A stretch of 64,000 nt of DNA from contig OZ116710.1 in NCBI GenBank assembly GCA_964199315.1, positions 9,052,001-9,116,000 of the forward strand. The letters are read 5' to 3'. Every line of letters starts with the position of its first letter. Within the stretch, counting starts at the first letter, position 1. A program made the position numbers and the translations under genes. The stretch is from Orbicella franksi (Eukaryota). Below the pieces are notes generated by a model. The model saw only the letters and a program-made list of their open reading frames with translations, had not been told where the DNA came from and did no database searches. Positions 1 through 64,000 of the stretch are shown here, piece by piece.

Positions 1-153
1 GCCAAAGAAGACAAGACCAGAAAACCTAATCCAGACCAGACCAAACGAAAACCCCTCCCACACCAGGCCAGACCTAGACCATACCATATCTTACCTCTCA
101 AGGTTTTGCTTTGTTTTACCCTCTGACAGTTGAAATTTCTCTTTCCTTTTTAG

Positions 154-390
154 ACTGGCCGCCGACGTACCCTATCACGAACCTTGAGCTGTCGTTGCAA
201 GCATTTAACCTCGTTCGGCGGAGGCCTCCTTGTGAAGCCAAACCCAATCGACTTCGATAAAGTGTGGATTGCCTTTGATGATATTCATAACAATATGGCT
301 GTACTGGCTACAATGATCAGTATATTCTTGTTATATCTTCTGGTCATAATATGGGCACGGAGAGCTGACATAAGAGATCGTGATTCCCAG
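154..390 (+). CDS. Polycystin-1-like (PKD1L family) protein, internal exon with GPS/GAIN cleavage motif and first TM helix; gene starts upstream of the window
   Basis: Acceptor cctttttag|act at 153/154, donor cag|gtgatg at 390/391, phase 0-0. Translates ...CRCKHLTSFGGG (GPS motif HL^T), then NPIDF and a hydrophobic helix ending WARRAD. Confidence 0.85.
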
Positions 391-497
391 GTGATGACCA
401 ATGAATGTCAAGTATTTACAGCTGGGGGACATACAGGGCCGTTAAATGTTCTTACATGTGCTTTTCAGAATCAACTGGCTTTCCGTCCAAACGAAGC

Positions 498-540
498 TAT
501 TTATTTATTTATCTATTTATTTATTTATTTATTTATTCTT
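498..540. repeat. (ATTT)n microsatellite in PKD1L intron
   Basis: Direct reading: tatttatttttatctatttatttatttatttatttatt. Confidence 0.85.
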
Positions 541-763
541 TTATGTTATTTTCTCACTTCTGACCCCAAACTAACAGTGTTTATTTTCTTTGGAAAAGAG
601 AGGAAGTGATGGGATCTGTTAAATTGAAGGAGGGTATTTGCATTACTAAGAAATGATTTCTGGTTCAGCGAAACAACTAGTGTTTAAATAGTAATGATCA
701 ATGAAAGTATTTCCCTGTACAGTCAATGAATTTACTTTCTGTCTATCAATTATACTTCTCTAG

Positions 764-2272
764 AAAGGAATTATCGTCATCGGGAAGCCGTGGAACCATA
801 ATGCTTATGAAGTTACGATATGTACCAGTAAGGGAAGAAATTCAGGAACCACAGCTCGAGTTGCCTTCATCATTGTTGGAGAAAACGGGTCTAGCGGTGT
901 AATTCCATTGAGCAAGCTCACCAAAGTGAAGTTTAGCAGAGGTTCTGTTGTCACCTGCACTATGTACCTTCCAAGCTCGCTAGGCCAGTTGCTATATCTC
1001 CATATTTGGCATGACAACGCGGGCGATGATCCCTCTTGGAACCTCGATCACGTGGTTGTCCGGGACACTCTGAGTGACGAAAGGTGGAGTTTTATGTGCG
1101 GAGAGTGGCTGGCAGTTGAAAATGATGATGGGAAGACGGAAAAAGTAATCTACGTTGCAAACGTAGGCGAAATGTCTAATTACAAGCATCTGTTTTTGTC
1201 AAATAGTGCAAATGGTCTTTATGACGAGCATCTCTGGATTTCAGTAGCCGCCAAACCACCGGCGAGCAGCTTTACTCGTGTGCAGCGGGCTTCGTGCTGT
1301 TTGTCGATTCTGTTCAGCACAATGATCGCAAACGCCATGTTTTATGATAACGGGAAAGCTGACACTTCTCCTGTATTTTATCTCGGTCCTATAAAGATCA
1401 GCATGCGTCAACTGATGATAGGGATCCAGAGCAGCTTGATCATATTTCCCATCAACCTGGGCATAACTCAACTGTTTCGTAAATCATCCACAACGACTAT
1501 CCCTGTAGTCGAGGAGAAATCCAAAGCTACGCCACCTACCAAAACTACGCTGCCTAAGTCAGAATTAACGATCTTTAATCGACGATTCGGACGGAGGCCA
1601 TCGTCGCGTAAGTACCTGCCTTTGCCATACCAACTACATATCACAAACAGTATGTCTACCATCATCTCTGGTTCTGAGAGCACTTTCAACTTCAAGACAG
1701 ATGACTCTATAATAACCAAGGAAAAAAGGAAAAGATATTTCTGCCGCTTTTTATACTACCTGGCTTGGATATTGTGTTTCGTGTCGGTATTTGTCTCAAC
1801 GTTCTTCACCTTGATGTATTCCCTCGAGTGGGGGAGTGAGCGATCACAACAGTGGCTTTTGTCATTCTTTGTGTCTTTCATTCAAGATGCCGCGATCTCT
1901 CAGCCTGTAAAAGTTGCCCTATTTTCAGCGTTGCTTGCTTTTCTCGTAAAATTTTCCATGGAGCAAAGAGAAAAGCACCGTCGAGTTAAGGCACGGAAAA
2001 TGAAGACAGATGATGATGATGATGGAAGTGCGTACTCGACCGAGGTTCAGCTAGGTGATGAGGTTGCAGGGGACGATTCTCTACCATTGCAGAAAAATGT
2101 GTTACAGAAGGCGAAGATGAAAAGAATGAAAGAGATTAAGTCGTCCGAAGTCATGACAGACGTGTTGTTCTATTCTCTGTTTCTTCTTCTTTTACTCATA
2201 GTGGCTTATGGGCACCGTGATCCAATCGCGTATGAGATGACCAATCACTTGGAGAATATATTCCATGTATCG
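764..2272 (+). CDS. PKD1L family protein, exon with PLAT/LH2 domain and following TM helices
   Basis: Acceptor ttctctag|aaa at 763/764 is in frame with ORF 908-2320. Donor tcg|gtgagt at 2272/2273. PLAT motifs YEVTICT..GTTARV, LGQLLYLHIWHDNAG..PSW, F.CGEWLAV, then the PKD1L-typical FTRVQRASCC and WLLSFFVSFIQD. Confidence 0.93.
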
Positions 2273-2384
2273 GTGAGTTGTTTTTGCGCGTTCCTAAATT
2301 ACACTTCGTGCGGAAAGTGAACAACACGAAGTGGGGCGTAGCTGAATGATATTCTGTATTTTGATTTTTTATCCATCAAAAATG

Positions 2385-2505
2385 ACTAGTTGTTCGCCTG
2401 GTGAGATTGAAGTTTCGACAACCTGAGCGGAAATCATCTTCAACTACCCTCGCCTGGAAATTACTCCAGACGAACTACTGATACTCCTGGGTTCAAACCA
2501 GTGTT
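2385..2505 (-). mobile_element. Fragment of Penelope-like terminal repeat with degenerate hammerhead motif
   Basis: The reverse complement contains tgaagatgatttccgctcaggttgtcgaaac, similar to the hammerhead-bearing repeat at 22850-22890. Confidence 0.5.
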
Positions 2506-2596
2506 CAAATAAATTATTTTCAGAGTATATTATTTTGCTTTACTTTCAAACTACAAATACTTTGGATGTTTATTTATGTTTCTGTTCTCTTTTCAG

Positions 2597-2771
2597 GCTC
2601 AACATTTTGCCGGCATTTGGGACTGGGTTCGCGAAGGCATCATTCCAGCTGTTTTTGTCGGTCCATGGTATAACGGAATGCCTGCTGCGGACTCAGAAAA
2701 TGGACTCTTGATTGATAGGAGTTCAGCTCTGGTTGGCATGGTTCGTCTTAGACAGCTAAGAGTTTTGAATG
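2597..2771 (+). CDS. PKD1L family protein, exon with start of polycystin (TOP) domain
   Basis: Acceptor ttttcag|gct at 2596/2597, donor aatg|gtaaga at 2771/2772 (phase 1). Translates IWDWVREGIIP...LVGMVRLRQLRV, matching the polycystin LLG..RLRQLRV motif. Confidence 0.9.
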
Positions 2772-2914
2772 GTAAGAAAGAGAGCACATTATAACTATGT
2801 GAGTGAACTTTTATTGACCAGATCCTTGGCCCATTGCAAATCGCAGCAAACTAGGGTGGTCGAAAGGGAAATGGGGAAAATCCACCCACATTGTAGGTTC
2901 CACTTCTTCACTGA

Positions 2915-2990
2915 CTCTGTCTGTCTGTCTGTCGACTGACTGTCTGTCCCTCTGACTGTCTGTCCCTCTGTCATTCTGTCTGTCTGTCTG
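2915..2990. repeat. Imperfect (TCTG)n microsatellite
   Basis: Repeated ctgtctgtctgt runs read directly. Confidence 0.8.
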
Positions 2991-3099
2991 TATTTATATA
3001 CTCATTTGTCTACTTTTCTGGCGCTGTGTCTATATCGGCCAGTAAACGTTTCCACGTCATCACAAATCCATCATTTCGTCGCTCTGTAAATGAACATTA

Positions 3100-3560
3100 T
3101 TTTTAAATGTTTCGCGTTTCATCTTGTTTGCGAATTAAATTTTACATTTGGACTCACATAAGCAAACCTTTTGCCTTTTACTGTAATTACAAATCTCGCA
3201 GAATGTCGCAAATCTTGTTTTTGCGAGTCTTTCACCATTTTGGACTCTGCCGCCACAAAGTTTCAAGTAAAAATTAAAGAAGCTACGTGTATCAGTTCGG
3301 AGAAGCCTGCTTTAAATCAGCAAATTCGTCATGTTAATTTGTCTCTTTCATTTTAATTTTTCTGCGCGTTTTTCTCTGCATTTGCCTGTTGTTCTTTTGG
3401 TTTCAGTTCCAATTTCAATTTTGTTCTTGTTATGTAAGTTATTCTGGGTAACACTTATTGAGCAACTTGTCTATTTAAAATCACTCTAGTTGTAACTGAC
3501 GATGACAGAAGTTACTGTCGAAACATGTATTCAAAACTGAAAAGCGTGGTGCTTTTTTTT
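3100..3560 (+). mobile_element. 5'-truncated Penelope-like element relic (GIY-YIG C-terminus plus 3' terminal repeat) in the last PKD1L intron
   Basis: ORF 3171-3356 ends FTILDSAATKFQVKIKEATCISSEKPALNQQ, matching the PLE GIY-YIG C-terminal pattern F.IL......L.IKEA..I....P.LN.Q. A hammerhead motif follows at 3496-3529. Confidence 0.75.
3489..3538 (+). ncRNA. Minimal type I hammerhead ribozyme (PLE-associated)
   Basis: CTGACGA 3496-3502, stem II gacag/ctgtc (3504-3519), GAAA 3520-3523, palindromic stem III ACATGT, cleavage triplet GTA 3527-3529; stem I is imperfect. Confidence 0.65.
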
Positions 3561-3624
3561 AAAATTCTCCCAGAGTATCTACTTAACACAAAATTAAATT
3601 AACGTAAATCGTTTTACCTTGCAG

Positions 3625-5114
3625 ACACGTGTAGTAATATTCCATTTATACGATATTTAGCCAGAGGTTGTTATGGCCTGTACAGCTTTCAAGACGAAGA
3701 CAAAAGCCTCTATAAACCTGAATGGGTCCCTGTTCCTCCTAATATACCAATTGGAAACATATCATATGACATGTGCCCCAGGCCATGGCGTTACCATACA
3801 GCTACGGAGCTCAAAGGCGTTCCGCTGTGGGGTACGACAACTGTATACTCAGGGGGAGGATACGTGGCAGAACTTGGTTACTACTCCGCTAAGTCGCAAG
3901 AAGTGATCGATGAACTGGCCCATTACGAATGGATTGATCGACGCACGCGCGGTGTGTTTGTAGAGTTCACTGTTTACAACGCCCAAGTAAACTTGTTCAG
4001 TGTTATATCACTACTGGTGGAGGCCATGCCAACTGGCGGAGTGGAGACATTCCGTAGAATTGACACCATACGCGTTTACAGATACGTAGGAGAGCTCGCT
4101 AACGTCGCACTAGCCGCGGAGCTTATAATTGCTTTGGTCATATTGTTCTTACTTTACAAGGTTATCAAGTGTATGTACCATCAGAGGCTGGCATTCTTCA
4201 GGAAATTTTGGAATTTGGTAGATCTTTTGCAGGTCCTTTTCGCACTCGTGTCTATTGCTTTGTACTTTGTCAAGATGATAAGTATTAACGCAACTATGAA
4301 AGACTTGAGCGATAACCCCTTCCTTTTTGTCAGCTTTTCGATGCTGCTCACGTGGAACGAAATTGACACCTACATGATCGCGTTTGTGGTGTTCCTTACA
4401 ACGATCAAGTTCCTGTACTTGTTGAGATACAACAGCCACATCAAACTTTTAAATCAAACGTTTTCTAACATGCGACAGGAAATAATTCTCTTCATGGTTC
4501 AATTTCTGTTCTGGTTTCTCCCTTTTGTGATCATGTCTCACATATCATTCGGAGCTCATTTACAAGATTTCATTTCGCTTCCATCGGCATTTCAAGCCAT
4601 GCTCAATGCACTCCTCGGTGCTTCCTATTTTCATGATTTGGAACAGGTTGACCGTGTTATTGGCCCCGCTTTATTTTTCTGTTACAGCATTCTCATGGAA
4701 CTCATACTTCTCAACATGTTCGTTTCAATCATAAACGCAGCTTTTGGGAGTAGAGAAGTCCATCTTAAACCTTCGGAAACGGATCCAGAACTTATAGAGT
4801 TCATAATGAAACGGTTGAAAGCAATCTTGGGCGTGAATTTACTCTCTTCGAGCGTGGGCCCTGAGCAGAAATGGTTCGTGGATGATTCGAGTGACGATGA
4901 AAATGGCTACAGGATCATAAATGCAAAAAACCGTTATAATGTGTTGAACAGAAAGCTAGCTATCTTGCAGAGCAAATTCAGGGATGTCTCAATCTTAGAA
5001 GAGGAAGAAGAAGACGAAGATGTTTTGCTGGAGATGATGCTGAGGAAACACGAACAAGACAGTTTAGCGTCTTCACGAAGTGAGTGCTCAGGAACAACAG
5101 AAACTTCATTTTAA
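3625..5114 (+). CDS. PKD1L family protein, terminal exon with polycystin cation-channel domain (S1-S6) and acidic C-tail
   Basis: Acceptor ccttgcag|ac at 3624/3625 (phase 1) joins in frame to ORF 3771-5114. Motifs YSGGGYV, WIDRRTRGVFVEFTVYNAQVNLF and LLNMFVSIIN; stop TAA at 5112-5114. Exact paralog (PKD1L2-like is plausible) is not resolvable by eye. Confidence 0.93.
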
Positions 5115-5123
5115 AAATACCCT

Positions 5124-5367
5124 AGTCTACATGGAACATTAAGAATGTTTCTTAGTTTGAACTTCGTAGTCTCCGTTAAGTTAAAGGTCCTAAACGACCT
5201 ATGGACCAAACTTTAAACGACAAAAAAAGAGGGAAGTTCTCAAAGTACTCCCGGTAGCTTTAAAAAAACCGAGACTTCAGTCTACACTGAACATTAGGAA
5301 TGTTAATTTTAGTTTGAACTTCGTTGTCTACGTTAAGTCGAAGGTTATAAACGACCTATGGGCCAAG
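5124..5367. repeat. Two ~85-bp direct repeats (5124-5209 and 5279-5367) just after the PKD1L stop
   Basis: Both read agtctac..gaacatta.gaatgtt...ttagtttgaacttcgt.gtct.cgttaagt..aagg...taaacgacctatgg. Confidence 0.8.
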
Positions 5368-7071
5368 TAAAACCAGTTTTATATCTACATAGCGGAAATT
5401 AAAAGGGAAAAAGTGATTGTAATTACTGGTGAGATTATTTTGATACGCAATTATATCCATTTATATTGCTTTATTAGGGACGAAAATAAATCACTATTAT
5501 ATATTTCACAATTGTGCTGGAGTGATTGCAGCTTTCGCGTAGAGCAAACCTCTTAGAACTGCTAATAGATCCTGAACTTCCCAGTCCCAGCCCTTCTTTG
5601 GTGGTTTCCGTCCATTGTCTTTCAAGAAAATCCGCAAAAATCTTGCAAAAAAAGAAAAATCCGCCAACGTTTTCCCTGTCACTCTAGGGATCCGCCCCCT
5701 TCCCTTTTTCTCGCGCCTCCTGTACGGACTCGTGACTCCCGCGCACTTTCCTTCGTTTTCCCACACATTTGGTGTAACATTTTTTTGTTGATACGCTAAT
5801 ACAGATGATTTTGACGATAAGTCACGCAGACAATAAATTGTACATCTGCATGATAAGGCAATGTAAAACTTTATGTTAGTTCATTTTGTTCAATGGTCAA
5901 GGTCATGTCCACACTTTGTACCCGAGCTCGGTGTCCGAGGACGATTCTAGCAGGAAACTAATGTGAACACACATCTTAATCGAAGTATTCACACCAGAAT
6001 TCGGCCACAGTGCCCGAGCCGGGCACAAGGTCTTGACCTTGTACTCGGACACTAAGAGGTACTTGGTACTTGGAGTACCTATCGTTTGAACGTAACACTA
6101 TTATTGTGCCACGTGGTATTATTAAATACTATCCACATGATATTCCACTCGGCTGCTGAGGTGTTTTTTGATGGAGGAGAAATTTTAATGTGTCTTGACA
6201 TAAACCTGGGTGAGGTCAACAAAGGGTCATCGGTATTCAGAATGTTCCATCTTATCACTCCTTGATATCGAAGTGATTGTAAATGCGCGCTTGCGTTGTC
6301 GCGAGTTGGGTTTGTTCATAGACTTGGCTAATGAGGTGCTGTTTACTGGTCGTTACAGGGAACCCGGGGGAGTGCTTCTAACACTTGTGCTGGTGAGACC
6401 AATTCCAATGCCGTCATTATGTATAAAGTAGCTCTGACAAGCTCAGTTGAATTACAACTACCGATAGGGGACAAACTTTAGTTAACTGTTTTTGATTACG
6501 AGTATGTTCGGTCAAAAAGTAATAATCAACAAGATAGATATTTCTCAGTATATATTTTATTCGGAAATTGCTATATGATATAAAATATATAAGTTTATAA
6601 ATAAATCTCTTCACGCTGCTTCTTGCTTACAATTGCAATGTTTTTTTTTACTAATGCGGGTAAGCTAATACTTTTTACAGCACACGAAAGGCGCAAGGAT
6701 GGTGGCTTAATCTACTTATAGTAATATTTTATTAGAAATCGATCAAACCAAGTTTAAAAACTTCGTCGTAAATGAGTCTGTCGGTTTAGTTCACCGATTT
6801 GTAGTAGTCTTTGAATATATGGTGTTACTGAAGCAACATTTTAAATTTTTCACGCACTTGAGAGTGTCTAATGAGGCATTGATTTAAGAAAACAAAGTTC
6901 ATTTATGAAATCTCGGTTGTCCAAAACGGCACGATATTGTGTTCTTGAAGTTACGTCATCAAAGACTGTTAATAATTATTTTTCATCGAAGTCTCGGTCC
7001 ATATCCGCCACAACTTCTTTGGGTTCATGGTTGGTGTAGTTCACAGGTCTCTAAGATCGACTTTCTCGACC

Positions 7072-7335
7072 TCATAATGATTTCCCAGTGTGATACCTTT
7101 CCAGCCACTCCTTCACTCCTTTCATGTCGTAACCCATAGGTCCTGGCCCACCTTCGTAAACAACCCTTCCGTTCTGGACGATGTGAAAGCGGATGGGAAG
7201 AGCACCGTAAGCGAAGTTTGCTGCGTCAAGCATTGTATCCACCACCACCGGACATCCGGGAATTTTTCGGGCCACCTCACACGCGGCGCGACATCTTTCG
7301 GCTTGTGTTCTGTGCGTTCTGATTTCGTAGTTGTC
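7072..7335 (-). CDS. DIO: Iodothyronine deiodinase-like protein A, exon 2 (C-terminal)
   Basis: Minus-strand acceptor tttttatag|GAC at 7336/7335. Translates DNYEIRTHRTQAERC...GCPVVVDTM..A..AYGALPIRF.IVQNGRVVYEGGPGPMGY..., closely matching the deiodinase C-terminus; stop TGA. Symbol is family-level only. Confidence 0.92.
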   Translation of the reverse strand, partial: DNYEIRTHRTQAERCRAACEVARKIPGCPVVVDTMLDAANFAYGALPIRFHIVQNGRVVYEGGPGPMGYDMKGVKEWLERYHTGKSL

Positions 7336-7703
7336 CTATAAAAAGACGTGCATGTAAAAGGTAACTTAATAAAAGCGTTAAAATGTTTTGTTGTCTCGAA
7401 TGTATGGTGGGAGAAGGATCACTTCAGAGGTCCAGAGTCGATACTGGTGCAGCCATTTCGGGCTTGCAAAGACCAATAGGAATAGACAGATCTTTTTGCT
7501 GTAATATAAGCTACTTGGTGTCTGAAAAGTTGTACTGGTGACAGCTAAAAGGTACTGAACGCTTATATTCTTGAAGAGGAAAGTTGTTCTATTGCTTCTT
7601 AGCCTCCTAAATGCGAAGTTGACATTGATTCGTACGGCAAAAATTAATTTCTGGGTTTTGTACATGTCCTAATTTCATAAAAATTCATAAAATATTGACT
7701 CAC

Positions 7704-8186
7704 TTTTAACGCCCATCCGTCTGATGGGTGTGCTTCTTCGATGTAAACAACGCAAAACTCAGCGACGTGGCTGAAGTGATTGGCCATTTTCAGAAATTCA
7801 TCTAACTGGCTCATGAATATTGGGCAGGTACAGCTGCCAAAGTTTAAAACAAGAGGCCGTCCAGATTGGGACATCTGTAATAAAGGAAAACAGTGTTTGC
7901 CAGTCAGTGACACCACTGGGCTGTTTGGCGCTTCGGAATCTTGCTTCATCTTCTTGTTCAGGTCTAAAGCCACGCTATGCCATACGTTCTGGAGCATTTG
8001 ATCAGTGAATAAAGAGTCCCAATACGAGGTCACCGGCAACTTTACTTTGGTAACGGCATCAAAAGCTCCGATGATAAATTTCCGAAAAGCAGGCACCGAT
8101 TTCAGCAAAGAGCCAATTGAAAAAAACAGCAGTAGCATGCTGTAAGCTGTGAACATTTGGACGGCTTGGACAGTCTGGACAAACAT
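7704..8186 (-). CDS. DIO: Iodothyronine deiodinase-like protein A, exon 1; Cys at the catalytic position
   Basis: ATG at 8186 and a hydrophobic N-terminal segment. Motifs RPLVLNFGSCTCPIF (TGC at 7826-7824) and VVYIEEAHPSDGW. Donor aaa|gtgagt at 7704/7703, phase 0. Joined CDS is 747 nt = 248 aa. Confidence 0.93.
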
Positions 8187-11100
8187 GTTGACTTCACTCT
8201 GTCCGGGTGCAGAATGAGTGTCTTAACAACCCTCCAGATGTTTTCTAATCATAAAAAATGATGTTAATATGTGGTTCGTGCCTGATCTTCCCACTGGATA
8301 CACAAAAACAATAGATTGCTCAATTCTCTTTAAATCCGCCTGAGTTACATTCTTGCTTGATTGATTATCGCATACAATCAATATATCGGTACAATAAAGC
8401 CTACCATTGAATTTTGCAGGAAATACCGATCCCAGACACACATATTTGGACGCCTTCAGCGCATTTCCAGATTTCAACAATTAACACCCTGTCTCTATCA
8501 CAAGACAGGCTTCCTCGTCTATTTTAAAACTTGAAAAACATGCTATCGTGGCTAAATCAGAATTAAGCAAATAGACTCTTTTGTCTTCTGCACGATAATA
8601 TTATCAAACGCGCGCCAAAATAACAGGCAATGTGTTTTAATGGTGTTCTTAAAACATTTCCAGCTATTTAGCCTTAGAATATGAAGGGTCCTCCACGTTA
8701 GGTGCTTGTTTGAAAGACTGGTTTCTGTCCATAATTTTTTGAGGTATAAAACTGTTCGTGTTGATGAAATAGATTGTGTGCACACTATGTAAGAGCTCAC
8801 ATCGTCCACAATACTCAAAGGATTTAAGAATGTAATGCGACTAAATGTTCTTTGGAAATTATTCCTTGGGGACAATTTTGGCTGGTTTTGAAAAAGCACG
8901 TCCAAAAACTCGCAAATAAGTAAAAAAAAAAAAAAAATGCCTGGACATGATCCAGGTGGTTGTTTTTCTGGGTAGAAAGCTGAGGTCAATTTTTGTTTGA
9001 ATTTTTTCAGTATTTGTTTTTCAAGTCTCATTGATATTCCTGTTACCATGGTGTTAAAACGATGTTTTTTCTTTACTAAACCGTGTCTTCTTGTGACACC
9101 TAGAGAGTTCGTGATACTATGTAAACACTGCAGACAGGCAGGAGGTAATGAGGGTTGCCGGAGTCATCCCATCACGTACATCTTTAAACGAGCGAAGGGG
9201 ATCTTAGACATGTCCTTAGCTGAATTCTAGTACCGTATAAATGTAATTGTACACGAATATTGCACCCGGCAATCTTACACAAACAAGCCTCCCAGTTACA
9301 GAATTATATTTGAAGGCAATTTTCAACTGGTACTAACTAGGAATGATTTATAAACAGAAACTGTATATTGTAAGCACGTAAATCCGTCCAATTTCTCTTC
9401 CGTTTCGACAAAAATGAGTCATGGAGGTGCAATCACAAAAATGTTGAATTAGCATTTTGTGATGATGCGATTTTCTATTTTGAGTTCTTCGGTTAGATCA
9501 CTACGTAATTGTTTACGAAGTCGAGTCTCGCAGGGAGCCCCAAACAGGTTTATTTGACGGGCACAGTATGACTCTGAGGCCGTGTTTGTGTGCCTTTTCC
9601 CGGAAATCTCGATATTTAAGCCTTAAAGCTTAGAAGCCAAACCATCGTGTGGTTCATAAGCGCCACATTTCGTGTCGTTGTCTTGAAAACATAGCCTGAT
9701 TTCGTGGCTCTGTAGGTGCTCATGACGTCAATGGAAGGGGCTTCGTGTACTAGGGAATCACTGAACAAAGAATCATCCTTGTATTTAAAAAACTACAAAA
9801 CAGAGAGGCACGCTACGCTGGAAAAAAAGCTCATGCAACGCAGTGGAAGTCATGGTTTTAATAACTTGGGGGTAAAGATCTGTAAAGATTTCAATGCCAG
9901 GTTGATTCAGTCTGCCATGTCAACAAGCTAGCGCGGATTAGCTGCTTTGTTCTCATGATGGTTCAAAACAAATTTTAGTGAGTAGTTTCTGAGAATAAGG
10001 CACTTGATCATGGTATTGTGATGAACCGAATTCTCCCAAGTCATATGATACAGAATGTTATAAGGTAAGAAGGGAGGATTTGGTTTCTGAAGAATGCAAT
10101 AGTTTGGTCCGTTTATGATAACCATTTACACGAGTGGTCGTGTTGACCAGATGAAGAAATTATTCATTTTGAACCTCTCGTAAATGAGTTGATCATATAG
10201 CCGGGTTACTCAAGTTCATTAACTCGATTTTCTTTGCATAAAACCTCCCAATAACCAATACGCAAATTATGACAACAATACTGAATAAGTCTCATTCAAA
10301 ATCACGGTACGCTGACGCATTTAACGGCCTTGAATTACAGTTGAACCCGCTGTCTATATCTCAAGGAAAACGAAAAATCGTTGGAAATAGTAAATGAATG
10401 AAAAAGAATATCCACGGGAAATTATTTGATTTCGAGATGGAGTGGGTTAGAGTAATCGACTTATCAGTTATAAAAAGAGATGGAGCTCGAGGTTTAACTG
10501 TATATTGGTGACTTAAGATGACAAGGCAGAAGAGAAGCGGGCAAAAGGCGCCGACCGACGCTAAAAAGAAGCAGATAATAAAGATTAAGTTTGCGTAGCA
10601 AGAGTTCCTGTACGAACGTAAAAGCTTTTTCCACATTCCGACCGCGCGCCCCATAACTCTCATGCACGTCGATGTTTTTGCTGTCGCCCCAATTTTTCTC
10701 GCCATCAGCAAGCTAGAAAGGTTTTGGTCGTATATGGAATAGGCCAATGAAGATTGAAAGGCGGCTAACCGGCTCAACAAGGTTGAAGTCCTGAATGCAG
10801 AAAATGGAACACTGAATCTAGGCTAAAGGGGCAAATTCCATCTTCAGTATTCTTTACATCTTACTTCTCGCAAATTGAATTACCCTCGCCCGTGATGGGC
10901 TCTTGCATTGGCCCAAATCAACTGAAAAAGTTTGTACAACACTTCTAATCGAAAACAGTTCCTATTGCTACACTTTAGTTGAATGAGCCAAGATGTTTTA
11001 TTTGAGAAGCGGCTGGTTCCGAAAAGAAAACGGCCTTACTGAGTACTTTTTGTGTTGAGTGCCCAAAACAAAGCAATTACATTGGCCAATCACGATTAAC

Positions 11101-11500
11101 GTAAACAGGACAATGGACAAATTAGAAGACGAAGCAAGAACATGTCACCAGAGCGAGACGCGGGTAAATGCGCGTGACCAAGTCGTTATTGTTTTTTTTT
11201 TTCCGCATTTGATTGGTTGAGCCGATGGTACCACAAGGGACACACAATCTAAAGAACCAATCAAAACTCATAGTAAGAGCATGTAGCTGAAGTGAAGCGA
11301 GGAGAAACGTGAGCGCGCGGCTTGCAATTGGGTTTGGTTTTACTTCAGACTGGATCAGAAAGTGGCGTTAGCTTTTATACCAATCACGTTGCGTAACATG
11401 TGAAACCAGATACTTTACCAGACCCAAGTAAAGAAAAAAACAGAGTAAAGCAAAAAAAAAAAAAGCAATTGGGGCTTACTTTCTATAGTATCTAATTACG

Positions 11501-12352
11501 TTTTTTTTTATTGAATAGGGGCTTGTTAGTGTAATGGCGGCAAATGGACGTTACGGCGGCGTCTATGAAGCGGGAACAGGCCCTTTTGTACGTAGGCATG
11601 GGACGCATGTTGGAGGAACAGTAAGCAAGCTGGTGCACACGAAGCGGATTGAGACATTAAAATGTGTTGTACATGTATTGGATACAGTTTGCATGAACGG
11701 TGCTCATGATTCGAAAACGGGACTATGACACAAGGAAAACTGTCGCTGCAACATGTCCCTGCTTCGTGTTCTCGCCACATGTCTCCTAGTGTGTGCCGAC
11801 CTTCAGACATGGCAAAAGATAACGTAATTTGTCGTTGGCCAAGTTTGCGTCTGTGCTTCTGAATTAGGATTTTTTTTTTATTGAATAGTGGCTTGTTAGT
11901 GTAATGGCGGCAAATGGACGTGTACTTTAAGGTCGGCACACACTAGGGGATACGTTACGGCGGCGTCTATGAAGCGGAACAAGCCCTTTTGTGTGTAGAC
12001 AAAGGACGCATGTTGCAGGAGCAGTACGCAAACTGGTGCATTATGCTGGCATTAAAATGTGTTGTAGCGGATACAGTTTGCAAGGGCAGTGCGCACTATG
12101 CGACATTGAAAATTGAGGTCATTTTGTCCCTGCTTCAGTGACCATCGAATTCAAACCAGCTGAATTTCATGCAACATGTCGCGGGTAACAGATTGTTCTC
12201 GAAAACGAGACTGTGACACGAGGAAAACTGTTGCTGCAGCATGTCCCTGCTTCGTGTTCTCGCCACATGTCCCTTAGTGTGTGCCGACCTGCATGGCACA
12301 AGATAATGTAATTTGTCGTTAGCCAAGTTTCCGTGTGTGCTTCTGAATAGGA
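11501..12352. repeat. Local tandem duplication (units 11501-11870 and 11871-12352) containing a MITE
   Basis: Both units start ttttttttattgaatag.ggcttgttagtgtaatggcggcaaatggacg and end ccaagttt.cgt.tgtgcttctgaat.aggat. Confidence 0.85.
11931..12289. mobile_element. MITE with ~20-bp terminal inverted repeats
   Basis: Left ggtcggcacacactagggga (preceded by TTAA), right tcccttagtgtgtgccgacc. Confidence 0.7.
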
Positions 12353-13530
12353 TTACGACACTTGTCTCGCTTTGGAAAAATAATCCCACAGCTCCTAATT
12401 ATTTAAAAAATGACTCTAAAATGCCTGCACGTTCTCGCCAGTAAGAGTACAAAGTCTCACCAGAGCGATCACGTCCTCTAGTCCTTTTTATTCATCTTGT
12501 ACCTATTAAATATTCATAGCTGTCTTAGTCGCAGGCTTTATATTGCTGTTGTTTCACGCTCGGCTGGGCTGTAATACTTTAAAGATTATTTGTGATTTTA
12601 TGGGATTATAATCATCACGAATTCAGTTGTTCAGATTATTTGTTTTATCTCTTAAATATGAATTAAACGTTTCGTCATACAAATGGTCCTCTAATCAAAC
12701 AAGGCATAACTGCAGGCCGTTGTAAGGCTTCACAGCCAAACCACAAAATTGTTGTTTCCTTATATTTTAGGAACTTGAAAGAAGACCAAAACTTCTGCGT
12801 GAACAGAAGTTAATCTGTTAATTTCATTAAATTCAGCAATTAGACTACTACCGAGCCATTTTATTACGAAATAGCAACCAGACGCAGCCGAATCGACTAA
12901 CACTCGTAAAATAGGACAGGAGGGATGGGGCACTCTTATAAGGATCTGTATGGGAAAGCTCCACACGAAAGGGTTCCTTTATCTTTTTCAGGCTTGGGCA
13001 TGGGGTGTATAAAAAAATGTAGGGTTTTAATAAGTTGAAGTAAAGAGAAGGGTACGATTAAAACCCATTATTTAGGTATATAAAAGGGATTTTCAAATTA
13101 AAATAGCTCGTTCTGAAAACTTTAGGAATAAAATTTAGGATTAAAATTTCGGAACATTTTGGTAAAATCATTAATTTGCTCGATTAATAGAATCGTTTCC
13201 AGGATAAAACTTTGTTGGAAACTCCCTCCCCCAGAGAAAAATGAGGGTACGTCGTCTAATTGATTAGGCAATATAGGATAGCGGCAAGAACAGTCAAAAC
13301 CTTACAATCCAAGGCCCCCAAGAACAGAGTAAATAATGAAACCAATTTTACACCGCGGACGTTTAAAATAGACAGCGAGTGCCTGAAACCAAAGAAGCAG
13401 ATCAGCTAAAGACTGGGCGCCAGCGCTCGAGTGACATTCAAAACGGAAGATAAAAAAAAAAAACCAAATCGGCCAGGAAGAGCGCCACGTTTTCCTCAAT
13501 AAGTTGCACGTCAAATAGAAACGCCATAAC

Positions 13531-13735
13531 CTGCACACGAGCAAAGTGGCCCATCATTAGGCCGGAGCTTATCACGATTTCTGCAGCACGAAGCGACGGG
13601 AGTATTTCCACTCCCCCCTGGATAGGATACTCGTCCACCGCAGGGTTACCCCCAGCATTAAATTTACCAGAAGCCATTTATACAGCTGGCTGGAGAGAGG
13701 CACTGTGAGAGTTAAGTGTCTTGGCCATGAGAAAC
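13531..13735 (-). mobile_element. 5'-truncated copy of the tRNA-derived SINE seen at 27512-27820
   Basis: The reverse complement aligns by eye with the central and 3' parts of 27590-27810 (ctctcacagtgcctctctcca...aatgctgggggtaacc...ataagctccgg). Confidence 0.8.
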
Positions 13736-16700
13736 GCATTAGAGTTATTTTTAATTTAATTTATTTAACTTATTTTTCTCCTTGAAACAAGAACAAACAA
13801 GTGTAAAAAACCACATCAGCAAAATGAATCGATCACTGACCACAGAGTAACAGTTAGAATATGCAGAGTTTTTCTCGTCATTGAAGATGAGGTATCCTAA
13901 GCCAAATGTATTTGGGAAAGTAAAACATGTAATAAATCTCTCTTATTATAGAATTCCTTTGCTAAAAACTATGTACGAGGACTTAAAACAAGACATCGTC
14001 TTACAAAATGAGTTGTTTGTTGATTGTGCAATGTTTACTGAGTATTGCTCGAGAGGCTTAAAGTCTCTATAGTCGTTACATGGTCTAGCAGTTCCGACTT
14101 CTGACCCGCTATCTCCAACACGTAAGACATTTCAGTTAAAAAATAACATACTTGCCTCATTGCAAGATTACTATTCACCTAAAAAAAGCTCTGATGATTT
14201 GGTATGTGTATACTTTAAGCGCCGTACCACTTATATATCCCCGGATTTTCTTTAGATCTAGAGATTCCGTGCTCCTTGATTAGACATACCGACATTGGTC
14301 TAAGTAACTCTTTGTTGGATTAAAAAACTTGTGGTTTGTCCGAGATTAGTACTAATGTTATATTATTATCAAACCGCTTTGCTCCAGATCCAATTGTAAA
14401 CTCTTGCACAACTATCCTCAGTTTGATATCTGAATATTTCACAAACTTAACCTATTTGCTCTCTCTTATTTACTGAAACGGATAAATGATTTGACACAAT
14501 ATTTAGGAAAGGCCGGATGAGTTGTTTTTTTTTGGCAAATCGTTTTACTCGAGCTCGTGACTCACGAGTCTTCTATAGCATATACATGATAGTTCCAGAC
14601 CACTGGGGGTCGAAAGTTGCCGACTATATGTATAAAGCTGCTGCGTTGTTTCTCTATGGATAGGCTCTCCCATATTATAAGTGAAAAAGAGCGCCATCCG
14701 GGACTCGCATACTCGAAACACTCAAAAATGCTCTAAAGTAGCCACGAAGTCCTCATCTCCCCTTTCAGACAGTTTCTCGAGAGGCATTACAACAGCTAAG
14801 TATTCCGGCTTGTAGGATTAAGGACAAACTGGGCTCCTGAGACGAGTAACTGACTGGGCCAGGATAATAGTGTCAAAAGACAAAACCTTTCAGAGACACG
14901 GTTTCAGAAACCTTTTTTTTGCCCAATAATTTCTTTCCGCCGCAGTTCCGAAGTGATACGTCTAAATTCTCTTTTTCCGTAAAGGAATAAAGTAATATTT
15001 TGCGGGTATCATACACGCCTGTTACCATAAATGCACTACTGATCATGTGTCGAACACTATCAACAAAAAGAAAATTGTAGTGTCAGCACGCAGGATGGCC
15101 ACCCACATTTCAATATCAGCAAGCTGCCAATGTTAGGGTTACTATGTGAAACTGTTCTCGACATCGCTAGAAATGAAGAGTACCAAGGTTGAAGAAAATT
15201 TTGTTTCCATGCTTATGGAAAATTTTTGCGCGGAATGACAGAACTGGACCCAATAAGTTGCACAGTCCCCTGAAAATGGACACCGCTTTGAAGTCGTTGA
15301 AGTTGTTGCTGGTCTAAAGAGTGTATTTTGATAGGAGAAGAGAGAAGCTGAAGGGAAAGAGAACTAATGAAATTGCAGAGTTTGTAAATGTTGTCCAGTT
15401 TTTTTCACACCAACAAACATTGCGTAGGCGTTCATTCCAGGTAATTGTATCAACACGTTAAACTTGACTAACCAGCTGGAATGTCCTTTCAAAAACATAT
15501 CGCCCAGATGCCGGTGTTTAGTAAAACCTTAATAGCCTTTTAGCGTAGGAAATAGCTTATTGATATATAAGCCAATACCACAAAAAGATTAAATATAATG
15601 CGTTATTAACAGCAGTAAAGACATTTGAAGAAGGAGCTGATTTCAATGGTTTACGATTGTGTTGCCCATCCGGAGCAAAACAGCAGTCAGCAAAAGGTTA
15701 TGCATCGACGGGTACCCAAGAAACCGTTTTGTTGTTCTTACATTCCAAGCCTGACAAACCTCTTTGTCTTCTGCGCATTTGGTGCAAATGGACCAAAAAG
15801 ACAAGTTAATATCTTTCACAGCAATCGCACTCTTTTATGAGGGTGGCACGTGATGAGGGCCAAAATAAGTGTGTGACTCGTGGACACGATGGATAGCAAC
15901 TAACAGACACGTGCTTGTTAGAAGTAGCTAAAAGCATATGCGATACGCGAACAAGGTTAAAATTCGTGCGAACGTGTCAAAAACGTAAAATGCCCCATTT
16001 GGTACCCTCTGCTATTACTTGATCAACTTGTACTAATACACAATACACATGTACACATGTTAAATGAACATCTTTTGCAGGCCAGATGAAGACCCCTGCC
16101 CAGTGTCAAACGTTAATTCAGTAATTGCTTACTGATTTAATAGGAAGTGCTTTGCTTTTGTGGTTAGATCTTGCAAAGATATTTCGGAAACGGTGGCTTT
16201 GATCACTGAATAAAGATCCCACAAGAATTACTTGACTGAGACATTAGACGTAAATGTATTTAGAGAAAGCAGTTCTGATACTCAGTGACAAAAAAACGTA
16301 AGATTTCGCTGAGTTAGTCTATGATTAGAGAACCCTAAAGACTATTTGTTTACGTAGCTACACGCTGCTGACGTATATACAAATTGGATGCGAAGACGTA
16401 TATACAAATGGTGAGAAGTCTATTCAGTAACAAAAAATACAGGCACTACTACCATATTCACATGTTTCAAACAATAAACGATAGGAGTCTGAAAAGAAGA
16501 ATATATAATATGTGATCTATATAATGGTTATTAATGCGAAGGAATGTGGATCAAACACTGAAGTTTCTTTTTTTTAATTACTTTTCCGTCAAAGATGAGA
16601 ACGTGAAAAGCACTTATGCTACCCATTCTTACTGGAAATTGTTAACTAAATTATCGTCTTTCGCTGTCAGAACTAAGTATATGTTGTGGACATGGTATGC

Positions 16701-17083
16701 TTCACTAAAGTTTCCAAAGGGCATTGACTCGAGTATGCCCGCCTTCTTAAAGTTTTTCAAGGTTTAATTAATTTATCACTAGAGCAAAATCCATTTTCAT
16801 CTTGTTACTCCTGATCCGGGATTTCAATCTAGGCTTATAACCAGAGCCGGAAACGCCTGACGGCTTGGCAAGGCCAGGGTTAGTTTCTCTAGTCTTTGAA
16901 CCATGCCGGAGTGTCCTCTTGATATATCTTTTTGATTTGATTGCCATATCAGTTTTTGCTTTGGACAGTCTGAACCCTTCTGTGGTATTTCTTCTCTTAC
17001 GCAAAGATTCCTCTCTTATCGGCAAAGGAGAAACTTAACACCAGTTTTCTCTGTCAGTCTCTCGCAACATTTTAAACACAACG

Positions 17084-17350
17084 TCATTGTTGTAGTAACT
17101 TTGCTCGGTCCAACCATGTCTTCACCTCTTGCATTCGGTATTTCATGGGCCCTGGGCCACCCTCGTAGGCAATTTCATTGTTTTGCACGATGTACAGTCG
17201 AATTGGCACAGCACCGTAGGCGATATTTGCCGCGTTTAACATGGAATCCACCGCCACAATACAACCAGAAAGGTCGACGGATGTTGTCATCTTCTGAGCG
17301 GCCTTACATCTCTCAAGTTGTGTACGGTGCATTGGAATGTCACTGATCCC
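17084..17350 (-). CDS. DIO: Iodothyronine deiodinase-like protein B, exon 2 (C-terminal)
   Basis: Acceptor tcttaatcag|GGG at 17351/17350. Translates GISDIPMHRTQLERC...GCIVAVDSM.NAANIAYGAVPIRLYIVQN..IAYEGGPGPMKY; stop TGA. Confidence 0.92.
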   Translation of the reverse strand, partial: GISDIPMHRTQLERCKAAQKMTTSVDLSGCIVAVDSMLNAANIAYGAVPIRLYIVQNNEIAYEGGPGPMKYRMQEVKTWLDRAKLLQQ

Positions 17351-17626
17351 CTGATTAAGATAAAAACAAGAGCAGTATAATCATTTGGCTCTTTTATTTT
17401 AATTTTCCTCTAATTGTCTGGAGTTTGTTTAGTCAGCTCTAACGGCACTGTGTCGAGTTTGTGGCACTTCTCCAAGTTTGGTCGATGGCCACCGCTTGAC
17501 AACAAAGTTGTTTATATCGATCTCATCTGTGCAGGCCAGCAAATTATTTAAAGTGCATTTACATGTTAAAAATAGACATGAGCACTATGAGCTGCACACG
17601 GTAAAAAGGAAAGCATTTTTTGTTAC

Positions 17627-18106
17627 CTTAAATGCCCAGCCATCGACTGGATGTGCCTCTTCGATGTAGACCACAGCAAAATCGGCCACCTCTGCAAAGT
17701 CGTTCTTTAATTGTTGGTACCTTTTCAACATTTGCATGAACACTGGGCAGGTTGAGCTCCCGAAATTAAGCACCAGAGGTCGGCTGCCCCTTGCAAAGTC
17801 CAGAAGCCGGTGGCAACGTTTTCCATCGACCGACACGACTGGCGAGTTGTAGGCCTTGCCGTGCAGTTTGACTTTCTTATTCTTGTCAGCGAGCACGCAA
17901 TGATAAACATTCTGAAGCATTTTCCAGGTAAACAGCGAATCCCAGTAAAGTTCCGTTGGCAAGGAAGTGTCTGTCATTTTGCACATAGCAATGCTGACGA
18001 ATGACTTGAAAAAAGGGACAATCTTTAAGAGCCATCCGACGGTGAACACAAAAACGAGTGTCGTATAGAGGAAAAACCTCTGCATGCCTTGAAATTCCAC
18101 AAACAT
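17627..18106 (-). CDS. DIO: Iodothyronine deiodinase-like protein B, exon 1; Cys at the catalytic position
   Basis: ATG at 18106. Motifs RPLVLNFGSSTCPVF (TGC at 17749-17747) and VVYIEEAHPVDGW. Donor aag|gtaaca at 17627/17626, phase 0, the same position as in paralog A. Joined CDS is 747 nt = 248 aa. Confidence 0.93.
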
Positions 18107-18182
18107 TTAGACTGCAATCAAAGAGCTCACCAATACTTGGTTTCGAATCGTTCCCGAATGAACAAATATTTTGTTTGTTGCT

Positions 18183-18191
18183 TTTTATATA
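18183..18191 (-). promoter_or_regulatory. Candidate TATA box of deiodinase-like gene B
   Basis: The minus strand reads ggcgggTATATAAAAAg about 77 bp upstream of the ATG at 18106. Confidence 0.45.
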
Positions 18192-21100
18192 CCCGCCTAC
18201 TCAGTCCACGTAAAAAAAATCCGCTTTCGGTGAGTGACTTAGAACAATACGACAGCAAATCTACTGCCCGGTGTATAATTACCACAATTAAAAATGACAC
18301 CATGTCATCCCACAGTGAAATGAGTAGTGGGAGCGGAAAACCCGAGAATATTCTCAGAAAAATGAAATCTTCGAGCAGAGAACTCTGCTTGTCTTGAATA
18401 TTTACTACTTTTTCTTTTTTTTTTTCTAATAATTCCTTACCTTTAAGTTTAAAATGCGAAACCATGCATGGTCCACGTCGTTAATTGTTCTATTTTGTGT
18501 TGACTGGTGCCAAAAACCAGTCACTCGTTTCATGACGCAGGAAATCGAAATTTGAGTCCACTAAACGCTTAACTGATGTTATGTGCTCTTAATTTTCGAT
18601 TTTGTGATCTTTATGGATAATTCACTGATGTTTTTTCGCTTTCGTGCTCAAGGTGTAAAGTCACTGCACAATTATCGTGATTATTAAGAGTCAATCAAGC
18701 CGCCATATACAAATGTATCCCTTGGGGCGCGCTCCTAATCTAATGCAATTAACAACAAATCAGTACTGTACGTTACGACTCATGCGCCGCTAACACCTGG
18801 CCGTGCAGTTCAAGCCACACAATAACAACAAACACACTGGCTTCAAAATGCTTTTACTGAAGTGTCCGGTCTTAAGAAAAAAGAAACTATTTCACATTTC
18901 GCTTCCGCTTCTACCGACATCAAAGATAACGCTCCATTAACATGAGCCTAATGAGTCGTTTGTCATAGCAAGAAATAAGAACACACTTTTACTCAGCCAT
19001 TGTGGTTCCGTTCTTTTGTCGTATGCCTATACGCCCCCTTCAAAGGTTTACCTGCTGGACCAATGATTGCATTTTGAGATTTTTCACTTAAAAAATATCG
19101 TATCATTGATGATTTCCAGTAACTATTCAAGGTTGCACTACTGAATCAAGTTTTCTGATGTAAGTGGCTTACTGACTCAGTGATATAATCTTTTTTCACA
19201 TCGGCACTATGCAAATGGTACTTGATATGTTTTCACAGTAATTGTATATATCTTATTACAAACCCGGGGTATTGCAATAAATATTTTTGAGAACTGAGCA
19301 GTTATATTGCAGCTCTATGGGGAGGCTGTACGTATATCAAATCATAATGCAAATGAGCAGCCGTTATTTCAGCTGTGCTGCATGCTTCACTCTAACAATA
19401 ATTTTGTAACCTCAAATATTTACTTTTCCGAAATCCTGGTTGTGAACCCTTCTCGTCGGTCTCACGCGGAGGTCGGAATGCGGGGATTAACAATAACCTG
19501 TTATACCGGTCTGCTAGAGTGCAAGTAGCGTGAGAAAGCACTTGTGCTTGTCTCTCGCGGTAGCTCTATTGCACTGAATGCAGTTGAGTAAATAATCGTG
19601 GGGTATTATTGTATACGCGATAAAAGATATCGGCACGGTCAAAAGATCAAGTAAAGCTTAAACACCTTAAACGTTTTTTCTTCACCTGTCCTTTCATCGA
19701 ATTTTGAGTAGTAAAATATTTTACTTACGGGAATCATCCACTAAACCGTGCTGATAGAGAGACTCTCTTGGTGCTTGACAATATACAGACGACCCACGCT
19801 CAAGTCACGAGCAGTAATATGACAACGGGTTGACCGCTAAGAACTACAAGAATGTATATCGGACTCGCTGTAACTGAGAAAGTCGAGCATATTTTGGTCA
19901 ATTACTTAAGGACCGATTGTCCAACATAGGGTCATGTTAAACGTTAACTTCGGGTTAAGTCATTTATGAAACACCAACAATTATTTCCCTCAGAAAAGAC
20001 CAGAAAAGAAAAACTCATCTCTCTTAATTTCCGTACCGTCGGCTCAGCAGTTTTCACTTTGGACTATCTCCAATCGTCCCTTAAATTAGCGGAAATTGAA
20101 CGGGCGCTTCTGAAACGGACTGAAATTAAAACCTAGTGACTCTTAACCCCAGATTAGCGCAAATCGGTTTTACGAACGACCGAAGCGACAAGATTAAAAT
20201 AAACTTAATTTTGCCATGTTTGTATCCTGTTGCGAGTCTGGGACCTTGTAGTGGTGGTTTTAAACGGTTTTCGTGATCCCACTGCTAAGGACTTTAATCT
20301 AAAATACGACAATTTTTCTGGCTATGACAAATACAAAGTAACACTCTCGACAAAAGCTTGGGCAGCCTGTGGCTACGGTTCATGCGTGAGAAAAATGATG
20401 ACGTCAAACATCCAGTAGTTTCAGTTATTTACATATATAGACATTTCTTGGTCTGGATAATCGTGACCTTGCCGCGCATAATAGCCATAAATAGCATGCT
20501 TGACGTCATAATTCTCACAGCTTCTAACAAGGTTTTCATCGTCAACACTAAGTTCAGGGATAAGTTTTATTAGTCAGTTCCATTACCCTTGGTTATCTTG
20601 TAAAGATAAATGATATACGATTACAACATATATTTAAGAATTGAAACCTTACTTCAATAACAAAGGGAAAAAAGGTTTTAGTTAAGAGTTAATAGGGTAA
20701 AACTATTAAAAGAAGAAGAATAACTCAATCAAAGTGTCGTGATTTTAATTTCGTGACCGTGTGTCACGCCAATATCCAGAAACAAGCTTGATGGAAAGTG
20801 ATGACGTAATTCCCTTGTTTGTTTGAGTTCGGCCGCAAAGAAATGTTCTCTTGATTATTGGAGTTTTCCCTGTGTGTTGCTTATTATTGGTGAATATTCA
20901 TGAATTTCTTAACGTTTTAAACCTGTTGCGTGAATAAAGTACAGGCGTATCACGTGATCTGGACTTCGTGACATGCATTGCGTGATGTTTAAAACTTCTG
21001 GTGAGTTCTTGAATATTAACGAGAGTTCATTAATCTGCTCGGCTATCCAGTAGTTGGAAGGTTTTTCCTAATAGAAAAACCAAATAGGAATTATGACGTC

Positions 21101-22198
21101 ATCAGTTCAAAGAGCAACCCGGTCTCTCCTCTTTCCGCTCTTTCGGTAAGGTGAGAAGCCCTGGAACGAGGTTGTTCAATGATGTCCATTTTTGATGTTT
21201 AGGGGCGCGGCAGAGGCTCCGTCATCACGAATTTCATGAGCGACAGTCTCCTAGTTGAGAGTTTAGCCTCGAAAGTGAAACTCTCAAGATCTCTACTCAA
21301 GACGTTTTTTGTGTCTTGTCTTGTGGCTTGTAAGCTATATTACTCAACAATTCTCATAATAAAACCATTTTCCTTCCTGGAATGCTTCTAAGACCATAAA
21401 ATGTTTTAAAGTCATCAATAAAGTCGTTCGACTTTCTTTTTTTTTAAAATAAAAGTTAATTGTTAATTAAAGACATCTGTTAACCGTAAGGAAAGTAAGT
21501 CATCGGTAAGTTCCAACTTTTCTTATGACTTCTACAAATCATTATGTTAATATTCTATTAGCAAAATTCATTTCATCTTGCTTTGATCGAAGCAATATTC
21601 CTCTTCCAAATGTTACCGATGTAACTTGATTGCTATATCATAACTTTATTACATGTTCACGGTAATCATTACTGTTTCAGCTTAAGTTTACAAAAGCTTT
21701 TGTAACACAGTAGTGCTCTTATGGTTATGCAAATAAAGCCAGTTGTTGTTGTTGTAAGTTAGCCATTAGCCATGAAAGACATCATTAAATTGAGACCCTC
21801 TAGGTATCATGGGATTTGTCAAGATGCGAACAGCTCCTAGTTATTGCCACATAACATGCATTTATACATACATATTTTCCAATAGTTTGGTCTTTTAGGT
21901 TACATAAATATTACATATAGTCAGTTTGTGTTCCGCGAATGTACGTTAGGGTTAGGGTCAGGGTTTAGGTCTTAGAGTAAGAATAGAATTTTCGCCACTG
22001 AGAAGGTGAATGAAAGGAATTTCCCTGCGCATCGACTATCCCTCTGGGATAGATATGGGGAATGCCCAGAAATCTCATGGCGCAAACGTGTTATAGAAAA
22101 TTAGGCGCCTAGGGTTAGGGGTTGCTGAAGTTGGGGTTAGAGTTCTCGCCAAGGAGACGCTTCACAAAAACAATTACTTGTCGATTTTTCCCATTCAT

Positions 22199-22376
22199 TA
22201 GCCTGCGTAGCAAGCGTTCCCTTAGGAAGAGCTTTTCCGCATTCTGACCGCGCGTAAATTTAGATGAGACCAAAAACTCAGCTCGCCCCACCACTCCCTG
22301 CTTCGTCTAATTTTTGCTCTCGCTCCAATTTACGCGCGGTCAGAATGCAGAAAGGGAACTCTTGCTACACAGGCGT
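22199..22376. mobile_element. Palindromic MITE with possible 9-bp target-site duplication
   Basis: Termini tagcctgcgtagcaag / cttgctacacaggc; internal IR cattctgaccgcgcgtaaatt / aatttacgcgcggtcagaatg; flanks cccattcat and cccaatcat. Confidence 0.7.
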
Positions 22377-22734
22377 CCCAATCATGGGATAGGTGAGGGA
22401 AATGGTCGGAAATCAGAGCGCACAGACGTCTTTTAGAAAATCAGGGTTACAATTCACTGCACTGAGAGTCTGCTGGGAACTAATTCCCTTGCGCATCGTG
22501 TAGTCCCATGGAATAGGTGAGGGGAATATCCTGAAATCTCAAATAAAATGCTGTAAAGAAATTAGGGTTAGCACCTACCTAGGCTTAGGGTTAGCTCAAG
22601 TTAGGTTTTAGGTTTATATGAGGACATGAGGACAGCTTATGAGTACAGCTCCAACGAGATGCATAACGGACGGACTTATTGTCTCTTAACATGTCTGCAT
22701 TTCATAGTAAATGGGTATTAGGTAGTTCGTCCTG

Positions 22735-22935
22735 TGTAATTGTCCGGGTGACGGTAGTTCTGAAAAAAACTGTTGTTGGTGACTGACGTTTCGCCAAACT
22801 GAACGAACGAGACTTATAACACAATAGACTGACAAACACTATTCACTCGACTCTGAAGATGACTTCTGCTAAGATTGACGAAACGTCAGTCACCAAAAAC
22901 AGTTCTTTTCAGAACTACTATCACCCAGACGATCG
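22735..22935. mobile_element. Inverted pair of Penelope-like terminal repeats with a hammerhead motif
   Basis: gtagttctgaaaaaaactgttgttggtgactgacgtttcg is inverted against cgaaacgtcagtcaccaaaaacagttcttttcagaactac. CTGAAGA 22853-22859 ... GAAACGTC 22880-22887. Confidence 0.7.
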
Positions 22936-24653
22936 CACTAAACGTCTACATTTATAGTTTTTGCAATAGGTTGGTGTTTTACTAACCCTTATTGTAGTAA
23001 TATCTAGAAAAATTACTAAGATTGACGCAAAAACGTCCTAAAGGCCCTTTACTGAGGGTGTCAACATAAAAACATTCCCATCGATTTTCGTGATAAATTA
23101 AGGTAATTCCTATTTGAAACTGTCAAATATTGGTTTGTACATTGTTTATCACTAGAATGAGTTTCATTTTATTAAAAATTCAAATCAATTTGATAAATGG
23201 AAAATCAGGTGGAAAATGATCAAGGAAGCTGAAATTTTAGCATTTATAAGTCAGCGGCATATGGACTTTGTGTGTGGATTTTTGAGGAAAATCGGCCGAC
23301 CCCCATTTCCAAGTCTGCCCCGGTCTCTCATCGTATTTCTTCACTCCGTAAAAGCAATACCACTGGCTTTGACGTGATGATCACACACGCAAAGAGAATT
23401 TTGAAATTTTTAGCAATTGCAACAAACAAGTGCCACCGCTATCGCTTTTTTCTCTCTAGAGGAAAAACAACTATTTTATCCATTTTGTATCGAGTTATTG
23501 AGAAACTCGTGGAAATTTGGGAGACCTCCAAAAAAGCAATTTTTGTCTAAGTTCCGTGTTCCCACAGCATTTCTCGTGCTCCAAACCTCCCACTTGTGTT
23601 TCCATAACTCTTGGAAGCACGGAAAAGCTTGTAATGTCCATTACTCAAATATTGGCACAGTATACCTGTTATCAAATTTATGTTTTCTTTCCCGAAAACC
23701 GCAGTTTATTAAGCGCATTATTTTGGGTGATTGGTTAACTCGATTTCAAAGTTTATCGTTTCTGTTACATCATCAGGAATTACCTCGCTGATAGCCTGCG
23801 CGTCATTCAGTTCAAAATGGTTTATGCAAGAAAAAAAAAGGAAAGTTCCCCTGGACAAATGCTGACTCACGATTGGTCCTTTCTCTAAGCTTCGTCATTA
23901 GTTCAATTGATTGCGTTCACCGACATCGATGTTGGAAGGATTTCTGACAGAATAATTTGATTGCAGCAATCAAAAATTGCTTTAATAATTTGGGGGAGTA
24001 AATAGCTGATTTTGGGATAAAAGTCTTGGAATTACGTTTTTTTCTTTACTGACATTCAGGGACTGAAAGAAAGCAATACGTTCTGTGTGTTTAGGTTTAA
24101 CAGATTTAACAGATGAAAATCCCAGACTTCACGGTGGCAATAAAGGTAAAAAACCAAGCCGCATTGCGGAATATAAAGAAGTAAATTTCTTAACTGCTGA
24201 ACGCTGATTGGTTAAGAAGTTGTTCCATTTGACAAATGGTGGTTACTTAATCTCCCAGCCTTTTATTGTTATCAAGCCATGTTTCATAGTTGTCTCCTTT
24301 TTATGACGATATTTTCATGACAGCTGCTTCGAACAATGCATGAACAATGCCTGGAAGATGAATGAGCCGAATTTTGAATTTTGTCGTGTCACATACACTA
24401 AAGAATCGTAAAAGAGTCTCCGTCTTTTGTTTGATAAACGGGTTGTAAATTATTTCACCTGTTTTTAAAGGGAAAAATATTTTTTCTTCGGGGATTAAAA
24501 GTATTAAGCTTTTTCGTAAAATGTGAATCTCTCAGCCTCGCTTCAACTGTGTTTCGCCTTGTAATGCAATGTTTGATTGATTTGTTGTCGATGCCGAGAC
24601 GATTGAGTAAGTCGGAGCTATTAAAACAAAATGTTGCGTGCACAGAAGTGAAT

Positions 24654-26378
24654 ATGGCAGCGCTTGTAGTAGTAAACTGGGAAAACCATTTCCGCGGTAC
24701 GTTTTATAGATTAGATGACCTAAGGCGATAAGAAAATGGATGTAAAATCTCGCAAGCGATTGAGATCGCGGAGCTCTGTTCGTAACTGGCGCCTTAAATG
24801 CGCTGCATGTTCTTTCCAATCAGCGGCCTACCCGATAATAGCGTTTTCTGTACTTTGGCGTTTATATATCATTACTTGATAGTTTCCTACTTTAGTTGGT
24901 CATTGGAGCTGGGTGGATGTTGATCTGAGAGAGAAGTTTCGTCGACTGAAAAATAAACATGGAAAGCTTAAACATCACGGAAACCGACTGAGAAAAGCCT
25001 TCAACGACAAGAAGTCCTCCTACAGTGGCAAAATTTGTACAAGGTATGTTTCACCCCGTATAATTCAGATAAAATCGAGCGATTTTTTTAAGCAATTGTA
25101 AACGTCTTCAAGCCGGGTACACTACGTACTCAGGCATTGTTCAAAAGGTAACCGTGATCTTGATTTTGATTTCTTAATAATAATTCTTAACTTAAGCAAT
25201 TTTTGTGTCGTGTAAATTTTTCTTCAAAACAAAAAATTTATTTCAGCACAGAAGCGAAATAACAAAAGATTCAGAACAACGTTGCTGTTATTCGTCACGT
25301 ACCTTACCTAAAATTAATTATAAGAAAAATAAAATAAGAGTTTACTAGTTGCCAGCTAATTAATTAGAGTTATTCGAATTTGGAATGAAAATTAGAAATC
25401 TATTCTTTCGTTTTTCCTCTCTGATAAATCCGGAAATATTTCAGTTCAAATGGCAATATCGCCTAAAGATTTTCTTTTCATTAAACTTGTGCAATATCAT
25501 GTCTGTTGTAAAAGGTTAGAACAAAACCGATCCTGTCAAGTTAAATTTATTTCCCCCTTTAATTAACCTTCAACAGAAAGCTCCGCCAATCGTCGATTCT
25601 GTTAATGAGTACTTGCGTTTTCATTAAAACAGAGGAAGATATTTAAATTTCCGCTCTACAACAACTTAAAATAGCTTCATTTTATTGCTGCAATTGCTGC
25701 AATATTATATCGATGACTAAAATTAGTTTCATTATTTGTTGTTTGGTACGGTTGGTTTTGACATATTGTCTGAACTTTAATGTCATAAATCGTGTGAACC
25801 TTACTGATGACAAAGCTGTTAATTTTAATTAAGACATTTGGGGAAAGTCCGACAGCCCATTTTAAAAAAACATCCTTTTCGTCTTCATCATATTGATTAT
25901 TTTCAGTATATTACTTTGCACTTAGGTTTATTCCACGAAAGAGAAAAGAGTTTTTTGACATGCTAAGCTCTCCAGGCATACATCACGTTTTCTTGTGCAC
26001 AACCTTTTTATCCAGTCATAAGACTAAAAACCGGTTTCTTGGAAACAGCCCACAAATGCATAACGTGTTGAGAACACAGCAAAACAAGTAATTTATTTGA
26101 CAACAATGTATTTTATTGACTTTTTTGTATGTGTTTTAATGACAAAAACATAATAGACCAGTTTGTTCAATATTGGAGCACCATTGGGCTGGCATTGGAC
26201 CAACATTGCCATCCTTGGCGGTGACAAACATAAACAATTTAAGACCTCTCCTGGTTCTGAGAAAACGTACCTTTTTTTTTTTCGTTTTACTGCCTCGTCT
26301 TTCAAAAGAGACGTAGGAAAAAGAAAAAGAAACATAAATAAGGCCCCGAGTTCGTGTTTTGAATCATGGAGGTTTTAA
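24654..26378 (+). other. Candidate small multi-exon gene or pseudogene of unknown product
   Basis: Phase-compatible GT-AG exon chain built by eye: 24654-24696, 24896-25043, 25252-25298, 25445-25514, 25926-26087, 26162-26378. Exons 1-2 have good splice sites; later exons are weaker. No recognisable domain. Confidence 0.25.
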
Positions 26379-27511
26379 TTGTGGGCGGGGCGGTGGACCT
26401 TATTTTTCGGTCCATAATCCCTGTGTCAGTTGCGGTTATTAGCGATAATCCTTTAATTGCTAAAGTGTTCTGTTCATATCAGTACAGTGTCATTTCAAAC
26501 AGACAGGTGATGTTATGCATACAGATATGCGTCAACGAAATGATTTGAAATGTAAATTCTCATCAGATTCGGACAGGAAACTAGGCACGTATAGTCTTAA
26601 CTGCTGCATGTGGGAGGTTCAAATAACATAAAAATAAAAAAAAATAAAAAAAATTAAAATATAAAATTATAAAAAAATTAAATTAAAAGTAGCGTTGAAA
26701 TAAAATTAAAATTTTATATACATTTTAAAATTTTTTTATTGCTTTTTTGTAGGCATTTTAATTAACGTTACAATCCATTATATTGCCTACTATACATTTC
26801 AATTGTTTTTTTTGTTTTTTTTTCCGATCCCATTTATTTCAAATCGATACCGATGCCGAAATAATGATCTTCTCGTCTTCATAAAAATTTTCCAACAATT
26901 TACCAAAAGGTCTTTCCAAAGATGTTAAAGATGCAGTATTTAAAAAACGTTATCGCGCTTTATACATCCTAGGAAAGCAAGGTTCTGATTTCACAAAGCC
27001 TCAAATTAAAGGACAGTGCGAAGCATTTATCTGTAATCCCTTCTTTATATTATTAGTAGAATTCACATTGGATAATGTAATTCAAGAGTTTTCATTAGCT
27101 TAGCCGCCATGGCATATGGTAATTTATACCATGCTCCGCAAATATGGTAAGCGTACCCGTAATTTTTTGGGGCGTGTTTATTTTTATTTTAGTTTATTTT
27201 AGTTGTCTATATTTTGTGCTCATTTTTAATGAAACAATTATTTCACTAGCGCTTGCTGGATATGATATGAATATTGCCAACTTGGTGCTACGCGCCTCAT
27301 CAGTGGCTATCTATCATCCTGGAATAATTGTTGATTAGTCTGCATTGGCTATACGTTTTCTTGTTCCTCCGATGTTCAGAGAAAGCTTTGGAAATATCAC
27401 TGAACAATAAGGCATTTCCGGGTTGCTTGCTCTTACCTCTGTTTCAAAACGTGTCTCGTTACACAAATGAGTTTTTGTTGCACGGTCATTGTCTTCAAAA
27501 TTAATCTGCGA

Positions 27512-27820
27512 GGCGCGGTGGTGTCATGGTCAGTACGCTCGTCTCCGGATCGAGTGGTCCGGGTTCGAGCCCTGCCTGGGGCATTGCGTTGTGTTCTTGG
27601 GCAAGGCACCTTGCTCTCACAGTGCCTCTCTCCACCGAGGTGTATAAATGGGCCCTGGCGAACTTAATGCTGGGGGTAACCCGGCGATGGACTAGCATCC
27701 CATCCAGGTGGGGGGGGGGGGGGGGGGAGTAGAAATACTCCTAGACGCTTCATGCTAGAGAAACCGGGATAAGCTCCGGGCTGATGGGCTGCTTGCCCCG
27801 TATGCAGACTTTACCTACCA
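27512..27820 (+). mobile_element. Full-length tRNA-derived SINE
   Basis: Pol III A-box-like (tggtgtcatgg) and B-box (ggttcgagccc) head, a central domain shared with the copy at 13531-13735, an internal poly-G run and a 3' actttacctacc end. Confidence 0.85.
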
Positions 27821-29065
27821 TATGAAAGGGTGCTGCACCAGGACTCGTGTTCTCTTGGACGATTCAGCACATTTCCACTTCCAAACGAGAAATGATTTTG
27901 TACAAACTCGTGATTTATTTTGGTTAGGTTAGAAAATTAGGTTAGATAAGAGGAGACGAAAAATTGAAAATGCAATGATTGGTTAATTCATAGTTACCAA
28001 AATTATACCAACTTCTGTAGCACCTTCAGTGGCTTTTAAGCTTTGCCCGAGTCAATGTTTTGTGGCCATTATTTTTAGGAGATCAAAAAGAAAAAGAAAA
28101 ATCTTCTTTTTAACGACACACTCCAAAACATCTGTTAATTTAAAAAATCGGAAGATTTACACCCCAGCAAATAAACTATTATTGGAATAATGCTATCCAC
28201 AAACCGGCAGTTGTGAATCTCATTGTTTGTAGGTGTTTATTAACAATCGGTTATAAAGTTTCTTATCAATTACGGTCGGTCGTTGAAACTAGACAGATGT
28301 TCAAAGAGAAAGAAACCAGTGTTCTCACAGAGGAGCAAATACGAAAGCTATATTGCGGGAAGGCCTGACGTTGAAAGCCATTTAGTTGGGTGCGTATCAG
28401 AAATGTTGTAAACGTCCTTTCTGTGAAATTGGATCTCTTGTCGAGTAATGATTCAAAAAATCTTCTTGAATTGGGTGCATATATATTTTGGCTAATATAA
28501 TACCGATTCAAGCCAAAGAATATTTTAATGCGAATTTTTGTTACATTGTCTGTCAGGTTCAAAACGTATTTGAAAATTCACGATCCCATTTAAATTTCCA
28601 GTCTATATAACCCAGGATTATATTGGAATATATATAAAAATTTCTGTTTGGTTATTTAACACCACCACAAATTATGTTCCGTGCTAATTAAAGTTATCAT
28701 TTTGATCGACAAAATTGATATTGAATATTTCGTTTTGTTCTGCAAATTATTCGGTCAGGTAAAGACCATAACATGTACAGGCGAAATTTTCTTAATTATA
28801 AGCTTGTGCTGCATTCATGCCGACAACTAATGTCATGCGTCTTCACTGAATTTGTCTTTTCCGATAGATAATTCATCGTTCAAATCGACTAAAAGTTTAT
28901 GTAATTGGATTTTGATTCTAGAAAATAGGATAAACCTAACGGCAACCGAACTCCTGTTTTAGCGTTACCAATTTTACAAAAAAATCATTTTCGTCTTCAT
29001 TCTTTTCACCTGTCATGTTTTGGTACTAGAATTTCCTTTTCAGTCATTATGTTTAAGAATTGTTG

Positions 29066-29420
29066 GAGGTAGCTTGGCCGAGTGGTTAGGGCGCCGGACT
29101 TGAAATCCGGAGGTGGCGGGTTCAAGTCCCGCTCGTGATGTTCTTGGTAGCACTTAGTTCAATAGGCCGCGTTCGATATATCGATATTCTAACATGGATC
29201 CGAGGCGTTCGGGTCAAAATTGCAAAATGTTTAAGTTTCTTTCGTCTCACAATTCCTAAAAGAGACGGGTACATAGAAAACACCACCAGATGTAGAAGTT
29301 TGTTCTGAAAGCCTCGGATCCATGTTACAATATTGATATATCGAACGTGGCCTATTCCTCAGCCACCCTTGTAAATAGCCAACTAGACGCCTCCTGCCAG
29401 TTGGGATTTTTAACCATGTT
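29066..29420 (+). mobile_element. tRNA-derived SINE (second family) interrupted by a MITE
   Basis: Head tggccgagtgg...ggttcaagtccc with D, anticodon and T arms but no acceptor stem. The body resumes after the insertion (cctcagccacccttgtaaatagccaact...). Confidence 0.7.
29163..29354. mobile_element. MITE with ~45-bp TIRs inserted in the SINE
   Basis: aggccgcgttcgatatatcgatattctaacatggatccgaggc ... gcctcggatccatgttacaatattgatatatcgaacgtggcct, flanked by AT on both sides. Confidence 0.85.
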
Positions 29421-29589
29421 ATGCCAGGATGATAATCTTTTGGTTATTTATCAGCCATTTACATTATTTGTTTGATTGTTTGTTTCCACTGGCTCTGAAA
29501 ACCCCCATTGGAGGAGTAGAGGGGTGATTAAGATTTTTTTTCTTTTCTTTTATTGTTTCTTGTGATATACTGTATATATAATTGCCCAC

Positions 29590-29971
29590 TTCGTTAAATT
29601 CTTGAGGCGTGCAAACAGTCGCTCATTATATCACAAGGTAATTCTTGGTGACCGCTCCTTCACATATATGCAGCGCCAAAAGATTTGGAATGCTCTTCCC
29701 CTGCTGGACGTTAGGTCTGAGGACACTGTCGCCGGCTTTAAAGGCAAACTTAAGACATACTTGTTCATAAAATCCAAATTATATTGTAATTTTCTGAGAA
29801 TTTTAGCTTTTAGGTTTTATTTTATCTCATTTTATTTATTTTTTCTCGCCTTTGATAACCACCTCTTCTGTGATTTAGATTAGTTAGCTGTAATTGTAAA
29901 TATAGGGATTGTGAGTTTTAGTTTTAGATAATTTGAACATATCCATATGGAATTTGCGCACTACAAATTCT

Positions 29972-30002
<31 letters not shown>
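29590..30002 (+). mobile_element. 3' end of an L2/CR1-group LINE with (ATT)n tail
   Basis: Frameshifted translation LGDRSFTY..PKIWNALP.DVRS..TVAGFKGKLKTYLF matches the L2 ORF2 C-terminus (GDR.F...AP.LWN.LP...R.....FK..LKT.LF). An (ATT)n tail lies at ~29973-30002. Confidence 0.8.
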
Positions 30003-33000
30003 CGTTACAACTTAAAAGCAAATCTCAAAAAGCCTGAAAAAGTCTATTATTCCGCATATTTTTGACGTCATAAATTTCGTCATACGACTTGTTTACTGGG
30101 AATGAACAGTGAAGTCCTATGCTATTTTTAAAAAATGTCTTTAAAATGGATGCGGTTTAAGTTTCGGGATTTTCTGCCCTCGTCACGTGATTTGCCACTC
30201 GAAATAGTTAAAGGGGTTAGGGTTAATGCAAAAAAATACATCACAGTGATAGTTAAGAGGGTTAGCTCTAGGCTTCTATATGTCTCTTTCTGAAGTTTTA
30301 CACTCGATCGAATTTTGAAAATTAAAAGTTTCAGTAAAAGAAAAAAGCAAAAACAAAAACAAAAATTCGTGGGTCGCAAAGTAGCTAAAAGCTACCGGAC
30401 ATTAACTCATCTTGTTTTTGGGGGTGACATAAAGCTTTTTTCAGTAGGTATTATTGTAGATCTGCAGATCATAATTGAAATAACATGGAAACTTTTCCAT
30501 AGCATGGCAGACGTTATAAAAGTTCCAAAGCTACCATCTATTTAAAAAAAAATGCGGCGACGCCGCCTGCATGTATCTATGTTTTTGACCATGATTGAGT
30601 ATCAGTTGTTTTGCGAAGTCTGAAGTGTGAAGCTGCAGCCAAAGGCGATATATTTTCTTAGCATAAAAATCGTTTTTACTCACGTGGCCAGCACACATGC
30701 ATATTTATTGGAACAAAAGAAATAGTTGACACAAGAAAAGACTTCAACTTCCATAGGGTTGGTTTGGTATACCAACAAAGTCGCCGTTTGATTGTTTTGG
30801 GACACCAAAATGCATGGCTGCCGTCGCGTCATGTATAGTCAGAGAATATGAAAAAGTCTTTTAGAGTCTGCAAAACGCTATGAAAACAAAATTCACTGCA
30901 CTAAATGTGTGCTGATTTTGTTTTCAACTAACCTGTGTATCGAGTCTATTGGTTTTACAGGGAGGTGTTGAAGTTTATGTGTTTTCATATTCAAATACTA
31001 AATGACAAAACGATTGATAACTAATTAAAAACGAGTATATTTTATCTATTTGTTACTAAATCAATAAAATGAAAAAGAAAATTTTGCTATTGAATGTAAA
31101 ATTGGTAAAAATCTCCACTGATGGGAGCCTAAAGTTACATATCTATAATTAGTAACTACTTGCTACTACGAAATTATCTCATGATTGAGGGAAAATTACA
31201 GTTTTACCTTATTTCATGTGAATTGTCTAGCATGTTCAACGAAAATATCAAGACAAGTTTTAGGAGTATAGTGTTTGCTGTACCGACTAAGTTTCAAATT
31301 TCTTCAATCGAAATAACGGTTCTTGTAGAAACACAAGTTTTATCTGTCAGTGGATACATATTCCAACATCGGGTTGGTCGAAACAAAATAAACTCCTCTT
31401 TATCTCTGTTCCGGCCTTTTGTTTCTGTACTGCCTCGTTGGAGAGATCTTTATCCTTTGTCTTGTATTGACAGAATATTGTCAGTAGCAATGGGCAAACA
31501 CCATCAAGATATTCTTTGTGGATTAACAACGAATCTGTAAAATATTGTTAATGACACAGAGATAAAAAATGCTTACGTCTATTCCTTGAATGACGCCCGT
31601 TATTTACTGGTTTATATTAACAAATTTCATCGTGTTGTTAAAGTTCTCGGTACCGATATTACCTTACATTAGCAGGAACCGAAGCTGCCCCTTCACTCAG
31701 TCTTATAAATAACCTTTTTTTCTCTTTTTCATCTTTGGTTAAAGAAGACGAACTCAGGAGAGAAACTCGAACAAAACGGACCACAAAAGGACACCAAGAA
31801 AACTGCTGCCCAAGGTTTCAGGTAAGGAGAGACCAAGAACGTTTGTAAACAACTGTGTTAAAAGTTGGTTTTTGTGAAGCAAACATTCACGTTTTCATAG
31901 AAAGTAGGAGAGAGAAAAGGGGAAAAGAGCTCTTCCCCTTCTTTCTCTTTCTTTCCTGGCATGCAAAGTAGAATGAGAGGAGAATGGTGATGCACTCCCC
32001 GGCAAAGGAGGTATAATCCCTCCAGATGAACCAGACATTTTACTGTCGAATTGCTATCGGATGCTCTAAACCTTTAACTCCTTGGCAAGGGCATTGCGAA
32101 TCAGCGAAACAGATAGTTCGTCTTGAGGCAGTACCCGGATTACTTGTCCTGAGAACCATACCAAGACGCACAAAAGAGAAAAAATATCACAGTGACTGCT
32201 CAGATTTGTCCAGGTGGATTATTCACTTTCCGGGTACTTATCAGTTTTTAACGAGACTTTGGAAACGCATTCTGCTCCCATGAAGTAATGTTGTTCTATT
32301 GATCATGACTGTTCGGATGTTGATGTTAAGACAGGAATGATCATCGCAATTAAGAACACAGCAGCTCGAAATCAATCTTTCATTTCTTCACTTCTTTCTC
32401 CGCAGTTCAAATACATGATCTTTCATATTTTCACTTGCATTCTTCCCCATAGGAACTTCACGTATTAGCGAAGTAATTAGTATTAATTTTAGCGCCATTT
32501 TCTCATAACTGTCTTGTTTTGATCTTACTCCTGCAAAATATTGCGTGAGTAATGTTTCGGTTTTAAATACAAGTATGGGTAATGAAATGATTTTCGGAAT
32601 TTTCACAAAACGTAATATCGTGGGTGGCAAATTACGCTTACAATCGTGGGCTTTTGACTTGTTTATTGTATCGAGAAAAGTCGCGCCAAACGTTGCCATG
32701 GCAACATGTGAAATTAAACATGCCCGCCAAAATAAAGGAGTTATTTGTCACCCATGATATTGAGTAATGAAACATCGCGGTTTACTTGGTTGAACGGGCT
32801 AGAAGCATTTTGATTTCTTTCTTCTTCCTATGACTAAGGGAGTTGTTTCCCTCCAGTTAGCATATGACGTCACGTTTTGGCGACCAGAGAAAGCTTAGTT
32901 CCCAGGAATCACGGACTTCATATTGATTGGCATTAAGAAATTGAGAAATATAGTAAGTCATCCGTCAACGCATCGTATTCTTGAGACTGTGTAAAAATGC

Positions 33001-33206
33001 GTTAATCAGCAAACGCACTAAGCTATGCGACCAAATGTACAAGACTCTATATGTAAAATTAGCGGGGTATGATAATCATAAAGTGATGTCTTCTTAAAAT
33101 AACTAAAAATTAAATAAACTTTATACTTTTCTCTGAATTTCCTTCTTCTGGGATCCGTTGTATTTTTCTATAATACTGATTTCGAATCATATGATAATTA
33201 ACATAT

Positions 33207-33379
33207 AAAGAAGCCTCGACTGTGCTCTGTTCTGTTGTAAAGCACGCAGGAAGCGGTAGAGCACGAATGAAGTGTAGGGGGAAACACGAGACGCAGTCGA
33301 GTGTTTTTCCCCACTTCTTGAGTGCTCTACCACTTCCTAAGTGCTTTATAACAGAACAGAGCACAGTCGAGGCTTCTTT
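33207..33379. repeat. Near-perfect 173-bp palindrome, probably part of a non-autonomous element
   Basis: Arms aaagaagcctcgactgtgctctgttctgttgtaaagcac / gtgctttataacagaacagagcacagtcgaggcttcttt (1 mismatch in 39 bp), extending further inward. Confidence 0.85.
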
Positions 33380-33741
33380 GTTTGTTTTATGATAAAGAAC
33401 TATTAATTTCCCCACGCATTCGCCTGAAGTTTCAAATCAAGCTTTATTTTCCGAACGAGTAAAAGTGGCGTCAGCCGTGCTCTGTTCTCTGATAAAGCAC
33501 GCTAAAATAAGCCAATCACAATCCTTATTAGAGTTGTTCAAATAATTTGATTGGCTAACGAGACGACAGCTGTCAATCACAAACTGGACCTCAGCTAAGC
33601 TTTCAGTTTCGAGTGGCTTTCGAGAGAAGAACAATGCTTCAAAGTTAGCTTTTTAGTTTAATTTTAAATAAGGATCTAAAGGTTTCTAGTCTAGAGGAAT
33701 CTGGCCGCATCGTGGCTCATGAAAACGTGCAATTTCCAAAG

Positions 33742-33951
33742 GAAATTACGAAACAAGGAGCTCAAAGCTTGCGGATGAAATTGCGAAATGCTGAGTTGTA
33801 TTTGAAAGGAGCTGCAGTTATTTACGGCTTGCAGCAAGATTGCCAGAACTAGCGTCAAGAAATTACGAAACAAGGAGCTCAAAGCATGCGGATGAAAATG
33901 CGAAATGCTGAGTTGTATTTGAAAGGAGCTACAGTTATTTACGGCTTGCAG
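33742..33951. repeat. Tandem duplication with 117-bp period
   Basis: gaaattacgaaacaaggagctcaaagc... starts at 33742 and again at 33859. Confidence 0.9.
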
Positions 33952-34104
33952 CCGCTTGCTGAGATTACTGGAGATCGCTAGTAAGCAAACGAGCGTTACT
34001 ACACTGCATGTAAGTGTTGTTTGGACATGTTTACAAGAGTAAAGCTTCTCATCATAAACAGAGACAGCGCAATTAGTGTTTTCTGTCGTTGTTTTACTTC
34101 TTAA

Positions 34105-34665
34105 CCCTTTGAATACCAAACTTTCGCCAAAAAATACCGTTTTTAACCGTTTAGTCAGGTTTTTTTGGCTGGCGTGACGCTAATAAGCCTACGTTTTGCT
34201 AAAAAAGCTTTTTTTTACCAAAAGGAGAGATTTTTCGAGGATTACGTACAATATTGAGCAATAATTTAATTCTGGGCACGCGCATAAGCCAAAATTTGGA
34301 CTTTTTTTTATTTTGCCATTAACCGTTCTCAATTTTGTTTGTTGCCCCTTTCCTTTCTTTTTTTCTCGGCCCTTTTACTCTGGCTACCTTTTGCGTTGTA
34401 TGTTCTTTCTGGCTGCCGTGAAAAGTTGAATGTTAATTATGGACGAAGCCTAGAAATGGACCTTGATCAATAATATAATAGGCGTAGTGGACCATTTTAC
34501 CACCGTTTTTGCACCAAAACTGATAACATTGTTTTTCGATTTGCGACGTCGGAATGTCGTCAATATCTAAACCTGACCATTGTAGGAAAAGGCCTAGCCT
34601 AGTACTACCATCTGCTTATCTGGTGACATTTAAATTGATGACGTCACAAGTGGTACAAAGAGCAA
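34105..34665. mobile_element. piggyBac-like non-autonomous element inserted at TTAA
   Basis: TTAA at 34101-34104 and 34666-34669; left end CCCTTTgaatacc; right end degenerate (ggtacaaagagcaa). The flanks rejoin to one unit of the adjacent tandem repeat. Confidence 0.55.
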
Positions 34666-34669
34666 TTAA

Positions 34670-34905
34670 GTCTAATTTCTGCCTTCGTAACAAATATCAC
34701 AAAAGTAAAGCTTCTCATCATAAACAGAGACAGCTCAATTAGTGTTTTCTGTCGTTGTTTTACTTCTTAAGTATAATTTCTGCCTTCGTAACAAATATTA
34801 CAAAAGTAAAGTTTCACACCATAAACAGAGACAGCTCACTGATTGGCGTTTTCTGTCCTTGTTTTACTTCTTATTAAGTCTAATTTCTGCCTTCGTAACA
34901 AATAT
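34670..34905. repeat. Tandem repeat with ~101-107-bp unit; one more partial unit at ~34035-34104
   Basis: taatttctgccttcgtaacaaat recurs at 34673, 34774 and 34881. Confidence 0.85.
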
Positions 34906-49054: not shown

Positions 49055-49214
49055 AATAGACCAATTTCGATATATTAAAATTTAGCCTAAAACAATAGAC
49101 GTCAGTACGAGGCTCTGGGGAATAACTACAGAGTTTGTGGGGTTTATTCCCCAGAGCCTCGTGCTGAGGTTTATTGTTTTAGGCCGAATTGTAATATATC
49201 GAAATTGGTCTATT
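49055..49214. mobile_element. 160-bp hairpin MITE related to the element at 29163-29354
   Basis: aatagaccaatttcgatatatt...gaggctctggggaataa / ttattccccagagcctc...aatatatcgaaattggtctatt. Confidence 0.85.
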
Positions 49215-52200
49215 CTGGCGATAATTTCAGAGTTAGCTTACTCCAAAAGAAAAAAAAAAAAAGTTTAAGTTAAAAAGAACTTGGTTACCGAAAGAGAAAA
49301 ATTATGGTTCGCCCAAGGTCACTGGCTCCAGTGTTATTTACTGTAAAACCATTAATGTTTTGCAAGATAATTTTCGTCGTAACCGCTCTATTTTTCCTCT
49401 CGCACCCCCGATTATTGTTTAACATTGTAACTTTGGAGAAATGAATGAATCCCTCGCAGGAAAGAGGAAATGAACTCGACTATTTACCGGGCTGAAGAAA
49501 CTTTAATTGAGAGAAAAGCGTCTTACAAAATTGAATAGGAAATTAAACTGAGTCGACGGAAAAATACCAAGGATTTTTGTCGCCAGGAAGTTTCGTATCA
49601 ACTACATACATTCCAGCTATACGAGAGGTATTTCCAGCTGAGCCTTAAGACCAAACACGAAATGTATTTGAAATATTTTGCTTATTTTAAACAGTAGCTT
49701 GGCATATAATTTCGATGCAGCTTAAATCTGAAAGGAAGTTCTGACTGTTTAAATTCTAAACAAAATCAGTAGCTTTTGAAACACGAGATAAATGTTTTCA
49801 ATTTAAATACGTCCGGCGAAAGCGGCAATATCAAAACAATTTGCCCAAGGCAAAGAAAACACGATTATTCTGGTGGTTTGTTGTTTAACATTAACACTTG
49901 AGTTTTTAGTTTTCGCTTTGGGTTTTCCTTCTGGTATTTTCCCCAAAAAATTGAACGGCTGAATACCACTTTGCTAGTAAAACATTATCTTCAGCCATGT
50001 TTTAAAGCACGTTCCGTTAAGAGTATTTATTTAATACAAATATTCAAGTTTCCATTCACTCCAAATTCAATACACCGGTTTAACTTTTGAAAAGAAAATC
50101 ATCTTAATGGGTAGAAAACTGACAGGTGTTCCTTATTCCAAAGCCACATTGACGAGAAAAACGTTATAAGGCTCAGTGTGATGTCCATGGTAATAGAAAA
50201 TGTTCGCAAGATTCATCAGGCCAACATTTTGAAGTTGAATATTCCATTGAGTTCAGCGCCCCCAAAAAGCTAAAGATACCACCGAAGGTTAATACGAGAC
50301 ACAAGGCAAGCTTTGTGTTGTGGGGTGGTTATGTCTCATATTTTGAATCCCTTCGATCCGTCACGTAGAGAAATAAAATAACAAGAAAATAAATGAAAGA
50401 ATCAAGCAATGACGAATGAAGCAATCACCAGCTTTTCAGAGCATTATTCTGCCTCAACACAACTGCATTTTTAGAGAAACAGAAGCAAAGGAAGATGAAT
50501 AAACTGCAAACAATAGATGATCCTGTGGAGGTTCTTTGCCGGAACTAGGCGATTTTTTTTCATTTTTGAAGGATAATTGTTTCATGCCCGTTGGCTATTT
50601 TTGTTATCAAAAGGGGATTAACGCATCGGGAATTTTAATAATGGATTAATCTCTAACCCATTCGCCTCAAGCTTGGAGCTTTCTTTTGAATTGCGAAAAA
50701 TGCATACAACGTTTTATTAATAAAGCTGGATGCGGTATGGAGACTTGTTTTAAACCTGCGCAAACGGAGCTGTTACAAGTAGACTGAAGTGCTCGTGAGA
50801 AAACATTCAGCGACAAAAACTGTGAGTAAGATAGAGTACGTTCAGTTAACAAAGTACACAGACCGTCTACACAGTCTAGATTTTACAAGGTCATCCATCT
50901 TTTTGTAACGCATTGAGCAGGTAAACAAATTTTGAGTCGCCGTTTATAGCTTTAAGTGATGATTCACCAGTTTTCAGTTAAGATATCTCCCAGCTTCGAG
51001 GACATTTTATGATGAGACATCTCCTTGAAATTTTAGTGTACAGAACATTTAATCAGTGAACTATTTTATTCCTTTCTTTTAACTGAAAATATAAGCGCGT
51101 TGAATTTAATTTACTCGCTCGTATTTACATAATTTGTCAAAGCTGTTCAAGAGTGTTATCAAACGAAACGAATTATTTTGCCAACTGCGAAACAATTCCC
51201 GAACAAATCTGATGTCAAAGGATCACTTTTAAAACGTAAAAGGCATGTTTCTGCACGAAAACCTAAAAAACTAGGGTTTTCATTTGTGTTTTTTTGTCTT
51301 TTACTCTTTTTCTAAACCAAAAACATGTGTTATTTATACATACCTAAGTGGGAAAGAAGTTTTAAAATTGACGAAATTATATTTCTACTCCTCTTTGAAA
51401 AACTAGAACATATTCTCTTTAATTGAGGAAACCTACATAACGGAAGAGGACTGATGTTCAACGTTGCACGTTGCAACCAGCAGAAAAAACGAAAGTAAAA
51501 CTTTGCACGTTTCTTGAATTTACCTTTTTCTTCATGTTCCTATAGCAAGCGCAAAATGTAGCGCACAGAGTTTCGCCCCCTCCCCTCCCTCAAACAAAAT
51601 GTCTAGATTTCCTTAGTCAGTCAAACTATCACTCAAACTTTCAATGTTTATACTTCATGTTTCTTAGTTCAAAAATAATAAGTAGAAGGAATGCTGGTAT
51701 AAATTGAAATTTCCATTTGAAAATTCTTTGTCTTACAAGTGCGTCGAGACTTTTGACACTTCTAAACAAAATTTTCTAGATTTTCTTATCTCACGTGACG
51801 TCATAGCACAGGGAAAAATATCGGTATTTATGTTCCCACGCCAATACAAAGCAGAATGTTGGATTTTAACACCAGTGATCAACGCTTCATGCAAATGTTC
51901 TTAATAAGCAGCCAAAATGAAATTATCCTCAGCTCCGGAAAGAATAATTAATTTTGGTTAAAAAATCTTATCGAGGTGTCTTTTAAAACTCAGTCGGTTT
52001 TTTGTTTTGTTTTATTCAATGTTTAAAAATGGTTTTCCCTTTTAAAGTTCATAAGTGTTACATTAGATATATATATATTTTCCAAAAAGCTGTTGATTTT
52101 CACACATCTCATGTAAATACTCTGACTCGAATTATTTTCGCTTTTTGAAGAAAACGCTACACGCTTGTGTAATATTATCGGGCTATAAATGAGGTTTATA

Positions 52201-54352
52201 GGCCCCGTGTGATGATGACAACGATTTCGAAATATTAATCGTGGCGTTTCAGTGATATAAAGGCAGCATGCGCCTTCAAGCTTTTAAACAATACCTCAGG
52301 AAAATGATCTTAAATGTATTCATTATCTCAAAGACAGATGAAAGTGAATCATTTGGGCTAGTCCCCCGGCTTGCCAATTGGCTGGAAATTTCTACTTAAG
52401 CGGTTTTTAAATCCCATTATTGTCATTGCGAAATGAATTTCGTGTTCGTCTCGACTATTAAGCACAGTCGTAAGCCGACATTGTCAAGCTATGGATGGGT
52501 TTCGGGCTGTGCGCATTATCAGAAAATCTCTCTCCACAAAAGCAGAACCCATTATTGTTTTAAGTTCAATTCAAATTTATAAACACGTCTGTGCTTTGAC
52601 TAACACGAAATTCCATTTAACACGATGCTCGACTGCGGTTCAACAAGGATTGGAACCAAACAGCCTTTTAATGTGCGAGATATTTCGACATGAGAGGTAA
52701 GGAAGAATTTTTCATCCTTACACCGATTTTACAGAAAAAAAAAAATTTGCAAATCAAAATCCCAAGGCTGATTAATGAATTGCTTTAAATGCTTTCAGTT
52801 GATGAATTCAGTTTTGTGTGGTGATATTGCAAGTCGAAGGATGAGTGAGAGACGTATTTCTCAGGAGCGTTTGTGGTATATTACGGGTTATTTTTCGGTT
52901 TGCGCTTTCGTTGATAATTATTTTTGATGTCACACGAACTCTCTATCAAGTTCATATCAAGTGCTTTTCTGATTGACGATGTAACCCAGTCCTATAGACA
53001 AAATCGTTTCTTCAAGATGTACGTGATGCTATTGATAGTTGTGCTCAAAGCGGTCGCAAACGGACTGTTAATTTAGTGAAAATGGCCCTCAGTATTAGCA
53101 GAGGCAAAATTTATTCATCTGTCAGTTGAAACATTTTCTCTTTGATTACGATGGAAAAAAAAAACACATTCCCACCTGCTCGTAAGTATCTGAACGCTTA
53201 TTTGGGATTTTTAATCCTGGTTACGAAAGGAACGTTTATCGAAAGTTCCCATTTTAAAATGTGCTTCCTTTATATTTCGTCGCATTTGCCACTTTGTATT
53301 TTCATAGAATAGTGGTTCAGTTGTTTGAGTTTCAAGTGATGCATTTTGATGTTTACATGCAAAGTGGTATAGGCATGGGCAGTTGTTAATGAAGTAGGGT
53401 TTCAAAGGTGTGCGCCGGGTAAAAACAGAGTTTAATAGCATTTCATTGTCACCACTCCTTAAATAGCGCGAACCGATTAACTTTCCCTCTAATACCTCTA
53501 TATTGCATTGAAATTGTACTGTACTGTTATATGTGAGTTTTTATGGCCATTATTTTATTAGCCGAGTGACACATTTTTTATCGTCCGTTTCCCCTCATGA
53601 TTTTGCAACGCCATATTTTACACAAATTACTCTCGTTCCCTTCAACGACAACAAAAATAAGTACATGGACTTAGCGTATGGAAATCTGTTACTATTCAAA
53701 GCATTATATCATGCATATTAATGTATTTATCGGTACTGAGAAAACTGTCCGCGAGATTTTGAAATTTCTAACTGCCTTGAACAATGTTCTTCAGGCTTCC
53801 ACCCGTAAAAATGAATCACTTATAACATAAAATAAAATAAAGGTGTCGTAATTCTCGCAGAAGTAATTATTCGTGCACCTTACATATATAGTAATCTATT
53901 TCAACCAATATGTATGGCATCAAAAAGAATATATGGCACATTACGTCACGGGGAATCGCATTTTTCGGTTTTTACCTTCTGAATGACGCAAGAACGCATA
54001 ATCACTACTTGGAAATCGCAAAATATCTGATTCGCTGAAAGATCTCAAATTTCGCAATAACCGTGCGAAGAATGAGACCTATATTGGTGTAAACACATAT
54101 GTGAACATGATTTGAACGACTTTGTGCAAAATGCCCATATTCAAATTATCTTTGTGACGTCACACGTGTTCATCTTGAGAGTACCTAAAATAACTCAGTT
54201 TTCTTATTTTGCACTAAGGAGAACTGTTACTGTAACACTTCAGAATACTTACTGCTCATGAAATTAGTTGCATTTCAACTCAAACACCACGCTCTAGAGT
54301 TAAAAGTTAGAACCGTCTTGTTCGGCATAATATACTGAGGCTGTTACAATGC

Positions 54353-54788
54353 TCCGGGGGTACTCCCTTATATGGGCTATATAGGTATGCGCGGCCCCAA
54401 AGGGTATGGATTTTCCGCCTTTTTGCTCACAAATAGGGCACCGATTTGGCCTTTTCGTTATAAATAGGGTATGGTTTTTGTCCTCCAGTCTTGATTTGGG
54501 ATGGTGTTTAGAAGAAGCTACTTTTTCATTTCATCGATAAGAACATCAACAAAAAATAGGGTTTTTGTTGATTCGCTGAAAAATCCCAACGGTCATAAAT
54601 AGGGAATTCAAGTTTTATGTCAGGTCATAAATGGGGTAGGGAAAATTGCAGATTTTGGTCATAAATAGGGTAAGGGTTTTGGGAAGCATGCCGCACACCC
54701 CCACCCAATTTTTCTGGGAGTACCCCCCCCCACTTTCAGCGGGCCGCACACCCCACCCAATTTTTCTGGGAGTACTCCCCCCCCCGGG
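54353..54788 (+). mobile_element. Member of the CCCGGG-terminal MITE family with 7-bp TSD and duplicated right end
   Basis: Flanks acaatgc (54346-54352) and acaatga (54789-54795). gccgcacaccccacccaatttttctgggagtac occurs twice near the right end. Confidence 0.8.
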
Positions 54789-57011
54789 ACAATGACTAAC
54801 ATGTAGGTGCGATACTGTCGAATTGACTCGACTTGAATCAGACTCAACGAAGGATTTCATCTCCGCTTGAAAAATCACAGCTACCTTGTGTGGCATGACA
54901 TTATTACTTTCATTTCACTTAGTTTAAAAGTTTGGAACAAATCTGAAATGACACGAAGTCTGTCTCTGCAATGACAGGGTTAATTGAATGGAAAGGATAC
55001 CGATTTGCTCATCAATCATCAAGCAAACCATTTTGATCATTGAAATTCCCAAGCTCAAAATTCTCCGCTGTGTTTACGGACGCATTTTTCTATAAAAATA
55101 TTGGCGGTACATCGACACGATGTCTTCTGGTCGATCAGATTTTGCTTTTTCACTCTTCTAACTTGTCATTAGCACTGAGTTCTTAGCAGGAATTCATAGA
55201 TGTTTAAAAGTGATGTGATATATAATTCTTTCTGCAATTATATACCTTCCCACAACTCCATTGACAGATTCCTAATATAGCTACAATGCTGTTGAGAACT
55301 ACCGGCTGTAGACAGAAAAAGCAATCATTCGGATGGCTATTAATTTCATGAAAGCAGTACATAACGCTTTGAATTACCGATATTCAACTGAAGTAGACAG
55401 CAATCAAATTTGAGGCGTCATTTTTTTCCCCCTGAAAATCCAGATGCAGATCTACTTTAGAAATGTCCAAATGCCTAGCTATCTCGCTTGTGATCAGGGG
55501 TACAGTAGATATCAATAGATAACCTTGGTTTCGTAAGCGGACACTGAATTCCAGAACGCGAAATGATCTGTGAATCCACTGCGCATCTGTTAACAAAACG
55601 CACTTAGTGAGTGTTGAACTGCAGCGAGGATAATCCACCTAGAATACGGCTAATTGCCCCGGGTAAGTTCCATTCGTTATTTTCCTTGGCTTTGTGTTCC
55701 CATCGCTGTTAATTAAATCGAATTGTTGGAGGTCTGTTTATCATATCAGACAAAGCATTTACACAAGCACTGAAAGGATAATAGTTATTCTTGAACCTTT
55801 TTGCGAGTCTAACTAACTAATCTTGAATGTGAAAAAAAAAAGGCTTTACCGGTGTCTCGAGTTTAAGGTTCTTGTTCGCGCGTTAAGTTCAGCAGAATGC
55901 ACACAGGACGGGGGAATGGACAACCATGAATTTCTTTTTTTTTTCTTTTTCATTGAACTGTAGCATCTTTCACGTAACTCGATTTCTTATCATTGTCCTC
56001 TGTACCCCGGCCATACGTTTATGACGTATGATCGAAATCATCCCAAAATTTTCAAAAGCCAACTGCAGTGGAGCTATCATTAGCCTAACTCGGCCTCTTT
56101 CTTAGACTTCTGGTCTTTCTCTTTCGCTAGACGTACAAGTAAAAAGAAAACAAACATACAAGAAACATCTTAGCAGGTTCAGCTTCAGGGACGGTCTCCT
56201 TCCGTCGAATCTCCGATTTTTTAAAAGTTTTCCCAAAGCCGCGGCACTCAAAGATTACGCGCAATTGCTCGCTTTTTTTATGTCTGACTACATATTTACG
56301 GATCATATTGATAACCTGAAGCATAGGCCAAACAGTGATAACTGATAAACTGCAGTATGGCATTACATTTTTTTTTTTATAGCCTGAGTTGGTTTAGTAA
56401 TGGGGTGGCTGTACACAGGCCAGTTTAGTAATCGCCAGTCGCAGCTTACCATGTCCATGGCGTTGCCTAATGATAGGATACGATACTTTCAATATTTACA
56501 GTGGCAATGTGCTTAGCCTTATTATACGGCTAGTTTACAGATATCCCACTACTAAAGGATATGTAACCATGCAATCTGATACAGGAACAGGCTGGAAGAA
56601 GTAAAAAGTAAGAAATTCATCTTTAGCTTGGTGGGACTGACTGATACATAGCCGGCCAAAAGATCCAAAAATGATTCTCTTAGAACGTTATTTTGCCGCA
56701 TTGTAGCATAACTGATGAAAGGGAAGCTGCCCTGTCCGACTGGTCGAGTCGAAAATTAAATCAACATTTCTAAACTTATGATCAGGCTTGACAAGCCCCA
56801 AACTTGGTAAAAGACTAGGAAAGTCGATGTTGCAGTTTGTTGCAAAGAATGGCGAGTGTGGAAAGGTCGGCAGCCTCTCTTGTCAACTGAACAAATTTCT
56901 GATTGCGTTCCGGCCAACCTTTCAGGTCAGGCTTCTGCCATACTTATATTTAGCAGACGGAAAAATGCAAGGAATTAAATATCAAAACTGTTAATGGCGT
57001 GATATCATATA

Positions 57012-57581
57012 CCTAATTACATGAAATTTTCGCGACACGTTAATTTCGCGAAATTTAAGTGACGCGAAAATTAAATGTCGCGAAATTAACATGATGCGAA
57101 AATTAAGTGACTCACATTACGTCAATAATTAAAAAAGCGACTTTATTACCATTACACACGTTTATAACAATCATTTTGAACTATTCTGTGGTAATGTTCT
57201 GGTCCTCTTCATCACTGCTGCTTTCCGTCTCCACTCCAGGTAGCACTTCTTTTGTACAATCCTCAAACTGTCCATTTACTGGCTCCTTGTAGTGCTGTTC
57301 CACTAGTTGCTTAAACCTTTCAATTGCCTTGTAGCCACTGTGAGAACATCTTTCTTGTTACTGTTTACATAATCAGATGCGTTTCTGGTTATTTGGACGT
57401 TGTTGGTTAAGTGTTTGATCAAATTCAGGGACATCTTAATAACATTGACAGAGAAATATAGTGTCTCACTCAAAAACGCGAAATTAAAGTGAGTCAAAAT
57501 GCAAAATTTTCGCAAAATCGCGAAATATGCGAACCTCAAAATCGCGAAATTAACGTGTCGCGAAAATTTCATGTAATAAGG
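57012..57581. mobile_element. Non-autonomous DNA transposon (TA TSD, ~40-bp TIRs) with an internal coding-like relic
   Basis: TA|cctaattacatgaaattttcgcgacacgttaatttcgcga ... tcgcgaaattaacgtgtcgcgaaaatttcatgtaataagg|TA. Confidence 0.85.
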
Positions 57582-60310
57582 TATTTGTGGTCAGCAATTT
57601 GATCAGTTTGATCAATTTTTTAGGCGAGACTATCAATCTACAACTAAGCGATCCCTGTGTGGTCAGTGAAAAAATTAAGGCTGCAACAAATAATGGCGAA
57701 GAACGTACAGAGATATCACTTGTTCGTCTCAGTTTCTGGTAATTTGAAAAACAGAAATAAAAGAATCACCGAATCTTCTTTTCCTGCATTTACTCTACTT
57801 CTTAATTCTTCTTTATTTATTAATGTTTTTTTAAGTACACGTGAAATCAAGCACGCTAACCGCCAACACTCGCATCGAGCGCATCCCGGCTTCGGTATCG
57901 CGCTAGCTTCATTCACAACCAGGATTCAAACTCGTAAAGCTAGACAAACGGGAATTCGCAGCGGAAAAAACCCCGACTAAGCTGTGTTTGTAGCTGTTAA
58001 CAGGCTTAGTAAGATGAAGGTTATTAGTTCATGACCAATCTTGAATCAGCTGATACTTTCTTGTTTACTTTTCATTACGAAACCAATTACTTGAAGAGAA
58101 CTTTATCCGTGTTGTTACAGTGTCGTTGTCAGTTATAGATGCACCTATTTTTTTTCAAATCAAACTTTACACTGAAGCTCACTGTCATTGCAGATGGTTT
58201 ATGCAATCAAGATAAGTAAACTTACCAAGAAAATCCGTGATTACATATTCTTTGGTTGACGATTTCTCTTTATTGATTATTATTATCACTATTTATCCGC
58301 TCGAAAGTGTATCGATGTTATTTGGAAAATTAGTTGTTGATAAATCCTTGGATAACTGACTTAACTTGAACTTATCCGTCCTAGTCCAGTTCTGGCTCTC
58401 TCTAGCTCTCTGTTCGGGAAAGCCGGCAGTTCAACGTTTGGTCCCCAGACTGGTGCAAACCGATTATGCCACCCCTCCCCCCCCCCCCCACCCTCTCCTA
58501 CTCGCCGCTTCAACCCCAACTAGCAAATATTGCTCGTTTCGCTAAATTGTTTCCCCTTTACTCAAACGAGCAAAGTTTATTAAGGAAGTAATTTTTTCCT
58601 GGAAGTTAAATAAGAAATGTTTCTGATTTTCTCAGAAACATTCTGCTTCCGTAGTCCATGGAAACTAGTTTGCGATAAGTAATGTTTCCTCGACAATGTT
58701 ACTCAGTTTGTCTGTGGGGGCGTTAAGTGTAAAACTAATAAAATTCATCGTCGGTGGATTTTTGGCGCATGCAAAATTCGTAGGTAAATTGCCCGACATC
58801 TTAACTCCAGTGTTCAGTTTTATCCGCACGGCACCTCACTGCGGTAGGGATGTATTAGTTTAGATTGCGGAAAGATTGCGGCAACTGTACATTATGACTG
58901 CGGTATAATGATAGACCGCACGTCCTTTGAACCTGTGAAGACCAATTTGGTTATGTATTTGCAGTACAGTGAAATATCGGAGCTTAATATGATTATAGTC
59001 AAAATCAATTACTAGACAGCTTTATAAACAAAAGAGTTTTAATAATTTCAATGTCAACCGAAACAGAGCGCCCTTTGATAATTTTTCGCCTCTGCATAAA
59101 TAAATAAAACAAGTGGGGTCTCCCATATGTCATTGTTAGCTTTTAGACCGGTTATTGTAAGGTCATGTTCTTCATTTTAACTGCACGCATTGCCTTTAAT
59201 TACAATTTTGTGCAACTTATTCACTCAGAAGTCTTTAAATGCTATTGCTCTGCAACAAAACGTCTATTTTTCCATTTTCATTACCGTCTATTTTACTGCC
59301 ACGGAAACAAACAATCACTAAGCCGGTGGACATTTTTTAAGTCAATGAAAATGCTATAGACCGAAAGCGTTTGTTTTCTCTCCTTCTCAAACGATACTGA
59401 GAGATATTAAAGCTGTAAATAAGATATTTCTGCTCAGTTCTCGTCACACTGGACGTTCTTTAGAAGCAGCGGCGAATGAAAGAAATCACGAGAATTCAGT
59501 CTATGCCAGCAATTAGTGTCTTTGCTACAGATTAATTCAACTACCGGATCTTATTGGAAACTCTTTGTAAACTAAGCACCTTAAAGTAAATAAACTTGTC
59601 TAATAATAAGAGTAAGTGATATTCAGGTGGCAATCTCTTGTTTGTCAAAAAGGACGTTGATAATTGCCTGTCAGTTCTTGGCCTGTAACTGGGTGTTATC
59701 GGAGAGGAACGAGGCACTTGCATCCGTGCTTTGGATACTACTTGTAATACGGTGAACGTGTCCCTCGGATTTAACCAAGGTAATTCTTTGCTCTCACGCT
59801 TTTTAGTTAATGAACTTTGAGACCTACCAGCAACTACAAAATTCTGATAAGTTCTATGGAATTGGAAATGTGCTCATAATGTAAGGTTTGCTTCTCTTGA
59901 CCAAATCGTCGTCTCGAAATAGCTATTATTGGAACCTCTGGCAGTTTGCCCGAGATTTTGATTAATATTCTATAAATTTTCCATCGATCGAGGCCTTTTC
60001 ACTGATTAAGATTGGTCTCTATTTTGGCCATACGTATTTTTGTTTAAAGGCTTATCTATTTACGGTTCTGTTCAGTTCAGGTTAAAAATGTTTGTAGGGA
60101 TTAAATTCTCTCCCGGAATTCTCTGTCAGCGCAGCCAGGAGTTTAGGTTAAGCAGCGAACCACTGTCAGATTTCTTTGGCTAGTTTTTTCACGACCAAAT
60201 AACGTCCTTGAAGCCAGGAACGTTTTCCGGCAAGCTGTGTAATCAGTTTGTCCTCTTGCCAGTTTTGAATGGTTCGTTGTGGCTGCCTTGCATGAAAACA
60301 GTCACGGCGA

Positions 60311-61672
60311 GTGAGTTTGCTTATTTTTATACATCTTATCAATGGTTTAAGTATTACTCATTCATGGATTAAGACAGATCCCAACCATAATCACGTTCTT
60401 CTCGAAAATTCTCTCTCTGTTCGAAATGAAAGTTCTCCCATCTAATAGAAAGCTCAAAGATGATGACAAAGATATTTCAGAGAAAAACAAATTGTATTAC
60501 TTTCGAAAAGGAAAGGGTTTATACATGTCATTAAATTCGTTCTCGCGCGCCATCTTAATTTTGGTTACCATGGAAACTGTTGTCGCCGCAATTAGCCAGT
60601 GCAGACCCTGGAGAAATTTATGGTGATTACGGACACGCGGCACAAGCCACATGACAGAAATAAGTTTAAATTTCTGATACTCTGGGTGTATTTCTTGGGA
60701 ATACGAAACGCGAAATTCTCGCCACCAGGAAAACTTCGTTTACATCCGTCTCTATTAAATGAATTTTTTTTATCTTCCAAGATAGAACTGATAAAAGCTT
60801 CTGTTTGCCAAGTTACCGAGTCGGCTTTCCTTGTGATATCTTGCTTGTCAGCTGGCGCCCGAATACCGCTAACCGCGAAGTATAACTCCTAATAGATCAT
60901 ATCCACTGCATTTTACTTATTTTGATTGTTATTTGCGAAAGGGAGTTTTTTTATTCTGGGCTGACTTTACTAAGAACCACTTAACCGTATGAAATCGCGT
61001 TGAAAACTCAGTGGCAGGCTTAACAGCTAATCAAATTCAAGTGTTGCTCCAAATGGGAGGTCATTTATCCAAAATGGAAGTAACTCATACACTGTGTGTG
61101 CAACTTTCAATGTGACAGACCGCAATTTTATAATGCTGACAAGGTCTTGGTAATGAATATATGAGAACTTTTTGCTTGAGAGATTTGAAAGAACTGGATC
61201 ACCTATTTAATGTTAGCATCAAATAATTATTATTCATTGCATGTTCCTTACGATATGCTCCTGACGACAATACAAAATTATTTTAATGGGACAAAGCTTA
61301 TGAATTCATTGTACATGTGAGAAACAACATCAAATGTGTTAATTGAATTCTTTCATTATCTGGTTTGACATCCTTTCACGACACTTACTAATTGTTCCTT
61401 CTCTTCTTAGTATTTTACGTTAAAACCCAAGATTTTTAACACAGGAGGCATTCCCTTTTGAATTTTCAGTCGCATTCGTTTTGAAGCAAGTAATGCCGAT
61501 TCATGCAGCAGGTAGACCCTAATTAAGATACATTTTAAAGGGATTAACGTTTTTGTTGTCCAAACACAAGGAAGCTTTACTTTGTCAATGCTTGTGATGA
61601 CGCATATTGCTAAAATCCTTGATATGGGTCTATGAATCGCCAAACTCATTATATTTTCTCTTTGTTTTGCAG
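60311..61672 (+). other. Candidate 5'-UTR intron of the GPCR gene
   Basis: Donor gcga|GTGAGT at 60311 and acceptor ttttctctttgttttgcag| at 61672, 434 nt upstream of the GPCR ATG. Confidence 0.35.
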
Positions 61673-62106
61673 GCAACGAAGAGACGAACCCAAACTGCGA
61701 GTCGCTTTGAAGCGTTCTACCTGACTGGTATCCTTCAAATGTAAACTGAGGTGACCACAAAGGGGACAATTATTCACCTTAAAAGCATTTGACGTCAAAA
61801 GTGAAGGTTTTTTCTTAGTATTTGTGCAGAAGTCTGACAGCGTGGCTTGTTAATAGCTGCCGAGTTGTACCATTGGATAACATATCTACGTCCCAGTGTT
61901 TACACCAAGACACGACATTTACACGACTCTCGAGCGGTCCGGAGTAGAACTGAGCACACCTTTGTTGAGCACCATTCCTTAACAGTACTTCTCTGCTATC
62001 ATTGAAAACGTGAGCTCTTATTAAGAGACAATCTGTAATTGAAGAATTCACTTGGGTAAAGGTTAACCCGACGTCGTCACACAGTCCTGATTTTCAAATA
62101 ACTGCG

Positions 62107-63270
62107 ATGAAAATGAGCAACAGCACGAACCAAACCCAGGATCGATGTCAGCAAGAAATTCAACGCGACTTCATTTTGCAAACAGCGTTTCTGATCCTGA
62201 TCATGGTGGTAACATTCCTGGGAAACTTCATGGTGTGCTTGGTCGTGTACCTCCATCGAAGACTGCGCACCGTCACCAACTACTTCATTGTGTCATTGGC
62301 CGTGTCCGACCTATTGATTTCCGTGTTGTTGGTGCCCTTCCGAATCCACCAAACATTACACAATGGTGTCTATTGCCTTAACACTGCGCTCTGTTGGACT
62401 TGGCTCCTTACAGATCTGACCTGTGCATGTGCATCAATTTGTAACCTGGCAGCCATCTCTGTAGACCGGTACATCGCCATTGTCCACCCGTTCAGGTATC
62501 ATTCCCTCATGACTACAAGAGTTGGGTGGGTGATGATTGCAATGGTGTGGACCTACTCAGTAGCCTGGGCGAGCCTCTCCTCGTTCAACTGGACAAACCT
62601 CGGTGAAGAGCACATCTTCACCGATCATGTATGTCATAAAAAGGACAAAATATTCTACACCGTAGCCACGACCATGGACTTTTACGTGCCACTCCTGATT
62701 GTTTTGATCATGTACGGACTCGTTTTCCGTGTGGCGATGAATCAAGCCAGAGCTGTAGCCTCCTTACAGCCCACCTCTAACCGAGACAGACGCGGTCGAA
62801 GATTTTCCATAAACATCGTTAAAGAAGTGAAGGCTGCGAAGACTTTAGCCATTGTCATTGGAGCATTTGTCATCTGCTGGTTCCCGTTTTTCACACTTTT
62901 GCTGATCAGTTTGTGGAAACTTGAATTGTTAAAACAACTTTCTGAACAGACCCTCCTGGGGTTGCGTGGCACGTTCAATTACGTCCTGCCAACAATCAAC
63001 AGCACTTTGAACCCAATTATATACGCCTTGTTTAACAGGGACTTCAGGTCAGCATTCTGCCGATTACTCCAGAGGACATTTGGTAGCTCATGCTCCAGAT
63101 CTAACAACAATTCAAACGTTGACGAGTCTCAGTATTCTATGAACATTGCTGTAACTAACGCAAGCCCTAAGGGTAAGCTAACGAAGAACGGAACTGCGAA
63201 GAAGACTAAATTTCACGAGGTGTATGGCGAGGAGGAAGCAGGAGCAGCGGAGGAACCAAAGCCTGTATAA
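62107..63270 (+). CDS. Class A (rhodopsin-like) GPCR, biogenic-amine-receptor-like, intronless CDS
   Basis: 387-aa ORF with 7 hydrophobic segments and motifs GN (TM1), SLAVSD (TM2), Asp3.32, SVDRY, P5.50, KAAKTL, CWFPFF and NPIIY, plus N-terminal N-glycosylation sequons. Confidence 0.95.
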   Translation: MKMSNSTNQTQDRCQQEIQRDFILQTAFLILIMVVTFLGNFMVCLVVYLHRRLRTVTNYFIVSLAVSDLLISVLLVPFRIHQTLHNGVYCLNTALCWTWLLTDLTCACASICNLAAISVDRYIAIVHPFRYHSLMTTRVGWVMIAMVWTYSVAWASLSSFNWTNLGEEHIFTDHVCHKKDKIFYTVATTMDFYVPLLIVLIMYGLVFRVAMNQARAVASLQPTSNRDRRGRRFSINIVKEVKAAKTLAIVIGAFVICWFPFFTLLLISLWKLELLKQLSEQTLLGLRGTFNYVLPTINSTLNPIIYALFNRDFRSAFCRLLQRTFGSSCSRSNNNSNVDESQYSMNIAVTNASPKGKLTKNGTAKKTKFHEVYGEEEAGAAEEPKPV

Positions 63271-64000
63271 ACAATCGTCTGCCTCGTACACTGACCCTAA
63301 GTTTTTACGATCGACGATTCTAATTTTGGAGAAGTCTACTTCAGAATTAAAGGAATTGGGACTGAAGGAGATAAAGCTTGACGAGGGCCTGACCTCGAAG
63401 CTTGACGCATCACGAGGCAGTTGACTTGCCCAAGTTATCAGTAGGCCGCCTGTAAGAATTCGTACTGAACTTTTGACGCATCATGGACAGAGATCACGGA
63501 AAAAATTCTTGGCACCTAGAAGAAGACTTAGTGAATTGTTTCGCTCATCGAACACTAATTAAAAAGGTATAAAACTTTTGCGTTCCTAACGTGGTTTGTT
63601 ATAGGTTCATAAAATGGCGTACCACATAAAGCAGGAGCACCTTGATGCTTATAGCGGAACAATTTCAAGAAGATCTTGCTATGCTGTCCATATGAGATTG
63701 TTTTAAAATGTAAATAGGACTTTCGATCGGTTATAAATAACTTCTTGCAGTCTGGGAATACAGATACAGCGTCCTAGGTGCAAATGGTGTCCCCACTTTT
63801 TTTTTTTTTTTAAAGCCAAATACCCTTTGACACTCAGATAAAGTCTTTTATTAATCTTGTTGAATGCCCCATGCTGACAGGAGCGACTTTATCACGGTGG
63901 TCCCAGACTGCTGGAAGATACCGAGCCAGGAATCGTATGCAAAAGTTGACTGGATAAGATAATTACACGTAGTATAACCATATGGTAACATCACGTTTAG

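Follow-up and report, generated by a model that had tools for sequence, protein, structure and literature searches.

Tandem Cys-type genes of the iodothyronine deiodinase family in the coral Orbicella franksi: predicted enzymes with a replaced substrate pocket

Introduction

Are two neighboring deiodinase-like genes of a coral, both with a Cys codon at the catalytic position, working members of the iodothyronine deiodinase family, and on what could their products act? The genes, here named g1 and g2, lie in a 64,000-nt window of the Orbicella franksi genome (contig OZ116710.1, positions 9,052,001 to 9,116,000), to which all coordinates refer. Their sequences make it fairly probable that they are functional, anciently duplicated iodothyronine-deiodinase-family genes, with a predicted enzyme function.

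Structure and transcripts of the two genes

Both genes are located on the minus strand, and each includes an intact reading frame for a 248-amino-acid product. An earlier note on this DNA had described two co-oriented 248-codon genes with a phase-0 intron after GWA(L/F)K and TGC codons at 7826-7824 and 17749-17747, and all of these particulars proved exact. Exon 1 of g1 (7704-8186, codons 1-161) was defined by translation, hydropathy, a match to Pfam PF00837 (E 1.1e-39, profile positions 14-154) and alignment to the mouse Dio3 structure 4TR3 (E 5e-21). It includes an N-terminal hydrophobic anchor, the motif NFGSCTCP with the catalytic Cys121, and the sequence YIEEAHPSDGWALK. The TGC codon for Cys121 (7824-7826) corresponds to Sec170 of mouse Dio3. 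The 368-nt phase-0 intron (7336-7703, GT..AG, GTGAGT...TATAG) follows GWALK, at a position matched by introns in the Desmophyllum and Pocillopora orthologs. Exon 2 (7072-7335, codons 162-248 and the stop), supported by PF00837 (E 1.4e-26, positions 157-237) and the 4TR3 alignment, encodes His169, a distal Cys189, and Ile209, Pro225 and Met228 at the positions of Dio3 Glu259, Arg275 and Asp278, respectively.

Exon 1 of g2 (17627-18106, minus strand, codons 1-160), supported by Pfam, hydropathy and the spliced Logan transcript contig L023 (98.5% identity over this exon), has an N-terminal hydrophobic anchor and the motif NFGSSTCP with the catalytic Cys120, whose TGC codon (17747-17749) is also present in L023. 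This motif is devoid of the proximal Cys, as is the SATU motif of DIO2. A 276-nt phase-0 intron (17351-17626, GT..AG, GTAACA...ATCAG) follows GWAFK, and exon 2 (17084-17350, codons 161-248 and the stop), defined by Pfam and L023, encodes His168, the distal Cys190, Ile210, Pro226 and Met229. The intron is spliced out in L023, where contig nucleotides 1-758 correspond to 18382-17626 and 756-1423 to 17352-16685. The same contig defines a 5′ UTR extending at least over 18107-18382, with an in-frame stop directly 5′ of the ATG, and a 3′ UTR extending at least over 16685-17083, which is devoid of a SECIS-like element. Splicing of g2 as modeled in the earlier note is therefore confirmed by RNA. For g1 the RNA evidence is limited to an ortholog, for which spliced transcripts were found; no junction read from O. 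franksi itself was found among the RNA-library contigs, which cover the exons, intron and intergenic DNA of this locus at similar low depth.

Family assignment and predicted fold

All four exons match Pfam PF00837 (T4_deiodinase) with E values from 1e-39 to 2e-23 and scores of 83-137 bits, the curated cut-off being 27 bits. Jointly the exons cover profile positions 14-237 in g1 and 30-236 in g2, and the continuity of the profile positions over each intron (154 to 157/159) supports both splice models. A Pfam search of the exons revealed no Prx or AhpC-TSA match, and exon 1 of g2 gave a sub-threshold match to Thioredoxin_8 (18 bits, cut-off 27). A single N-terminal transmembrane anchor is predicted for each protein, with Kyte-Doolittle 19-residue maxima of 1.62 for g1 (residues 16-34) and 1.91 for g2 (residues 12-30).

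The AlphaFold model of P0046, a transcript product 99% identical to g2, has a pLDDT of 94.6, is helical at residues 2-20, and shows a thioredoxin fold with the deiodinase-specific insertion. Its best PDB match is mouse Dio3 4TR3 (TM 0.82, rmsd 2.0 Å, 44% identity, E 5e-19), together with mouse Dio2 9H48 (TM 0.83, E 8e-19), and the next-best matches are generic thioredoxin/peroxiredoxin folds (E 2.5e-6, 11-17% identity). The vertebrate enzymes DIO1-3 (mouse Dio3 4TR3/4TR4 and Dio2 9H48) share with the coral pair the full-length Pfam family, the N-terminal anchor followed by a thioredoxin-fold domain, 44-48% identity in the core, the motif Ser-x-Thr-(Sec/Cys)-Pro, and the residues Tyr197, Glu200, His202, His219 and the distal Cys239 of Dio3. 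They differ in having Sec and a SECIS element, whereas the coral genes have Cys, no SECIS, and replacements in the polar pocket.

Orthologs and selection

The nearest named proteins are from Desmophyllum, Oculina and Acropora, and a paralog at another genomic site shares 99% identity with a protein of Orbicella faveolata, in agreement with the cnidarian origin proposed when the source of the DNA was not disclosed. Desmophyllum, Pocillopora, Oculina and Acropora each have Cys orthologs of both genes, and the tandem order is usually retained; g2 followed by g1 was seen in Desmophyllum and Pocillopora and is suggested for Oculina by adjacent locus tags. TGC or TGT occupies the catalytic position in the window DNA, in Desmophyllum DNA and in two transcripts, and the Cys codon is kept in at least five coral genera. 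The two proteins are identical at 134 of 244 aligned residues (55%), and NG86 dN/dS against orthologs is 0.133 and 0.117 for g1 and 0.117 for g2, with dS of 0.64-1.49. The view that an old duplication left two intact frames of about half identity is thus borne out (dN/dS 0.11-0.13).

By sequence, g1 and g2 are members of a Cys-type lineage of anthozoans that is also present in sea anemones. In the tree they fall into a single clade with the C13 Sec gene and the two Nematostella genes (support 97/97), and neither g1 nor g2 is an ortholog of any single vertebrate deiodinase type. Cys-form DI genes of Nematostella vectensis, as well as invertebrate tandem DI clusters, were published in 2012 (Jiang, Ni, Liu 2012, PMC3473315), and the gene family was also surveyed in PMC3909931. 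The Nematostella forms share with the coral pair the anthozoan clade, the catalytic Cys and an Ile or Thr at the Glu259 position; only Cys forms were reported for that animal, whereas the coral keeps three Sec forms too, and the present data document the g2-g1 tandem for stony corals. The novelty attributed to the pair in the earlier note was consequently overstated: cnidarian Cys-type homologs have been in the literature since 2012, NCBI already includes annotated coral orthologs, a coral 'dio' has been followed in expression studies, and the two genes are ordinary members of a known family. The names "type I-like", "type II-like" and "thyroxine 5-deiodinase" found on the NCBI orthologs are automatic labels.

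Cys and Sec paralogs in one genome

The genome includes eight two-exon deiodinase genes with a common intron position, five with a Cys codon and three with an in-frame TGA. A SECIS pattern scan of the 3′ UTRs of the Cys genes, including that of the g2 transcript, gave weak scores only and identified no SECIS, and an Rfam scan of window positions 1-24000 found none either. The same pattern scan recovered SECIS elements of textbook type in two of the three TGA genes, so that the combination of in-frame TGA and SECIS, absent from g1 and g2, is found in paralogs elsewhere in the genome. One Sec paralog has both a spliced transcript and a SECIS, and with the three tRNA-Sec genes of the genome this indicates that it is real. 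Moreover, g1 and g2 form a three-gene chromosomal cluster with a true selenoprotein gene about 60 kb away, which the best tree groups with them. The suggestion that the animal has a selenium-independent deiodinase system is therefore contradicted by its own genome, with three TGA deiodinase genes, one of them in this cluster, and tRNA-Sec genes.

The Sec paralogs keep Glu259. Among 59 sequences, Sec is accompanied by Glu or Asp at this position and Cys by Ile, Thr, Val or Leu, with no exceptions, an association that represents no more than two independent changes in the phylogeny. An AU test did not reject a single origin of the Cys forms (p 0.16). It is tempting to view the anthozoan Cys-type deiodinases as an ancient, distinct subclass in which the Sec/Cys switch is mechanistically coupled to remodeling of the pocket (Glu259 to Ile, with loss of Arg176, Arg275 and Asp278), the products being thiol-dependent dehalogenases for non-amino-acid halogenated phenolics. 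With a Sec/Glu gene placed among Cys/Ile genes of the cluster, such a coupled switch would have occurred repeatedly, and a rare reversal from Cys to Sec might be among these events; we regard this wider proposal as doubtful. The coexistence of Sec and Cys deiodinases in a single coral genome, with purifying selection on all of them and a consistently remodeled pocket in the Cys forms, constitutes a clean natural experiment on what Sec gives the enzyme relative to Cys and on the role of this family where an animal has no thyroid hormone receptor.

Active site, substrate pocket and predicted activity

Alignment to 4TR3 showed that Dio3 Ser167, Thr169, Tyr197, Glu200, His202, His219 and Cys239 are all kept in both coral proteins. 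The most likely mechanism for g1 and g2 would be that of the mammalian enzymes, carried over by homology. The thiolate of Cys121 (g1) or Cys120 (g2) would be activated by the conserved Ser-Thr-Tyr-Glu-His-His relay and would attack a halogen on an aromatic substrate, removing it reductively. The resulting sulfenyl halide could be resolved by a second cysteine, either the proximal Cys119 of the C-x-C motif present in g1 or the distal Cys189/190 of either protein, and a cellular thiol reductant would regenerate the enzyme. Mammalian deiodinases in which Sec is mutated to Cys are much less efficient.

The polar pocket residues of Dio3 are a different matter from its relay, the roles of both having been described (PMC11592359, PMC7506546). 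Arg176, Glu259, Arg275 and Asp278 are replaced in g1, g2 and their orthologs by Gln or Met, Ile, Pro and Met, respectively, all uncharged and mostly hydrophobic. The region of Arg275, a residue proposed to hold the carboxylate of the hormone and whose mutation to Ala results in low activity (PMC11592359, PMC7506546), reads G-G-P-G-P-M in both proteins and is devoid of the basic residue that is Arg in Dio3, Lys in Dio2, and Arg one residue earlier in Dio1. Since these four polar residues are replaced, the preferred substrate is probably not T4 or T3 bound in the vertebrate way; non-conservation of the Dio3 residues thought to bind the amino-acid end of the hormone lends the idea of another substrate some indirect support. 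The halotyrosines and halophenols suggested in the earlier note would be speculative candidates. Loss of the polar pocket could also reflect a lost dehalogenase function rather than a changed substrate. The non-selenoprotein deiodinase of amphioxus (Klootwijk, Friesema, Visser 2011), according to the account in PMC10083991, is active on TRIAC and not on T3/T4. It is likewise an invertebrate homolog whose catalytic residue is Cys, but belongs to another phylum, its Sec/Cys state may have an independent origin, and its activity was assayed whereas that of the coral pair is predicted. The searchable literature yielded no report of enzymatic activity for any cnidarian member of the family.

Alternative functions

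The conserved catalytic core would also suit genuine iodothyronine deiodinases, acting in a thyroid-hormone-like signaling that times coral reproduction or metamorphosis. In Acropora millepora, 'dio' transcripts differ between lunar phases and temperatures (PMC6851572); in A. tenuis they increase during the week that precedes spawning (PMC12573721), and coral 'dio' transcripts were also detected at settlement and metamorphosis (PMC3204972). However, these papers leave the measured paralog unnamed among a family that here has eight genes, and until it is named their expression results are not interpretable. We consider this role rather unlikely for g1 and g2, as cnidarians have no thyroid hormone receptor (review PMC10083991), Arg275 is changed to Pro and its partners Glu259 and Asp278 to Ile and Met, and the Sec paralogs with Glu259 are at least equally good candidates.

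Alternatively, the pair could encode thiol peroxidases or thiol-disulfide oxidoreductases that retained the deiodinase scaffold and lost halogen removal. The active Cys, the C-x-C motif of g1 and the loss of the polar pocket are compatible with such a function, the deiodinase fold resembles that of peroxiredoxins, the P0046 model is matched by many Prx/Trx structures at E around 1e-5, and one coral study placed its deiodinase clone under "oxidative stress" (PMC3204972). ResA, TlpA and Prx1 do have the thioredoxin-type fold and a nucleophilic Cys where helix alpha-1 begins, but their identity is only 11-17%, their structural scores are far weaker, and they are devoid of the deiodinase insertion and the EAHPxDGW/His219 relay. 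The Prx structures that match at E around 1e-5 do so with 11-15% identity, so that the proteins do not classify as peroxiredoxins, and Dio2 and Dio3 match 13 orders of magnitude better than any Prx. The deiodinase-specific features (the loop-D edges EAHPxDGW, His202 and His219) are strictly kept under purifying selection, and the Cys homolog of amphioxus is, in the account cited above (Klootwijk 2011 via PMC10083991), an active deiodinase. An oxidoreductase function is thus quite improbable.

That the genes are decaying, or are selenoprotein genes with a TGA exon elsewhere, a possibility favored by the missing O. franksi junction read for g1 and a single-base frameshift within an A-rich stretch of the g2 ortholog in the Desmophyllum assembly, is extremely unlikely and largely refuted by the intact frames, dN/dS of about 0.12, the Cys codon kept in at least five coral genera, spliced transcripts with TGC or TGT, and Cys-gene 3′ UTRs free of SECIS, all of which uphold the initial description of the pair as true Cys-type genes.

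Structure of the tandem deiodinase-like genes

The minus strand of the window includes two tandem deiodinase-like genes, gene 1 and gene 2, whose exons were defined from the sequence and its translation. The exons of gene 1 encompass nucleotides 8186..7704 and 7335..7072, and the intron lying between 7704 and 7335 begins with GTGAGT, ends with TATAG and interrupts the reading frame in phase 0 after the amino acid sequence GWALK. Gene 2 consists of exons 18106..17627 and 17350..17084, separated by a 276-nt intron (between 17627 and 17350) that begins with GTAACA, ends with ATCAG and is also in phase 0, after GWAFK. Each gene codes for a 248-amino acid protein with a TGC triplet as the catalytic codon (7826-7824 in gene 1 and 17749-17747 in gene 2), and the two proteins are identical at 134 of 244 aligned positions (55%). 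Reading of the sequence bore out every detail of an earlier note, which had described a co-oriented two-exon pair coding for 248 amino acids, with a phase-0 intron, TGC codons and about half identity. The Pfam family T4_deiodinase (PF00837) was matched far over the cut-off by all four exons, and as the profile coordinates run on across both introns the splice models are independently supported. The database proteins closest to gene 1 exon 1 were those of the stony corals Oculina patagonica (85%), Desmophyllum pertusum (84%) and Acropora millepora (75%). Another paralog, outside the window (C13:9052001-9116000) but in the same assembly, shares 99% identity with a protein of Orbicella faveolata, which places the window in Orbicella or in a very closely related coral.

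Expression, selection and gene order

A spliced transcript of gene 2 was found as a 1,442-nt Logan contig (L023, run SRR6255863) that aligns with 98.5% identity to blocks 18382-17626 and 17352-16685. This transcript lacks the 276-nt intron as modelled, carries TGC at the catalytic codon and has an in-frame stop immediately 5′ of the ATG. For gene 1, contigs from three RNA libraries span exons, intron and intergenic DNA at a similar low depth without a junction, and a single raw-read run had no reads on the stretch. Spliced transcripts of its ortholog from an Acropora-like coral (L025 and L026) are joined at the same position and have TGT as the catalytic codon. RNA data confirmed the splice model of gene 2 directly, and for gene 1 they show the junction in its ortholog only. 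The spliced transcripts of gene 2 and of the gene 1 ortholog thus carry a Cys codon. The dN/dS ratios (Nei-Gojobori), obtained at dS values of 0.64-1.49, were 0.133 for gene 1 and 0.117 for gene 2 in comparisons with Desmophyllum, and 0.117 for gene 1 and L025. Purifying selection acts strongly on both genes. The spliced gene 2 transcript, the dN/dS ratios and the Cys codon present in DNA and transcripts largely rule out that these genes are pseudogenes or that a hidden exon carries a TGA.

In Desmophyllum and Pocillopora meandrina, too, gene 2 precedes gene 1 on one strand at a distance of 8-9 kb, and adjacent locus tags imply this order for Oculina as well. Since this order is shared by coral genera, the duplication is older than the stony coral radiation. 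Downstream of gene 1 and convergent with it there is a polycystin-type gene on the plus strand, with long open exons at 908-2320 and 3771-5114 that code for a PLAT domain and for Polycystin_dom plus PKD_channel. Such a neighbor is also found beside the gene 1 ortholog in D. pertusum (locus L024), so the microsynteny is conserved. In the gene 2 ortholog of D. pertusum (MU827309.1, L024:300-345) one base is missing from an A-rich stretch of exon 1, which shifts the frame, and the annotated product is only 127 amino acids long. The cause is either an indel in the assembly or a true loss in D. pertusum.

Selenocysteine paralogs in the same genome

A search of the whole assembly (497 Mb, 805 contigs) with the PF00837 profile produced 16 exon matches that define eight genes, five with a Cys codon and three with an in-frame TGA. 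Each of the eight has two exons, and in all of them the phase-0 intron follows GW(A/R)(F/L/W)(K/N). Contig 13 includes genes 1 and 2 and a selenocysteine (Sec) gene, located outside the window about 60 kb from gene 1 and on the same minus strand (C13:8999894..8993427), with the motif NFGSSS-TGA-RPF. The other three Cys genes are on contig 9, at 7379101-7380175 (plus strand), 7387083-7386044 and 7391653-7390338 (both minus strand), and the remaining two Sec genes are on the plus strand of contig 41, at 153589-158729 and 162815-164213, with the motifs NFGSCS-TGA-PPF and NFGSYS-TGA-PPF.

The contig 13 Sec gene is represented by a 3,015-nt transcript (L027, JGI sample 3300008042) from which a 5.7-kb intron has been spliced out, and whose 3′ UTR includes a textbook SECIS 1.05 kb past the stop, made up of two helices with the ATGA and GA quartet and an AAA motif at the apex. 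An equally good SECIS is found 190 nt past the stop of the second contig 41 gene (C41:164389-164439), and a transcript of the ortholog of this gene from another coral also includes one. The TGA is kept in the orthologs of other corals, where gene callers render it as W. Three tRNA-Sec (TCA) genes, scoring about 80 bits each, were located at C1:6579642-6579727, C1:8761667-8761752 and C12:2091930-2092015. Taken together, the spliced L027, the SECIS elements, the conservation of the TGA and the tRNA-Sec genes indicate that these triplets are genuine Sec codons and not breaks. For the first contig 41 gene, the conserved in-frame TGA is the basis on which it is considered a putative Sec gene; a pattern-plus-pairing scan detected no SECIS within 4.3 kb of its stop. 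Weaker tRNA-Sec matches cluster on contigs 2 and 12. In the annotation of the Porites evermanni ortholog of the contig 13 Sec gene (P0120) the Sec region is left out, an error typical of selenoprotein annotation.

The same scan, a pattern-plus-pairing search of our own for which the Sec paralogs served as positive controls, found no convincing SECIS in the 3′ UTRs of gene 2 and of the gene 1 ortholog. An Rfam SECIS scan at E values up to 1 found none in nucleotides 1-24000 of the window or in six paralog loci; as it missed a locus with a textbook SECIS, Rfam is insensitive here and its blanks carry no weight. With three Sec genes and tRNA-Sec in the genome, this coral is not selenium-independent for the deiodinase family. 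Of the interpretation advanced in the earlier note, that of real Cys-type enzymes stands, while that of a "selenium-independent" dehalogenation system is contradicted by the three Sec deiodinase genes, the SECIS elements and the three tRNA-Sec genes. Sec and Cys deiodinases run in parallel in this coral.

Relationships and Sec/Cys changes

A maximum-likelihood tree (LG+C20) was built from 63 sequences. Since a C at the catalytic site of UniRef- or NCBI-derived sequences may stand for U, as it does in the rabbit and platypus entries, Cys was scored only with the support of DNA or a raw gene call; vertebrate sequences were set as Sec from established knowledge and a crayfish entry was left unscored. 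The orthologs of gene 1, those of gene 2, those of the contig 13 Sec gene together with that gene, and the two Nematostella proteins form one clade (97/97). A second clade (98/89) consists of the contig 9 Cys genes, and the contig 41 Sec genes fall, with weak support, with vertebrate and other Sec-type sequences. None of the vertebrate DIO1-3 is individually orthologous to any coral gene. In the best tree genes 1 and 2 group with the neighboring selenoprotein, with which they share 47-49% identity, and no fewer than two changes between Sec and Cys are required. An arrangement with all Cys forms as one clade was not rejected by the AU test (p 0.16); hence the nesting of Sec within Cys, although favored by the best tree, is unproven, and a single ancient Sec-to-Cys change is possible.

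Active site and substrate pocket

Alignment to the solved core of mouse Dio3 (4TR3) showed that both proteins have a complete catalytic apparatus, with Ser167, Thr169, the nucleophile position, Tyr197, Glu200, His202, His219 and the distal Cys239 (roles of the catalytic and pocket residues in Dio3 are described in PMC11592359 and PMC7506546). The proximal Cys is present in gene 1 (SCTC, like DIO1 and DIO3) and absent from gene 2 (SSTC, cf. DIO2 SATU). Both proteins have a predicted N-terminal hydrophobic anchor. The predicted structure of the gene 2 product (pLDDT 94.6) superposes on Dio3 and Dio2 with a TM of 0.82-0.83 and an rmsd of 2.0-2.6 Å, and a gap of 13 orders in E value separates Dio2/Dio3 from generic thioredoxin and peroxiredoxin folds.

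On the other hand, four polar pocket residues of Dio3 are all replaced in both proteins according to the structure-based alignment: Arg176 by Gln in gene 1 and Met in gene 2, and Glu259, Arg275 and Asp278 by Ile, Pro and Met, respectively, in both. [quoted passage not shown] Among 59 sequences, position 259 is always Glu or Asp in Sec forms and always Ile, Thr, Val or Leu in Cys forms, a coupling that was not significant in a phylogenetically independent test with only two informative pairs (p 0.5).

By homology, the two proteins would be thiol-dependent reductive dehalogenases in which the halogen passes from the substrate to the Cys thiolate, the sulfenyl halide is resolved by another Cys and the enzyme is recycled by a cellular reductant. 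Substrate binding would differ from that of T4/T3, and a non-classical substrate is plausible. An amphioxus Cys deiodinase is active and takes TRIAC, not T3/T4 (Klootwijk 2011, as summarised in PMC10083991), which shows that members of this family with Cys can be functional enzymes.

Previously described relatives

The novelty claimed for the pair was overstated. Nematostella was described in 2012 as having Cys-form DI genes only, and invertebrate DI genes are often in tandem clusters (Jiang et al. 2012, PMC3473315); Nematostella and Edwardsiella deiodinases have been surveyed as a gene family (PMC3909931). In NCBI, coral orthologs of genes 1 and 2 bear the names "thyroxine 5-deiodinase", "type I-like" and "type II-like", and coral "dio" genes have featured in expression work on settlement, on lunar and temperature cycles, and on spawning. 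The searchable literature yielded neither a biochemical characterization of any cnidarian deiodinase nor a coral selenoproteome paper. What is added here is modest: the coexistence of Sec and Cys paralogs, possibly within a single cluster lineage, the retention in corals of Sec forms, which are reported absent from Nematostella, and a consistently remodelled pocket.

Other features of the window

Nucleotides 22234-22353 include a 43-nt inverted repeat, 84% complementary with a 34-nt loop, that gave sub-threshold matches to plant microRNA precursors on both strands and is most likely a hairpin or transposon remnant rather than a known RNA family. An intronless ORF on the plus strand (62107-63270), 44 kb from gene 2, codes for a 387-amino acid rhodopsin-family GPCR (7tm_1, E value 3e-58). 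In Acropora tenuis a "DIO3" gene adjoins a DRD5-like receptor gene, and both rise before spawning (PMC12573721).
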